NCBI GenBank assembly: GCA_965205975.1
Contig: OZ242195.1
Span: 3,840,001 to 3,904,000, forward strand
Direction: 5' to 3'
Source: Candidatus Latescibacterota bacterium
Lineage (GTDB): Bacteria; Latescibacterota; UBA2968
Length of the DNA: 64,000 bases
The notes under the pieces are model-generated. The model worked only from the letters and a program-made list of their open reading frames with translations, was not told where the DNA came from and did no database searches. The position numbers and the translations under genes are program-made. Shown one piece after another: positions 1 through 64,000 of this stretch (its first letter is position 1; every line of letters begins with the position of its first letter).

Positions 1-61
1 GAAATGGACTTTTGTGGTGCATTGATAAGCTATAAATTGGGCTGTCCCCAAGGAGGAGTCC

Positions 62-370
62 ATGTCGAAGAAGCGTAAGCAATATTCTCCCGAAGAGAAG
101 GTGTCGATTTTGCGTCGTCATCTGTTAGATGGCGTGCCCGTGTCAGATTTGTGTGATGCACACGGGATTCACCCGACGATGTTCTACCAGTGGCAGAAGG
201 TGTTTTTCGAGCAAGGTACCTCAGCCTTTGCGCCAAAGCAGAGTGTGCATGAGAAACAGCAGGCGAGAAAGATTGCTGTCTTAGAGGCCAAATTGGCAAC
301 AAAGAACGAAGTGTTGTCAGAACTGATGGAAGAGCACATTTTTCTAAAAAAAAGTCTTGGGGAGACCTGA
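62..370 (+). CDS. IS3 transposase OrfA (HTH)
   Basis: 'KRKQYSPEEKVSILRRHL...VSDLCDAHGIHPTMFYQWQK' HTH_Tnp_1-like; SD AGGAGG upstream. Confidence 0.9.
   Translation: MSKKRKQYSPEEKVSILRRHLLDGVPVSDLCDAHGIHPTMFYQWQKVFFEQGTSAFAPKQSVHEKQQARKIAVLEAKLATKNEVLSELMEEHIFLKKSLGET
346..354 (+). promoter_or_regulatory. Programmed -1 frameshift slippery site (A8G)
   Basis: CTAAAAAAAAGTC at the orfA/orfB overlap. Confidence 0.8.
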
Positions 371-405
371 GTCAACGTCCGATTTCGAGGGTCATTCGCG
401 ATGCG

Positions 406-1338
406 GTGATTGATTTTGTGGTCCATTGGCACAAGCAAACCGGTATCTTTATCGGTCAGTTTTTATCCTTATTAGGGTTATCTACAAGCACATATTATGA
501 CTGGAAAGCCCGGTATGGTGCGCCCAATGGCACTTATGGGTCACTGCCCAAGAGTTCCTGGCTCTTGGACTGGGAGAAGCAAGCCATTATCACTTATGCC
601 ATAGCGCACCCCGACCAGGGGTATCGTCGTTTGGCGTATCAGATGATAGATGAAGATGTTGTAGCTGTTTCACCCAGTAGCGTGTATCGCGTGCTCAAAG
701 GCGCCGATCTGCTTAGTCGAACTTTAAAAAAGGTCTCAAAGAAGGGGACAGGATTTGACCAGCCAACACGGGCACACCAGCACTGGCATGTGGATGTATC
801 CTATTTGAATATCTGCGGGACCTTCTACTACTTATGTGCCCTTTTAGATGGCTATAGTCGCTTTCTCGTCCATTTTGAGATTCGAGAAGCGATGCGAGAA
901 GCAGATGTCGAGATCATTATTCAAAGAGGCAGAGAAAAGTTCCCCAACGTCAGGCCGCGTATCATCTCGGACAATGGTCCACAGTTTATTGCCCTTGCCT
1001 TCAAGTCTTTTATCAGACACTGTGGGATGACCCATGTGCGCACTTCGCCGTTTTATCCGCAATCCAATGGCAAGATCGAGCGGTGGCACCAGTCGCTCAA
1101 GCGCGAGTGTATTCGTCCCAAAACACCGACGAATTTGGAGGAGGCGCGAGAAGTGGTTGCCAGATTTGTCGCGCATTACAACCACAAGAGATACCACGCC
1201 AGCATCGGGTATATCGCGCCTGTTGATAAACTGTGTGGTCGAGCACCACTTATTTTTCGAGAACGAAAACGCAAGTTGGCGCAAGCAAAATGCTTGCGTG
1301 CCCAACTCAGAGCCGTCAAACCCGTTGCCCATTTGTAG
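406..1338 (+). CDS. IS3 transposase OrfB (DDE/rve), probably expressed as an OrfAB fusion by -1 frameshift
   Basis: WHVDVSY, ISDNGPQF and PQSNGKIERWH motifs; -1 frame relative to orfA and open from about 352. Confidence 0.92.
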   Translation: MIDFVVHWHKQTGIFIGQFLSLLGLSTSTYYDWKARYGAPNGTYGSLPKSSWLLDWEKQAIITYAIAHPDQGYRRLAYQMIDEDVVAVSPSSVYRVLKGADLLSRTLKKVSKKGTGFDQPTRAHQHWHVDVSYLNICGTFYYLCALLDGYSRFLVHFEIREAMREADVEIIIQRGREKFPNVRPRIISDNGPQFIALAFKSFIRHCGMTHVRTSPFYPQSNGKIERWHQSLKRECIRPKTPTNLEEAREVVARFVAHYNHKRYHASIGYIAPVDKLCGRAPLIFRERKRKLAQAKCLRAQLRAVKPVAHL

Positions 1339-1343
1339 CTTAA

Positions 1344-2210
1344 CTACAACACCCAAAATTCCAATTTACTTTGAACCATTACATTCACGGGTGCAACAAA
1401 TGGCGTATCGTCGGATTCGGAAACTGTCATTTCTTCCTTTTCTTTTTCCTCCGTGGCTTCGTCCACAGCTACCGCAGAAACTACCTTAGCCGTCTCCAGT
1501 ACCGTAATGTAGGCATGTCGGTCAGTTCCATAGAGGAGCTGGCTGGGCTCGAGGCGCAGTTCGATAGCATCTTCTGGCGATCCTGTCGTGACAGAGAACA
1601 CGATAATTGGCCTGTCACCCTCTTCGTCAACCCGGACCCACACGCTTGCGTGTCGGTCAATGCGATCATTGTAGTGCTGGAAGGTCTCGTAGGATTCGTG
1701 TGTTGAGGACAGATCGGGATCCTTTCCCTCCAGTGCATTCAGCAAGATGCCCAGGATCGCATCGCCCACATGTAAGAAAGCCCGGGTGTAGTCAATCGTC
1801 AGGGAATCCAAGAAACCAAGCTTCCCATGAGCAACTGGACCAGTATCATTGCGCATCTTACTCAAGGCATCCGACAGTTTGGTGAATCCTGATAACACCG
1901 CGCCAAGTTTCGTCGCGCGTTTCTTCTTACTCAGCCCGAGGGCGTCAAGTGCCGCCACGAGTAGTTGGGTTGAGGTAGAGGTATTGGATGGCTCCGGGCG
2001 ACCAAACTCTATCAGAATTGTACGGCATACGCTCTCGATGAAAGACTTAACATGCTCGATCAATCCATGTGCGTTGTCGTAGAAGCATATAGCTAACGCG
2101 TCGTAACCATCTGCCAATGTCGGGGCATCAGGCCATCGCTGTTGTGAACGACGATAGTTGGGTGCAAGTGTATCGAGATTGTTCATTATTTTTTGCCTCT
2201 CAGAAATCAT
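1344..2210 (-). CDS. Abortive infection (Abi_C-like) protein, 3' end disrupted by IS3
   Basis: 'KSFIESVCRTIL' and 'MRNDTGPVAHGK' motifs; the last ~12 codons are read from the IS end; ATGA overlap with hsdS. Confidence 0.7.
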   Translation of the reverse strand: MISERQKIMNNLDTLAPNYRRSQQRWPDAPTLADGYDALAICFYDNAHGLIEHVKSFIESVCRTILIEFGRPEPSNTSTSTQLLVAALDALGLSKKKRATKLGAVLSGFTKLSDALSKMRNDTGPVAHGKLGFLDSLTIDYTRAFLHVGDAILGILLNALEGKDPDLSSTHESYETFQHYNDRIDRHASVWVRVDEEGDRPIIVFSVTTGSPEDAIELRLEPSQLLYGTDRHAYITVLETAKVVSAVAVDEATEEKEKEEMTVSESDDTPFVAPVNVMVQSKLEFWVL

Positions 2211-3508
2211 ACACTCTCTACTCGGAGTTCACCGGAAATGAGCTTGGGCAACAGCGCGTCACGCTGAGCGGCGAGAGTGCGGGCTTCTGCCGTGTTAGAT
2301 CGAATATGTTTATCCCACGATAGTGCTATTGATCCGAACTCTCTAACTACTTCGGACATTGGTTCTATCGTTTTCAAAGATTCGAATTGCGTTTTGTTGA
2401 TAGCACCGAACACTGTTCCCATATGCTCATACTGTTGAAGCTCTCGCTGTATTGCCCAAGCAAAATGGTATGTGTATGAACTCGAACCAGATTTGTGTCG
2501 TAGGGCTGCCACGCCACGTCCAATACAACACTGCTCCCAAGCCATGTTGATGTCTCCAACTGGTGCTCTGACACTAATCAGCGTATCGTTCGGTTCAGCA
2601 ACGCGGGTTGGAGCGGTACAGTATCTCCGTTTTTCGGGATAACGGAATCCAAAATCAGTTCGACCCTGGAAGAAAGGCATTCCTTCAGCGTGCTCATTAT
2701 AGGTGCTGCCAGGCGGTGATTGACCCATTGTAAGGTTGAAGCAATCGCCAAGTGCCTTCACCTCCCACCCTTCCGGTATCAGTCCCAATTCCGAGTCCAC
2801 GAGGCGGTCGGGAAATAGGTCGGCGAGGTGTTTTGGCAGACCGGGATCGCGGTCTTCCATTTTTGCGCGGACGGGGTCGAAATCGACGAACCACGATTTG
2901 AACAGGGCGCGGGCCATCTCTTCCAGCGTTTCGTTCATGCGGCGGTTTAACTCAATCTTGTCATCCAGTGTGCCGAGGATGTGGGCGATGGCGCGTTGTT
3001 CGGCTACGTCCATTGGTGCTTGTACATCGAATGATTCGATCATGCCCTTAGTCAGAGCATTTCTTGTTCCGCCAGAACCTGCCCATGACAAGAGCGTTGC
3101 CTGTATTTCGGGACTCACAAGAAAATAGCGCAGAAAGCGTGGCGACAGCTTATTTGGGTCCGGACGGATGATCGCGACGTGCTGATTCACGCGCGCTGGA
3201 AGTACATCTGGTGCAACCTGACATACCCGAGCTACCGAATCCCCAGTAATATTGAGCAAAACATCGTCAGCAAAGACCTCAACATTTTTTAGTTCAGTCG
3301 CCTGTTGCTGGTTGATAAACGCCAAACCATCATAACTGAATCCATTGTTGTAAACGTTTTGGCTTCTGATCAGCGCATAAGGCCCTTCCACCAAATAGAC
3401 CTCTTTTCCACCGCGCGGGGTCGCACCACTTCCAATTTTTGTACAAACGTCACCGAGACGCCGTGATACCCAACCATCATTCATCATAACCAACTCTTTC
3501 CTTATCAT
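2207..3508 (-). CDS. hsdS: Type I restriction-modification specificity subunit
   Basis: Two TRDs; 'EQRAIAHILGTLDDKIELNRRMNETLEEMARALFKSWF', 'IPEGWEV', 'RDALLPKLISGELRV'. Confidence 0.95.
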   Translation of the reverse strand: MIRKELVMMNDGWVSRRLGDVCTKIGSGATPRGGKEVYLVEGPYALIRSQNVYNNGFSYDGLAFINQQQATELKNVEVFADDVLLNITGDSVARVCQVAPDVLPARVNQHVAIIRPDPNKLSPRFLRYFLVSPEIQATLLSWAGSGGTRNALTKGMIESFDVQAPMDVAEQRAIAHILGTLDDKIELNRRMNETLEEMARALFKSWFVDFDPVRAKMEDRDPGLPKHLADLFPDRLVDSELGLIPEGWEVKALGDCFNLTMGQSPPGSTYNEHAEGMPFFQGRTDFGFRYPEKRRYCTAPTRVAEPNDTLISVRAPVGDINMAWEQCCIGRGVAALRHKSGSSSYTYHFAWAIQRELQQYEHMGTVFGAINKTQFESLKTIEPMSEVVREFGSIALSWDKHIRSNTAEARTLAAQRDALLPKLISGELRVESV

Positions 3509-3511
3509 CCT

Positions 3512-3817
3512 CTAAGCCATCACTTGCCGAGGTTTCACGCGCTCAGCAATGCGCTCGCCCACATCGATCTCAGCTTGACGAAGCTCGTAGGTCTTCTGCA
3601 GGTTCAGCCAGACCTGCGGCGGCGTCCCAAAATAGCGTGCTAACCTGAGTGCAATATCAGCGGTTACACTCTGCTGACCATTGAGGATCGCAGTGACGCA
3701 GCCTGGCGACACGTCCAGTGCGTTAGCCAGTACGTTAGCTGACAGGCCGAGTGTTTCGAGTTCCTCGCCCAATATCTCACCAGGATGCACAGGTCTCATA
3801 CCGTTTTTCACATTCAA
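3512..3817 (-). CDS. higA: HigA-family antitoxin (HTH), no adjacent toxin
   Basis: 'MRPVHPGEIL...TADIALRLARYFGTPPQVWLNLQKTYEL'. Confidence 0.9.
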   Translation of the reverse strand: MNVKNGMRPVHPGEILGEELETLGLSANVLANALDVSPGCVTAILNGQQSVTADIALRLARYFGTPPQVWLNLQKTYELRQAEIDVGERIAERVKPRQVMA

Positions 3818-3835
3818 GTTCTTACTCCCTGATTG

Positions 3836-5398
3836 CTATAGCTCATTGGGTGCCCCAAATCCGAGCGTCTTCAGATTTTCGTCAATCGCAGCATCCAGCC
3901 TATTCGCCTCGGCCTGTTGCTCTTGCCATTGCGCGACCAGACGCTTCATCTTCTCCTCAAAAGGCTCGCCATCGTCCTCTTGCGGCTCGGCACCCACATA
4001 GCGACCGGGCGTGAGTATATGACTGTGCCGACGAACTTCCTCCAGCGCAGCACCCTTGCAAAAACCGGGCACATCGTCATAATCCACACCAGACCGCCAT
4101 GCGTGGTAAGTGTCCGAAATACGGGCAATATCCTCCTCTGCCAATTCCCGTTGCGTGCGATCTACCATATACCCCAGCTTGCGCGCATCGATAAACAGGA
4201 CCTCACCCCGACGATCGCGGAATCTTCCATTATGCCGGTCACGCGCCAGAAACCAGAGACACGCGGGAATCTGTGTCGATCTGAAAAGCTGCCCCGGCAA
4301 AGCCACCATACAATCCACCAGATCCGCCTCAATCAAATTCTTGCGTATCTCGCCCTCACCGGACTGATTGGACGACATCGAGCCATTAGCCAGCACAAAA
4401 CCCGCTGTACCAGTAGGCGAAAGATGATGCACAATATGTTGCACCCACGCAAAATTGGCATTCCGCACAGGCGGTACGCCATACTGCCAGCGCTGATCCT
4501 CGTGCAACCGATCACCACCCCAATCCGAAACATTAAACGGAGGATTGGCGAGAATATAATCCGCCCGCATATCGGGATAGCGGTCATTGTGAAACGTATC
4601 CCCGTGCGCGATCTGGCCTTCGATCCCCCGAATCGCCAGATTCATCCTCGCCAATCGCCACGTCGTATAATTAGACTCCTGTCCATAAATAGAAATATCA
4701 GCCCGCGCAGTGCCACCATTGCCATTCCCGCTCTGATGCGCCTGAATAAACGCGATAGACTGCACGAACATACCCGAAGAACCACAACACGGATCATAGA
4801 CGCGCCCGTTATACGGTTCTAACATCTCCACCAGCAAATTCACCACACAGCGCGGCGTATAAAACTCGCCCCCCTTGCGCCCTTCAGCCAGAGCAAACTG
4901 ACTCAAAAAATATTCATAAACCTGGCCCAACACATCCTGAGCACGCGCCTCTGAATCGCCAATATCAATATTGCTGATCAAGTCAATAACCTGACCCAGA
5001 CGGGTCTGATCCAATGCCTCTCGGGCATAATCCTTGGGCAGCACATTCTTCAATGCCTCATTATCGCGCTCAATAGCCACCATCGCGTCATCCACCTTTT
5101 GTCCAATTGTCGATTGCCTTGCAGCAGCCTGAAGAATCGCCCAGCGCGCCTCGGGTGGCACCCAGAAAATATTCTGAGCGCGGTACTCATCCGGATCCTC
5201 GGGATCAGCACCCTCATCCCGCTCCAACTCCAATTGCGCGTGCGCTTCCTGGAAAGCATCGGAAATATACTTCAGAAAAATCAGACCGAGCACAACATGC
5301 TTGTACTCCGCAGCATCCATACTGCCGCGCAATGCATCGGCCATCAGCCACAATTCCGCCTCGTAATTAGCAGGTCTATCAGCACTTGTTTTCGTCAT
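3836..5398 (-). CDS. hsdM: Type I restriction-modification N6-adenine methyltransferase
   Basis: [16 protein letters not shown] and ANPPFN motifs. Confidence 0.96.
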
Positions 5399-5445
5399 CC
5401 TTTACTCCTTTTCACCTGTTGAAACCATGGCTGTTAGCGATCAGC

Positions 5446-5507
5446 GGGCGGGCACAGGGGCCCGCCCCTACAATCTGGATCGCGGCTCAACACCATGCCG
5501 CGATGAC
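5446..5507. repeat. REP-like cluster (GGGCG...CGCCCCTAC hairpin + CTGGATCGCGG...CCGCGATGAC element)
   Basis: Same elements recur near 7362, 8375, 25015, 33905, 49900, 50708, 52650, 53275 and 56860. Confidence 0.85.
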
Positions 5508-5556
5508 AAGAGATGCTCGTCACGCCTCTGTGTTATTCCTATTGTCACATTGATAA

Positions 5557-7296
5557 TTACGGCTTAAGCGGCTGATACTCGACCAGTGCTGATCGGCCTA
5601 AGATATCGATAATGCGAACAAGCATCTCTGTTCCTTCCGCATCTGTCAGTCGCAGGTCTTCACCGGGAAGGAAGTGAACCGGTTGCTGCTCGCCCTGATT
5701 AATGGCGATGTTGGAGGCGTACAGGTAGGTTCTATCGAGTGTATCGCGTTTGGGATTCAGCCTGCCCTTGAGTCCCGGAAGGGAACCAGTCGCCTCTGGA
5801 AAAATGATTGCACCGCCGCCGGGAAGTGGCTTCATTTCAACAGCGAGCACACCTCCTGAGGGCATCCACTCTTGTTCGCAGTGCGCGGCAAAGCCGTGGG
5901 CAGCGACGAACACAGTCATCGGCAAATCAACCGTATGCAGGCCAACAATGGCCTCGCCCAGCGTATCCGTCTTAGCTTGTCTCCAGGTCTTGTTTGGGAA
6001 CAGCACCAGTACCTCCGCATCGGCAAGCGGCTGGTCATCGGCACGCACGGTAATGAGCACGCGGGCTGGACTCGGCTCGGTAGAGGCCGCCGGTAGCGTA
6101 ACGCGAAGATCCGCTCCCCCAACCAGATCGAACCGCGGCAAACGCCCGGCGAGTTCGCGTGTTTCTCTCCGGATGATAGGGACACCATCGCCGCGTCGCT
6201 CCATGATGAAAAGCCGACCACCAACTCCCTGAATACCACTTGTCGGCATCCGCCCCAGAACCGAGGCAAGCACCTCGTTGCGCGTCGCCTGCCGATATTC
6301 CAACTCATCTACTGTCAGACGATTGGCTAATGCACCCGGCGACTGGATTTCCACCCGGTCAGCGAACATCGACAAACGAATCCGGCTACCGCGTATCGAA
6401 TAGTCGCGATGGACCACGGCATTGACGAGAGCCTCGAACAGAGCTTCTGCGCTGTACTGCGGCAAATCCATGCGGGCCGGATCTTTGTAGGCACCGACGC
6501 GCATATTACGCACGGCAAAGGCGACCGCTTCGGCAATTTGTCGGTTGAGAGGCCCAGTAATCGTCTGGGTGTCGAGTTGCCCGGAGGCGCGATCAATACC
6601 TCGGTAATGGGTGGCCGTGATGCAGGCATTGGGAAGCCATTCCTCCGGGGTATGGCTGCAAAAGAGAAGGCCAGCGACAGTCGCTCGCACTACACCGTGT
6701 TCGTCCTGTCCAAGAAGGCCCATTTTTTCCAATGCTGTTTCCGGATCGTCCCTGCCTTCAACACTCAACAACGGTTTCCACAGGGCTTCGTCCAGCGTAC
6801 CCAATCCGGTATCGGGCACCGGCTGCTTGTCGAACCAGAGGAACCTCGCCTGCCCCCGCTGCTGCGCCAGACGCAGTCGCTCATCGCTCGTCATCCTCCG
6901 TTTTGACCCGCCTACCCGAACATAACTACCACCCGGACTATCATGCTGCGATTCTCCCTGCGGCACTTCAACCAGCAGCAACCGCTTGCCATCCAGTTCT
7001 CTGTGATAGGTACTAATGCGAACCGCCGGTTTGATAGCATCGGAACTAACCTCAACCAGAACAGCATCCAGCGCGACGATTTGTTCACGCGACAGGCCCT
7101 GAATCTCACCTTCATCAGTGACCCCACAGAGCAACACGCCGCCATTCGCGTTGGCAAAAGCCGCGATCTCATCGGCCAGATCATCGCGTCGGGGACTTGT
7201 GGGCCGGTTCCCGGAAAACGCGATCTGCTTAAATTCCCATTGGCTGTCCTCGGCCAGTCGCAGTTGGCGCGCAATATCCTGGTCGCTATAGTTCAT
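5557..7296 (-). CDS. Schlafen/AlbA_2 + HATPase_c_4 protein with a beta-rich C-terminal extension
   Basis: 'EDSQWEFK', 'IAAFANANGGVLLCGVTDEG', 'EALVNAVVHRDYS', 'VEIQSPG', 'RNEVLA', 'MERRGDG'; start at MNYSD after GGAGG. Confidence 0.8.
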   Translation of the reverse strand: MNYSDQDIARQLRLAEDSQWEFKQIAFSGNRPTSPRRDDLADEIAAFANANGGVLLCGVTDEGEIQGLSREQIVALDAVLVEVSSDAIKPAVRISTYHRELDGKRLLLVEVPQGESQHDSPGGSYVRVGGSKRRMTSDERLRLAQQRGQARFLWFDKQPVPDTGLGTLDEALWKPLLSVEGRDDPETALEKMGLLGQDEHGVVRATVAGLLFCSHTPEEWLPNACITATHYRGIDRASGQLDTQTITGPLNRQIAEAVAFAVRNMRVGAYKDPARMDLPQYSAEALFEALVNAVVHRDYSIRGSRIRLSMFADRVEIQSPGALANRLTVDELEYRQATRNEVLASVLGRMPTSGIQGVGGRLFIMERRGDGVPIIRRETRELAGRLPRFDLVGGADLRVTLPAASTEPSPARVLITVRADDQPLADAEVLVLFPNKTWRQAKTDTLGEAIVGLHTVDLPMTVFVAAHGFAAHCEQEWMPSGGVLAVEMKPLPGGGAIIFPEATGSLPGLKGRLNPKRDTLDRTYLYASNIAINQGEQQPVHFLPGEDLRLTDAEGTEMLVRIIDILGRSALVEYQPLKP

Positions 7297-7459
7297 CGGG
7301 CACCTCCAAAATTGGCACTCGTTTTCGTCATCGGTTAGCTGCTCGGGACGGTCAAAAATCACTGGATCGCGGCTCAACATCATACCGCGATGACGGGACG
7401 GCACAGGGGCCGTCCCCTACGACGGGGTACAAACCGTTCTTTACGCTCAGGTCTTAGCC

Positions 7460-8290
7460 TTATTCTCTCTTCACCTGCGGCTCTCTCGAGAGCGGAACCT
7501 GCGGTTGCACAATGCGGCGGCGTTGGGGGGTGAGGCGTTCCAGCAACTCTGGCGACGGCTGGTATCCGTGCCGGAAATTCCCCCACGAAGGCCCGTAGCG
7601 ATACACCGCGATACGCCGCGTCCCCGCATTCATCCGCTTTGCCGACCCGTGTGAAAGTCCATCTACAAAAACGAGCGCATCGCCCGCCTTCATAAACACC
7701 TCAATCGCGCCCACCGTACCCTCCACAGACCTGTCCTCTCCCATCCTCTGCTCATCGTAAAACGGATGCCTGAAATTCGCCTTGTGGCTCCCCGGAATCA
7801 ACATCGTCCCGCCATCGCCCGGACCGATATCCGTCAGCGCCATCAGCACATTGACCTGCCCGCACATAAACCGCCCCCCATGATACCGAAACTGATTCCT
7901 CATAATCGGCGGAAACCCACCCGAATGCAACCCAATCGCCTCGCCCGGCTCGCGAAAATTGGCCAAACACTCATCGATAAACATAGGCCCGTGATGGTGA
8001 TCAAACGTCCCCTCCGCCCCGATAAAAAGCTTCACATGCTCAAACCACGACGGATGATCAATCAGCTTCTCAAACGGCTCGCCCGCCTCGTAAATCTGTT
8101 GATAATTGATCCCCGACGTCACATCGCCATACGCATGACCCTGAACATACCCATACCACTCCCCCGGCTTCAGCGCGGGAATCTCATCCAAACAACCGTT
8201 CAACGCCTGAACCTCATCCGTCGTCAGCGCCCCCTCCATAAGCAGGTACCCGCGCAGGTCAAACAAATAAACATCGAGATCTGGAACCAT
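7460..8290 (-). CDS. PhyH-family Fe(II)/2OG oxygenase (H-S-G motif)
   Basis: 'YLFDLRGYL', 'ALTDIGPGDGGTMLIPGSHK', 'KAGDALVF..LSHGS'. Confidence 0.85.
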   Translation of the reverse strand: MVPDLDVYLFDLRGYLLMEGALTTDEVQALNGCLDEIPALKPGEWYGYVQGHAYGDVTSGINYQQIYEAGEPFEKLIDHPSWFEHVKLFIGAEGTFDHHHGPMFIDECLANFREPGEAIGLHSGGFPPIMRNQFRYHGGRFMCGQVNVLMALTDIGPGDGGTMLIPGSHKANFRHPFYDEQRMGEDRSVEGTVGAIEVFMKAGDALVFVDGLSHGSAKRMNAGTRRIAVYRYGPSWGNFRHGYQPSPELLERLTPQRRRIVQPQVPLSREPQVKRE

Positions 8291-8374
8291 CGTCACGCTC
8301 CTTGTCAATATTAGCTATGCATATCGCAAGTTATGATAAACTTTTAGGCTATGAAAAGCCATAGCATTTTTGGC

Positions 8375-8511
8375 GGGCGACCACAGGGGGTCGCCCCTAC
8401 AATCTGGATCGCGGCTAACACAATGCCGCGATGACGGGCGACCACAGGGGGTCGCCCCTACAACAACGGGTGGACAGGGCATACGTACGGGCGAGGCATG
8501 CCTCGCCCCTA
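8375..8511. repeat. REP-like (BIME-like) cluster of four elements
   Basis: GGGCGACCACAGGGGGTCGCCCCTAC x2, one GATCGCGG..CCGCGATGAC, one GGGCGAGGCATGCCTCGCCCCTAC. Confidence 0.88.
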
Positions 8512-8589
8512 CCAGCGTAATATTCTTTCTTGCTTCATTCTCATTCAAACCATATAATTTGGAAACACAGTAAAAATGGACATACAACT

Positions 8590-9441
8590 ATGGAACAACA
8601 AAACCCCAAAAACATGCGTGAACGCACACCTGAAACCATGCGCGGTGAAGAAACCGAAGAAGAGCAGATCATCGAGGAAGAAACCCTTGAAGAATCGCAA
8701 CCTCTGCTCGAAGAACGGCTCACCTTGCGAAAACCGCTCGGCATATTATTTGACCTGGGCGACACCCTCTTGACATACATCAAATTCGACCCAGAAGCCG
8801 GGCATGCAGCCACACTTAACATCGCCAACAACCCATTGGGTTACACAGTCGCAGACATTGACAACCACATAAAAAGACTCAACCGCGACCTCATACCCCG
8901 CAGAGAAAAAGCACGAGTAGAATTTCACCCCCACATCATCCAGCGTCACGTCTATGAAGCCCTGCACATCACCTTTGACCGCACCCCTGAAGAAGTCGAA
9001 CGCGTATTCTGGCGCGCGGCAACATCCTGGCAGCCCGAACCGGGCATAGAATACGTCCTCGAAATATTGCGAAACAAAAACATCCCAATGGGCATCGTCA
9101 GCAACGCCGCATTTTGCGGCAACACATTGATGTGGGAAATCGAACAACAGGGCCTCGCGGACTACTTCCGCTTCCTCATGTCCAGCGCCGACTACTGGGT
9201 ACGCAAACCCCATCCCCTCCTATTGGAAACCGCCGCCGCCAAACTCGGATACAAACCCGCCGACATATGGTATGTGGGCAACTCGCCGCAATACGATATC
9301 GCAGCCGCGCACAACGCCGGCATGGGCGCCGTATGGTACAACCGCCTGGACGACCCCCTCGATGGACCCGACCCCCATGTCGAAATCAAAAGCTGGCGCG
9401 AATTTTTAGAATTGGTCGAAGGCTTTTATTTGAAAATATAA
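8590..9441 (+). CDS. HAD-superfamily hydrolase
   Basis: FDLGDTL, VSN, RKP, 'YVGNSPQYDI..AHNAGM'. Confidence 0.88.
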   Translation: MEQQNPKNMRERTPETMRGEETEEEQIIEEETLEESQPLLEERLTLRKPLGILFDLGDTLLTYIKFDPEAGHAATLNIANNPLGYTVADIDNHIKRLNRDLIPRREKARVEFHPHIIQRHVYEALHITFDRTPEEVERVFWRAATSWQPEPGIEYVLEILRNKNIPMGIVSNAAFCGNTLMWEIEQQGLADYFRFLMSSADYWVRKPHPLLLETAAAKLGYKPADIWYVGNSPQYDIAAAHNAGMGAVWYNRLDDPLDGPDPHVEIKSWREFLELVEGFYLKI

Positions 9442-9455
9442 AGGAGAGAACCACG

Positions 9456-10691
9456 ATGTCCGATTTTTCAATCGCAGAAGCTGTACACAACGCATTCGGA
9501 AACCACGCCATAGTCGATATACACACCCACCTCTACCCCGCCTCAATGGGCGAACTCTACCTATCGGGACCCGACGAACTCCTCACCTATCACTACCTCA
9601 AAGCCGAATGCTCGCGCATGTTGCCCGAAGGCATTGCAGTTGACACATTTAACAACATGCCCGCCGTAGAACAGGCCGACATCATCTGGCAACAACTCTT
9701 CGTCGGCAACAGCTCGCCAATATCCGAAGCCCAACTCGGCATCGTCACCGTCATGAACCGCCTGGGACTGAACCCCCGCGCAGAAGACCTGTCCGAATTT
9801 CGCGCATTCCACAACTCAAAAACACCCGAAGAATACACCGACATGGTCTTTGAAAACGCCGGCGTCGCCAGTGTCTATATGACCAACGACCCCCTCGACG
9901 ACATCGAAGGTCCCATGTGGCAACAGGGCATCGACATCGACTCGCGCTTCAGAGCAGTCCTGCGCCTCGACAGCGCGCTCATGAACTGGCCCGCCCCCGC
10001 CGACAAACTCCGCGCCCTGGGATACGACGTAGAAGAAAGCCTATCCGACAAAACCTTTGCGGAACTGCGTCGCTACCTCACCGACTGGGTCCAAAAAATG
10101 GACGCCCGATACATGGCCATATCGCTCCCTCCGGACTTCGCATACCCATCTGAAGACAGCATCTCCCAAATGATGGGCAACGTCGTATATCCCACAGCCC
10201 ATGAACTGCAAATCCCCTCGGCAATGATGATCGGCGTCACCCGGCAAGTCAACCCAATCCTCAAAGACGGCGGCGACAGCCTGGGCAAATGGGACATCGC
10301 CAACCTTGAACGCATCGCACGCGACTGGCCCGACGTCAACTTCCTCATCACATTGCTCTCGCGCGAAAACCAGCACGAACTCTGCGTCACCGGACGCAAA
10401 TTCCCCAACGTACACCCCTTTGGCTGCTGGTGGTTCTTAAACAACCCCAGCATCATCCGAGAAATAACAGCCGAACGCCTCGAACTCCTCGGCACCAGCT
10501 TTGTACCTCAGCACTCCGACGCCCGCATCCTGGACCAATTGCTCTACAAATGGACCCACTCCATCGGCGTCATCGCCCCCGTCTTCATCGACAAATACGA
10601 ATCGCTGTGCGCTGCGGGCTGGCCCCTCACCCCTGCGGACATCCAGCGCGACATCGCCACCATGTTTGGCGGCGGCAAATTACTGGACTAA
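9456..10691 (+). CDS. Uronate (glucuronate) isomerase-like amidohydrolase-fold protein
   Basis: DIHTHL, 'DELLTYHYL', 'MTNDP', 'GCWWFLNNPS', 'PQHSDARILDQL'; SD AAGGAG. Confidence 0.85.
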   Translation: MSDFSIAEAVHNAFGNHAIVDIHTHLYPASMGELYLSGPDELLTYHYLKAECSRMLPEGIAVDTFNNMPAVEQADIIWQQLFVGNSSPISEAQLGIVTVMNRLGLNPRAEDLSEFRAFHNSKTPEEYTDMVFENAGVASVYMTNDPLDDIEGPMWQQGIDIDSRFRAVLRLDSALMNWPAPADKLRALGYDVEESLSDKTFAELRRYLTDWVQKMDARYMAISLPPDFAYPSEDSISQMMGNVVYPTAHELQIPSAMMIGVTRQVNPILKDGGDSLGKWDIANLERIARDWPDVNFLITLLSRENQHELCVTGRKFPNVHPFGCWWFLNNPSIIREITAERLELLGTSFVPQHSDARILDQLLYKWTHSIGVIAPVFIDKYESLCAAGWPLTPADIQRDIATMFGGGKLLD

Positions 10692-10794
10692 TGAAAAACA
10701 ACTAAAACAATAAGGGAACCGCTTTGGACATTAAAAAAGCGCCATCCTAAAAGGACAACGCGCTATCAATCGTGTTTCTAACAAAGGATTCAAA

Positions 10795-11556
10795 ATGTCA
10801 CCTGTCAATCTAGGAAGTGCATTAGGCCAAGCAATAGGCAATCTCTTTGAAGGCAAACTTGAAGAAATTCTGAGGAAAGTTGTAGAAGATTCTGGATATG
10901 TATATCACAGCGGTCGCGATCCTTTACCGAATTACACCGGAAAGACCTTGAGAGCAAAAGACAAAAATGGCAAATTCTGGAGCATTGATTCAGCAGTAAC
11001 GGACGAATACGGTCATCTCATCATCTTGGGAGAAATGAAATATATCCAGCGGGCAAAACATGCCACCGATAAAGGAAGTTGGATCTGTAACTGTCATACA
11101 CTGCTTCGCCAAACTTTTCCCACCATACGCGCATCCATAGCAATGCTGGCGGGAGGATGGAGTGAAAATGTACGCAGAATGGTACGGGATACCGGAACAG
11201 ATATCTTTTTTGTACCTTATGAGGAGGTCGTGAACACATTTTTGCAAAAAGGAATCGAGATTAACTGGACCGATGCCACAAGCGATGTGGCTTCTAAAAT
11301 CGCATGGGAAGCATTTAGTGATCTTGATGAACAAGCGTTAGGTGAAATTAAGCACTCTATAACTCGAAAAATCGCAGAACCTTTGAAAATACACGTCGAG
11401 AACATATTGAACGACAGACAAGAGCGAAAGATCACTGAAATCGAGATCAACATTAAAACCAACAAAGGCGAAACAATTAACGTGCAGCATTCCAATGCAG
11501 AAGAAGCGCGAGCTACTCTTAAAAATCTACAGTCTCATCCTTTTTTTCAAAATTAA
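10795..11556 (+). CDS. Putative Type II restriction endonuclease (PD-(D/E)XK)
   Basis: 'GQAIGNLFE...ID...GEMKY...KHATDKGSWIC'; low GC; convergent with a DNA MTase. Confidence 0.65.
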   Translation: MSPVNLGSALGQAIGNLFEGKLEEILRKVVEDSGYVYHSGRDPLPNYTGKTLRAKDKNGKFWSIDSAVTDEYGHLIILGEMKYIQRAKHATDKGSWICNCHTLLRQTFPTIRASIAMLAGGWSENVRRMVRDTGTDIFFVPYEEVVNTFLQKGIEINWTDATSDVASKIAWEAFSDLDEQALGEIKHSITRKIAEPLKIHVENILNDRQERKITEIEINIKTNKGETINVQHSNAEEARATLKNLQSHPFFQN

Positions 11557-11558
11557 AG

Positions 11559-12881
11559 TCATTTGGTTAGCGTCAAAATTCCTTCACTCAATTTGACCGA
11601 ATGACGCTGAGGGTTATTTTTCCATTTTCCACCTCTTGTTCTCAAAAGTTCAAAATCGTAATCAGAAAAACCGATGGCTAAGCCCAATTTACCAATATAG
11701 TCATAGATGGGAATATATACGCCATACGGTGCCGAATCACCCAATACGAGATGGAATTTTGCTCCTTTTTTCATGGTTCGATACGTATCGCCTATAACGC
11801 GAAACATATCGTTATGGTAGCCAGCAACCATAAGATCATAACTCTTCTTACCTCCCCTGACAAGTCTCAATTCGGAAAGCTTATGAATCTTCTCAAGGAG
11901 GCTATTATATACTTCTCGGCTCCCCTGTTGGATGGAATCATCCAAAGGATCAGCTTCAAAATCACCCCGGTTAATTTGAGTCGTTGCAGAGGTAATAAGC
12001 TGCGTTCTAACTTTTTTTGTGATCTCGCCCCATGTCTTTGCAAACCCCCAAAAATAGGTCTCAAAACGCGTTCTATCAGCATAATCGTAATTGTTTAAAT
12101 AAGGAGGCGACGTAAAGACACAATCAAAAATGCCATCTTCGAGTATCCCCATTGTATTTCGACTGTCTCCTTTAATCGGATGAGCACTCGCGAGTCCCTT
12201 TTGATGTGCATAAAGATATAGATCGTCATACATCATCCACAGGACTTGCTTGAAAGCTACCAAACCATCCGTTTCTCGGATTTTCTTTTTAGGCGCAATA
12301 TAGGGCCATCCCGTTGCTGCTCCTGAAGAAATACGCAGAGCACACGTCAAAGCTGTTTTAAAAAATGTGTGATAAGGTTCTCTCTTTTTCTTTATTATTT
12401 CTCGAATGATGTGGAGACGGGCAAGATTCGTGTCTGATAGACATTTCCGAATCAATTCGGGATATTCTGATAGATCAATTTGTTTAAGGTTGGCTTCATT
12501 TATTAAATCACTTGCTTTATTGATAACCTCTTGAATTTTAAAATAGAGCTTCTCATAGTCGAAATCCCAATACAATTTAGAAGAAGCAATTTCGTAAACA
12601 AAAGGATGAGCTTCTACACCATAAGATTCAATTCCCTGGAGCTTGGCTACAACTAAAGTTGTACCTGTGCCCATAAAGGGATCATAGATGGTCTTACCTG
12701 GACAAAGATCATCTTGGCGTATAATTTCTTCTACGGCCTTATAAGAAAAGCCTGCAGGATACTGGAACCATCTGTGTATCGGTGCTGTTTTACTGTCTTG
12801 AAACGTACCATAATTAGCCTTGAAGCTCCCATTGACCGGTATGCTTTTTTGTGTTTTTAAGGAAAGACCAAGTTGTGCCAT
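11559..12881 (-). CDS. Site-specific amino-DNA methyltransferase (probably N4-cytosine)
   Basis: Motif I DPFMGTGTT precedes motif IV TSPPY; 'HRWFQYPAGFS'. Confidence 0.9.
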   Translation of the reverse strand: MAQLGLSLKTQKSIPVNGSFKANYGTFQDSKTAPIHRWFQYPAGFSYKAVEEIIRQDDLCPGKTIYDPFMGTGTTLVVAKLQGIESYGVEAHPFVYEIASSKLYWDFDYEKLYFKIQEVINKASDLINEANLKQIDLSEYPELIRKCLSDTNLARLHIIREIIKKKREPYHTFFKTALTCALRISSGAATGWPYIAPKKKIRETDGLVAFKQVLWMMYDDLYLYAHQKGLASAHPIKGDSRNTMGILEDGIFDCVFTSPPYLNNYDYADRTRFETYFWGFAKTWGEITKKVRTQLITSATTQINRGDFEADPLDDSIQQGSREVYNSLLEKIHKLSELRLVRGGKKSYDLMVAGYHNDMFRVIGDTYRTMKKGAKFHLVLGDSAPYGVYIPIYDYIGKLGLAIGFSDYDFELLRTRGGKWKNNPQRHSVKLSEGILTLTK

Positions 12882-12991
12882 TGTTATCTCCCTTCGTGAA
12901 GGATGAGGAGTGATACTGAAAAGGGGAATAGGGGAAAGGGGAGAAAAAAGCACTTGTCTGCCTGAGAAACGGCATAAGTAGATAAGACAAA

Positions 12992-13024
12992 GTTGATATA
13001 CTCACAAAAGTTGAGTGTGTCAAC
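12992..13024 (-). promoter_or_regulatory. Sigma70-like promoter of the MTase overlapped by an imperfect palindrome
   Basis: Minus strand TTGACA-17 bp-TATATC; arms GTTGATATACTCA / TGAGTGTGTCAAC. Confidence 0.55.
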
Positions 13025-13059
13025 CCTAAAACAGGACATTGATTGTACGGAGTAACCCC

Positions 13060-13584
13060 ATGAATTGGCGTTATAATATCACGGTTATAATTAGTGCATT
13101 TTTTTTCTTCTCAGGAACGGGGTTGTGTGCGCCGTATAAAATCTATATCTTTATGGGAGAAACCTGTCCGGTCTCGCGGCATTACACCTTGACACTCAAA
13201 GAACTACACGCAGAATACGCATCTGAAAAACTCGAATTCATCGGCGTATTCCCCAATCGACTCTCCACCCCAGCCACGATTGCCGCGTTCAAAGAAAAAT
13301 ACGCCTTGCCATTCACCTGCATCGGGGACGCCACCCACACCTGGGTAAACCGACTGGAAGCAACAATCACGCCAGAAGTCGTCGTCACCGACACATCGCA
13401 CACCGCCATCTATCGGGGTCGCATTGACAACACCTTTGCGGATTTGGGCAAAAGACGCCGCGTCATCACCGCCCACGACCTCGCAGATATACTGAAAGCC
13501 CTCAAGAACGAAAAACCCCCGGTATTTCGCCAGACCCAGGCCATTGGCTGCATCATAACCTCATGGCAAAACACAAAGGAATAA
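13060..13584 (+). CDS. Exported redoxin (AhpC/TSA-like) protein
   Basis: Signal-like N-terminus; CPVS, 'ATITPEV', 'YRGRIDN', 'AIGC'. Confidence 0.8.
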   Translation: MNWRYNITVIISAFFFFSGTGLCAPYKIYIFMGETCPVSRHYTLTLKELHAEYASEKLEFIGVFPNRLSTPATIAAFKEKYALPFTCIGDATHTWVNRLEATITPEVVVTDTSHTAIYRGRIDNTFADLGKRRRVITAHDLADILKALKNEKPPVFRQTQAIGCIITSWQNTKE

Positions 13585-13588
13585 AGCC

Positions 13589-15127
13589 ATGCGACCACTT
13601 ACCCTCTCCATACTCGCGATCCTCCTCGCCGTTACTTCGCCACGCGCGGAAGCCCCTACCTTTAGCAAAGACGTCTCATCGATCATATACAACAACTGCA
13701 CATCGTGTCATCGCAACGGTGAAATAGGGCCTATGCCCCTCACAAATTACAGCGAAATCGCGGCTTATGCAGACATGATCAAACACGTCACAGAAACCCA
13801 ATACATGCCCCCGTGGAAACCCGATTACAACTACAGCCAGCACATCGGCGCGAGAACACTCACCAAAACAGAAATCAACACCATCTCAAACTGGGTCAAC
13901 GCTGGCTTTCCCCAGGGCGATATCGCCATTGAAGCCCCCATGCCGGAATTTCCAACAGGCTCTGTACTCGGCACCCCCGACCTCGTACTCACCATGGCAG
14001 AACCCTTTACAATCCGCGGCGACAATGAGGATCAGTACCAGGTCTTCGTCATCCCAACCCATCTCACAGAAGACCGGGAAGTCGAAGCCGTTGAATTTCG
14101 ACCCGGCAACAGCAGAATCGTTCACCATGCCCTCATCGGCGCCGACATCACGGGCACTGCCCGCCAAAGAGACCTCGAAACCCCGGAATACGGTTACGAA
14201 TCCTTTGGTGCATTCGGCGCGCCAACCGCTGTTGTCCTGCCCGGATACACACCCGGCGCAAAACCCCCGATATATCCCAAAGGCGTTGGACACATACTCC
14301 CCAAAAACTCCGACTTACTGATCCAGGTACACTACGCACCCTGGCCACTTGCAGAATCCGATCAATCCAGCATCAACATATTCTTCAAAAAAGAACCCAT
14401 CGAAAGAGAAGTGGGTTTTATCACCTTCGCACCGCTCACCACGGACGGTGAAAGACTGAGCAGACTATTCAGGGTCCTGCTCGGAGAAGAGCGACACGGC
14501 GGCACCCCCGTAGAAAAGATCCGAATCAACGATATCTTTATCATCCCGAAAGACCAGATCAAAACATTTCACACGACACTCTTCATCAATCGGGACATCA
14601 GCCTCCTGTCCATCTACCCGCACATGCACTTGTTGGGCAAATCCTGGGAAATCTATGCCACAGACCCACAGGGCAACCGCACCAACCTCATCCGTATTGA
14701 AGACTGGGATTTTAACTGGCAGGGCAATTACACCTTCACCCAATATCAGAAAATAACCGCGGGATCCCAAATCCACGCCATTACCACCTACGACAACACC
14801 ACAAACAACCCGCTCAACCCCAACTATCCCCCCCGCCAATCGACCTGGGGCGAAAAAACCACCGATGAAATGCTCCTGGCGGTCATGGAATACATACCCT
14901 ACCGACCAGGCGATGAAAACATCGCCCTCACCGTTGGCAGGGGCGGCGAAATAAGCATAGACTTCAATGGCAATGGACAAAAGGACTTCGCCGACTTCCT
15001 CCTATTCGTCCAGAACTTTGGCCTGAACCGAAACGACACCAGCTATCAGCGCCACTTTGACCTCAACGGAGATGGACACATCAACTTCACCGACTTTATC
15101 ATCTTCGCCAATCAATATGCGGCATAA
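13589..15127 (+). CDS. Exported haem-c + copper type II ascorbate-dependent monooxygenase-like protein with a dockerin/EF-hand-like tail
   Basis: CTSCH, MPPW, IVHH, QVHY, PHMH, WDFNWQ, DEM; C-terminal DFNGNGQKDFADF...DLNGDGHINFTDF. Confidence 0.78.
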   Translation: MRPLTLSILAILLAVTSPRAEAPTFSKDVSSIIYNNCTSCHRNGEIGPMPLTNYSEIAAYADMIKHVTETQYMPPWKPDYNYSQHIGARTLTKTEINTISNWVNAGFPQGDIAIEAPMPEFPTGSVLGTPDLVLTMAEPFTIRGDNEDQYQVFVIPTHLTEDREVEAVEFRPGNSRIVHHALIGADITGTARQRDLETPEYGYESFGAFGAPTAVVLPGYTPGAKPPIYPKGVGHILPKNSDLLIQVHYAPWPLAESDQSSINIFFKKEPIEREVGFITFAPLTTDGERLSRLFRVLLGEERHGGTPVEKIRINDIFIIPKDQIKTFHTTLFINRDISLLSIYPHMHLLGKSWEIYATDPQGNRTNLIRIEDWDFNWQGNYTFTQYQKITAGSQIHAITTYDNTTNNPLNPNYPPRQSTWGEKTTDEMLLAVMEYIPYRPGDENIALTVGRGGEISIDFNGNGQKDFADFLLFVQNFGLNRNDTSYQRHFDLNGDGHINFTDFIIFANQYAA

Positions 15128-15131
15128 AAAA

Positions 15132-15187
15132 AGGGCAACCACGAGGATTGCCCCTACAACATTGGGCGAGGCATGCCTCGCCCCTAC
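15132..15187. repeat. REP-like pair between convergent genes
   Basis: GGGCAACCACGAGGATTGCCCCTAC + GGGCGAGGCATGCCTCGCCCCTAC. Confidence 0.85.
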
Positions 15188-15216
15188 GATTATTCACACT
15201 TCATCCTTCACCCTTC

Positions 15217-16095
15217 TCACTTCACAACCCGCGTTGTTTCGCCATCGGACTCCAGCAGGGGCAACTGGCCCCCGTGATGGACGCCGGGACCGTACAAAAC
15301 CGCCTGTTGTTCTGCCGTCAACTCACTCACCCAATCGCCATAGCGTTCCTGGGGCGTAAAAAACTTACCCACAGCGCGAGCCGCTGCGCGAGAAGCATAC
15401 TTGTAAAGCACGGAACGACGCTCACCATCGCTGCACCACGGCAGCGTACCATGCGTCATCGTCTCCGCAAAAAAGAGTACATCGCCCGCCTTCATCACCG
15501 GTTGATAAACCAGCCCCATATCGTCCTCTACGGAACGCACCTCAGCAGGTGTCGGCTCGGCAGTCTTATGACTCCCCGGCACACAGGCAAAACCACCATC
15601 GCCCTCATTGACATCCGTCAACTGCCACGCCACAGTAATACCCCGACAGAAAATCTTCCCATTCTGCTGGTGATACCACACCGACTGGCTAAACGGCTCG
15701 CCACCGCCGTGCAGTGTATGACCCTCTGCGCCCTTGTGCGCGCTAATCAACAGCGGACCGTGATCCAGGCGAAAACCCTTGCCGCTAAACTCATTCAAAC
15801 GACTCACCACAACCGGATGAACCAGCAACTTCCGAAACGGCTCGCGATAGGGTTCGGGCCAGCCCAACATACCCGTAAGCTCGCGCCGCCCCTCTTTACC
15901 CGTAAGCGCGGACGAACCCCGCGCCAGACCGCCATCTTCAATAGACCGCGTCCTGATCTCATCCCCGTAGTGATCAATCGCATCATTACACGCCTTGACC
16001 TCATCCGCAGACAACGCCCCCCGCACGACCAGATAACCGCGCAGGTCAAAAAAGTACTTCTCCTCTTCGCTCACTGTATAAAGATTGTTGCCCAT
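15217..16095 (-). CDS. PhyH-family Fe(II)/2OG oxygenase (H-G-G motif)
   Basis: 'YFFDLRGYL', 'LHGGG', 'GGFACVPGSHK', 'THGTLPW'. Confidence 0.85.
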   Translation of the reverse strand: MGNNLYTVSEEEKYFFDLRGYLVVRGALSADEVKACNDAIDHYGDEIRTRSIEDGGLARGSSALTGKEGRRELTGMLGWPEPYREPFRKLLVHPVVVSRLNEFSGKGFRLDHGPLLISAHKGAEGHTLHGGGEPFSQSVWYHQQNGKIFCRGITVAWQLTDVNEGDGGFACVPGSHKTAEPTPAEVRSVEDDMGLVYQPVMKAGDVLFFAETMTHGTLPWCSDGERRSVLYKYASRAAARAVGKFFTPQERYGDWVSELTAEQQAVLYGPGVHHGGQLPLLESDGETTRVVK

Positions 16096-16118
16096 GGTAA
16101 AACGCTCCTGTTCTTAGA

Positions 16119-16976
16119 CTACCCCTCTATCCGCACGACCCCATCATCACAGACCTCCAGAGACGGCACGCGACCCCTGTGATTGGAATAGGGACCATAC
16201 ATAACCGACAACTGCTCCGCCGTCATACCCTCCACAATTTCTCGATCCCAATAAATCTCCGGCGGCGACACCTCCTGCGAAGGACCGCCCCGCGCACAGG
16301 TGCGCCCCGTATATTTGAACAAAATGGACCGCCGCGTCGTATCCAACTTCCACGGCGTTGCCCCGTGTGATTGCGCGCTATCCATAAAAAAGACGACATC
16401 GCCAGCCTCCACCACCGGCTGCTTGATCAAACCCATATCGTCGTCTCCTGTACGCACGCCACTTGGCATCGGAAACATCGCCTTGTGACTCGAAGGCACA
16501 CAGGCAAACCCACCCATACCCTCCTTACAATCGTGCAACTGCCACGCCACAGTCACACCGCCCACCCACGGCTTGCCATTCTGATGGTGATACGCGACAT
16601 GCGGCCGATGTGGCTCGCCATTTCCGTGCATCGTATGACCCGCTGTACCCTTATTACTCACAATAAACATCGGACCGTGATCCAGCCGAAACCCTTTATC
16701 GCACATCACATTGAGATACTTCACCAGCACCGGATGTGCCAGCATCTCCCGGAAAGGTTCACAATCCGGCTTTGGAAATTCCAGAATACCGGGCAACATA
16801 GGACGCCCCGTACCGGCAAAAGCAACCGACTCCCTCGCCGTGGAACCGCCGACCTGAACCCGATCCCAGTAGCGATCCACAATATCATTCGCCCGCGCAA
16901 CCTCCTCTTTTGACAACACGCCTTTCACGACGAGGTATCCCGTCAAATCCCAGAAATACCGCTCGCGCGCATCCAT
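16119..16976 (-). CDS. PhyH-family Fe(II)/2OG oxygenase (H-G-N motif)
   Basis: 'YFWDLTGYL', 'MHGNG', 'GGFACVPSSHK', 'SHGATPW'; SD AAGGAG before MDARE. Confidence 0.85.
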   Translation of the reverse strand: MDARERYFWDLTGYLVVKGVLSKEEVARANDIVDRYWDRVQVGGSTARESVAFAGTGRPMLPGILEFPKPDCEPFREMLAHPVLVKYLNVMCDKGFRLDHGPMFIVSNKGTAGHTMHGNGEPHRPHVAYHHQNGKPWVGGVTVAWQLHDCKEGMGGFACVPSSHKAMFPMPSGVRTGDDDMGLIKQPVVEAGDVVFFMDSAQSHGATPWKLDTTRRSILFKYTGRTCARGGPSQEVSPPEIYWDREIVEGMTAEQLSVMYGPYSNHRGRVPSLEVCDDGVVRIEG

Positions 16977-17209
16977 AAGGCAATCTCCTTTTGAGACAGG
17001 TGAATATTTTTTAAGATAAATATGAATGAACCTAAAATTTCCAAAAGTCAATTTTTTTCGACAGGGCACAGGGAAAAAAACGAATAGACGAATAGACGAA
17101 CCCTGCCCTACCACCCAACGGGCGGGCACAGGGGCACCGCCCCTACATTGATGAACTGGCCCGAATCAGTTGTACACCGCTCCGTTGATTCGCTGATTCG
17201 CGCTTTTTA

Positions 17210-18073
17210 TCAAAACAAATCCATCTGCACAGGCTCCTCTACAACCTGTTCTGCGGGCCAGGGTGGCATCTCGCCGACATCTATATCCCCGGACAACATC
17301 TGGTGAAAATGGCGCGCCAACTGCGGTGCAAAAAAATCATCGGGTGCGTGCATAAACACAAAAGGCGTTCGCCCCTCCCGTATCCAATTGGCAACCACCG
17401 GCACCCACTCTGCGAGAAGCGGCAAATTCTTCTCAACCTCGGGATGTCCAACAAACCTCACAAAAGGAAAACGCCCCGTTGCGACGAATCGAACAGGGAC
17501 CTTTGGTTTTTTTCGCTGCGCTTCGCGCCCTGCAACATCATCCGTCTGAGCACTGTGCAACCCCCGCGTATCAAAAACCACGCGATCTACCCCATGGCTT
17601 TTGAGCACCGCATTCAGCTCATTCTCTGCCTCGGCAAAAAACAAACGGTGCCGAATTTCTACCGCATAAGAAAATGTATCGGGCAGCGCGTCTAAAAACC
17701 TGTCCAACACCGGCAAGTCATCCGGCCCAAAAGAGGGAGGCAACTGCAAAAATGACGGACCCACCCGATCCTGTAACACCGCGAGAACATCTACAAACGC
17801 AGCCGTCTCCAACTCGGCATTCCGCAACCGCTTGCTAATCGCACGCGGAAACTTAAGCGCAAAGCGAAAACCCGGCGGCGTATCAGCCAGCCAGCGCAAC
17901 GCGGCTTTTTCCGAAGGCAAACCGTAAAAAGTAGTATTGCCCTCCACGGTATTAAACACAGAGGCGTACTGTTTCAAAAAATCTTTCTGCACAACATCGG
18001 GCGCAAACAACTCGCCCACCCACGCTTTATTGCCCCAAACCGGACAGCCCAAAAAATATCGATCAATGCTCAT
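17210..18073 (-). CDS. DUF72 (YecE-like) protein
   Basis: 'LGCPVW', 'FNTVEGNTTFY', 'FLQLPPSF', 'AVEIRH', 'FMHAPD'. Confidence 0.88.
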   Translation of the reverse strand: MSIDRYFLGCPVWGNKAWVGELFAPDVVQKDFLKQYASVFNTVEGNTTFYGLPSEKAALRWLADTPPGFRFALKFPRAISKRLRNAELETAAFVDVLAVLQDRVGPSFLQLPPSFGPDDLPVLDRFLDALPDTFSYAVEIRHRLFFAEAENELNAVLKSHGVDRVVFDTRGLHSAQTDDVAGREAQRKKPKVPVRFVATGRFPFVRFVGHPEVEKNLPLLAEWVPVVANWIREGRTPFVFMHAPDDFFAPQLARHFHQMLSGDIDVGEMPPWPAEQVVEEPVQMDLF

Positions 18074-19650
18074 GACCGCCCCTGTATAGCTCCCTTTCCT
18101 CCCACCCATAACCCCACAACACACGGTTGATCTTTATCCTCAAACGGATTGACCAACTCGGTATTAAACCCGCCCCAATCACTCGACTTCTCCATCTCGC
18201 CACTACTCCGCTCACCCGTCAAAATCGCCATCCAATCCACAGCTATTGGCGTCCCCTCGCCTACATCGGACAAATCGATACGCGTATCGCCCCCCTCGGG
18301 CAGATACACCAGATACGCATCCCCTGCCAGCGCCAGACAAAGACCGCGCTCCACATATTCATTATCCCCAACCATCTGATTAAACGGCAAACCCTCCAAA
18401 AAGTCCCGCAACTCCCGATACCTCATCCAGCTCTCTGGCACTGGCTCAAACTTAATCAAATCCCACGACGTATTATCGTAATAATAACACGGATAGGCAC
18501 CTGCCGCATAAATCGCCCACGTCCACTTCAAAATATCATCCCACTCGGCAGTCGTGCGCCCGCGATAAGTCTTGAGCTGTTCCTCGGCAAGCTCGTACCC
18601 GTACTCCACATTCACATACGGCGTACCCGAATTCCGCATCCTGCGAATCGCCTCCCGATTATAGCGCGCCCCATCGGACAAATGCACCTGATCCGTCACA
18701 AAATCCGACTTGCGATCCGGTTCAGCCAGCGTACCCGCGTTTCGGATCTCAACATCGTGCACCGTCAGCAAATGCCCATACGCATCCGCCCCGCGAATAA
18801 TATCCATACGCTCCAGAACATAATCGTGATCGCCCATCTCGCGAAACAGATTCTTGCTCTCCTTGCCCACATCCCAAATCACATTGCCAAACGCCTGGTA
18901 CCGCGCAACCGCATAGCGCCAGAACCGATCATCTGCGTCTGTCTCGCGCGCCGGCCAATTCACCTGCTTATTCTGCACCTGCAACATCAGATGAACCACA
19001 ATCCCCTTCCCGTGCAAATAGCGCATCAAGCGATCAAAATCGCGAAAAAAATCGATATTCATCCGCTCGTGATCCGGCGCATCATTCGTACCCTCGAACA
19101 AATACATCTCCGGCGGCCCAAAAATATACTCGGGCAACACAGGACGCGTATCGTCATTCGGTCGCGAACCAAAACCCGTGTGCGCATACAAATTCATAAC
19201 AAAACAATTGAACCCCCGGCTCGCAACCAGATCGACATGCCGACAACACCGCGCCGCATCTGCCTGGTGATAGCTAAACAACCAATCGCACTCAAAACCC
19301 AGATATAAAAAAGGCGTACCATCAGACCATGCAAACCGCTGTGGGTACTCCGGATCAATACCCAGCAGACCATGCACATCAGCGTTCTCATTCCCCACGC
19401 ACTGCAACTGCCACTCAGCCCCATCCAGACCCGAATGCTCAGACCGCGAAAGCCCCGTCCAAACACCTTCTAAACCAGGACTAAACCGGACAACCCACTT
19501 ATCCCCATCAAAAAAACCGGGCAAATCTTCAACCACCTCGCCCAGTTCGTGCGTAAAAGTTGCCATCACCTCCACCGCAAACGGATTTTTATCACCCACA
19601 TCCGCATACAATTCAAAATCGCACACCGCGTATTGTTGCACTTCTACCAT
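18070..19650 (-). CDS. DUF5060/DUF4038 glycoside-hydrolase-like protein with a collagen-binding-like C-terminus
   Basis: 'PGFFDGDKWVVRFSP', 'RYAVARYQAFGNVIWD', 'VNVEYGYE', 'YLVYLPEGG'. Confidence 0.7.
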   Translation of the reverse strand: MVEVQQYAVCDFELYADVGDKNPFAVEVMATFTHELGEVVEDLPGFFDGDKWVVRFSPGLEGVWTGLSRSEHSGLDGAEWQLQCVGNENADVHGLLGIDPEYPQRFAWSDGTPFLYLGFECDWLFSYHQADAARCCRHVDLVASRGFNCFVMNLYAHTGFGSRPNDDTRPVLPEYIFGPPEMYLFEGTNDAPDHERMNIDFFRDFDRLMRYLHGKGIVVHLMLQVQNKQVNWPARETDADDRFWRYAVARYQAFGNVIWDVGKESKNLFREMGDHDYVLERMDIIRGADAYGHLLTVHDVEIRNAGTLAEPDRKSDFVTDQVHLSDGARYNREAIRRMRNSGTPYVNVEYGYELAEEQLKTYRGRTTAEWDDILKWTWAIYAAGAYPCYYYDNTSWDLIKFEPVPESWMRYRELRDFLEGLPFNQMVGDNEYVERGLCLALAGDAYLVYLPEGGDTRIDLSDVGEGTPIAVDWMAILTGERSSGEMEKSSDWGGFNTELVNPFEDKDQPCVVGLWVGGKGAIQGRS

Positions 19651-19863
19651 CGGATAAATCCTTTCTATTTCTGTATAGATGTTACATCATGCGTGACTTT
19701 AAAGACGGGCGAGGCATGCCTCGCCCCTACAATGAATAACTGACCATTGACTGCTGATAGCTTGTTTTGCATTATTTATACGACTTAATCACATAATACA
19801 ACAGCACACCCAGCACAATAACCACAACCCCCACCCAGATCAGTGCCCAAAACTGAACATCCA

Positions 19864-20673
19864 TCATTCCCCATCCTCAATCGACACATCCCGTACCTCA
19901 TCTGTCCAATCAACCCAGATATCATCTCCCGGGGGTTCCTCCTGAAGCTGGAGCATATCGTTCAGCTTGAAATCGTACAACACCGCCTTTCGGATCTGCC
20001 GCGAATAATTGGCCGACGCCATATGCCCGATACGGTGGTGCCAAAAAACAATATCACCGGGTTCACCATGCGTCTGATATGAATTCTCGTCACAAGATTG
20101 AAACGCCTCTCTATGCTTCTCCATCCGGGGCAATGGCTCCTTGAGATAGCGCGTCTGGTAATCGAAAAAAAACGTGCGATGGCTCCTGGGCCACACCGTA
20201 AAACCGCCGCCATCTTCGGGCACGTGATCGATATAGCCCACCACTGCAAAATTGAACGCATGGGCATCCACATGCAAATGCCGCGGTTTCCTCGGAACAT
20301 CGCCATAGGGCAACGTGCAATAAATACCGCGCACGCCCCTCGGCTCGGGAAAATTCCCCTTACCCAGCATCTGCTCCGCAGCACCCCACACAACCGGATT
20401 CTTTGCCAACAGCTCAATCATCCAGGGCTCTCTGCCCACCTTGCGGTATTGCCAGCGATAACCGCGCTTGTAATTATTGCGATCCTCTGATTCCTCTTCC
20501 GGCTTAATGGGACCCACCCATGAATCCGGATCGTCTTTCTTCAAACTCGGCGGCGGATCGTCCCACAGGCGTTCCCGCGCACGGGCGCACAACTCGGGAT
20601 CCAGAGCACCCTTCTTCACCAGATAGCCCTCGCGTTTGAAAAAACGGATCTCATCTTCCGTAAGCACAGGCAT
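19864..20673 (-). CDS. PhyH-family dioxygenase (canonical HxD)
   Basis: 'FFKREGYLV', 'HVD', 'GGFTVWPRSH', 'GDIVFWHHRIGH'. Confidence 0.85.
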   Translation of the reverse strand: MPVLTEDEIRFFKREGYLVKKGALDPELCARARERLWDDPPPSLKKDDPDSWVGPIKPEEESEDRNNYKRGYRWQYRKVGREPWMIELLAKNPVVWGAAEQMLGKGNFPEPRGVRGIYCTLPYGDVPRKPRHLHVDAHAFNFAVVGYIDHVPEDGGGFTVWPRSHRTFFFDYQTRYLKEPLPRMEKHREAFQSCDENSYQTHGEPGDIVFWHHRIGHMASANYSRQIRKAVLYDFKLNDMLQLQEEPPGDDIWVDWTDEVRDVSIEDGE

Positions 20674-20848
20674 GACACACTCTCCTCTTTTATACGAGTT
20701 GATACTGTCTCAATCCAATTATAGGCACTTACGCATCGGCAATAAAGTATAAAGTGACCTGATACAACAAAAAACAAGTTGCCTATCAGTCCATATTGTA
20801 TATCTTTTTAAGCAACCACCTTAGCTTCATCTATCTGGGAGTATTAAA

Positions 20849-21076
20849 ATGTCTCTCCGCTTTCACCAACTGCCTTCCTTTCGTCTCGGTCTGTCGTTTT
20901 GGTCCGGGGTCTCTTCGCTGGCAGATGTTTTAGGGGAAGCTACTCTCCCCGAAGCCGACGATATTCTATCGGGACCTGAAGCTGATCGAGTAGCCTTAGA
21001 GGACGATCTCCAGAGAATCGGAAAAGACTTTCAGAAAGTCATAGCACAGGTAACCGATGAGCACATCTCGGAGTAA
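20849..21076 (+). CDS. Small hypothetical protein upstream of DUF2335
   Basis: 75-aa ORF overlapping the next start; 'D..AL..D...IG.DF' C-terminus. Confidence 0.55.
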   Translation: MSLRFHQLPSFRLGLSFWSGVSSLADVLGEATLPEADDILSGPEADRVALEDDLQRIGKDFQKVIAQVTDEHISE

Positions 21077-21527
21077 GCACCCAGAAGGTCAATCTCGCCA
21101 AGCTCGACAGGATCAGCCTGAATCTTCCTCTTCCCGTCATTCTGCTGAGCTTATTGCCCAGCAAACCACCATTGAGGCGCACCAGGGACCTCTGCCTACT
21201 CCTGATGATTTGGCGCAGTACGATCAAGTTCTGCCCGGACTCGCAGATCGAATTGTGGTCATGGCAGAAAAGGAGCAAGCTCACCGAATTGATTCGGAAC
21301 AAAAGATTTTAAGGGCTTCAATAGCCTCCCATCATCGGGGACAGCTTTTGGCAACTTTCCTGGGCTTACTTGGTTTTGTTGTGGCAATCGCTTTTGGTTA
21401 TTGGGGTTTTGCTACTGCTGGAGCCGGACTGGCAGGAGGGGTTATTCTTTCAATTGTGGGCGTTCTTTACGTAAAACAGCGATACGCAAAGCGGGTGCCG
21501 TCAAGTGGAAAAACAGCGGACAAATGA
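21057..21527 (+). CDS. DUF2335 predicted membrane protein
   Basis: 'HQGPLPTPDDLAQYDQVLPGLADRIVVMAEKEQAHR' plus two TM segments. Confidence 0.85.
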   Translation: MSTSRSKHPEGQSRQARQDQPESSSSRHSAELIAQQTTIEAHQGPLPTPDDLAQYDQVLPGLADRIVVMAEKEQAHRIDSEQKILRASIASHHRGQLLATFLGLLGFVVAIAFGYWGFATAGAGLAGGVILSIVGVLYVKQRYAKRVPSSGKTADK

Positions 21528-21700
21528 AAATACAAAAGTACATTTACTGGCAAGATGATCTTATGTTTCTCGGATACCTTGAAGATTATCCCGATTACTG
21601 GACACAAGGCAAAACTATAGAAGAGCTGGAAGAAAATCTGATCGATATATACAACGAACTTACAGGTGGTGCTATTCCCTCTCATCCAGATATACAGTAA
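21524..21700 (+). CDS. HicB-like antitoxin (short, possibly truncated)
   Basis: 'YWQDDLMFLGYLEDYPDYWTQGKTIEELEENLIDIY'; ATGA overlap with the upstream gene. Confidence 0.7.
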   Translation: MKIQKYIYWQDDLMFLGYLEDYPDYWTQGKTIEELEENLIDIYNELTGGAIPSHPDIQ

Positions 21701-22952
21701 CCTCCCCATCATTTTCATCCACGATTGCATTGGTGAATTGGGCGGTCAAGCCAGAGCCAGAAATATTCACCGCTCCATCGTCAGACACCACCTCTAATGC
21801 ATCAAGCCCCGCGATCGTCAACCTCAGAACGCCATCTAGCGGATGGGGACCCTTTGCCACAGTCAGTGCTTTAACATCATCCATCCTATCCGTCAGCATC
21901 TCCAATTGACCACTCTCGTGACGGATATTAACGAACCGCGTATGGAGCACACCCCCTTCTACAATCCTGAGATTACTGGGATCCGTACCACTCACCCACA
22001 GAGGAACTGTATCAGGTGCTATAACAGACAAGCGCATGCCCGCCTGTGAATCAAACGCCTGCCTTTGCTCAGACCGCTGTGCAAGTAGATCTTGCACATC
22101 TACTCTTGCAACATCTTCAAAACGCGCGATCTCCGCCTCGGTAAATTCGCCACACTGACCCCCGCTCTTTTCGAGAGCTTCTGCCAGATATAAATCCAAC
22201 GCCTGCTCATCATCCGCTTCAAATGCTGTCTTCCACATTGGCGCAAACGCATCGAGCAAAACCGCAAGCGCGTGCCCTGTCTCGTAGCACCGTCCGCGCA
22301 CCTCATTCGCGGCATAACCCTCCCGCGGCAAATCCACGCTCATCCGACCCACAGACATCGCCTCCACATAAGAGGCAAGCCCTTCGAGCAACTCTGTCCC
22401 TCGTTCATAGGTGGAAAACTCCGGACCCATCCCCGCATATCGATCCTGCCGCGCCCTGAGTGCCCGCAACGTCCAACATCGCTTCTCCTCGGACCCATGC
22501 GCAGCGAGCGCCCGTCGCAACGCCTCTGTCTCCATCCGCCGAAAGGACAGCAAATTTGCATCATCCACCGGATAGAGATAAAGCACGGTTTCGTTTCCCT
22601 GCCAGGTGGGATGACAAGCTTGTTGATAGACATGGAACGCCTCGTGAATTGCTAACGAAGCTATAACTGTCGGCACTTGATTTGCCGATCTATCGAACAT
22701 AACACTGGCTGCTGGCGTTCCCGCAATCTCGACAACACTGCTGGCAGTCACGACTGGATAGCGCCCATCGTACACAAGCACATCGCATTCACCAACCCGC
22801 ATCTCCTTAAAACCCTCGGGAACCTCCGAACACCGAAAAAGATATGTATCGTCACCGTCATAAAAAACAAGAGGAACCGCGAGCGGATCAAAGCCCGGCC
22901 ACAATTCACCCCGTGCGGCCAGACGCTCAATCTCACGCGCCAAATCTGACAC
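21672..22952 (-). CDS. Hypothetical protein with a gluzincin-like metallopeptidase motif
   Basis: HEAFH plus downstream EGLA; start approximate (GTG after AGGAG). Confidence 0.6.
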   Translation of the reverse strand: MSDLAREIERLAARGELWPGFDPLAVPLVFYDGDDTYLFRCSEVPEGFKEMRVGECDVLVYDGRYPVVTASSVVEIAGTPAASVMFDRSANQVPTVIASLAIHEAFHVYQQACHPTWQGNETVLYLYPVDDANLLSFRRMETEALRRALAAHGSEEKRCWTLRALRARQDRYAGMGPEFSTYERGTELLEGLASYVEAMSVGRMSVDLPREGYAANEVRGRCYETGHALAVLLDAFAPMWKTAFEADDEQALDLYLAEALEKSGGQCGEFTEAEIARFEDVARVDVQDLLAQRSEQRQAFDSQAGMRLSVIAPDTVPLWVSGTDPSNLRIVEGGVLHTRFVNIRHESGQLEMLTDRMDDVKALTVAKGPHPLDGVLRLTIAGLDALEVVSDDGAVNISGSGLTAQFTNAIVDENDGEVTVYLDERE

Positions 22953-22978
22953 ATGTCTCCTATCTTTGGGAACACACA

Positions 22979-23341
22979 TCAGACAGATCCCTCCTCATCT
23001 ACCCGCTGATACGACGCCGTAATCTCGTGATCTATGCCCCCGCGAATATTGAAACGGCTGATCACCTCCATCTCGACCGGATCGCACAGATCTACCAGAT
23101 CGTTCAAAATCTGATTCGTCACAGGCTCCATATAAATCCCCTGATCTCGGAACGACCAGAAATAGTGCTTCAGCGACCGCAACTCCACGCACCGCGGACC
23201 GGGAACATACCAGATCACAATCGTCGCAAAATCCGGCTGCCCCGTCTTGGGACACAACGACGTAAACTCCGGAAACGTAAACTCAATCGTATAACGCCGT
23301 TCCGGATTCGGATTATCAAACGCCTCTAATAGTGGACTCAT
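22979..23341 (-). CDS. queF: NADPH-dependent preQ0 reductase (type I QueF)
   Basis: 'PEFTSLCPKTGQPDFA' (catalytic Cys and Asp), 'VELRSLKHY', 'RGGI'. Confidence 0.88.
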   Translation of the reverse strand: MSPLLEAFDNPNPERRYTIEFTFPEFTSLCPKTGQPDFATIVIWYVPGPRCVELRSLKHYFWSFRDQGIYMEPVTNQILNDLVDLCDPVEMEVISRFNIRGGIDHEITASYQRVDEEGSV

Positions 23342-23420
23342 ACTTCATCCTTCACACTTCACATCTTATCTGCGTTCATCTGCGAAAAACGCTCAAATTA
23401 CTCGCGTTTTTTTCTGCGGA

Positions 23421-23765
23421 TCATACCTCATCCTCACGCTCATACGCCACAGACACCCGCGTCTCAATCCCACCACGCACTGTAAAATCACCCGTCACAT
23501 CCAACGTCAGCGGATCGCACGCCGCTACAAAATCATCCACAATTTTATTCACCACACCCTCGTAAAACACCTTCTCATCCCGAAACGACCCCAAATACCG
23601 CTTCAGCGACATCTGCTCCACACACACCTCTCCCGGCACATAAGAAATCGAAACCGTCGCAAAAATCGGCTGCCCCGTCACCGCGTACAGCGCCGTAAAC
23701 TCCGACGACTCAAAATCAATCGTATAAACCCGCCCGCGCTCGGGATTTTTAACGCACGCTAACAT
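23421..23765 (-). CDS. QueF paralogue lacking the catalytic Cys and Asp
   Basis: 'EFTALYAVTGQPIFA', 'VEQMSLKRYL.SFRD...FYE', 'FTVRGGI'; alternative TTG start at 23777. Confidence 0.8.
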   Translation of the reverse strand: MLACVKNPERGRVYTIDFESSEFTALYAVTGQPIFATVSISYVPGEVCVEQMSLKRYLGSFRDEKVFYEGVVNKIVDDFVAACDPLTLDVTGDFTVRGGIETRVSVAYEREDEV

Positions 23766-23769
23766 AAAA

Positions 23770-24936
23770 TCACTCAAATGGCACCAGACTCGCGCCCACC
23801 GGATCGGGATTCGTGGGCCGAATCGGCATCTCCTCATAAGAACGATAAGATATATCCAGATGCGGCGTCTCAACCCGTCTGTACCCCTCATACCGCGAAT
23901 CTATCAACGCCTCCAGCGCACCTGAAATCAACAACGTGCGCTCAACCGGATACTGCGGCTTACCCGTCAAAAACATCTGCTGAATATTCAAACTCAAATA
24001 ACTAAAATGCGCATGCGGATTATCCGGCAAAAAAACGCGCATATTATCCACCTCTCCCCCGCGCCGCGCCGCAAAACCCCACCCCCGCGTGTACCCATTC
24101 AACATAAACGTCGCCGCCCTCAACCCATCTGCATACGCCAACAAAAAAACAGCCGGATTCTCGCAGTGATCGCGCACATCGCCATCTTCTTTCGCCTCAA
24201 TATGCGCTATCGCCGCCGCGTACAAATCCCTATCCCACGCATCCGACGCCCAGACATCATCCCCCTCCAAACACTGCACCGCCACAATCCCCGTCTCCCC
24301 GCCCGCGCGGCGCTCAACCATACACTGCAGCGTCTCCAGCGCGTGAAAACCATAAGAATCAAGCCCACCAAAAGCCACCGACACCGCCGTCTCAATCTCC
24401 GTATCCAGTTCATACTCAAGCCACGGCTTTCGCCATGCAAGCGGCAGAGACGACCCCGCCATAAACGGCACATCGAGTTCCCGCGCGCGATCGCACATCC
24501 ACTTTGCATCGTGCCAATTATACGACAGATGCTTATCGCTAAACACCGGCACAGACCGCCCAGACGAAGCAAACACCCCGCAAATCTGCTCAAAAAAATA
24601 CTTCCGCGGATACATATGTTGCTCCTTCTCATTCCACGGATAATCGCCATGCTCGCCAATCAGCAACACCCCATCCACCGCCAGCTTATCACCGCCCAAA
24701 GTCAAAGCCTGGTTAATACTCCCATACATCGGCACACCGAATTCCTCGGCAATCGCGCACCCGATATCGTCTCTGTAATGCACCTGATCCAGATACATCG
24801 ACACCACATCCACCTCTGGTGGAAGCAACCCGTCATCTGTCGGAAACCCCTTCAAAAACTTCGTCACAATCACATCGGCGTGTGACCGCGGAAAATACGA
24901 CGTAATCACCGCTGCAATTTTCTTTCGCTCGGCCAT
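23770..24936 (-). CDS. Conserved hypothetical protein, oxidoreductase-like
   Basis: 'SHADVI', 'GVLLIGEHGDYP', 'PVFSDKHL', 'YGFHALE', 'PYPVERTLL'-like. Confidence 0.65.
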   Translation of the reverse strand: MAERKKIAAVITSYFPRSHADVIVTKFLKGFPTDDGLLPPEVDVVSMYLDQVHYRDDIGCAIAEEFGVPMYGSINQALTLGGDKLAVDGVLLIGEHGDYPWNEKEQHMYPRKYFFEQICGVFASSGRSVPVFSDKHLSYNWHDAKWMCDRARELDVPFMAGSSLPLAWRKPWLEYELDTEIETAVSVAFGGLDSYGFHALETLQCMVERRAGGETGIVAVQCLEGDDVWASDAWDRDLYAAAIAHIEAKEDGDVRDHCENPAVFLLAYADGLRAATFMLNGYTRGWGFAARRGGEVDNMRVFLPDNPHAHFSYLSLNIQQMFLTGKPQYPVERTLLISGALEALIDSRYEGYRRVETPHLDISYRSYEEMPIRPTNPDPVGASLVPFE

Positions 24937-25205
24937 GGCTTTCCTCCAATTGTGTGTCTCGTTATATAATCGTAAATTATACCACAAGGAGTATAACAAC
25001 AATAAAAAAAACCACTGGATCGCGGCTCAAGCATGCCCCTGCATGGTTTAAGCAGGGGACCATGCCGCGATGACGGGCGAGGCATGCCTCGCCCCTACAA
25101 TGGATAACTGAACACTGACCGCTAAATATTCTTACATCCTCACACCCAAAATTTGGTATCTTAAAGCGTCCAAAACGCACTTTAACCATTACCGGGAGGA
25201 ATATC

Positions 25206-25811
25206 TTGACCGAAGTCAAAGCCACCAACATCGTCTGGCACGAAGGCCATGTCGCGCGCAAACAGCGCGAAGACCTGCTCGAACAAAAAGGCGCACTCAT
25301 CTGGCTCACCGGACTGCCCAGCTCGGGCAAAAGCACGATAGCATTCACCACAGAACACGCCCTGATTGAACGCGGGCGCATGGCCTACGTACTCGACGGC
25401 GACAACATCCGCCATGGACTCAACAAAAACCTCGGATTCTCAGCCGAAGACCGCGCCGAAAACATCCGCCGCATCGGCGAAGTCGGCAAACTCTTTGCCG
25501 ACACCGGCATCATCACCCTATCCAGCTTTGTAAGCCCCTATCGCACCGACCGCGACGGCGTGCGCGAACTCATGGAAGACAAAAACTTCATCGAAGTATT
25601 CATCAACACCCCCCTCGACGTATGTGAAGAACGCGACCCAAAGGGCCTGTACAAAAAAGCGCGCACAGGTGAAATACCCAACTTCACCGGCATCTCTGAC
25701 CCCTATGAACCGCCTGAAAATCCCGAACTCGTCATACACACCGTTGACAGCACCCCACAAGAGGCCGCATTGCAAATCATCGCCCTGCTCGAAACGCGCG
25801 GAAACATATAG
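25206..25811 (+). CDS. cysC: Adenylyl-sulfate kinase
   Basis: WLTGLPSSGKST, LDGDNIRHGL, RDPKGLYKKAR, FTGISDPYE. Confidence 0.96.
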   Translation: MTEVKATNIVWHEGHVARKQREDLLEQKGALIWLTGLPSSGKSTIAFTTEHALIERGRMAYVLDGDNIRHGLNKNLGFSAEDRAENIRRIGEVGKLFADTGIITLSSFVSPYRTDRDGVRELMEDKNFIEVFINTPLDVCEERDPKGLYKKARTGEIPNFTGISDPYEPPENPELVIHTVDSTPQEAALQIIALLETRGNI

Positions 25812-25816
25812 ACGAC

Positions 25817-26476
25817 ATGCCCATCATCGACCTCACCATGCCCATTGCCGACCACTTTCGCTGGCCTGTTGAGCGCAGCCTCAAAAGCAGTTTTGAAACC
25901 GGCGACATGGCGCAAGTGACCCACATGGGATGGGCTGTCCACGGATTTACGCACGTCGATGCGCCGTGCCACATGTTCCCGGAAGGACCCACCACCAGCG
26001 ACACCGAACTCGACCAAATCGTGGGACAGGCCGCAGTCGTCGATCTCTCGGGCATCGCGCCGGAAACGCCGATCACCGAAGCGCAGATTCGCGCTGCCGG
26101 ACAGCACATACGGTCTGGAGACATCGTCGTCATGAAAACGCGGTGGGACGAAATAGAATCGCATCAAACCCCCGAATTCTGGACCCGCGCGCCCTACATG
26201 TCGCGCCCCGCCGCAAAGTGGCTGCGCGCGCAAAACATCCGCGCCATAGCATTTGACTTTCCGCAAGACTATCCCATACGCCAGTTGCTCAGTGGCGAGA
26301 GAGCACCCCTTTCCGAATTTGTAACCCACGACATCCTCTTGCGCGATGGCATCATCCTCATCGAATACATCTGCAACACGGGCAGGATAGCTGCGGACCG
26401 CGTATCGTTCTTCGCCCTGCCCTTAAAAATCCCCGAAGCCGACGGCGCACCGGCTCGCGTCATCGCAATTCAATAA
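25817..26476 (+). CDS. Cyclase-family (kynurenine formamidase-like) hydrolase
   Basis: HGFTHVDAPCH; 'LPLKIPEADGAPARVIA'. Confidence 0.88.
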   Translation: MPIIDLTMPIADHFRWPVERSLKSSFETGDMAQVTHMGWAVHGFTHVDAPCHMFPEGPTTSDTELDQIVGQAAVVDLSGIAPETPITEAQIRAAGQHIRSGDIVVMKTRWDEIESHQTPEFWTRAPYMSRPAAKWLRAQNIRAIAFDFPQDYPIRQLLSGERAPLSEFVTHDILLRDGIILIEYICNTGRIAADRVSFFALPLKIPEADGAPARVIAIQ

Positions 26477-26492
26477 CCCCTGGAAAATCACC

Positions 26493-27857
26493 ATGATCTA
26501 CCACCAACTCTTCTCCCAAATTGACCGCACCGTACGCGTTGGCGTCATCGGCACCGGACACTACGCCACAGCCCTCATCACACAATCGCGCGTCGTCGAT
26601 CAACTCCACGTACCCGTCGTCTGTGACACAAACCCTGACGCAGCCCAAAATGCATATCATCACGCCGGCCTGGACACCGACAAAACCATCATAGCCGACA
26701 CCACCCAACAGGCAGCCAAAGCCATAGAACAGGGCAAACACGTCATCCTCACCGACGCCATGCAAATGATGGACCTGCCCCTCGACGTCATCGTAGAATC
26801 CACGGGCGTCCCGAGTGCAGGCGCAAAACACGGCATAGAAGCCATACGACACGGCAAACACGTCGCCATGGTATCCAAAGAAACCGACGTCACCGTCGGA
26901 CCCATCCTCAAACACCTCGCAGACAAAGCCGGACTCGTCTATACCGCTGTTGACGGCGACCAGCACGGCCTGCTCATGGGCCTTGTGCAATGGGCGCGCG
27001 GCCTGGGCCTCGAAGTACTCTGCGGAGGCAAATCACTGGACTCTGACCGCGTTTACGACCCACAGACCAACGCCATCGTCTGGTCCAAAGGCAAAATCCA
27101 GATCCCCGACGAACAGATATTCTCCACCCAAAATCCCTCGGCCTACATCGCACAACGCCGTCAAATCATGGGCGAACTCGGCGCCATCGCCGGTTACGAC
27201 ATCACCGAACTCACCATCGCCGCCAATGCCACCGGTCTCATCCCCGATATAGACACCCTGCACACACCCGTAGTCCGCACCGTTGAAATACCCGAAGTCC
27301 TCGCACCCAGAGAAGACGGCGGCATCTTATCCCACCGCGGCGTCATCGACTGCGTCTCCTGCCTGCGCCAGGCAAATGAACCCGGCCTTGGCGGCGGCGT
27401 CTTCATCGTCATCGCCTGTGAAAACGCCTACTCCCGCCACATCCTCACCACCAAAGGACTCATCCCCAACAAAAAAGGCACCACAGCCCTCATCTACCGC
27501 CCCTATCACCTCTGCGGCGTTGAAACACCCATCACAACACTCGTCGCCGGCCTCTTAAACCTGCCCACGGGCACGACCGACTACCACCCATCCTTTGACG
27601 TTGTAGGCCGCGCAAAAGAACACCTCAAAGCCGGTGATCGGATCGGCAACGACCACAGCAAAAACATCGAATACCTCATGCGCCCCGCGCTACCCGTCGC
27701 GCCCGACAACCCCCTCCCCTACCACATGGCCAACGGCAATACCCTCAGCCGGGACATCCCCGCTGGCACCTTCATCACAGCAAGCGCGATACAACCCAAA
27801 GACAACGACCCCCTCTGGACGCTTCGCAAAGAACAGGACGCGCATTTTCTAAAATAA
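26493..27857 (+). CDS. NAD(P)-dependent homoserine-dehydrogenase-like protein with a C-terminal SAF domain
   Basis: GVIGTG, 'KETDVTVGPIL', GDQ, 'ANATGL', 'YRPYHLCGVE'. Confidence 0.8.
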   Translation: MIYHQLFSQIDRTVRVGVIGTGHYATALITQSRVVDQLHVPVVCDTNPDAAQNAYHHAGLDTDKTIIADTTQQAAKAIEQGKHVILTDAMQMMDLPLDVIVESTGVPSAGAKHGIEAIRHGKHVAMVSKETDVTVGPILKHLADKAGLVYTAVDGDQHGLLMGLVQWARGLGLEVLCGGKSLDSDRVYDPQTNAIVWSKGKIQIPDEQIFSTQNPSAYIAQRRQIMGELGAIAGYDITELTIAANATGLIPDIDTLHTPVVRTVEIPEVLAPREDGGILSHRGVIDCVSCLRQANEPGLGGGVFIVIACENAYSRHILTTKGLIPNKKGTTALIYRPYHLCGVETPITTLVAGLLNLPTGTTDYHPSFDVVGRAKEHLKAGDRIGNDHSKNIEYLMRPALPVAPDNPLPYHMANGNTLSRDIPAGTFITASAIQPKDNDPLWTLRKEQDAHFLK

Positions 27858-27896
27858 AAAAAACCGAGTACATCTTTGCAATGTACTCGGTTTTTC
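27856..27896. terminator. Bidirectional intrinsic terminator
   Basis: A-tract-CCGAGTACAT-loop-ATGTACTCGG-T-tract between convergent genes. Confidence 0.85.
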
Positions 27897-27916
27897 TCTA
27901 AATATTATCGACCTAC

Positions 27917-28504
27917 TCACCAAATCTCATCCAAATCCAGTTCAAATCCCCGCAAAACGGGATCGCCAGAAATGCGCGAAGGCTGCTCCAACTCCTCTAT
28001 GGGCAAGCCAGCGCGATACACATAAACGCGCCGTGCATAAGGATCGATCAACCACCCCAAACTAAGGCCATTATCGAGATATTCCCGCATCTTTTCCTGC
28101 AATGGAGCCAACTGATCACTTTCCGACCGCAATTCAATGACAAAATCGGGACATAATGGAACAAACTTGCGTCGGTCTTCTGAAGACAATGCCATCAGCC
28201 GCGTATATTCAATCCACGCGGCATCGGGCGACCGCACCGCCCCATTGGGCAACTGAAACCCACCTGACGAATCAAAACTCGCACCCGTACCATCCCCTTT
28301 TGCCCAAAACCGCAACTGCATAGTAATCTCTGCATTGCGCTCGCTCGTCTCACCCCCCGCTGGTGGCATAATAATCACATCTCCCTGCGCATTGCGCTCA
28401 ATGCAAACATCGCGATTGAGTTGGCAAAACGCATAAAAATCCTCATCACTCACCTCGATCACCGGCTGAAAATGCAAGACAGTTTCCATCTTTGCAATCT
28501 CCAT
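27917..28504 (-). CDS. Uma2/DUF820 family endonuclease-like protein
   Basis: 'FDSSGGFQLPNGAVRSPDAAW', 'CPDFVIELRS', 'LGWLIDP'. Confidence 0.9.
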   Translation of the reverse strand: MEIAKMETVLHFQPVIEVSDEDFYAFCQLNRDVCIERNAQGDVIIMPPAGGETSERNAEITMQLRFWAKGDGTGASFDSSGGFQLPNGAVRSPDAAWIEYTRLMALSSEDRRKFVPLCPDFVIELRSESDQLAPLQEKMREYLDNGLSLGWLIDPYARRVYVYRAGLPIEELEQPSRISGDPVLRGFELDLDEIW

Positions 28505-31185
28505 TATTGATCCTTCAAAAAACCCCGCAACACCGTATGCAAAATCCCCCCATTGCGATAATAATCGATCTCCACAGGCGTATCGATACGCACCGTTGCA
28601 GAAAACGACTTCACATTCCCATCCTCATCCGTCGCCGTCACCGTCACATCTTGCAAAGGCTGCAAATCATCGCTCAGCCCGGTAATGTCATACACCTCCC
28701 GCCCCGTAAGCCCCAGCGACTCGGCATTCTCCCCATCCACAAACTCCAGCGGCAACACCCCCATACCCACCAGATTGCTGCGGTGAATGCGTTCAAAACT
28801 CTCCACAAGCACTGCGCGCACACCCAAAAGTAACGGACCCTTAGCCGCCCAATCGCGCGACGACCCCGAACCGTACTCCGCGCCCGCAATCACAATCGTC
28901 GGCACGCCCTCATCCACATACCGCATCGCCGCATCGTAAATACTCATCTGTTCACCCGAAGGCAGATGCACCGTCACGCCGCCCTCTGTCCCTGGCGCCA
29001 GCGAATTGCGAATGCGAATATTCGCAAACGTACCCCGCATCATCACCTCGTGATTGCCCCGCCGCGAACCATAAGAATTGAAATCCTTTGGCTCAACCCC
29101 CTTTGAAATCAAAAACTGCCCCGCCGGACTATCCACCGCAATCGAACCCGCCGGAGAAATATGATCCGTCGTCACCGAATCGCCCAACCGCGCCAACACC
29201 CGCGCACCTCTAATATCTGTAATCGCGTCTAACTCCGGCGACAAATCCACAAAAAACGGCGGCTCCTGCACATAAGTACTCTCCGCCTGCCACCCATAGA
29301 GATCTCCTTCTTGCCCGCCAACCGCATTCCACATCTCATTGCCTTCAAACACATTGCCGTAGCGCGCCTCAAACATATCCGGTTTGAGCGCCCTTGCAAT
29401 CGTATCACCGATCTCATCCTGACTGGGCCAGAGATCGCGCAAAAACACCGCATTGCCATCCCCATCCAGCCCTATCGGCTCCGCAGTCAAATCCAAATCC
29501 ACCCGCCCCGCCAGAGCATAAGCCACAACCAGCGGTGGCGACGCCAGATAATTCGCCTTCACATGCGGATGCACACGACCTTCAAAGTTGCGATTGCCAC
29601 TCAACACCGACGCCGCCACCAGATCATCCTCGTGAATCGCGGCAACCACCGGATCGGGCAACGGCCCGCTATTTCCGATACACGTCGTACAACCATAACC
29701 CACCGTATGAAACCCGAGTTGCTCCAAATACGGCGTCAAACCCGCCTGATCGAGATAATCCGACACCACGCGCGAACCCGGCGCCAGACTCGTCTTGACA
29801 TGTGCGTGGACCTTCAAGCCCTTTTCCACCGCCTTCTTCGCCAACAAACCAGCGGCCACCATCACAGAGGGATTGCTCGTATTGGTACAACTCGTAATCG
29901 CCGCAATCACCACTGCCCCGTGCCCCAGCACGCCATTCATCCTCTTTTGAACCTCATCATCATCCAGCCCAAAACCACTATTGCCCACCGGTGCGCGCAA
30001 CGCGCCTTCAAACGCATCCTTCATCTGCTCCAGTGCAATGCGATCCTGCGGGCGTTTTGGACCCGCCAAGCTCGGCTCCACCGTACTCAAATCCAGTTCA
30101 AGCGTATCCGTAAACTGCGGCTCCGGCGTATCATCCGTTCGGAACAACCCCTGCTCCTTCGCGTACCGCTCAACCACATCCACCTCCGCCGCCGTGCGAC
30201 CCGTGCGCGCCAAATAACGCAACGTCTCATCATCCACCGGGAAAAACCCCATCGTCGCCCCGTATTCCGGCGCCATATTGGCAATCGTCGCGCGATCAGC
30301 CAGCCCAATACCCGTCAACCCCGTACCGTAAAACTCGACAAACTTATCCACCACGCCCTTCTCGCGCAACATCTGAACCACCGTCAACGTCAAATCCGTC
30401 GCCGTCGTACCCTCGGGCAACTGCCCATCCAACTTGAACCCGACAACCTCGGGCGTCAGCATATAAATCGGCTGCCCCAGCATCACCGCCTCTGCCTCAA
30501 TACCCCCCACACCCCAGCCCACCACACCCAGACCATTAATCATCGTCGTATGTGAATCTGCCCCCACCAGACTATCGGGAAAAGCCACCCCATCCCGGGC
30601 AATAACCCCCTTTGCCAGATACTCGAGATTGACCTGATGCACAATACCCGTCAGCGGCGGCACCACCCTGAAACGCTCAAACGCATTGGCACCCCAGCGC
30701 AAAAACTCATACCGCTCCCGATTGCGATCAAACTCAATCTCTGCATTTCTGCGCAACGCATCCGAATTTGCAAAACTATCCACCTGTACCGAATGATCCA
30801 CCACCAGATCCACCGGAATCAACGGCTCAACGCGACTTGCATCGCCTCCCATACGCCCCATAGCCGAACGCAACGCCGCCAGATCCACCAGCGAAGGCAC
30901 ACCCGTAAAATCCTGCAACACAACCCGTGCAGGCTTAAACGGTATCTCTATCGGATTGGGATCCGCCGCATTCCAATTCGCCAGCGTCCCCACATCTTCT
31001 TCGCGCACCTGATACCCATCCAAATTTCGCAGCGCCGCCTCGAGCAGCACCCGCACGGAAAACGGCAAAGTCGATACTGCCCCAACCCCATCAACCTCCA
31101 ACCGATCCAGCCGAAAAATTGCGAGATCACCCGCCATAGTAGAAAGTGTATCGCGCGAATTCAAAGGATTATGCGTTTGACTCAT
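28504..31185 (-). CDS. acnA: Aconitate hydratase A
   Basis: [50 protein letters not shown]. Confidence 0.98.
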
Positions 31186-31348
31186 AAACTGATTCCTCTT
31201 TTGATGTTATTCATTATCCAGATCGTACCGCTCTTTATACGCCATAAAAATACCCCCTATTAGTGGTTAATTAACAAGAGGTGATATACCAAATCTATGC
31301 GTATAAGTCAATAAAATCAACAAATTATTTGAATATCAAGCTTCAATG

Positions 31349-31582
31349 TCATGGATCGCAAATAGGACGTTCTTTGTAATTGGGTGGCTCTCGAAAACCG
31401 CCCATAGCAACCTTACAAATCGGGAGAGACCCATCATCTTGAAGTATTCTAATCCTCTCTAAACAGAGTTCTTTAGAAGTATTGTCATATGGAGAAATTT
31501 TTAGAGGTCCTCCAGTTCTATGTAAAATCCAATACCACTTATCCATGTAATCATAGAAGTATATCGCTATGAATTCCAGCAT
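31349..31582 (-). CDS. Small hypothetical protein (low-GC patch)
   Basis: SD AAGGAGG upstream; follows the 31598 ORF. Confidence 0.4.
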   Translation of the reverse strand: MLEFIAIYFYDYMDKWYWILHRTGGPLKISPYDNTSKELCLERIRILQDDGSLPICKVAMGGFREPPNYKERPICDP

Positions 31583-31597
31583 CTCTAACCTCCTTAT

Positions 31598-31816
31598 CTA
31601 AGGAAGCCACTTAATAAGTGCAACAATAACAGCAAGACCTCCAAATATCACTGTGAGCATCCATTTAGCGGAAATATCCATACGACTTGTCAGCTCACTT
31701 CGCATCTCTTTTATATCTTCCCGAATGCCTGAAACTTGCTCCTTGATGATCTCAACATTGATCTCTACATCTCTTTCCAATTTAGTTAATCGGTGTTCTA
31801 CCTCTTGATCATTCAT
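31598..31816 (-). CDS. Small coiled-coil protein with a C-terminal TM helix
   Basis: Heptad pattern then 'WMLTVIFGGLAVIVALIKWLP'; SD GGGGAG. Confidence 0.65.
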   Translation of the reverse strand: MNDQEVEHRLTKLERDVEINVEIIKEQVSGIREDIKEMRSELTSRMDISAKWMLTVIFGGLAVIVALIKWLP

Positions 31817-31958
31817 TTGTTACTCCCCTTAGTGTGAAAAAGGTGCTGAATTATATAAGGTAACGAAACCATTATACACTGTCAACACCTCCAACATCTT
31901 TAACCTATCTGACCGATAAAGGTTACTAAAGTATATCGTTCCCGTCGGATGATCGTCT

Positions 31959-32087
31959 TCAACGTACGCGCTCAAAGGCGGTATCATCTTCAGCAATGGT
32001 CTCTTCTTCTGTCCGGGATTCGACATGGTCAATGACCTCCTGGACGCGCTTCTGATTCCAACCCTCGGGATATTTATTTTTATCCAT
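31959..32087 (-). CDS. 42-aa hypothetical protein or gene fragment (below the ORF-track cutoff)
   Basis: Hand translation MDKNKYPEGWNQKRVQEVIDHVESRTEEETIAEDDTAFERVR. Confidence 0.4.
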   Translation of the reverse strand: MDKNKYPEGWNQKRVQEVIDHVESRTEEETIAEDDTAFERVR

Positions 32088-32299
32088 AGTTAAAGAAAAA
32101 TACCACAACAACCCGTATTTTCAAACTCTTTTTGTACGCTTCGCACTTGATTGGATTGGGAAGAATATATATTTTCTCTCGTTGCAGATTGTAAGGGCGA
32201 GGCATGCCTCGCCCCTACGGTTGCTTCACACTTCACGGACCCTCTTTTTTATTTGCATTCATCTGCGTTCATCTGCGTTCATCTGCGGATCACACTTCC

Positions 32300-33880
32300 A
32301 TGACCAACCAACGCTTTGTCGCACTCATCATCCTCGACGGCTGGGGATTAAACCCGCGCCGGGACCACAACGCCGTGGCCCTTGCCAGCACCCCGACAAT
32401 GGACCGCATCTGGGCCAACTACGCCCACACCACCCTCAACACTTCGGGACGCGCAGTCGGACTACCCGACGGGTTAATGGGCAACTCCGAAGTCGGCCAC
32501 CTCAACCTCGGTGCGGGACGCACCGTCATGCAAGCCATGACCCAGATCGACGACCGCATACGAGACGGCAGCCTGTACAAAAACGAAGCCTTAATCGCCG
32601 CCATAGACCGCATCAAAAACCACAACCGCAACCTCCACCTCATCGGCCTCGTCTCCGACGGCGGCGTACACTCATGGCCCGGACACTACGAGGGCCTCAT
32701 CAAAATGGCAGCCGAGCGCGGCCTTCCCTCAAACCGCCTCTTCATCCACGCCTTCACAGACGGACGCGACACACCGCCCCAAAGTGCAATCCACCGCATG
32801 CGCGAACTCCTCGCCATGTTCAAAACCCATGGCATTGGCCGCGTCGCATCCATATCCGGGCGATATTACGCCATGGACCGCGACCACCGCTGGGAACGCA
32901 CCCAAATAGCCTATGACCTCCTCACACAGGGCAAAGGCATCGCAGAAACCGACCCCATCACAGCCATACAAAACGCCTATAACAGGGGTGAAACCGACGA
33001 ATTTATCAAACCCATCGCCATCGCCGGCAACCCCACCATAAAAGACGGAGACAGCGTCATCTTCTTCAACTTCCGCGGCGACAGACCCCGGCAACTCACC
33101 CGTGCCTTTACACTCAAAGACTTCGACGGCTTTCAACGCCATATCAGGCCCAGCGTACACTTCACCACCCTCACCCGATACGAAGCCGACGTACCCGTCA
33201 CCGGCATCGCGTACCCCCCCGAAACCCTCTCGCAAAACATGCCCAACATCTGCGGATCGGTCATCGCCCGGGCCAACAAACGACAACTACGCATCGCAGA
33301 AACAGAAAAATACGCCCACGTCACCTTCTTCTTCAACGGCCAACGGGAAACACCCTTTGACGGCGAAGAACGCATCCTCGTACCATCGCCCAAAGACGTC
33401 CCCACCTACGACCACAAACCCGAAATGAGCGCCTCTGAAATCGCAGACCGATTCACAGAAGCCATTGCATCCAACCAATACGACGCCGCAATATGCAACT
33501 TTGCCAACCCCGACATGGTGGGCCACACCGGCATCCTCGAAGCCGCCATACAGGCCGTCACCACCGTTGACACCTGCCTGGACCGCGTCCTCAAAGCCAT
33601 AGAAAACGCAAACGGCGCAGCCATCGTCACCGCTGACCACGGCAACGCCGAACAAATGCTACATTACAACACCGGCGAACCCCACACCGCACACACCACC
33701 AACCCCGTACCCTTTGTACTCGTTGACCCCACCTACAAGGGAAAACTGCGCGACGGTGGCACCTTGCGCGACGTCGCCCCCACCCTGCTCGCCCTCCTCA
33801 ACCTGCCAAAACCCGATGAAATGACTGGAAAGGATCTAAGGCAAAAGCAACCACCGATAAACACAGATGGACACAGATGA
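32300..33880 (+). CDS. gpmI: 2,3-bisphosphoglycerate-independent phosphoglycerate mutase
   Basis: IILDGWG, MGNSEVGH, DGRDT, GRYYAMDRD, AETEKYAHVTFF, DMVGHTG, TADHGNAE. Confidence 0.97.
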   Translation: MTNQRFVALIILDGWGLNPRRDHNAVALASTPTMDRIWANYAHTTLNTSGRAVGLPDGLMGNSEVGHLNLGAGRTVMQAMTQIDDRIRDGSLYKNEALIAAIDRIKNHNRNLHLIGLVSDGGVHSWPGHYEGLIKMAAERGLPSNRLFIHAFTDGRDTPPQSAIHRMRELLAMFKTHGIGRVASISGRYYAMDRDHRWERTQIAYDLLTQGKGIAETDPITAIQNAYNRGETDEFIKPIAIAGNPTIKDGDSVIFFNFRGDRPRQLTRAFTLKDFDGFQRHIRPSVHFTTLTRYEADVPVTGIAYPPETLSQNMPNICGSVIARANKRQLRIAETEKYAHVTFFFNGQRETPFDGEERILVPSPKDVPTYDHKPEMSASEIADRFTEAIASNQYDAAICNFANPDMVGHTGILEAAIQAVTTVDTCLDRVLKAIENANGAAIVTADHGNAEQMLHYNTGEPHTAHTTNPVPFVLVDPTYKGKLRDGGTLRDVAPTLLALLNLPKPDEMTGKDLRQKQPPINTDGHR

Positions 33881-34074
33881 CAATCAAAACCAACGGCAAA
33901 AACTTCTGGATCACGGCTTTAAGCATGCCGCGATGACGGCTTTGTTTATGGAGCGGGAAAAGGATTTCCCTCCTACGGGACGGCACGACAGCACGGGGAC
34001 CGTCCCCTACAACATACTGGATCTCGCCTCTTGCCTTTTATCCGTGTTTATCCGTGTTCATCGGTGGTTGCATT

Positions 34075-35499
34075 TCAACTGTATTCCTCCCAAACCGGAA
34101 TCGTCCCCGCAGTTGAGCCATCTTTCACCAGAAGCTGTTCGCCATCTGTAAAACCTTCTGGACGCCCGACCAATTCCCCAATAAGACGAGACCGCCACAT
34201 CGCGACCTCATCTGCCCACCCCGGATCATCCGCCAGATTACTCATCTCGCAGGGATCATTTTCCACATCGAAAAACAGCTCTCGCCCCTGTCCTGGCAAA
34301 TAAGCGAACTTGCGCTTGCCATCCGTCACATATTGCATCCCGCTATTCGACGTAGGCACACTCGCGCACTCGCCGTGAACATAATCTCGCCACGCCGCTT
34401 GTGAATCGCGAATAATCGGCAACACACTCTCCCCATCCACCGTATCCGGAACCGGAACGCCCACCGCATCGAGCAACGTCGGCATAATATCCATCAACTC
34501 TACCGGACGATCAATCACCTGCTCCTGCGGCAACCTCAAACTATCGGGAAACTTCATCAACAACGGAACCCGCGCAGACGGCTCAAAAGGATTGCGCTTT
34601 CGCAACCACTGATGATCCCCCAACATCTCCCCGTGATCAGAAGCAAACACCACAATCGTATTGTCCGGCAACACGCGACCACTAACCAGACGTGCGATCT
34701 GGTGATCGATATGCTCGACACACCCGTAATAACCCGCCCGCGTCGCCTTCATAACTGGCGGATCCAAACACAACCGCCAGCACTCCGGCTGCAACCCCCG
34801 CACAGGACCGTCAAAAACCCGCGCCCAATCCCCCACATAAGGCTCTGGCAAATCCATCGCCATATACTTATCAAAATAATGTGCGGGCGGCGTAACCGGC
34901 TGGTGCGGATGGATAAAATTGACCGCCAAAAACCACGGCTGATCCCCCCTTTGCGAATCGATAAACTCCAGCCCCTTCTGCGTACACCAGTTGGTAAAAT
35001 GCAAATGCTCATCCAAATGCCACGGACGCCCTGGAAAACCATTGCTATACATCCCGTGCGCATCGGAAGCGCGGTGCCACGCCGCACCATTCTCGCGCAC
35101 ATATTTCTGATAATCATTATCAGCCCCTGAAATCGGACTATCCGCCCATTCCGCAGAATCAAACCCCAGTTCCCTCGCAGGCGGACCCCAGTGCGCCTTG
35201 CCGGACAGATGGGTGCGATACCCCGCATCGCGCAAAACCCCGGGCAAAGTCGGCCACGGCAGCGGTGCTTTGGCATTTTGAAGCGCACCGTGATTGCTCG
35301 GCTTGCGCCCCGTAATCACCGTACGGCGAGCCGGCACACACACCGGACAAGCCGAATAAGCGTGGCGAAAACGCACTCCCGACGCAGCCATAAAATCCAG
35401 ATTCGGCGTCTGCAACACGGGATGGCCCTCAATACCCAGACAATCGCCGCGCTGCTGATCCGTCATAATAAGTAAAATATTTGGTCTCTTATCTGGCAT
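34075..35499 (-). CDS. Sulfatase
   Basis: PNILLIMTDQQR, CVPAR, SDHGEMLGDH. Confidence 0.93.
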   Translation of the reverse strand: MPDKRPNILLIMTDQQRGDCLGIEGHPVLQTPNLDFMAASGVRFRHAYSACPVCVPARRTVITGRKPSNHGALQNAKAPLPWPTLPGVLRDAGYRTHLSGKAHWGPPARELGFDSAEWADSPISGADNDYQKYVRENGAAWHRASDAHGMYSNGFPGRPWHLDEHLHFTNWCTQKGLEFIDSQRGDQPWFLAVNFIHPHQPVTPPAHYFDKYMAMDLPEPYVGDWARVFDGPVRGLQPECWRLCLDPPVMKATRAGYYGCVEHIDHQIARLVSGRVLPDNTIVVFASDHGEMLGDHQWLRKRNPFEPSARVPLLMKFPDSLRLPQEQVIDRPVELMDIMPTLLDAVGVPVPDTVDGESVLPIIRDSQAAWRDYVHGECASVPTSNSGMQYVTDGKRKFAYLPGQGRELFFDVENDPCEMSNLADDPGWADEVAMWRSRLIGELVGRPEGFTDGEQLLVKDGSTAGTIPVWEEYS

Positions 35500-36217
35500 T
35501 ATAATCTCCTTTTTGAAAATGATGCATACAAATCGCGGCGGCAGCAGACACATTCAGAGACCCGATAGCACCGCGAGGGACAATGCGACATATTTCATCG
35601 CACTTATCGCGCGTCAGGCGTCGCATCCCGCTCTCCTCATTCCCCAGCACCAGAAGCCAGGAGCGATCCGCCGAAAACGCACCCAAATCCTTCTCCGCAT
35701 GCTCAGAAGTCCCCAAAACCCACAAACCCGCATCCTTCGCCACATCCAACGCCCGGCTCAAATTGGTCTGAACAGAAAACGGAACATACTCGACACCCCC
35801 CGAAGCAACATCGTACGCCGCGCCGCTCATCGGAGCGGAACGATCTCGGGTAAGCAAAACACCGCGCACCCCAAAAAAAGCCGCCGTGCGAAAAACCGCC
35901 CCCAGATTTTGCGGATCCTGAACCGTATCCAGCGCCAAAAAAAGACCCGCATTATCGGCAAACAGCTCCGCGAGATCACAACCCGGATGTTCTTTAACCG
36001 CAGCTTCTGCGTCTCCTCCGCGAGATCGATCCTGCCGCACAGCCCCCTGTTCGCTCCTCCCGAAAAACACGCGCACACCGACCTCCTCTGCCCGTTCCCG
36101 CACAGTACTCCACACGCTACCGCCCTGTTTGGCAGGCAATCGAATCTCGAAAATATCCTGCGGACGCTTTTCTATCACCGCCAGAATACTGTGCGGATTT
36201 TTGAGATAAATCGGCAT
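35489..36217 (-). CDS. TrmH/SpoU-family RNA 2'-O-methyltransferase (RlmB-like)
   Basis: LDTVQDPQNLGAVFRTA, LGNEESG, SLNVSAA. Confidence 0.9.
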   Translation of the reverse strand: MPIYLKNPHSILAVIEKRPQDIFEIRLPAKQGGSVWSTVRERAEEVGVRVFFGRSEQGAVRQDRSRGGDAEAAVKEHPGCDLAELFADNAGLFLALDTVQDPQNLGAVFRTAAFFGVRGVLLTRDRSAPMSGAAYDVASGGVEYVPFSVQTNLSRALDVAKDAGLWVLGTSEHAEKDLGAFSADRSWLLVLGNEESGMRRLTRDKCDEICRIVPRGAIGSLNVSAAAAICMHHFQKGDYNAR

Positions 36218-36224
36218 ACGATCT

Positions 36225-36710
36225 CTATTTGCTCTCAAACCTATCGACTCTCGGCACGCGCTTCTCCAACTCAATCTGTGACGTGACGGACTTTGTTCCA
36301 GCGCCGTAAAAATAAACCAGATGCCCACCCGTATATCCCGCCGCGCACACCAGACCCGCGGTAACAAGACCGAAAACGAGATACACATAGCGAACAAACC
36401 CGACAAATTTCTTTTTTAAAACAAAATGCGTGCGCACCAGCGCCAGAGCAAAAGCGAGGAACGTCGTAACCGTACCCAGCGTATCGTGATCCTCTAAATC
36501 TGCGGCAATACCATCGATATACTGCGCAACCTCGGCCGCACTATCCCCGGTAAGCACGACTGGAATCGCGGTCAAAGCACCAAGCGAAAAAAGCAAATAC
36601 CCCGCTCGCACAAAAAAGTCGCGATGACGTAATACCCCAACAGCATCGCAAACAACGCCGATGATCAGCAATACAATGGGAAAATGTGCAACAAGAGGAT
36701 GAATATCCAT
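36225..36710 (-). CDS. DUF2231 membrane protein
   Basis: HPLVAHFPI...GYTGGHLVY. Confidence 0.85.
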   Translation of the reverse strand: MDIHPLVAHFPIVLLIIGVVCDAVGVLRHRDFFVRAGYLLFSLGALTAIPVVLTGDSAAEVAQYIDGIAADLEDHDTLGTVTTFLAFALALVRTHFVLKKKFVGFVRYVYLVFGLVTAGLVCAAGYTGGHLVYFYGAGTKSVTSQIELEKRVPRVDRFESK

Positions 36711-36806
36711 AACAAAATAAAAAAACTATTTCAATCTCGCGAAAAATCCATTACAATGGGCGGGTTAAAATACAAACAAACAAGACCTGCGACAAGGAAG
36801 GATTGC

Positions 36807-38138
36807 ATGAACGACCGACCAAACATCTTATTTATGCACTCGCACAACACCGGAACCTATATCGAACCCTATGGACACGCTGTACCAACGCCACACCTGC
36901 AGCAACTGGCAGAACAAGGCGTCTTATTTCGTCGGGCGTATGCCACAGCCCCCACCTGTTCGCCCAGCAGAGCCAGCTTCTTAACCGGCATGTACCCCCA
37001 CTCCTGCGGCATGACAGGCCTTGCACACCGCGGCTTTGCCATGTCCAATTACGACTGGCATGCAGCCCGCATCTTCAAGACACATGGCTACTTCACCGCA
37101 ACCGCTGGCGTAGAGCATACTGCACCGGACCTGGATACAATTGGATACGACGAAATCCTCTCCGGACTGGACACAAATTACCCCGGACAGCCCAAATGGA
37201 TTGAACCCGCGGATGCCGTCGTAGATTTTTTGCAAAACGCCCCCCAACAACCCTTCTTCTTAAATTTGGGATTAAACGAAACGCACCGGCCATTTCACAG
37301 TGCCAACCCGGACAAACACCCCGCAGAACGCGAACAATACTGCATTCCCCCCCGTCCCCTGCCCGACACACCGGAAACCCGCGCCGACACAGCCGACTAC
37401 AAAGCCTCTGCGCGCATCATGGACAACCACTACGGCAACGTACTCACAGCACTCGAAGAAACCGGCCTATCCGACAACACCCTCGTATTCTGCTTTGCCG
37501 ACCACGGCCTGCAATTTCCGCGCAACATGTGCAACCTGACAGACCACGGCATTGGCGTGTACCTCATCATACGCGGACCGGGCGGATTTGAAGGCGGAAA
37601 AGTCATAAACGCGATGGTCAGCTTAATGGACCTGTTGCCCACCGCATATCGCGCTGCCGGCATAGAAATCCCCGCCCACGTACAGGGAAAATTCCTGCAC
37701 CCTCTGATAAACGAAGACAGCCACCGGGAAGAAATCTTTTCAGAAGTCACCTATCACGCCGCGTATGAACCCATGCGCAGCATCCGCACAGAGCGATACA
37801 AATATATTCGGCGATACGACAACCGCGACAAACTCGTATTGCCCAACGTCGATGACACCCCCACAAAAGCCTTCTTACTCAATCAAAACTGGGAAAATTT
37901 GCCACGCGATCAGGAAATGTTGTACGACCTCATATTTGACCCCGATGAAACTCACAACATCATCGACCGGGAAGACATGGCACCTGTGCGGAAAAACCTG
38001 AGCCATCGAATGCACGCATGGATGGCAGAAACAAATGACCCCCTCTTGCCAGACGGACACATCGCCGCACCGGGCGGTTCGCAGGTCAACAACTCCGATG
38101 GTCGCTCGCCGAATGAGGCGCCGGAGGTCGTGGCGTAG
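36807..38138 (+). CDS. Sulfatase (sulfamidase-like)
   Basis: CSPSRASFLTG, ADHG, LYDL..DP.E. Confidence 0.92.
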   Translation: MNDRPNILFMHSHNTGTYIEPYGHAVPTPHLQQLAEQGVLFRRAYATAPTCSPSRASFLTGMYPHSCGMTGLAHRGFAMSNYDWHAARIFKTHGYFTATAGVEHTAPDLDTIGYDEILSGLDTNYPGQPKWIEPADAVVDFLQNAPQQPFFLNLGLNETHRPFHSANPDKHPAEREQYCIPPRPLPDTPETRADTADYKASARIMDNHYGNVLTALEETGLSDNTLVFCFADHGLQFPRNMCNLTDHGIGVYLIIRGPGGFEGGKVINAMVSLMDLLPTAYRAAGIEIPAHVQGKFLHPLINEDSHREEIFSEVTYHAAYEPMRSIRTERYKYIRRYDNRDKLVLPNVDDTPTKAFLLNQNWENLPRDQEMLYDLIFDPDETHNIIDREDMAPVRKNLSHRMHAWMAETNDPLLPDGHIAAPGGSQVNNSDGRSPNEAPEVVA

Positions 38139-38168
38139 GCTGGATACTTTTTAAAAAGGAGACACCCC

Positions 38169-39266
38169 ATGAAAATGCAAGCATCGCTACTCTATGAACC
38201 GGGCAGGCCATTGGAAGTGGCGGACCTGGACCTGGAAGGACCAAAAGAAGACGAAGTCATGGTACGCATGATCGCCACCGGCGTATGTCACAGTTGTTTA
38301 CACGTCGTAGATGGCAGCTGGACCGGATTTCCAATGCCAATGGTACTCGGCGATGAAGGGGCTGGAATAGTAGAAGAAATAGGACCCGGCGTTCGACATA
38401 TAAAACCCGGCGACCACGTCATCCTATCCTGGGCATCCACATGCGGGCGCTGTCACTACTGCGTAACCGGACTATCGCACCTGTGTGAACGCACTCCGCC
38501 GGGCAAAGGGGTATTAATGGACGGCACATCCAGAATGAAAATAAAAGGCCAAACCGTGTACCATTACGGACCCGCGTGCAGCTACGCCTCATACTCCGTC
38601 ATGCCCGCCTCCTGTGCCGTCCCCATCCGGGAAGACATGCCCCTCGAAGTAGCCGCATTAATCGGCTGTTCGGTCATGACCGGCGTAGGCTCCGTCATCA
38701 ACACCGCCGCCGTAACGCCCGGAGCCAGCATAGCCGTATTCGGCACCGGGGGAATTGGCCTGAACGTCATACAGGGCGGAACCCTCGTACAGGCACACCC
38801 GATAATCGCAGTCGATATCAACCCCGCCAAACTGGAATACGCAAAATCCTTTGGCGCAACACACACCATCGACGCCAGCAAAGAAAATCCGGTCGAAGCC
38901 ATAAAAGACCTCACCGGACGCGGGGCGGATTATTCATTTGTAGCAGTCGGCAACGCGCAAGTCATCAATCAAGCGTGGGACTGTCTGGCATCCAGGGGCC
39001 AGTGTCTGCTCATCGGCCTGCCCCCAACCGGCTCCACCGTGACATTTGACACCGACAACCTCCAATCCAACGAACGCATCCTGCGCGGCTGCAAATACGG
39101 AAGCGCGAGAACCTGGGACGACTTCCCGCGCATGGTAGAACTCTATCTGGCTGGCAAACTAAAAATCGACGAACTCGTAACCCGGCGATTTGATCTCGAA
39201 GGCGCCAACGAAGCATTTGACGCCCTGGCCGCTGGAGAAGTCGCCCGGGGATTGATCGTCTTCTAA
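38169..39266 (+). CDS. Zn-dependent alcohol dehydrogenase
   Basis: GVCHS, GDEGAG, CGRCHYC, GTGGIG. Confidence 0.92.
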   Translation: MKMQASLLYEPGRPLEVADLDLEGPKEDEVMVRMIATGVCHSCLHVVDGSWTGFPMPMVLGDEGAGIVEEIGPGVRHIKPGDHVILSWASTCGRCHYCVTGLSHLCERTPPGKGVLMDGTSRMKIKGQTVYHYGPACSYASYSVMPASCAVPIREDMPLEVAALIGCSVMTGVGSVINTAAVTPGASIAVFGTGGIGLNVIQGGTLVQAHPIIAVDINPAKLEYAKSFGATHTIDASKENPVEAIKDLTGRGADYSFVAVGNAQVINQAWDCLASRGQCLLIGLPPTGSTVTFDTDNLQSNERILRGCKYGSARTWDDFPRMVELYLAGKLKIDELVTRRFDLEGANEAFDALAAGEVARGLIVF

Positions 39267-39689
39267 TTAAAGACTATCTACAGGACTGGAGGCAGGAAAA
39301 ATAGTAGTAATAGCGTGCTGCGTAAGCGAATCTGAAAACGAAACCCGGGGAGAATCGGTCCGGCTCGTATCCATAACAGCAGCCGGCGATTCGGGAGACC
39401 GTGTCGCCGCGGGATCGGGCTGCGACTTGCGGATACCCAAAACCGCAAACAGAACAATCCCCATCGCGAAAGCCATCTGATAAACGGGCAAGCGCACCGG
39501 GAACCTGAAAAAACGCAATACATTGAACCCACCGCGTTCGCGCGCAGACATCTGGGCAACAACAGAATTGCGAATCGCCGGATCCGGTTCAAGACCCCCG
39601 GACCTGGGAACTGCAAGCACCTGGCTCAACATCCCATCTACATCTTTTTTATTATTAAACTCAATAGGAATAACCCGCTTCATATCCAT
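39267..39689 (-). CDS. Putative single-TM anti-sigma factor
   Basis: Directly downstream of the ECF sigma gene; one hydrophobic helix. Confidence 0.55.
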   Translation of the reverse strand: MDMKRVIPIEFNNKKDVDGMLSQVLAVPRSGGLEPDPAIRNSVVAQMSARERGGFNVLRFFRFPVRLPVYQMAFAMGIVLFAVLGIRKSQPDPAATRSPESPAAVMDTSRTDSPRVSFSDSLTQHAITTIFPASSPVDSL

Positions 39690-39693
39690 CTCC

Positions 39694-40281
39694 TCATCCA
39701 CACAGGGAATTTCGCCCCTGAAGTTTCTCTGCCAGCCTCTGCGTAACATGGTGAAGCCTCGACTTAACCGTACCCTCGGGACACCCGAGAATCTGGCTAA
39801 TCTCTCGAATACTGCGACACTCTTGATGCCGCAACAAAAACGTCGTACGCTGATCCACACTGAGCTTATCCAGCTCATCCATCATCGCGCGCAGAAAAGC
39901 CCGTTCATCGCACGCCTTTTCTATCGCATGATCACCGTCAACCCACCCACAATGCATATCGATATCGGGATCATTAACCACAATCTTGCGCACACTCTGC
40001 TTGCGATACTCGTTCTTGCACATATTGTGTGCAACCGTATAAAGCCAGGACGTAAAGGCATTACCCCGCTTAAAACGGGTGGACTTCTCGACAATTTTCA
40101 AAAACAAATCCTGCAGAAAATCCTGCGCCTTCTCCTCGTCCCCCCCCAGCATGCGATGAAAATAGTAAAGCATCCGCTTGCTATATCGGGCATAGAGTTC
40201 GTCAAATGCGGCCGTATCGCCCCGCTGAATGCGGGACATGAGCTTTTCATCGGAAAGCGTGTGATATTTTCTCGGGAACAT
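39694..40281 (-). CDS. ECF sigma-70 factor
   Basis: 'DEKLM...GD.AAFDELY.RY', 'QDLFLK', 'SWLYTVAHN', 'GTVKSRLH'. Confidence 0.93.
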   Translation of the reverse strand: MFPRKYHTLSDEKLMSRIQRGDTAAFDELYARYSKRMLYYFHRMLGGDEEKAQDFLQDLFLKIVEKSTRFKRGNAFTSWLYTVAHNMCKNEYRKQSVRKIVVNDPDIDMHCGWVDGDHAIEKACDERAFLRAMMDELDKLSVDQRTTFLLRHQECRSIREISQILGCPEGTVKSRLHHVTQRLAEKLQGRNSLCG

Positions 40282-40362
40282 AAAAATCCAGACGGTGCGT
40301 GATTTATAGCGCCTTTCTACCTATTGCATACCCCTGACATTGCCAAAAAGTTCAAACTTTTT

Positions 40363-40833
40363 TTACTGCGTAACATCGGCTTCTACGACAAACTCGACCT
40401 TACAGTTCACAATATGAAATAACGCGAGCATTTGCCGAATGGATTTTCGATAATTGGTCTGATCGAGAAGGCGGTAGTATTGCGCGGGCGATGTACCGAG
40501 CCGACGAATAATCTCACGGGTGCTCAGCGGCGACCTCTCGACCGCCTCCCGAACCCGGCATGTCAACTCATAGAGCAACAAATCCGCCATATAACCGGGA
40601 TCGCGATTGTATTCGAGCACATGATCGATATGAACCGTCCCCTCATCCCCGGAAGCGAGCACATAGACAAACCCCTCATTGTCCAACTCCGGATCCACAT
40701 AAACGTTGACAACCCAGCGCCCTTTGCGCGGTATTGGTCGCACAACCGCATAGGGAAACACATAGGTATTATTGTACGTATAAACCTCAAAAGCCTTCTT
40801 CCGATTATTCGGCACAACTTTTCGAATTTTCAA
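40363..40833 (-). CDS. Putative antitoxin (DUF2442-like + HTH)
   Basis: Coupled to the DUF4160-like gene; 'STREIIRRLGTSPAQYYRLLD' HTH. Confidence 0.6.
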   Translation of the reverse strand: MKIRKVVPNNRKKAFEVYTYNNTYVFPYAVVRPIPRKGRWVVNVYVDPELDNEGFVYVLASGDEGTVHIDHVLEYNRDPGYMADLLLYELTCRVREAVERSPLSTREIIRRLGTSPAQYYRLLDQTNYRKSIRQMLALFHIVNCKVEFVVEADVTQ

Positions 40834-41024
40834 AGCGCACCCCTATCTTGCAATTCTCGTATATATTTTAAAATTTGACCCGTCGGCTTTCCCTTCATCG
40901 CCCTATTATTTTCCAAATCCCATTTAACGACCAGCTTACCCGACTGATAGACGTGAACGTGTCTTGGGGGATGGTCGCCAGCCCAAAACACAAAAATGAA
41001 ATTTCCTCGCCGAATTCTACCCAT
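40830..41024 (-). CDS. DUF4160-like putative toxin
   Basis: 'GDHPPRHVHV' motif, 64 aa. Confidence 0.75.
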   Translation of the reverse strand: MGRIRRGNFIFVFWAGDHPPRHVHVYQSGKLVVKWDLENNRAMKGKPTGQILKYIRELQDRGAL

Positions 41025-41028
41025 TCTT

Positions 41029-41059
41029 AAATGTAACCATATACGGTTACATTTGTCAA
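41029..41059 (-). promoter_or_regulatory. Promoter and palindromic operator of the TA pair
   Basis: AAATGTAACC-6 bp-GGTTACATTT perfect IR; TTGACA-18 bp-TACATT on the minus strand. Confidence 0.7.
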
Positions 41060-41185
41060 GAGCGGGCAAAAAAAATTTGATTTATCCTATTGTGCCAAAA
41101 GGTTCAAACTTTTTCTATTTTTTATTTATATTGAGAGGGTGTATAATTTGATTTATACAACCCCCTCAATTAAATCGGAGACACA

Positions 41186-42295
41186 ATGGACCGAGTAAAA
41201 CGTCGCGACTTCATAAAAAAAGCTGGCCTTGCCGGCGGCGCTGCACTATTGGCGGGCTGTGCATCCCCACAAGAAACTGGGGCACCCGCTGTACAAACGC
41301 GCAAAAAATACGAATGGAAAATGGTCACAACCTGGTCGCCGCACTTCCCCATCCTGGGAGAATCCGCTGAACACATCGCCAAATGGACAGAAGAAATGTC
41401 CGAAGGCCAGCTCAAAATACAGGTCTATGGCGGCGGCGAACTCATCCCCCCCCTCGAAGGCTTTGACGCCGTAAGCGCGGGAACCGCGGAAATGTGTCAC
41501 GGCGCCGCGTATTACTGGGCTGGAAAAGCGCAGGCAACCCAATTCTTCGCCTCTGTACCCTTTGGCATGAACGCCCAACAAATGAACGCCTGGATCACCA
41601 GTGGCGGAGGCCTCGCCTTATGGGAAGAACTCTACGCCCCATTTAACCTCATCCCCATCCCCGCAGGCAACACCGGCGTACAAATGGGTGGCTGGTTCAA
41701 CCGAGAAATCAACGCCGTAAGCGACCTTCAGGGCCTCAAAATGCGCATCCCGGGCCTCGGCGGCAAAGTCATCTCCAAAGCTGGCGGCGCCGCAATATTA
41801 TCAGCAGGAACAGAAATCTTCACCAACCTCGAACGCGGCGTCATCGACGCAACCGAATGGATCGGACCCTATCACGACTCACTCATGGGCTTTTACAAAG
41901 CCGCCAAATACTATTATTATCCCGGCTGGCACGAACCCGGCACCGTCATAGAACTCATCGTCAACAAATCCGCCTACGAAACCCTGCCCAAAAACCTGCA
42001 AGACATCGTGCGAACCGCTGCAGCCCGCGCAAATGCCTGGACACTATCGGAATTTGAAGCAAAAAACAACGCGCATCTGCAAACCCTCATAAAAGACCAC
42101 AACGTCATACTAAAAAAATTCCCCGACGAAGTCCTCAGCACACTTCAAAAATACGCCGGAGAAGTCATAGATGAACTCGTCGCAGCCGATGCCATGAGCA
42201 AAAAAGTATATGAATCATTTGAAGCATTTCGCAAAAAAATGCACGGCTGGGCGGCGATATCGGAGAAAATCTATTACGAGAACTTGAGTGCATGA
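41186..42295 (+). CDS. dctP: TRAP transporter solute-binding protein (TakP-like, Tat signal)
   Basis: RRDFIK, 'GNTGVQMGGWF', 'LKMRIPGLGG', 'YYPGWHEP'. Confidence 0.93.
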   Translation: MDRVKRRDFIKKAGLAGGAALLAGCASPQETGAPAVQTRKKYEWKMVTTWSPHFPILGESAEHIAKWTEEMSEGQLKIQVYGGGELIPPLEGFDAVSAGTAEMCHGAAYYWAGKAQATQFFASVPFGMNAQQMNAWITSGGGLALWEELYAPFNLIPIPAGNTGVQMGGWFNREINAVSDLQGLKMRIPGLGGKVISKAGGAAILSAGTEIFTNLERGVIDATEWIGPYHDSLMGFYKAAKYYYYPGWHEPGTVIELIVNKSAYETLPKNLQDIVRTAAARANAWTLSEFEAKNNAHLQTLIKDHNVILKKFPDEVLSTLQKYAGEVIDELVAADAMSKKVYESFEAFRKKMHGWAAISEKIYYENLSA

Positions 42296-42298
42296 CCG

Positions 42299-43618
42299 CT
42301 ATCCCCCCAAATACTTTGGCAGAGAAGTCGCCATCTCGGGAAACGCGATCACGAGCGTCAGCCCAATCAGTTGAATAATAATAAACGGAATAATCCCCCG
42401 ATAAATATGGCCCGTGCGGACCTCGGGAGGCGCGACCCCCTTCAGATAAAAAAGTGAAAAACCAAAAGGCGGCGTCAAAAAAGAAGTCTGTAAATTCATC
42501 GCAATCAAAATACCCAACCACAGAAGATCCACACCCAACGCAACAAAAATAGGCGCCACAACCGGAACAATAATAAACGTAATCTCGATAAAATCGATAA
42601 AAAAGCCCGCCACAAAAATCATAACCATCACAAGCGCGAGAAACGCGCCCGGACTCATATTCGCCGAAAGAATCAGATTCGTCAAATACGCATCCCCGTG
42701 CATACCGCGAAACACCAGACCAAACGCCGTAGCACCCACCAGAATAATAAAAACCATACACGTCAGATGCGTCGTCTCCACCATCACCGACTTCAGCGTC
42801 GCATAAGAAAACTTCTTTTGCAGCACCGTCAAAAGCGTCGCGCCAAACGCACCCACAGCCGCCGCCTCGGTAGGCGAAGCAATCCCCGCAAAAATAGACC
42901 CCAGAACCGCAACAACGAGAACAGCCGGCAGAACAAAAGCCTGAAAAACGCGCCGCACCATCGCCCTGCCGTGAAACTGCGCGAGTTCTTCCTCCGGCAT
43001 CGCCGGTGCCCACTCGGACTTAAAAACCGCGACCAAAACGAGATAAACCACATAGAGCAATACCAGAACAAAACCCGGCACCACAGCACCCACAAACATA
43101 TCCCCAATCGAAACATTCAGCACACTACCCAACAGCACCAGCACAATACTCGGCGGAATAATCTGCCCCAAAGTACCCGACGCCGAAATCGTCCCCGTCG
43201 CCACCTCCGCACGGTATCCCCGCTTCAGCATCGTTGGCAAACTCAGCAAACCCATCGTAACCACAGTCGCGCCAACAATACCCGTAGAAGCCCCGAACAG
43301 CGCCCCCACAGCAACCACAGAAATCGCCAGCCCCCCGCGCAAATGACCAAAAAGCAACGCCATAGTTTCCAGCAAATTCTCAGCCAAACCGGACTTCTCC
43401 AGCATCACCCCCATAAACACAAACAAAGGCACGGCAATCAGCACATAATTCGTCATCACGCCCCAAATACGCAGGGGCAATAGATTAAAAAAAACCGGAC
43501 CAAACGTCAAATAGCCCAAAATAAAAGAAACACCACCGAGCGTAAACGCAACGGGAAAACCGAGCAAAAGAAGAAGAAAAAGAACGCCAAACAGAATCAG
43601 GGGCATCGCCTCGATCAT
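42299..43618 (-). CDS. dctM: TRAP transporter large permease
   Basis: GTLGQIIPPS, SPTEAAAVG, SFLTPPFG. Confidence 0.94.
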   Translation of the reverse strand: MIEAMPLILFGVLFLLLLLGFPVAFTLGGVSFILGYLTFGPVFFNLLPLRIWGVMTNYVLIAVPLFVFMGVMLEKSGLAENLLETMALLFGHLRGGLAISVVAVGALFGASTGIVGATVVTMGLLSLPTMLKRGYRAEVATGTISASGTLGQIIPPSIVLVLLGSVLNVSIGDMFVGAVVPGFVLVLLYVVYLVLVAVFKSEWAPAMPEEELAQFHGRAMVRRVFQAFVLPAVLVVAVLGSIFAGIASPTEAAAVGAFGATLLTVLQKKFSYATLKSVMVETTHLTCMVFIILVGATAFGLVFRGMHGDAYLTNLILSANMSPGAFLALVMVMIFVAGFFIDFIEITFIIVPVVAPIFVALGVDLLWLGILIAMNLQTSFLTPPFGFSLFYLKGVAPPEVRTGHIYRGIIPFIIIQLIGLTLVIAFPEMATSLPKYLGG

Positions 43619-44133
43619 CCATCCACCTCCTCATCCCGAATGGAAAGCAAAGACCGACACGCCAGCCCCAGCCCCTGTAGCAAAAGCAGAACAAAACCAA
43701 GGGGAATAGCCGCCTTCAGCACCCACCGCGCGGGCAGACCCCCCGGATCGGGTGACGTCTCCCCAATGTGGAATGCACTAACCACAAAATACTGCGAACT
43801 CACAATCACAATAATGCAAAACGGAATCAAAAACAGAACGCTGCCAATCAGATTCACCCACGCCTTCTTACGAGCGGAAAACCGGCTATAGAAAACATCC
43901 ACGCGCACGTGTTGATCGTGCTTGAGCGAATACGCAGCACCAAGCAAAAAAATCAGCGCGAACAAATGCCATTCCAATTCCTGAACAGCCACCAGGCTAT
44001 TCTTCAGCAAATAGCGGGTAAAAACATCGTAACAAACCACCGCCACCAGCACAGCGGTAAGCCACGCAATCGCCCTGCCAACGCGCTCATTTAAACCATC
44101 GACAAATCGGATATATGCTCTTAAAACCTGCAA
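43615..44133 (-). CDS. dctQ: TRAP transporter small permease
   Basis: 'QELEWHLF', 'HVRVDVFY', 'E.SPDPGGLP'; TTG start after AGGAG. Confidence 0.9.
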   Translation of the reverse strand: MQVLRAYIRFVDGLNERVGRAIAWLTAVLVAVVCYDVFTRYLLKNSLVAVQELEWHLFALIFLLGAAYSLKHDQHVRVDVFYSRFSARKKAWVNLIGSVLFLIPFCIIVIVSSQYFVVSAFHIGETSPDPGGLPARWVLKAAIPLGFVLLLLQGLGLACRSLLSIRDEEVDG

Positions 44134-44215
44134 AATGCGCTCCTGAAAAAATGGTTCAAAGAATATAAATAAATTCGCATAGTAGAAGAGAAAAAACGAA
44201 TACAAAACCAACAGC

Positions 44216-44256
44216 AAAAAGTCCGGATACACGATATGGTATCCGGACTTTTTTTT
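44216..44256. terminator. Intrinsic terminator downstream of the Panacea TA pair
   Basis: AAAAAGTCCGGATAC-loop-GTATCCGGACTTTTTTTT. Confidence 0.8.
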
Positions 44257-44278
44257 AAAGTTCAGGCTTTGGGTATTC

Positions 44279-44644
44279 TCAAGTGTGGTATTTTCGGTAA
44301 AATTCTTTTACTATTTTGGATGTGCGTTTAGATTTACATAGACCTGCATGCATCCTATATAATAATTCATTGGATATAGTTTCTTGTTGCTTTCCCTGTC
44401 TTTTAATATATTCGACATTGGATTCTTTGATTATGCTCGCTTTTCCGTATAGAACGACAGATTTTTTTCTTATGAAGGGATGTTCACCAGGTTGAATAAT
44501 ACAAGTCTCATCTGAATTTTTACGCCATGATGTGATATTCACTATTATTGCTTGTGGTGGGTCGCCCAAATAATCTGTTAAAAATATATGTAAATGATAG
44601 CCCCCACCATCTTCAAACAAATAACACTCGCCAGCTAATGACAT
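44279..44644 (-). CDS. Putative toxin (PemK/MazF-like pattern)
   Basis: 'HLHIFLTD...IIVNITS...DETCIIQPGEHPFIRKKSVVLY'; 2 nt downstream of the Panacea gene. Confidence 0.55.
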   Translation of the reverse strand: MSLAGECYLFEDGGGYHLHIFLTDYLGDPPQAIIVNITSWRKNSDETCIIQPGEHPFIRKKSVVLYGKASIIKESNVEYIKRQGKQQETISNELLYRMHAGLCKSKRTSKIVKEFYRKYHT

Positions 44645-44646
44645 AT

Positions 44647-45225
44647 TTATCCAATTAACTTATCGTAAAATAGCATGACACGCATTTCGTCTTTTATTGC
44701 CATTAAATCTTCTCCGTCCCATCCTGTAACATTGAAAAGTGTAGTCCAGGATATTGGTGTAGAAGTCTCGCCAGATTCCTCAAATTCAGGTAGAGAATGC
44801 GTATATTCTTTTAACTCTTGAAAACTCATATTTCCGTACTTTTTAAATACATCATTCATTAATTCAATTTCTATCTCGGATAATTCCCCATCATCTACAT
44901 CAAATGTTTTCAACCTCACAATATGATCTGTTTGAGAATATGAAAAGTACTTTGACCAATATTCTCCTTTCTTCTTTTCGCATGCAAGATCATAGGTATT
45001 ACTCAACACAGGACCAAAAGGCATATTGAATGGCCTGTCAAATGTTACAAGGTCGCCAAATTTTTCTAAGCCACGCCGATCAATTAGATACATCAGTTTA
45101 ATGAGCTTGTACAAATCAATTTTGCCACCATTGCGTTTTGCCAACAACGTAGCGATTTGTACGGTTTTTAACTCCTTGAAAGCGGGAACATCACTGTCGG
45201 AAACAAAAACCTTATCCTTGACCAT
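44647..45225 (-). CDS. Panacea (DUF4065/SocA-like) antitoxin
   Basis: 'KLIKLMYLIDR', 'MPFGPV', 'ELKEYTH'; SD AAGGAGG. Confidence 0.85.
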   Translation of the reverse strand: MVKDKVFVSDSDVPAFKELKTVQIATLLAKRNGGKIDLYKLIKLMYLIDRRGLEKFGDLVTFDRPFNMPFGPVLSNTYDLACEKKKGEYWSKYFSYSQTDHIVRLKTFDVDDGELSEIEIELMNDVFKKYGNMSFQELKEYTHSLPEFEESGETSTPISWTTLFNVTGWDGEDLMAIKDEMRVMLFYDKLIG

Positions 45226-45500
45226 CTTGACCTCCTTACACAGGGGAATATAAGGGGAAGGTTTGAGGTTAGACACCTTATCCTATATTAAATATAGAGA
45301 ACCGATACTCCTGCGTCAAATTTTAAGGAGAATCCCTATATCCCAAACTACGCTATTTATTGAGTTTTAACTCCTCACCTACTTCAATCTTCGCGTCAAT
45401 TTTTATTCTCGTCACGGCAGCAAAACATGATCCTTGATATGGAATCGTTTTTTGTGTAAATTTAATTTGTCATTTTAGATTTACACAAAAAAACGCGCTT

Positions 45501-46655
45501 ATGAATTACCGTCCTCGACAAATTGAACCCATCCTGTCCGACTATCTCAATGCATTCCCTGTGGTCGGCATTACAGGACCTCGGCAATCTGGAAAATCCA
45601 CGCTCCTCCAGCAGGTACTGCGCGATGCTTACACCTACGTCACCTTTGACGACATAAGACAACTGGCATTATTTGAAGACGACCCCGAAAAATTTATGCA
45701 AATGTATCACCACCGCGTTATTTTTGACGAAGTTCAAAAAGCCCCTGCACTTTTCAACCACATCAAGCTCGCCGTTGATCGAGATCGCGATACCTATGGC
45801 AAATTTGTACTCACCGGATCCAGCCAATTCACGCTCATGCAAAATGTAGCGGACAGTCTGGCAGGGCGCATTGGTTTATTGTCACTTCTCCCCTTTGATC
45901 ATCGAGAATTGCCCAAAGCACTTTGTGCAACAGCGATATGGCGCGGCTGTTATCCCGAACTGGTCACGCGCCATTATCGCAATGCCGACGATTGGTATGC
46001 CTCCTATATCGAAACCTACCTCGCACGCGATGTGCGAGACGTGGCACAAATTGGCAATCTGCGCGATTTTCGGAACTTGATCCAGTTACTCGCTGCAAAT
46101 ACGGCCCAGATACTCAACATGTCTCGCCTCGCCAGTGACCTCGGCGTAACAATGCCCACAATCAAACGGTGGATTTCCATATTAGAAATGTCCTATGTCA
46201 TCTTTCTCTTGCCCCCTTATTTTCGGAACTTCGGCAAACGGGTTATCAAACGCCCCAAAATATATTTTTACGACACGGGCCTCGTATCGGCTCTCACGGG
46301 CATTCGGACTGAAGAAATGTATGACCGCGGACCCATGGCTGGTACACTCTTTGAAAATTATATCCTATCTCAAATCCTCAAACACCACAAACACACCAAT
46401 CGACGTTGTGAATTTTATTTTTACCGAACCAGTCATGGCGTAGAAATCGATCTCGTTATCGACACGGGACAAACCCGTCATTTTGTCGAAATAAAAAAAA
46501 CCGCGACCTTTAGACCTCGCCTGATAAAAACACTCCATACACTCGCTTCTCAAGCCGACACAGCGACACTGATCTATCAGGGAGAATCACTGCCCGATTA
46601 CAGCGGTATTCGCATTTGCAACTGGTCGAATTACCTCACCCCAAAAAAGGAGTAA
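45501..46655 (+). CDS. AAA_14 ATPase with DUF4143 and a C-terminal nuclease-like motif
   Basis: GPRQSGKST, FDEVQ, LTGSS, SLAGR, 'PKIYFYDTG', 'EIDLV...VEIK'. Confidence 0.9.
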   Translation: MNYRPRQIEPILSDYLNAFPVVGITGPRQSGKSTLLQQVLRDAYTYVTFDDIRQLALFEDDPEKFMQMYHHRVIFDEVQKAPALFNHIKLAVDRDRDTYGKFVLTGSSQFTLMQNVADSLAGRIGLLSLLPFDHRELPKALCATAIWRGCYPELVTRHYRNADDWYASYIETYLARDVRDVAQIGNLRDFRNLIQLLAANTAQILNMSRLASDLGVTMPTIKRWISILEMSYVIFLLPPYFRNFGKRVIKRPKIYFYDTGLVSALTGIRTEEMYDRGPMAGTLFENYILSQILKHHKHTNRRCEFYFYRTSHGVEIDLVIDTGQTRHFVEIKKTATFRPRLIKTLHTLASQADTATLIYQGESLPDYSGIRICNWSNYLTPKKE

Positions 46656-46660
46656 CTGCC

Positions 46661-48091
46661 ATGCCAGAACAACCGAACATCCTCCTCTTCATCAGCGACC
46701 AACAGCGCACGGACACCTTGAAATGTTATGGCAACGACTGGATACAATCGCCGCATCAAGACGCCCTTGCAGAGCGCAGCTTCGTCTTTGAAAACACCTA
46801 CGTCACACAGCCCGTATGCACCCCTGCACGCGGATCCTTAATGACGGGTCTCTACCCGCACAACCACGAATGCATGGTCAACCGCGACATATTGCGCGAC
46901 GAAATCCCATCCATCGCGGAAATGCTACCCGACACCTATCGAAAAGCCATGTTTGGAAAATGGCACCTCGGCGACGACTCCGTGCGACAACACGGCTTTG
47001 ACGAATGGATCAGCACAGAAGACGACCACCGCAACAAATACTCCCGCCCCGGCTTGCCTTTCAGCAGCTATTACTACTGGATGAAAGAACAGGGCATAGA
47101 ACCCCAAAACAACAGCGCCACCGGAGAAATCATCTTCTCACCGCGCCAGCGATCCCAACTCCCCGCAGAATACCAGATGGCCACCTTCATCGCCAACCAC
47201 TCCGAGCGATTCATCCGGGAAAACACACACCGCCCGTGGCTCCTCGTATTCAGCACATTTGAACCACACCCCCCAATGACCGGACCCTACGACGGCATGT
47301 ACGACCCCGATGCCCTACCCGTAGGTCCCACCTTCATGAAAAAACCAGAAGGACACGCCCTGTTTAACCGCGCCCGCGCAGAACACTACCTCAGCAACAG
47401 AGTTGAAGGCCAGGACCTGCGACAAGAACAATCCTGGCGAAAACTGCGAGCGCAATACTACGGCAACGTAAAAATCATCGACGACGCCATAGGCCGCATG
47501 GTACAGGCACTGGAAGAAACCGGACAAATGGAAAACACCATCTTTGCCGTCACCAGTGACCACGGTGAAATGGCAGGCGACCATGCCATGCTGGAAAAAC
47601 GCGCATTCTACGAAGAATCTGCACGCGTACCCATGATCTTAAGCGTCCCGTGGCTCACACAAACGCAAGAGCGCATCGACGGCGTCTTTGGACACGCGGA
47701 CCTGATCGCAACCCTCATAGAATTGGCCAATCAGCCACTCTCAGACGCCCTCCCGGGCCGCCCGTGTGCCGACGTCTTAAACGGCAGCGCCGACCTGCGC
47801 GACCACACCGCATTCATGGAATGGAACGGCATTGGCGACCGCAACCTGGGCAACCCCAAAATCAACCTCATGGCAACCTTGCCCTGGCGCTGTGCCGTAA
47901 CCGGAGACCGGTGGAAACTCAACTTATGTGCCGGCGACCAGTGCGAATTATTTGACCTGAACAACGACCCTTATGAAGAAACCAATCTCTTTGACGACCC
48001 TGCACACCGCGACCGGGCGCGGGAAATCGCGGCTCGCATTCGCCTGTGGCAACACGAAACAAATGACCGCGCGCCCTTGCCAGCGATTTAA
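46661..48091 (+). CDS. Sulfatase
   Basis: PNILLFISDQQR, CTPAR, GKWHLG, SDHGEM. Confidence 0.93.
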   Translation: MPEQPNILLFISDQQRTDTLKCYGNDWIQSPHQDALAERSFVFENTYVTQPVCTPARGSLMTGLYPHNHECMVNRDILRDEIPSIAEMLPDTYRKAMFGKWHLGDDSVRQHGFDEWISTEDDHRNKYSRPGLPFSSYYYWMKEQGIEPQNNSATGEIIFSPRQRSQLPAEYQMATFIANHSERFIRENTHRPWLLVFSTFEPHPPMTGPYDGMYDPDALPVGPTFMKKPEGHALFNRARAEHYLSNRVEGQDLRQEQSWRKLRAQYYGNVKIIDDAIGRMVQALEETGQMENTIFAVTSDHGEMAGDHAMLEKRAFYEESARVPMILSVPWLTQTQERIDGVFGHADLIATLIELANQPLSDALPGRPCADVLNGSADLRDHTAFMEWNGIGDRNLGNPKINLMATLPWRCAVTGDRWKLNLCAGDQCELFDLNNDPYEETNLFDDPAHRDRAREIAARIRLWQHETNDRAPLPAI

Positions 48092-48394
48092 GATCGCAGA
48101 CGGGAAGGCACACGCAGGGGCGAGGCATGCCTCGCCCCTACACGAATTAACAATATCACCACCTTTACAATTTATCTTGCATATAAGAGGAGAATGACTA
48201 TATTGCATATCGAGTGAGAACGCGGAATTGCGGGTATTAGTCATTCTTTCGCAGAGCCTCCCCTATCTCTGCTAACTGTGCCCTTCCTCACCTTCCGAGT
48301 ATCTCGCTTTTTTTCCCTCTACAATTCGTTCCGACTCTCTATTTCTATCAGAGAGCGGTGTAGTTATGTTTCACATCTCTTAAGGAATCCCGTC

Positions 48395-48607
48395 ATGAAC
48401 GACACGGCATTGTTAAAACTGCTGGCGGCTGGGATAGACGAAGACGTTGCTGCTACACAACTGAACATTTCTCCCCAACAAGTTAAAGGACGAATCAGAG
48501 AATATTTGCAAGCAGGCATCTTAAATTGCAATGGCGAACGCGAAACCATCAACTGGAAAGCCTTTGGCAAATGGAAAAAACTGGCACAAACTGTTGAAAC
48601 CGTATAG
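48395..48607 (+). CDS. Small HTH-like protein
   Basis: 'LLKLLAAGIDEDVAATQLNISPQQVKGRI' LuxR-like pattern; SD AAGGA. Confidence 0.55.
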   Translation: MNDTALLKLLAAGIDEDVAATQLNISPQQVKGRIREYLQAGILNCNGERETINWKAFGKWKKLAQTVETV

Positions 48608-48633
48608 AAAAAGCAAAATGGATTTATGTAACA

Positions 48634-48671
48634 AGATGGGCAGTCGCATGTGTGCAACTGCCCGTTTTTTA
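48634..48671 (+). terminator. Intrinsic terminator
   Basis: GGGCAGT...ACTGCCC followed by a T-tract. Confidence 0.7.
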
Positions 48672-48686
48672 TCTGGAGAAAGAAGC

Positions 48687-49895
48687 GTGGGAATAGGTAA
48701 ACGGTACACCTCCATACTCTTTCTTTTATACTTCGCTACATCTGTCTCAGCAACACAGCTACAAATGGGTGTAGATGTATTTTTGGAACACCACACCCAT
48801 CTGGTAGCGGACGCACGGGTTGGATTAATCACCAATCCCACCGGACGCACAAAAACAGGCATCACCACAATCAATGCCTTGCAACAGCATCCCGACGTCA
48901 ATCTCGTCGCCCTATTTGCACTTGAACACGGAATCAAAGCAAAAGCAAAAGCCGGCGAACACGTGCGCGACACGCAAATAGACAGCCTACCCGTATATTC
49001 CCTCTACGGAAGCGGCCGCTCCTTAAAATCCGCACTGGACAACATCGACGTCATAATCTACGACATACAGGACGTAGGCAGCAGAGCCTACACCTACATC
49101 TGGAGCCTGAGCAAAATCATAAAAGCCGCGGGCGAACACGACAAGCGCGTCATCGTCCTCGACCGCCCCAATCCCCTCGGCGGGCGAACAATAGATGGTC
49201 CCATAACCGAAGAAAAATGGCGATCCTTAGTCGCGGGCTATTATCCAGTACCCCGCGCGTATGGACTCACAGTAGGCGAACTCGCGCGGTATCTCAACCG
49301 GGAACACCTGCTCGCGTGCTCCCTCACAGTCGTCCCCATGAAAGGATACCAGCGCAACACGCGCTGGACAGACATCGGACGCGAATGGATCCCGCCATCG
49401 CCCAACATCCCATCGCCTCAGGCTGCCATAACCTTTGCCGCAACCGGAACCATAGGCGCATTGGGAACCCTACACATCGGCGTTGGAACCGACATGTCCT
49501 TTCAAATCGTTGGCGCGCCGTGGATCAACGCAGAAAAAACAGCTCGCGACCTGAACGCCATGCAACTGCCCGGCGTAGAATTTCAACCCATAACACTTAC
49601 ACCCGACACATGGCTCTTTCGCAACAAAAAAGTACAGGCTATATTCCTATACATAACAGACCCCATCGCCTTTCGCCCAACGCGCACAGAAGTAGCCATA
49701 CTCGCCCATCTCGTGGCAACATATCCCGAATTCAAAATCCCAAAAGACCGGTATGAACGCTTTGACCAAGCCATGGGAACCAGCACCGTACGCGAAGCCC
49801 TCTTAAAAGGCGACACCGCGCGGGAAATATGGGAGCGATGGAAAGGGGAATTGGAGAAATTCGCTACTGTGAGGGAAAAATACTTTTTGTATTAA
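48687..49895 (+). CDS. DUF1343 exo-beta-N-acetylmuramidase NamZ-like protein
   Basis: GLITNPTG, YSLYG, DIQDVGSRAYTY, LDRPNPLGG, PSPNIP; start approximate. Confidence 0.88.
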   Translation: MGIGKRYTSILFLLYFATSVSATQLQMGVDVFLEHHTHLVADARVGLITNPTGRTKTGITTINALQQHPDVNLVALFALEHGIKAKAKAGEHVRDTQIDSLPVYSLYGSGRSLKSALDNIDVIIYDIQDVGSRAYTYIWSLSKIIKAAGEHDKRVIVLDRPNPLGGRTIDGPITEEKWRSLVAGYYPVPRAYGLTVGELARYLNREHLLACSLTVVPMKGYQRNTRWTDIGREWIPPSPNIPSPQAAITFAATGTIGALGTLHIGVGTDMSFQIVGAPWINAEKTARDLNAMQLPGVEFQPITLTPDTWLFRNKKVQAIFLYITDPIAFRPTRTEVAILAHLVATYPEFKIPKDRYERFDQAMGTSTVREALLKGDTAREIWERWKGELEKFATVREKYFLY

Positions 49896-49993
49896 ACCTT
49901 CTGGATCGCGGCTCAAAACCATGCCGCGATGACGGGCGGGTACGGGGACCCGCCCCTACAATCTGGATCGCAGATCAATAAAGGAACATCACA

Positions 49994-50650
49994 ATGCCCG
50001 GCATCATCTTCTGGGATGTTGATACCCAATACGACTTCATCATGCCCGACGGCAAACTCTACGTCACCGCATCGGAAAAACGCTTGCCAAATCTCAAAAA
50101 ACTCACAGACTATGCCAGACAGCGGGGCATCCCCATCTACGGCTCGGTTGACAACCACCAGATAGCAGACCCTGAAATCTCCGACACCCCGGACTTTCAG
50201 GAGACCTTTCCGCCCCACTGCATAGCTGGAACCTCTGGACAAAAAAAAGTACCCGAAACCCAACCGCAAAACCCCCTCTGGATCGACCCGGACGCCTCGG
50301 GCGGCCTCATCGACCAAGTACAAAAACACCGCGGTGAAATCATCTTTCGCAAACAGCACTTTGACGTCTTCACCAACCCCAACGTCGAACCCGTACTCAA
50401 CGCCATCAAACCCGACCGCATCGTCCTCTACGGCGTAGCCCTCGACGTCTGCAACGCCTACGCAATTAACGGCTTCTTAAAACGCAACACAGCGCCCATA
50501 CAACTCGTCCTGGACGCCGCACAAGCCATCGACCCCGAACGCGGCGACCGCATGGTAGCCGAATGGCGACAACAGGGCGTTGAAATCGTATCGACGGATG
50601 AAATTGTCAACCCTAAAAACGTAAAAGCAACCACAGATGAACACAGATAA
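49994..50650 (+). CDS. Isochorismatase/nicotinamidase-family cysteine hydrolase
   Basis: WDVDTQYDF, FPPHC, GVALDVC. Confidence 0.88.
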   Translation: MPGIIFWDVDTQYDFIMPDGKLYVTASEKRLPNLKKLTDYARQRGIPIYGSVDNHQIADPEISDTPDFQETFPPHCIAGTSGQKKVPETQPQNPLWIDPDASGGLIDQVQKHRGEIIFRKQHFDVFTNPNVEPVLNAIKPDRIVLYGVALDVCNAYAINGFLKRNTAPIQLVLDAAQAIDPERGDRMVAEWRQQGVEIVSTDEIVNPKNVKATTDEHR

Positions 50651-50789
50651 ACACAGATGAAAAGCAAAAGCCTGCCCCTGCATGGTGTTGAGCAGGGGGC
50701 AAAAAACTCTGGATCGCGGCTAAAAACCATACCGCGATGACGGGCGACCACAAGGGTCGCCCCTACACACTTCAACCTACACACTTCCC

Positions 50790-52574
50790 ATGAACGTCTT
50801 CCTCCGCCTCATCACATACATCCGCCCTTACCTGGGCCGCGTGTGCATCGGTATCGGCGCCACCCTCGTCATGATTGGCCTGGATGCCGCGCAACCCCTG
50901 CTCATGCGCGAAGTCATCGACAACATATTAACCCCTTACTTCACAGAAGGGAATTATATTGGCGGCGACTTCTCCGACACAAAAATCGCAGCCGACTTCG
51001 ACAGCCTCCAATTCTACGCCCTGCTCCTCCTCGGCATCTATATACTCCACACCATCTTCAGCTTCATCAACCGCTACTTACTCAACCGAACGGGACAGGA
51101 CATCCTCTTCAGCCTCCGCGTCCAGGTCTATGACCACCTCCAGCACCTGGGACTGCGTTTTTACAACGACCGCAGCACCGGCGAATTGATGTCGCGCGTA
51201 ACCGCCGACGTCGAATCCCTCCAATACACCGTCACAGACACCCTGGAACGCGTACTCGTAAATATCGCAACCATCGTCATCTACGGCATCATCCTCTTTG
51301 GCCTCAGCTTCGAACTCGCCCTCATTACCCTGTTGCCCATGCCTATATACAGCATCCTCATCATCTTCTACAACCGCACCATACGCCCCTATTACACCAT
51401 GGCACGCGAACGCATAGCCGACATCAGCGCCCTTTTGCAAGACAACCTCTCCGGCATCCGCGTCATCAAATGCTTTGCCCGCGAAGGCCACGAACTCTCT
51501 CGCTTCACCCAAAAATGCAAAGCCTTCCTCACCATCAGCATCACCATCATCAAAACCCGCGTCGCCTTCTTCCCCCTCGCCCGATTCATCATCTCCATGG
51601 GACCCCTCCTCGTCCTCCTCTTCGGCGGGCAACAAATCATCTCGGGCGACCTCACCATCGGCACCCTCTTCGCCTTTCAAAGCTTTCTCTGGCGTTTCTA
51701 CGGCCCCGTAGAAAGCCTCACCCGCATCAACGACACGATCGTACGCGCAGCCGCCTCAGCGCGTCGCATCTTTGAAATCCTGGACACCCAACCCGAAATA
51801 AAAGACACCCCCAATGCGCTCCCCTTTGACCGCCTGAACGGCAGCGTTGAATTTCAGAACGTCACCTTTGCCTACGAACACGGACCCCCTGTTCTCCAGG
51901 GCGTATCCCTCAGCGCACAACCCGGGCAACTCATCGGCCTCGTTGGCCCCAGCGGCGCGGGCAAAACCACCATCATCAACCTCATCTGCCGCTTCTATGA
52001 CCCCGACTCTGGCACCGTGTGCGTTGACGGCCATGACCTCAAAAACATGCAACGCGCATCCTTGCGCAGCCAAATCGGCATGGTCTTACAAGAACCATTC
52101 CTCTTCAACGGAACCATCCGCGAAAACATCGCTTATGGCAAACTCAACGCCACCGAAACCGACATCATCAACGCCGCAATGATGGCCAACGCCCACGACT
52201 TCGTCTGCGGATTCCCGGACGCTTATGACACCCACATTGGCGAACGGGGCGTGCGCTTATCCGGCGGCGAAAAACAGCGCATCTCCATAGCCCGCGCCAT
52301 CCTCAACGACCCGCGCATCCTCATCCTGGACGAAGCCACATCCTCTGTTGACACCGAAACCGAAATGCTCATACAAAACGCCCTCGAACGCCTCATGGAA
52401 GGCCGCACCACCTTTGCGATCGCCCATCGCTTATCCACCGTGCGCCGCGCCGACTGCCTCTACGTCATCGACCGCGGCAAAATCGTCGAATTCGGCACAC
52501 ACACCCAGCTACTCGCCAGCGACGGCCTCTACGCTCGCCTGTGCGACATGCAATTTGCCTTGGAAGAAGCGTGA
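50790..52574 (+). CDS. ABC exporter, fused permease/ATPase
   Basis: TM domain, GPSGAGKTT, LSGGEKQR, ILDEATS, IAHRLST. Confidence 0.95.
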   Translation: MNVFLRLITYIRPYLGRVCIGIGATLVMIGLDAAQPLLMREVIDNILTPYFTEGNYIGGDFSDTKIAADFDSLQFYALLLLGIYILHTIFSFINRYLLNRTGQDILFSLRVQVYDHLQHLGLRFYNDRSTGELMSRVTADVESLQYTVTDTLERVLVNIATIVIYGIILFGLSFELALITLLPMPIYSILIIFYNRTIRPYYTMARERIADISALLQDNLSGIRVIKCFAREGHELSRFTQKCKAFLTISITIIKTRVAFFPLARFIISMGPLLVLLFGGQQIISGDLTIGTLFAFQSFLWRFYGPVESLTRINDTIVRAAASARRIFEILDTQPEIKDTPNALPFDRLNGSVEFQNVTFAYEHGPPVLQGVSLSAQPGQLIGLVGPSGAGKTTIINLICRFYDPDSGTVCVDGHDLKNMQRASLRSQIGMVLQEPFLFNGTIRENIAYGKLNATETDIINAAMMANAHDFVCGFPDAYDTHIGERGVRLSGGEKQRISIARAILNDPRILILDEATSSVDTETEMLIQNALERLMEGRTTFAIAHRLSTVRRADCLYVIDRGKIVEFGTHTQLLASDGLYARLCDMQFALEEA

Positions 52575-52724
52575 AAAAGCAACCACAGATGAACACAGAT
52601 AAACACGGATGAAAGGCAAAAAGCGAAAGGCAAAATCAAAATCAAAACCTCTGGATCGCGGCTAACACCATGCCGCGATGACAGACGGGACGGCACAGGG
52701 GCCGTCCCCTACGGAGATCTCGAC

Positions 52725-53267
52725 ATGGACCTCATGGTACAACAACTCATCCCCGAAACCATTGACTTATGTCAAAACGGTGACAGCCTGATCCTCTTTG
52801 CCGACGGAGAAGAACTACACATCGATCACATCGTGCGATGTTTTCCCTTTTCCACGCCCGATCAATGGATCAGCCTCCGCGACCGGGACAGAACCGAACT
52901 CGGCCTCTTGCCCACACTTGACGGATTAAATGCACAATCGCGGACACTCGTTGAAGAACACCTCAAAGACCGCTACGACATCCCCCAAATCCAGACCATA
53001 CTCAACATCGAAAGCAACAAAGAAGGCGGCACAAACTGGGACATTGACACCAACGCGGGACCTATGAACTTCACACTCCGAGGCGACCAGAACCTCAACC
53101 TCAACGCATTTCCCGAAATCGTATTCACCGACGCCATAACGCGCAAACGCTACAAAATCCCCGACTATACCAAACTCGACCGCGCCAGCCAAAAAACCGC
53201 CCGCGCGTACCTGCCCATGAGCTCTCGCCACTACTCCGGGCGCCGCGGCGGCAGGAGTGGAAGGTAA
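52725..53267 (+). CDS. DUF1854-like protein
   Basis: 'RCFPFSTPDQWISL.D....ELG', 'W.IDT..G', 'RYKIPD...LD..S'. Confidence 0.75.
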   Translation: MDLMVQQLIPETIDLCQNGDSLILFADGEELHIDHIVRCFPFSTPDQWISLRDRDRTELGLLPTLDGLNAQSRTLVEEHLKDRYDIPQIQTILNIESNKEGGTNWDIDTNAGPMNFTLRGDQNLNLNAFPEIVFTDAITRKRYKIPDYTKLDRASQKTARAYLPMSSRHYSGRRGGRSGR

Positions 53268-53274
53268 AAAAAAC

Positions 53275-53450
53275 GGGCGACCACAGGGGGTCGCCCCTAC
53301 AATACCTTCTGGATCGCACGGGACGGCACAGGGGCCGTCCCCTACACCATGCCTGCCCCTGTATGCTTTAAGCAGGGGCCGCGATGACATGCCTTTAACG
53401 TCTTGTATCTTACGTTTTATCGGTGTTTATCGGTGTTCATCTGTGGTTGC
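53275..53450. repeat. Composite REP-like cluster plus decamer repeats
   Basis: Two ...CCCCTAC hairpins, CCTGCCCCTG..AGCAGGGG, and ATCGGTGTTT/ATCTGTGGTT repeats. Confidence 0.8.
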
Positions 53451-53457
53451 ATTTCCC

Positions 53458-54915
53458 CTACTTCCCCCTTCTCGACCCCATCATCTTCGACGCGATCTCG
53501 ACCTCCTCGGCAAACGCCTCTGCCTCATCGTCATACGTATCAAACGGATCGCGGAAACTCAAATGGAATTCATTTTCCAAATACACCGAATCCCAATCCA
53601 CAATATACCGCACCCGATTTTGCGACAACGTCTTCACCATTGCCGCCCGCGCCTTTGCCCGCGTATCAGCCGGAGGCGCCCCACAAGCCTCTTCAACGCG
53701 CTCATCCGTCAGCACCCGCTGCATCTTACCCTGCTGCACCAGATCAAAATACAACCCGCGATTGGGATCGATATTGTGATACTCCAAATCCAAACTCTGC
53801 AACCACGGATCGTTCCAACTCAAATTCTCCGACTCGCGAAACGCATCCAACAACCACTTCTTAGCCACCCAGTCCAAACGATCTGTCAACTGCATCGGAT
53901 CGGACTCCAGATCATCAAGTGTGCGCTCCCACTCATCCAGCACCCAATCTGACTCCTCATCCAAACCCCTCAAATGGCGTTGCGCCAAATCCAAATACGT
54001 GCGCTGTATATCAATAGCCGAAATAGACCGCCCATTCTGCCGATCCAGAATCCACTTATGTGTCGGATCCCGCGAAATCTCCTTCAATGCCCACACCGGA
54101 TCCCCCAGATCCACATCCTGAGGAAAAATTTTGCGCTCTAAGAGATTCAGCACCATCGCAGTCGTACCAACCTTCAAAGCCGTCGCATACTCCGACATAT
54201 TCGAATCGCCCACCAGAAGGTGCAAACGGCGGTACTTGCTGTGATCTGCCAGCGGTTCATCTCGCGTATTGATAATCGCGCGAGAAAACTGAATCCACTG
54301 ATAAATCTCTGTAACAATATGATCGGCACGCTGAGAAATCTGGAAAGAAACCGCATCCTCTGTATCGGCGGCATCTCGCACATTTTGCCCATAATAATAA
54401 AAACTATCATCATAACTGCCCACGCGACCTGCACCGCAAAAAATTTGGCGCGTCACCAAGAACGGCAACAACGCGGGAATAACAACCGTTGAAAACGGCA
54501 CATTGCGCCTGACCAGATAATTTTCATGACAGCCAAACGTCGCACCCGTATAATGATCGATATTATTCTTCAAAAACGAAGCTTCTTTAGCCAACCCCAG
54601 CGCGTGCAATGCCCGATACAAAATACAATCGCCCGCCCGATCAAAAGCCACAATATCCCACAACCCCATACACTCCGGCGTGGCGTATTCCAGATGCCCC
54701 ATATCGATATAAACCCGCCCCGCATTAAACAAAAAACCCCCATTGCCCGGGGGTTCATCCCGTCCGCGATAGTGAATATCTACAATCCCTATTCGGTCAA
54801 CGTGAAAAATGTGATCCTTTACCTTCACCGAAATCGTATCTGGACTCACAAAACCCTCGTGCTCGGGTGCCAAACACCCATACTCGGTTTCTATGCCAAA
54901 AATGCGATCTCTCAT
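53458..54915 (-). CDS. pafA: Pup/UBact-protein ligase
   Basis: RIFGIETEYG, FLFNAGRVYIDMGHLEYATPEC, GCHENY, NTRDEP, RRLH, DW.AK. Confidence 0.92.
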   Translation of the reverse strand: MRDRIFGIETEYGCLAPEHEGFVSPDTISVKVKDHIFHVDRIGIVDIHYRGRDEPPGNGGFLFNAGRVYIDMGHLEYATPECMGLWDIVAFDRAGDCILYRALHALGLAKEASFLKNNIDHYTGATFGCHENYLVRRNVPFSTVVIPALLPFLVTRQIFCGAGRVGSYDDSFYYYGQNVRDAADTEDAVSFQISQRADHIVTEIYQWIQFSRAIINTRDEPLADHSKYRRLHLLVGDSNMSEYATALKVGTTAMVLNLLERKIFPQDVDLGDPVWALKEISRDPTHKWILDRQNGRSISAIDIQRTYLDLAQRHLRGLDEESDWVLDEWERTLDDLESDPMQLTDRLDWVAKKWLLDAFRESENLSWNDPWLQSLDLEYHNIDPNRGLYFDLVQQGKMQRVLTDERVEEACGAPPADTRAKARAAMVKTLSQNRVRYIVDWDSVYLENEFHLSFRDPFDTYDDEAEAFAEEVEIASKMMGSRRGK

Positions 54916-54985
54916 GGGGGGGCCTCAATGATAGATGGGCGAGGCATGCCTCGCTCCTACAATCGGGCAACCACGAGGGTTGCCC

Positions 54986-55777
54986 CTACAATATAAACGG
55001 TGCCAGCGCGGGCGCAATCTCTTCTGCATCGACATTGCGATATTTGTTTTTACCCACCTGCGACCGCCCCAACACCACCGCCTCCACCTCCAAATCCACC
55101 AACGCCGTCTCAAGCACATCAGCCACATCGACCGCCCCAGCCACCTGCTCCAACTCGTCGGCATCTGTAGGTACCTCTTCCATCTTCCCAATCCATCGCC
55201 CGATTGCCCAGGCGCGAAGCGCAGCACCTGCGGCATCTGACAAAGACAACGCCTCCGTATCCAAACCCGACAACTCGCGCACCATCATCACATCTGCCTC
55301 CACAACACCCCCCACAGCAACACATCCCTCGTGCCGATAAAACGCACCATCGTAATCCACCGTATAAAAAATCTGCGCCCCCTCCTGCCCATCCAACTCC
55401 GCCAGAAGCACCCGCGCCAAAAACGGAGACCGCACCACATCGTCAAACCCCGCCTTCATCGCAGGACCCAGACCAAAATACACAATCTGGCGCAACGTCA
55501 CATCGTCCTCTGAATAATTAAACCCAATCGAATGCGCCATATCAATCGCAGCCTGCCTGAGCTTCTCGATATCCGTCGAATGCCCAATCGCCGCAAGTCC
55601 GATGCAGTCGTACACCTCAAACACCTTTTGCTGACTCTGCGACAGCGTCAGCAACAAAATCCCATCCTCGTACCCAACACCCACAACCGGACTCCCCGTC
55701 CGAATCTGATCTTCGATATAATCGCGCCGATTCGCAACAGCCTCTGCCCAGCGATACGGCTCATCTGACAACATCAT
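54986..55777 (-). CDS. prcA: 20S proteasome alpha subunit
   Basis: 'RRDYIEDQIRTGSPVVG...GILL...KVFEVYD'; operon position. Confidence 0.88.
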   Translation of the reverse strand: MMLSDEPYRWAEAVANRRDYIEDQIRTGSPVVGVGYEDGILLLTLSQSQQKVFEVYDCIGLAAIGHSTDIEKLRQAAIDMAHSIGFNYSEDDVTLRQIVYFGLGPAMKAGFDDVVRSPFLARVLLAELDGQEGAQIFYTVDYDGAFYRHEGCVAVGGVVEADVMMVRELSGLDTEALSLSDAAGAALRAWAIGRWIGKMEEVPTDADELEQVAGAVDVADVLETALVDLEVEAVVLGRSQVGKNKYRNVDAEEIAPALAPFIL

Positions 55778-56577
55778 GCGCGTCCCGCCTCCTCCCCATC
55801 CACATATTGAACATAGAGCTGCCGCAACGCCTCGGTCTCGATCTCTTCCAGACCCGACGCCGTAATCGTCTTCACCGACGGAAAAATATCAGCCGACCGC
55901 TCGTATCGACCCGTCGCCGAATCGTATTCTGACGCTGTATCCAGAAGCTGAAGCGCGTGCCCGATAGCCGCATCGCGATCCATCTCCACAAACCGCCGAC
56001 CGCTCCAGCGATTCAAATAATACATCGCCCCGCGAATCGCCGGCGACCCCGACCCCGTCGTCGTAAAATCGGCGCTCTCGAACTGCGCCCCCAGCGCATC
56101 GTAAAAATAAATTTTACCCCGCGCATCCACCTGATCATACGTCGCAAAAATGGGAATCACAGCACCAATACCCTGCATCGCCATCGGCAAATTATCCTTA
56201 ATCAACAGCGACAACCTGCGCAACTTCGCCTGCAAACTCATCTCCTGAAGCAAACGACGGCGATAATACTGAAATGCATGCTCCAAAATTCGCGCAATCT
56301 CAAACGCAATAGACGGCGATCCCGAAATCGCCATCACAGAATACGCATCCAGATCAATCACCTTATCCGCGCGATCATAAAGCACCATATTGCCCGCTGT
56401 AGCGCGGCGATCACCTGCAACGAGCACCCCATCGGCATATTGAAATGCCAGAATCGTCGTCGCATCCGTCGGCTCAAAAGGCAAATCGCGCTCGGACTGA
56501 ACATCGCCCAAATTTTCACCTGGGAACCGGTAGCCCGTCTGCCGCAGCAAATCGACAAAATCCCCACCCGATTGCAT
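55774..56577 (-). CDS. prcB: 20S proteasome beta subunit
   Basis: 39-aa propeptide, then TTILA; Asp17 (GDRRAT), Lys33, GSGS. Confidence 0.93.
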   Translation of the reverse strand: MQSGGDFVDLLRQTGYRFPGENLGDVQSERDLPFEPTDATTILAFQYADGVLVAGDRRATAGNMVLYDRADKVIDLDAYSVMAISGSPSIAFEIARILEHAFQYYRRRLLQEMSLQAKLRRLSLLIKDNLPMAMQGIGAVIPIFATYDQVDARGKIYFYDALGAQFESADFTTTGSGSPAIRGAMYYLNRWSGRRFVEMDRDAAIGHALQLLDTASEYDSATGRYERSADIFPSVKTITASGLEEIETEALRQLYVQYVDGEEAGRA

Positions 56578-56580
56578 AAG

Positions 56581-56772
56581 CTACTCGCCTGTACGCTGGC
56601 GATAACGCCGCGCCTGATTGGGATCAACGCGCCGCATGCGCCGCAGCAAATCGCGCGTATCTGGCCGCTCCACCTTCGGGCGCGCAGGGCCACCATCGCC
56701 ATCATCACCAGGACCAGGACCTCCCGGATCGACTGGCTTCGTCCGTCGCTCAAACTGCAAGACCTTATCCAT
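56581..56772 (-). CDS. ubact: UBact, bacterial ubiquitin-like modifier
   Basis: 63 aa, G/P/D-rich; ends 'LLRRMRRVDPNQARRYRQRTGE' (R[ST]G[EQ]); sits in the pup position; SD AAGGAGG. Confidence 0.92.
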   Translation of the reverse strand: MDKVLQFERRTKPVDPGGPGPGDDGDGGPARPKVERPDTRDLLRRMRRVDPNQARRYRQRTGE

Positions 56773-56928
56773 CTACGGCCTCCTTAATGAAAAATGTCTG
56801 AATCAGGATTTACAGGATTATAGGATGAAAAACAAAATCAAAACCAACAGCAAAATCTTCTGGATCGCGGCTTACACCCTGCCGCGATGACAATCACCCC
56901 TCACACTTCACACTTTCTCCTTCACACT

Positions 56929-58452
56929 TCACACTTTCTCCAACGCAGCTAAAAAACTTTCCAACGTCTCCGAACGATCAAGCACCTCATTATAACGCTC
57001 TACCCGCTCCGCATCCACCAATAATTTCATATCCACTGCATGCTGGCGGCCATTGCGCTTAAACACAATGCGATCCCAGTTAATCGACGACACATAATCG
57101 CCGAACTTCTCCAAACTGCGCCCTCGAAAATACGCCCGCGTACCCGAAGGCGGTTCCGACATCGCCGCAGCCACCTCATCATCGCCCACCAGACGCACCA
57201 TCTGCCCCTGCGACTCCAGCAAATAATACAAACCCGCATCCCGATCCACATTGCTATACTCCAGATCCTGACTCTGCATCCAGAACAAATCATCGGGATT
57301 ATCCCACGCCAGATTCTCCGCCTCGCAAAAACTATCGATCAACCACTTCTTCGTCACCCAATCGCACACACCCACCAGATCCATCGGATCGCGGCTCAAC
57401 TTCTCCAACACATCTTCCCACGCCGACAACACCCAATCCGTCTCTCGATCCCGCCCGGCAAACTCGCGCCGTGCCAAATTCAAAAACGCATCCTGAATCT
57501 CAACCGCGGGAACGAGGCGATGGCCGGGCCCCTCCACCTCAACCAACCACGCATGCGACTGATCCCGCGCGATATTCTTCATCGCCGCAATCGGATCCTT
57601 CAACCGATAATCCGGCAAACAATCCGCCTCAATCAAATCGATCACCAGCGCCGTTGTCCCCACCTTAAGCGCCGTAATATACTCCGACATATTGGCATCG
57701 CCCACAATTACATGCAACCGGCGATATTGCGCCGCATCTGCGTGGGGTTCATCGCGCGTATTCACAACCGGACGCTTGTGCATCGTATCCACACTCGCGA
57801 TCACCTCAAAAAACTCCGCGCGCTGCGACAACTGATAAATCGGTGCGCGATCCTCCCGCTCAACCCCCACCTTGCCAGCCCCGCAAAAAATTTGCCGCGT
57901 GGGGAAAAACAACAACAACCCCTTCAATATACGCTCGAAAGGCACCGAGCGATCCATCAAATAATTCTCGTGACACCCATAGCTATGCCCTTCAAAATCC
58001 GTATTATTCTTATACATCCGCACAGTGCCCTGATCGAGCATCTCCGTCCGCCGCTGCGCGCAAATATCCACAATGCGCTCCCCCGCCTTATCCTGTGCCA
58101 CAAGCTCGAACAAACTTATGCACTCACCCGTCGAATACTCTGGATGCGTATGATCGTTGTAAAACCGGGACCCATTGTAAATAATCAAATCGCTCTTCAA
58201 TTCCTTAAACGGAATCTTGCGCTTGCGATCCTGTTGCAAATGCACCTTTTCATCGACATCATTCAACAGATTTTTAACTTCAAACCCCCGCTCATCCCGA
58301 CGGGGATTCTCCAGCCGATAATCCCACAACGGAACAAACTTACCCTGCTGATAGCACCGAATCAACTGCATTGACTCTTCCACCACATCGACCTTATCCA
58401 CCTCGTCAATCGTGATTCCGTATTCTGTTTCTATACCGAATAAGCGCGTCAT
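56929..58452 (-). CDS. dop: Dop-like deamidase/isopeptidase
   Basis: GIETEYG, NGSRFYNDHTHPEYS, KNNTD..GHSYGCHENY, RRLHVIVGDAN. Confidence 0.9.
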   Translation of the reverse strand: MTRLFGIETEYGITIDEVDKVDVVEESMQLIRCYQQGKFVPLWDYRLENPRRDERGFEVKNLLNDVDEKVHLQQDRKRKIPFKELKSDLIIYNGSRFYNDHTHPEYSTGECISLFELVAQDKAGERIVDICAQRRTEMLDQGTVRMYKNNTDFEGHSYGCHENYLMDRSVPFERILKGLLLFFPTRQIFCGAGKVGVEREDRAPIYQLSQRAEFFEVIASVDTMHKRPVVNTRDEPHADAAQYRRLHVIVGDANMSEYITALKVGTTALVIDLIEADCLPDYRLKDPIAAMKNIARDQSHAWLVEVEGPGHRLVPAVEIQDAFLNLARREFAGRDRETDWVLSAWEDVLEKLSRDPMDLVGVCDWVTKKWLIDSFCEAENLAWDNPDDLFWMQSQDLEYSNVDRDAGLYYLLESQGQMVRLVGDDEVAAAMSEPPSGTRAYFRGRSLEKFGDYVSSINWDRIVFKRNGRQHAVDMKLLVDAERVERYNEVLDRSETLESFLAALEKV

Positions 58453-58476
58453 AATTCAGTCCCGAACCACCACCTG

Positions 58477-58551
58477 CGGGCGGGCACAAGACCCGCCCCT
58501 ACAATTTTTCCATCTGCGTCCATCTGCGTCCATCTGCGTCTATCTGCGGAT
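58477..58551. repeat. REP-like hairpin plus (CATCTGCGTC)n decamer repeat between arc and dop
   Basis: GGGCGGGCACAAGACCCGCCCCTAC; CATCTGCGTC x3 + TATCTGCGGA. Confidence 0.85.
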
Positions 58552-60191
58552 CACACCACACCATGCCCGCGGGTGCGTCGTTCTCGCCTGGGGCGAATCG
58601 GTGCTGCGCGCACCACATTTTCCGGATCGTAATCCAGCAACTTCAACCAATCCTCTGTATTATCCGTCGGCGGGAAAATCTCATTCTCGCTATACTCCGT
58701 CTCAATCCCCGCGAGCAAATCGTCAAAACCAATCCCATCTTCCGCGCCAGAAGCAATACACCGCTTAATCGCAATCTCCTTCGCACGCTGCGCAATAGAC
58801 TCGAGAATTGCCCCACTACACAGATCTCCGCGACTCAACACTTCCTTCCGACCGCTTCTAAGCGTCACCTCCAAAAAACGCGTATCATCGCGCCTGGCAT
58901 ATATCTCTGCAATCGCGCGCGCCACCAGATCGTCAACTGCTGCCCGCACATTGCCATCATGCACATTTAACGCAGCCTCTGACAGCGGCAAATCAGCCGT
59001 CAAATAAATACCCAAAATCTCGCGCGCCGCATCCATATCCGGTCGAATAACCTTGATCTTGCGATCAATTCTCCCCGGACGCAAAATCGCCGGATCGATC
59101 AAATCTGGACGATTGGACGTCAAAATAATCACCACATCTTGCAGTGACTCGATCCCATCCATCTCGGAACAAAACATCGGCACAACCGTATTTGAAATAT
59201 TGTGCGACCGAATTGCCCGCCGCGTCCCCAAAACCGACTCTGCCTCGTCGATAAACACCACCGGCAAAAATCCCTCGCGCCGCTTCTCCCGCGCCTGGGA
59301 GAAAATCTCGCGCACCTTGCGTTCAGACTCTCCCAACCACATATTCAAAATCTCAGGACCCTTAATATGCATAAAACACGCCTTGAGATTCAGGCCGTCT
59401 TCCTGCACCTGCCGCTCCAGATTGTACGCCGTCGCCTTCCCAATCAGCGTCTTGCCACACCCCGGCGGACCGTACAACAAAAACCCCTTGGGCGTACTGT
59501 ACTGAAACCGCTTAAACAACTCTGGATGCAACACCGGCATCTCAATCGTATCTTTAATCGCCTGAATCGCATCCTTTTGTCCACCGATCTTCTCCCACGG
59601 CAAATCGGGCACTTCCTCCAAATAAAAATCCTTAACCTCGCACATCTTCTCCAGCGCCACGCGAAAATGCGGATCGATACGCACCTCTTCGCCCGCCTTC
59701 AAAGCCTCGGCCTCCAGATCTGCCCCTCGCAGCAGAACATGCGTCTGCGAACCGTGCTCTTGCCCCACCTGCAAACGCCCATCGTCCAGCACATCGACAA
59801 TTTTGCCCACAGTCCCCGACGGAGACTCCCCCATATCGCCCACCACGGCAAACGCCTCATTGACCAGCACGCGCGTACCCACCCTCAAACTGCGGTCATC
59901 CAACCGCGAATCCACATTCGCATAATACTCCGCCCCCCCCACCGTAAGATACGCGATACCATTCTCTGGCGGTGCCAACAGCGTCCCCACCCGATTGGCC
60001 GGAGCCGTCACCTTCTCCAGCGCCCCTTCCAGCTCCACAATCGTGCGCCTCGCCTCTTCAAACGTAATCTCATCTTCCTGAAGCTGCCGACGCAACTGGT
60101 ACAACAGGGGCCGCCGTCGATCCGTCTCATCCATCGTCATCAAAATTTGATCGATAATCGACAACGACTGAAACGTATGCTGCATATCCAC
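58551..60191 (-). CDS. arc: Proteasome-associated AAA ATPase (ARC/Mpa); the true start may be the ATC at 60251
   Basis: Coiled coil and OB region, GPPGCGKT, FIDEAES, 'SNRPDLIDPAILRPGRID'. Confidence 0.93.
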   Translation of the reverse strand: MDMQHTFQSLSIIDQILMTMDETDRRRPLLYQLRRQLQEDEITFEEARRTIVELEGALEKVTAPANRVGTLLAPPENGIAYLTVGGAEYYANVDSRLDDRSLRVGTRVLVNEAFAVVGDMGESPSGTVGKIVDVLDDGRLQVGQEHGSQTHVLLRGADLEAEALKAGEEVRIDPHFRVALEKMCEVKDFYLEEVPDLPWEKIGGQKDAIQAIKDTIEMPVLHPELFKRFQYSTPKGFLLYGPPGCGKTLIGKATAYNLERQVQEDGLNLKACFMHIKGPEILNMWLGESERKVREIFSQAREKRREGFLPVVFIDEAESVLGTRRAIRSHNISNTVVPMFCSEMDGIESLQDVVIILTSNRPDLIDPAILRPGRIDRKIKVIRPDMDAAREILGIYLTADLPLSEAALNVHDGNVRAAVDDLVARAIAEIYARRDDTRFLEVTLRSGRKEVLSRGDLCSGAILESIAQRAKEIAIKRCIASGAEDGIGFDDLLAGIETEYSENEIFPPTDNTEDWLKLLDYDPENVVRAAPIRPRRERRTRGHGVV

Positions 60192-60292
60192 ATAGTCCTG
60201 AAGAAAATCTTCAGGTGACTTTCTCTGACGATCAGAATCATTGGTATTGATGGGTCACCTCCGGATCAGGATGTGCAGGAAAGATTTTCTGA

Positions 60293-60321
60293 AGAATACC
60301 ATATCTCAAAACCCGTGTCAA
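60293..60321 (-). promoter_or_regulatory. Sigma70-like promoter of the UBact-proteasome operon
   Basis: TTGACA-17 bp-TATTCT with a TG extended -10. Confidence 0.7.
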
Positions 60322-60351
60322 GCCGCGAGACGGGCGAGGCATGCCTCGCCC

Positions 60352-61281
60352 CTACTCCTTCTCCAACTTCTCTAACTTGCGCTCCATATCGATCTTAACC
60401 TCGGCGACAATATTGGCAATCGGATCCCGCTTCCCCGCTTTAATCACCACGGGCCTATCGATATTAAAATGCACCTTGTGCTCCATCACCAGGCCGCGCG
60501 TCGCATCGATCACCCACGACCCCCCGCCTGTACCCTTCCCATTGTAATACAAAGAAGCCGCACTCACATCGATCCACCCCGCGTACATCACCTCACTATC
60601 CTCATCGATATGCACCTCCACGCGCCCCTTCTCCTGCTTGATATTCTTCACCTCATACGTACTCTTAATTTTAATCTCCGAATCGCGCCCCAGCATATCC
60701 ATACTCGCAAAAGGACGCCAAAAAACGCGCTCCCCCGTCCAGGTATCGCCCTTATTAACCGGACCCTCTGGCAAAACCGGTGCAAACGCCGGCATCGCCC
60801 CCTGGTACATATCCGTAATCAAATCCTGCCGCTCCACGCGAAACGCGGGAAAATCCGGCTCGAACTTCTGCGCTATGCCCTCGGGCGTCACCTGCCAGGT
60901 AAAAACCCTGTCATTAAACATATCAAACGTAAACGGAAACTGCTCATACGTCTGCTTCTCACCCAGAAAAATCGCTGCACTCGCCCCCTTTTTAATCTCA
61001 GCGCGGATCCCCATCACCCCTTCGGGAATCGTCCGCCCCGGCAATGCCCGGGGCACAACCACCTCTTCATGGCTGCGCCACTCATTATCTATAATCACGC
61101 GAATATGCCCGCTCCGCATCACAATCTGCTCGCCCTGATTGCTGTAATACTCCACCCGGAACTTGTGCTTATATCGCGCCTTGCGTCCTTCCGGAAACTT
61201 CAATGCCAGCACAGTGGGTTGCGCCCAACAATCGGCGGCAACACCGGCGAGTAACCCGAGAACAATCGTTAATTTCCACAT
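60352..61281 (-). CDS. Exported hypothetical protein
   Basis: Signal peptide; 'LPEGPVNKGDTW'; SD GGAGG. Confidence 0.65.
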   Translation of the reverse strand: MWKLTIVLGLLAGVAADCWAQPTVLALKFPEGRKARYKHKFRVEYYSNQGEQIVMRSGHIRVIIDNEWRSHEEVVVPRALPGRTIPEGVMGIRAEIKKGASAAIFLGEKQTYEQFPFTFDMFNDRVFTWQVTPEGIAQKFEPDFPAFRVERQDLITDMYQGAMPAFAPVLPEGPVNKGDTWTGERVFWRPFASMDMLGRDSEIKIKSTYEVKNIKQEKGRVEVHIDEDSEVMYAGWIDVSAASLYYNGKGTGGGSWVIDATRGLVMEHKVHFNIDRPVVIKAGKRDPIANIVAEVKIDMERKLEKLEKE

Positions 61282-61329
61282 AAGCACCTCCTAAACGATC
61301 ACGGATGAAAGCCTGCCCCTCATCTCATA

Positions 61330-61548
61330 CCAACTCAGGTGGTAAAGATGCTTCGGCTGCGCTCAGCATGACAAAACACCACTCGCCAACTCAGGTGGAA
61401 CAGATGCTTCGGCTGCGCTCAGCATGACAAAACACCACTCGCCAACTCAGGTGGAACAGATGCTTCGGCTGCGCTCAGCATGACAAAACACCACTCGCCA
61501 ACTCAGGTGGAACAGATGCTTCGGCTACGCTCAGCATGACAAAACACC
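61330..61548. repeat. Tandem repeat, about 4 x 56 bp
   Basis: Units start at 61330, 61386, 61442 and 61498: CCAACTCAGGTGGAACAGATGCTTCGGCTGCGCTCAGCATGACAAAACACCACTCG. Confidence 0.95.
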
Positions 61549-61588
61549 GGACATCCGTAACATCAGGTATTAATTTTAAAACAGCTTC

Positions 61589-62602
61589 CTACCTCCTACT
61601 TCGCGTGCGCTTCACCCGCACGGGGCGCCCGCCTTTTTCTGCCGACTCCCATGCGGCCTCGGTCAACTGAATCACGCGCAAACCGCACACGGGCGGCACC
61701 TGAACTTCATCGCGTCCCAAAATCGCATCCACAAAATTTTGATCTGGACTCACAAACCGCGACGGCAAACTATCCGCATCCACCTCTACCGGTGCGCTGC
61801 CGCCGTATTTGCACGTCACCTTTCCATTGCGGGAATAAATCGCCCCCTTTGTGCCCCAAATCGTAATATCCTCCCACATCCCCGGACCGGGACCTGTACC
61901 CACAACAGAAAAATTCGCCAACGCACCATTTTCAAACACAATCGACAGCGCCGAATTGATATCCACCTCTGTATCCAGATAATCCATAAACGCCGACACG
62001 CGCGCAGGCGCCTGATCCACCATCCACAGCACAATATCCAGCAAATGGCTCCCCGAATCATTCAACTGCCCCCCGCCCGACAGCGCGTGAACCTGTCGCC
62101 ACTTCCCCTGTTGATTCGCATACCAGTGCTGATCTTGCATCGCCTGAATAAACTGAACCTCTCCGATCTCCCCCGCCTGAATCTGATTCCGCATAAACCG
62201 AAACGTCGGCGCCAGATGCCGTTGATAGGACACCATCAAAACGCGATCCACCTCCTCGGCCTTATCCATCACCTGAAACGCGTGATCAACCGTACACACC
62301 ATCGGCTTCTCTGTCAGCACATGCAGACCCTTATCCAGACTATCCATAATCTGTTCAAAATGCAACGTATGCGGCGTAGAAATCTCTGTCGCATCCATCG
62401 CCACCTCATTCAGCATCTCCTTGTGATCTGCAAACCTCGGCAACTGCTCTGCCTGGGGCACGCGCTCAAACAACCTTGCAAAACTCGCCTCACTCGGATC
62501 TGCCAGCGCCACAACCTCCACATCCTGCATCTTCATCAACCGCCCGAGGTGACCGCCCATATTGCCACCACACCCGATCAAGCCCATTCGCACCTTCTCC
62601 AT
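61589..62602 (-). CDS. Gfo/Idh/MocA oxidoreductase
   Basis: GLIGCGG, TPHTLH, HVLTEKPM, GGGQLNDSGSHLLD. Confidence 0.92.
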   Translation of the reverse strand: MEKVRMGLIGCGGNMGGHLGRLMKMQDVEVVALADPSEASFARLFERVPQAEQLPRFADHKEMLNEVAMDATEISTPHTLHFEQIMDSLDKGLHVLTEKPMVCTVDHAFQVMDKAEEVDRVLMVSYQRHLAPTFRFMRNQIQAGEIGEVQFIQAMQDQHWYANQQGKWRQVHALSGGGQLNDSGSHLLDIVLWMVDQAPARVSAFMDYLDTEVDINSALSIVFENGALANFSVVGTGPGPGMWEDITIWGTKGAIYSRNGKVTCKYGGSAPVEVDADSLPSRFVSPDQNFVDAILGRDEVQVPPVCGLRVIQLTEAAWESAEKGGRPVRVKRTRSRR

Positions 62603-62745
62603 TTATGTCTCCTTTTAAATGCAACCACAGATGAACACAGATAAACACGGATAAATGACGGGCGAGGCATGCCTCGCCCCTACAGGTGTTCACACTTCAA
62701 CCATCGTGCTCGAATATAGTTTCACATATATAATACCGCAATAAC

Positions 62746-62786
62746 AAAAAAAAGGCCACTGGACAAAATGTCCAGTAGCCTTTTTA
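62746..62786. terminator. Intrinsic terminator (minus strand or bidirectional)
   Basis: A-tract-GGCCACTGGACA-loop-TGTCCAGTAGCC-T-tract. Confidence 0.75.
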
Positions 62787-62880
62787 AATCGGCACCGTCC
62801 CAGGAATCGGCGCCATCCTCACGGGCGTAAAATTTTACGCCCCTACAATCATCTGCGTACATCTGCGTACATCTGCGGAT

Positions 62881-64000
62881 CTATTTCAACAACAGCATCT
62901 TCTGGATCGCGGTATTTGGACCCGCTTTGATCTTGGCAATATAAACGCCACTACCAACACTGCGGCCCATAAAGTCCTTCGCATCCCACTGGACGCTATA
63001 GCGACCCGCTGTATAATGCTGACTCACGAGATGACGAATCTCCTGCCCAATCGCATCGTAAATGATAATTGACACATCTGCGTCAGCGGGCAAATCGTAG
63101 GAAATCGTCGTTCTCGGATTAAACGGATTGGGATAAACAGCCGACGCAAATTCTGTGGGCAGAATGAAACGCGCGCCCAACAGCACCTCAATCGGATTCG
63201 ACAGATTAACCGTCCCATCCAGATCAACCTGCTCGAGAACATAATAAACGATCTCAGCAGCCGGAAGGCTCGTATCCTCAAACATATAATCCATCAACTG
63301 ATCGGTCGTACCGGCACCCGCGATAAGCTCGCTGACCACCTCGTAGGTCTCTCCATCCGTACTGCGAAGCACGCGGAAACCCGCATTATTGGTCTGCGAA
63401 GCCGTCGCCCAATTGAGCACCACGCGGTTTTCGACCACGGATCCGACAAACGACGACAACTCAATCGGCACCTGCTCGTCAAACTGAACCGTCACCTCCT
63501 GAGAAGCCATGCCATCGGAAGCCGTCACCTTCACAACAGCCGAACCGAGACCTGTCGCAGTCAAAACATAGACATTCTGCATATCCATTTCCGGGTGGCC
63601 ATCAATCATAGCCGCGCCTTCTACAGTATGCGCAAAAGTAATCTTCGCACCCTCGGCAAAACCCAGAGCTGTAATTTTAATCGTCGCAGAATCACCGCGC
63701 GGAATCGTCGCAATATGCGCAGACACCTCCAGCCGCGGACCGAAATTATACATCACCGGTGCGGGATTCATCAGCATAGTCTCTTCGCCAGAACCGAGAA
63801 CTGCTCTAAACGACTCGACAGAAACCGTAAACGGCACAGCCTCTTCACCCGTCGTCAGCTTCAGCGTGCCCAAAAAACCACCATTGGACAGCATCACAGC
63901 TTCTTCGGAACCGACATCGATCTGATTACCGGAAATACCCAACAGCGTCATACCCTCAGCAGGGTCAAAACCCGTAATCATCGCCGCAGAAGCCGGATCA
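62881..64000 (-). CDS. C-terminal part of a secreted protein with a FlgD-Ig/T9SS-A-like sorting domain (5' end outside the window)
   Basis: 'VPIELSSF', 'LNWATASQTNNAGF', 'YPNPFNPRTTISYDLP', 'SGVY..K...KMLLLK'. Confidence 0.85.
   Translation of the reverse strand, partial: DPASAAMITGFDPAEGMTLLGISGNQIDVGSEEAVMLSNGGFLGTLKLTTGEEAVPFTVSVESFRAVLGSGEETMLMNPAPVMYNFGPRLEVSAHIATIPRGDSATIKITALGFAEGAKITFAHTVEGAAMIDGHPEMDMQNVYVLTATGLGSAVVKVTASDGMASQEVTVQFDEQVPIELSSFVGSVVENRVVLNWATASQTNNAGFRVLRSTDGETYEVVSELIAGAGTTDQLMDYMFEDTSLPAAEIVYYVLEQVDLDGTVNLSNPIEVLLGARFILPTEFASAVYPNPFNPRTTISYDLPADADVSIIIYDAIGQEIRHLVSQHYTAGRYSVQWDAKDFMGRSVGSGVYIAKIKAGPNTAIQKMLLLK

Follow-up and report, generated by a model that had tools for sequence, protein, structure and literature searches.

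The window analyzed here is a stretch of 64,000 nucleotides, and it contains six intact open reading frames on the minus strand in the order arc-dop-ubact-prcB-prcA-pafA. A check of the reading frames placed them at the coordinates originally given. The original prediction of a complete six-gene operon in this order, which named no strand, is therefore borne out by the coordinates of the frames and by the Pfam and NCBIfam matches. The genes and the features around them are as follows.

60293..60321, minus strand: candidate sigma-70-like promoter (TTGACA-17-TATTCT, extended TG), about 100 nt upstream of arc
58551..60191, minus strand: arc/mpa, proteasomal AAA+ unfoldase, 546 aa from GTG or 544 aa from an ATG two codons on
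58554..58565, minus strand: last four codons of ARC, HGVV, a tail other than HbYX whose last two residues are beta-branched (read from the sequence)
56929..58452, minus strand: dop, predicted deconjugase/deamidase, 507 aa, PF03136
56581..56772, minus strand: ubact modifier, 63 aa, ending RQRTGE, PF20513 and NF033388 above cut-off
55774..56577, minus strand: prcB, 20S beta subunit, 267 aa, PF00227 and TIGR03690
54986..55777, minus strand: prcA, 20S alpha subunit, 263 aa, with a 4-nt overlap with prcB
53458..54915, minus strand: pafA-like predicted UBact ligase, 485 aa, PF03136
53275..53296, minus strand: candidate terminator-like hairpin with a T run, downstream of pafA

Each of the six genes occurs in one copy in the 5.56-Mb genome. 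Profile searches matched the AAA/OB, Pup_ligase, UBact and Proteasome families, including AAA with both proteasomal OB domains, Pup_ligase at 509 and 486 bits, and Proteasome at 89 and 37 bits. In NCBIfam, the five proteins other than UBact do not reach the cut-offs set for the corresponding actinobacterial equivalogs. The closest named ARC homologues carry the labels Gemmatimonadota bacterium (97-98%) and Ca. Latescibacteria bacterium (95% and below), in agreement with the non-actinobacterial host that had been proposed, and the phylum name is taken from these labels. The source is an uncultured and likely sponge-associated bacterium. Promoter-like matches in the region numbered 10 (7.1 +/- 2.5 expected) and terminator-like hairpins 12 (9.3 +/- 3.5 in shuffles), neither of which is above chance. 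We examined 4 of the 18 listed RNA runs; RNA-library contigs of relatives (mostly 90-99% alike) span the operon, but they span the flanks too and carry no strand or level. One such contig covers 55378-58453, across ubact.

The modifier scores 70.4 bits against PF20513 (cut-off 27.8) and 80.2 bits against NF033388 (cut-off 35). Its small frame is not a chance one, because it is preceded by a Shine-Dalgarno-like site, TAAGGAGG, and was matched in 41/41 nearest genomes. The expectation that it is conserved in syntenic loci was also confirmed: 39 of 40 loci from relatives hold the complete set of six genes, the remaining locus being a second, solo copy of ubact. Across the phylum, UBact is present in 128 of 168 genomes. 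This UBact ends in RTGE, and 119 of 120 homologues among the matches listed end in R[TS]G[EQ]; Gln is the last residue in 9 of the 40 relatives' loci and in 22 of the 120 homologues among the matches listed. Its last 30 residues have a net charge of +5 (+3 to +7 in 73/73 UBacts), compared with -9 in the one Pup examined. Pup itself (PF05639, GG[EQ] end) was found in 0 of 4 genomes including this one, with Corynebacterium glutamicum matched as the positive control. Searches for Bpa/PafE, run without a positive control, gave matches in 0/1 and 0/4 genomes. A charge swap between the tag and the coiled coil of ARC was considered and rejected: over the 38 residues that precede the OB domain, net charge averages -0.55 among the UBact-type ARCs that the motif located (60 of 80, with 20 unmatched), which is like the two actinobacterial controls (-1 and +1). 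The literature searched on coiled-coil charge and on Latescibacterota proteasomes held nothing relevant, and no report of covalent conjugation of UBact to proteins was found in the literature searched.

A UBact-proteasome system of Gram-negative phyla was reportedly described by Lehmann et al. in 2017, with a C-terminal signature said to be R[T/S]G[E/Q]. That system reportedly has the same modifier family, RTGE end and gene order, and the same set of an ATPase, two Pup-ligase-family enzymes and 20S alpha and beta subunits, and nothing sets the present locus apart from it. The locus is an ordinary member of this already described, widespread system; by itself the operon is one more catalogued member, and it is features of the whole family that could matter. 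The actinobacterial Pup-proteasome (5KWA, 4B0R, 4B0T, 1Q5Q, 3H6F) is alike in gene order and folds, in the catalytic residues of both enzymes, the ATPase and the beta subunit, and in Lys52, Gly66 and Asp144 of the alpha pocket. In contrast, the UBact tag is basic and has no PF05639 match, ARC ends in V/I instead of GQYL, the pocket lacks Glu119 and mostly Arg26, the pore loop is of the UBact type (MW[LV]G), and the ligase has an alpha-loop of its own kind.

The best solved match of Dop is Dop 4B0R (391 bits, versus 253 for PafA). The protein carries the Dop-loop (WDYRLE at 43) and the DHTHPE catalytic motif; among 51 Dops, the loop motif occurs in 50 and the D-H-x-H-P-E active-site loop in all. 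Equivalents of Glu8, Glu10, Asp94, Glu99, His155, Arg227 and His241 are present in 51/51 Dops and in 71/71 ligases, the latter set being this ligase and a random 70 of 172 distinct ones. It had been predicted from the terminal Glu of UBact that Dop acts only as a deconjugase. The premise stands, as a terminal Glu needs no deamidation, but the restriction of the enzyme probably does not: the Dop active site is unchanged in 51/51 Dops, and Gln-ending relatives exist. Since these residues are identical, the Dop of this locus is likely still able to deamidate. The reasoning from the terminal Glu is also not new, having been stated for Pup-Glu species, in which Dop acts only as a tag remover (PMC12288473; PMC3511204), and it concerns substrate supply rather than the enzyme.

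The alpha-subunit pocket to which an ATPase would dock differs between the two systems. This PrcA keeps Lys51, Gly65 and Asp143, which correspond to Lys52, Gly66 and Asp144, and each of these is found in 78/78 UBact-type PrcA. However, it has Thr27 for Arg26, Leu120 for Glu119 and His66 for Lys67, in a register that was confirmed with profile alignments. Glu119 occurs in 0 of the 78 (I 39, L 32, T 4, M 2, V 1) and Arg26 in 3; a basic residue lies one place before position 26 in 59 of them and could stand in for Arg26. Both residues are present in 120/120 Streptosporangiales-type PrcA, in a comparison of two clades that amounts to one contrast and not to many independent changes, and in which the actinobacterial control consists of one order and two solved structures. 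The Tyr of GQYL bonds Arg26 or Glu119, and the carboxylate bonds Lys52 (PMC9599533 section 6). The defect of an E119A mutant has been ascribed, speculatively, to failed propeptide processing (PMC9599533); therefore, what depends on position 119 may be assembly and not docking. The predicted structure of PrcA has a pLDDT of 91.1, and among solved structures it most resembles alpha subunits from bacteria, with a TM of about 0.7. A complex prediction with three PrcA copies and the last 33 residues of ARC, made without control runs, scored 0.00 and was given no weight in either direction. Tyr20 of PrcA was dropped as an archaeal-like relic, as Streptosporangiales also have Tyr20.

ARC consists of a coiled coil, two OB domains, an AAA domain and a beta-grasp (PF17758, PF16450, PF00004). 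It scores 459 bits against TIGR03689, under the cut-off of 505, and its best solved match is Mpa 5KWA. Walker A lies at residue 241 (present in 82/82 ARCs) and Walker B at 314 (81/82); the pore loop, MWLG at 284-287, is MW[LV]G in 81/82, as against K[FY]VG in the actinobacterial system. Although the operon reading of the original prediction holds, it overlooked that the ATPase has no GQYL/HbYX tail. Penultimate Y, F or W is found in 0/80 distinct ARC tails and a GQYL-type end (penultimate Tyr) in 0/120 close homologues, whereas the actinobacterial control ARCs end in GQYL (2/2). Instead, the last residue is V/I in 80/80 distinct tails and the penultimate one in 72/80, with entropies of 0.9 and 1.3 bits for these two positions compared with about 3 bits in the variable linker. 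The spacing between the folded domain and the terminal V/I is also nearly constant, and a final V/I is found in only 6/58, 11/75, 1/78 and 15/179 of the proteins encoded by the other operon genes. In the cultured Chthoniobacter flavus, both the ARC tail type and the PrcA pocket are the same. Neither this tail nor a distinct PafA-like family is described in the literature searched, a scope outside which the 2017 UBact paper falls.

The penultimate tyrosine has been called the main determinant of the binding between ATPase and 20S particle in both eukaryotes and bacteria (PMC8755798; PMC12288473). As ARC here has no tyrosine tail, it likely docks by the different, Val/Ile tail. The reading that we favor, and consider fairly probable, is that the UBact operon works like the Pup-proteasome pathway, with ARC docking on the 20S particle by a tyrosine-free Val/Ile tail. 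The PafA-like enzyme would link UBact, by its terminal glutamate, to lysines of target proteins. These tagged proteins would then be bound and unfolded by ARC and degraded by the 20S particle, with Dop serving to take the tag off. Because UBact ends in Glu, Dop would here mostly edit and recycle, and in Gln-ending relatives it would also have to deamidate. At the docking site, we infer that the terminal carboxylate of ARC would form a salt bridge with Lys52 and that the penultimate aliphatic side chain would pack where Glu119 became Leu/Ile, while gate opening might be aided by the basic beta-hairpin (RSGRK) or by the different N-terminus of the alpha subunit. Eukaryotic 11S/PA28 and actinobacterial Cpa likewise lack HbYX, and in 11S the terminal residue provides binding and a separate loop opens the gate (PMC6017811). 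By analogy, the docking of UBact ARC may follow an 11S-like division, in which the terminal residue binds and a separate element opens the gate. However, 11S works without ATP and Cpa is a Cdc48 homologue with an accessory role (PMC6017811), whereas in the UBact case the Tyr is missing from the main tag-reading unfoldase itself, along with a matching change in the pocket.

We also considered the possibility that tagging is the same but that ARC engages the 20S particle mainly by other surfaces, such as the beta-hairpin or the pore-2 loop, as in Cpa, or that the gate is only loosely closed, with the V/I tail serving for ring tucking or partner binding. Cpa stacks on the 20S particle without a penultimate Tyr and even without its last five residues (PMC6017811; PMC6466877). 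The N-terminus of the UBact-type alpha subunit is of a different, invariant type (E6-P7-x-R9), and the hairpin is basic, of the RSGR type, in all 47 of the 82 ARCs that were matched by the pattern (35 unmatched), versus ANGDK in two actinobacterial controls. However, the pocket residues Lys52, Gly66 and Asp144 are invariant and the most conserved residue of the tail is the last, which carries the carboxylate, so that we regard this possibility as unlikely. Loss of the interaction motif may also mean that ARC is uncoupled from the 20S particle, with UBact tags marking proteins to be unfolded or disassembled, as happens in corynebacteria that have no proteasome, and with the 20S particle working alone or with another activator. 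In actinobacteria that have no proteasome, the ATPase is without this motif, whose loss is the known mark of an uncoupled ARC (PMC3511204). The genes are scattered among several loci in Verrucomicrobiota (ubact-prcB-prcA lie within 10 kb in 7 of 80 ligase loci, and arc in none), and the present genome also has ClpP. On the other hand, intact 20S genes adjoin ubact in 39 of 40 loci, the tail is conserved and not decayed, and no alternative activator with a GxY[LI] end stood out among the long reading frames (3 matches). Uncoupling therefore seems improbable.

A further alternative concerns the tagging step, which would differ if the 'PafA' were not a PafA-like lysine ligase but a further hydrolase of the Dop type, or if it acted on a different acceptor. 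Against solved structures, the protein scores 303 bits with Dop but 255 bits with PafA, and it reaches 379 bits against TIGR03686 (cut-off 551). Its motifs are DMGHLE, the alpha-loop HIVTEIYQWIQFSR and RDEPL. Among 18 scorable diagnostic positions (PMC7947786 Table 1), 6 are PafA-like, 3 Dop-like and 9 neither, so that the PafA-specific residues of that table (LDVGSH insertion, WEGVSSATTRS alpha-loop) are not matched as a set. Both conserved alpha-loop threonines are replaced by [VI]Q, and DEPH by DEPL, in 71/71 ligases. However, the Dop-loop motif occurs in 0/71, Dop His95 is absent (Met in 71/71), and PafA-type Phe54 (71/71), His188 (60/71) and C-terminal DP[FL] (68/71) are present. Loss of the Dop-loop together with a changed alpha-loop is what converts Dop to a ligase (PMC7947786), and the genome encodes just these two members of the family, so that without this protein it would have no ligase. 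A tagging step without a PafA-like lysine ligase is therefore very improbable.

The UBact ligase forms its own clade with support of 100/100. Bootstraps for its competing placements were 608 versus 392 of 1000 under LG+G4 and 515 versus 483 under C20, the AU test of one of the two alternative groupings gave p 0.47, and FastTree with 112 rows placed it outside the Dop clade at 99. By these sequence trees it is a family of its own, for which a sister of PafA and a sister of its own Dop cannot be told apart. The name 'pafA' is thus likely right as to function, given the missing Dop-loop, His188, Phe54 and DP[FL], but the trees do not establish orthology to actinobacterial PafA. A derivation of the ligase from Dop, as read from bit scores alone, was not accepted because neither placement is well supported by the trees. 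No viral copies of the ligase were found; one phage record shows a 35% match to it.

Taken more broadly, and only tentatively, UBact proteasomes may represent a second, independently tuned bacterial tag-and-degrade machine, in which a two-residue Val/Ile tail docks on the 20S particle and opens it via a re-cut, tyrosine-blind pocket, the ligase perhaps came from a Dop-like ancestor, separately from PafA, and the basic tag would be orthogonal to Pup. A widespread proteasome whose only unfoldase has no penultimate Tyr, and in which the two tyrosine-binding pocket residues have changed in step, makes gate opening without HbYX testable. If true, Val/Ile docking would mean that tag-reading proteasomal ATPases need not follow the HbYX rule. 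The hydrolase-to-ligase switch of PMC7947786 can be tested on this natural ligase, whose alpha-loop is of a third kind, and the basic tag with its own ligase could yield a labelling pair orthogonal to Pup/PafA.

In the beta subunit, alignment to Rhodococcus beta showed a 39-aa propeptide with a predicted cleavage at DA/TT, intact Thr1, Asp17, Lys33 and Gly47, and a GSG motif. To our knowledge, Gly at -1 of this cleavage site is near-universal, and the literature searched on it held nothing relevant. The Ala found here is tolerated, because Nonomuraea also has it (HA/TT), and a defect special to this genome was ruled out, as 29 of 71 UBact-type PrcB share the Ala. Besides this residue, the detail private to the locus is a two-residue in-frame deletion in ARC.

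The six genes of the UBact-proteasome operon predicted at window positions 53458-60191 were all found as intact ORFs on the minus strand, in the order arc, dop, ubact, prcB, prcA, pafA. Pfam and NCBIfam both named the six proteins as a proteasomal ATPase (ARC), two Pup-ligase-family enzymes, UBact and two 20S subunits, which together with the ORFs bears out the predicted operon; only UBact passed its equivalog cut-off, and the remaining five proteins scored below the cut-offs of the actinobacterial NCBIfam models. The small ORF is also conserved, in that UBact is present in all 41 nearest genomes and the full six-gene set is adjacent in 39 of 40 fetched loci of relatives. Across the phylum, UBact was found in 128/168 genomes (125/131 others of the class, 2/2 in one further family and 0/34 elsewhere); a Pup-ligase match occurred in three of the 40 UBact-negative genomes, all three from the window's class. 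Each operon gene has a single copy in the genome. A third PF00227 gene is absent from the genome, and HslV was therefore not found there; ClpP gave two strong matches. Close ARC homologues that bear names are labeled Gemmatimonadota or Ca. Latescibacteria, and the six RNA runs in which over a fifth of the words occur are all sponge metagenomes; we therefore infer that the host is a sponge-associated Latescibacterota-type bacterium. The operon is real, intact and ordinary, a member of a system already described, which was reportedly named UBact by Lehmann et al. in 2017. Pup-like systems of verrucomicrobia and nitrospirae were noted earlier (PMC2588565), a distinct cluster of Gram-negative 20S has been described (PMC5666114), and Dop/PafA outside Actinobacteria have been called sporadic (PMC7947786).

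The points of interest are a tyrosine-free ARC tail with a matching pocket, which is a candidate docking site, and the origin of the ligase, both of them family-wide and testable. The window ARC ends in RTRGHGVV. Among 120 close homologues, none has a penultimate Tyr/Phe and 119 end in V/I. We also assembled 82 complete tails, of which 80 are distinct, drawn from 15 metagenome operons, 40 Latescibacterota-type loci and 27 matches in genomes chosen for a UBact-type ligase, the last carrying Verrucomicrobiota labels except for one Dormiibacterota, with two loci counted twice. The last residue was V/I in 80/80 distinct tails, and the penultimate one was V/I in 72 and aromatic in none; a V/I end occurs in 1-15% of the other proteins of the same loci. 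The linker is variable, and the C-terminal end lies 30-35 residues past a conserved Trp in 80/82. In contrast, the Nonomuraea and Tsukamurella ARCs end in GQYL. Of 82 UBact-type ARCs, 81 carry an MW[LV]G pore loop, whereas a Lys is strictly conserved in the actinobacterial pore loop (PMC8755798).

It has been reported that the GQYL tyrosine bonds alpha Arg26 or Glu119, that the carboxylate bonds Lys52, and that Arg26 and Lys52 are essential to PafE-driven degradation (PMC9599533). Across 78 UBact-type PrcA, Lys52, Gly66 and Asp144 are invariant, but Glu119 is kept in none and Arg26 in three, and His replaces Lys67 in 77; by comparison, 120/120 Streptosporangiales-type PrcA carry both Arg26 and Glu119. 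The pocket register was identical in two profile alignments, and the predicted PrcA structure is a confident alpha fold. Given the conserved V/I tail, the invariant Lys52, Gly66 and Asp144 and the changed Glu119 and Arg26, these data suggest that the UBact alpha pocket is a retained, re-cut docking site for the ARC tail. Several points count against this reading. The tail-pocket contrast is confined to two clades, Arg26 may be functionally replaced by a basic residue at the preceding position (59/78), and Glu119 may have a role in assembly. In addition, motif loss in corynebacteria marks an uncoupled ARC (PMC3511204), and Cpa binds independently of its tail (PMC6017811). In a library with few subscription journals, our literature search found nothing on UBact biochemistry, a V/I tail or a changed pocket; ARC tails may be visible in the supplements of the 2017 and 2008 (PMC2588565) papers.

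The ligase scored higher in bits against the solved Dop than against the solved PafA, and therefore the pafA label was put to the test with 71 ligases (the window and a random 70 of 172 distinct) and 8 + 8 actinobacterial-type references, assigned by motif except for the Nonomuraea pair. All 71 keep the shared catalytic residues and none has the Dop-loop motif; Phe54, His188 and a C-terminal DP[FL] are in common with PafA. At the positions of Table 1 of PMC7947786, scored without positions 3 and 4, the window ligase was PafA-like at 6/18, Dop-like at 3/18 and neither at 9/18. The alpha-loop, a target-contacting element in PafA (PMC7947786), is family-specific, with W and Q in 71/71 and neither threonine. 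In a 32-row tree each of four groups received 100/100 (UBact Dop 99/99 under C20), and 1000 bootstraps were split between ligase with PafA (608) and ligase with its own Dop (392; AU p 0.47), as they were under C20 (515 versus 483). A 112-row FastTree placed the ligase outside the Dop-type clade with support 99, although such support is distrusted with long branches according to the tool. Given these residues and the split trees, the enzyme likely functions as a ligase, as originally predicted, while the PafA orthology implied by its label is only a possibility. Many Pup-ligase-family representatives (P0004-P0150), such as those of the YVDMGHPEY and YYDxGHxEW types, cannot be matched to Dop, PafA or the UBact pair and branch separately in the 112-row tree.

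UBact ends in RTGE in the window and in 96 of 120 listed homologues (RTGQ in 22), and in 40 loci of relatives the terminal residue is Glu in 31 and Gln in nine. Dop carries the Dop-loop and the DHxHPE loop. A Glu-ended Pup leaves Dop as remover and recycler (PMC12288473, PMC3511204). By analogy, since UBact ends in Glu, the window Dop is likely a tag remover and recycler, as in the original prediction; the idea had been published for Pup, and the Gln-ending relatives (9/40) need deamidation by the same Dop enzyme family. In all 73 UBact sequences compared, the C-terminal 30 residues are basic (net charge +3 to +7), against -9 in the one actinobacterial Pup examined. Locus L243:7109-7587 (G078:C69) has tandem ubact genes; the second, with a proline-rich insert and ending in RQRDGGVN instead of RQRTGE, may have decayed or may be a decoy that cannot be conjugated, as it lacks a terminal Glu/Gln. 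A solo ubact (L038:4783-5025, G024:C146) is unaccompanied by further operon genes in the 11 kb retrieved; the full operon of that genome is on another contig, and this is possibly a binning matter because contamination is 6%.

From the genes, motifs, conservation and covariation, which were observed directly, we propose that UBact would be joined to targets by ATP-dependent gamma-glutamyl-lysine ligation and removed again, that ARC would drive unfolding, and that Thr1 of PrcB (residue 40) would be exposed autocatalytically. ARC would dock through its V/I tail, and the gate might be opened by a second element, as with 11S regulators. Pup-like tagging as such is very probable; the whole scheme of tagging, unfolding and degradation with V/I-tail docking is somewhat favored.

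The UBact-type ligase occurs commonly in Verrucomicrobiota, but the genes are spread over several loci there. Among Chthoniobacterales and Ca. Udaeobacter (L051-L130), the ligase is mostly apart from ubact-prcB-prcA and from arc-dop, UBact is Gln-ended in 6/7 where seen, and PrcB has QA|TT. In the sole family outside the class (L240 and L241; G049 and G050), about 2 kb separates prcB/prcA or prcA/pafA, and a further arc-like match lies upstream in L240. The ligase was absent from the viral contigs searched for it; two Pup-ligase-family matches (35% identity) in a record deposited as phage (MT835496.1:43724-45052, H4) are probably host DNA.

Palindromic repeats occupy the arc/dop, dop/ubact and prcA/pafA gaps and recur nearby:
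54934-54990, 56828-56892, 58476-58517, 60329-60370, 62657-62698: palindromic REP-like repeats, operon junctions and flanks
50623, 52575, 53410, 62617: second repeat family (CACAGATGAACAC...)
A tandem repeat (61330-61548; 56-nt period, about four units, 97-100% alike) lies between two minus-strand genes. Within arc, positions 59630-59650 (residues 180-185, OB-AAA junction) carry a private two-residue in-frame deletion, EKMCEV versus EKMPHSEV in the closest relatives; contigs of three runs have extra letters at 59639, and the deletion may reflect strain variation or an assembly error. Convergent on pafA are an ABC exporter and then a DUF1854 gene (50790-53267, plus strand), the latter weakly matching NF052234 (cyanophycin-associated). 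Immediately upstream of arc, on the same strand, is a predicted secreted 311-aa protein with a weak DUF6263 match (60352-61287, minus strand).
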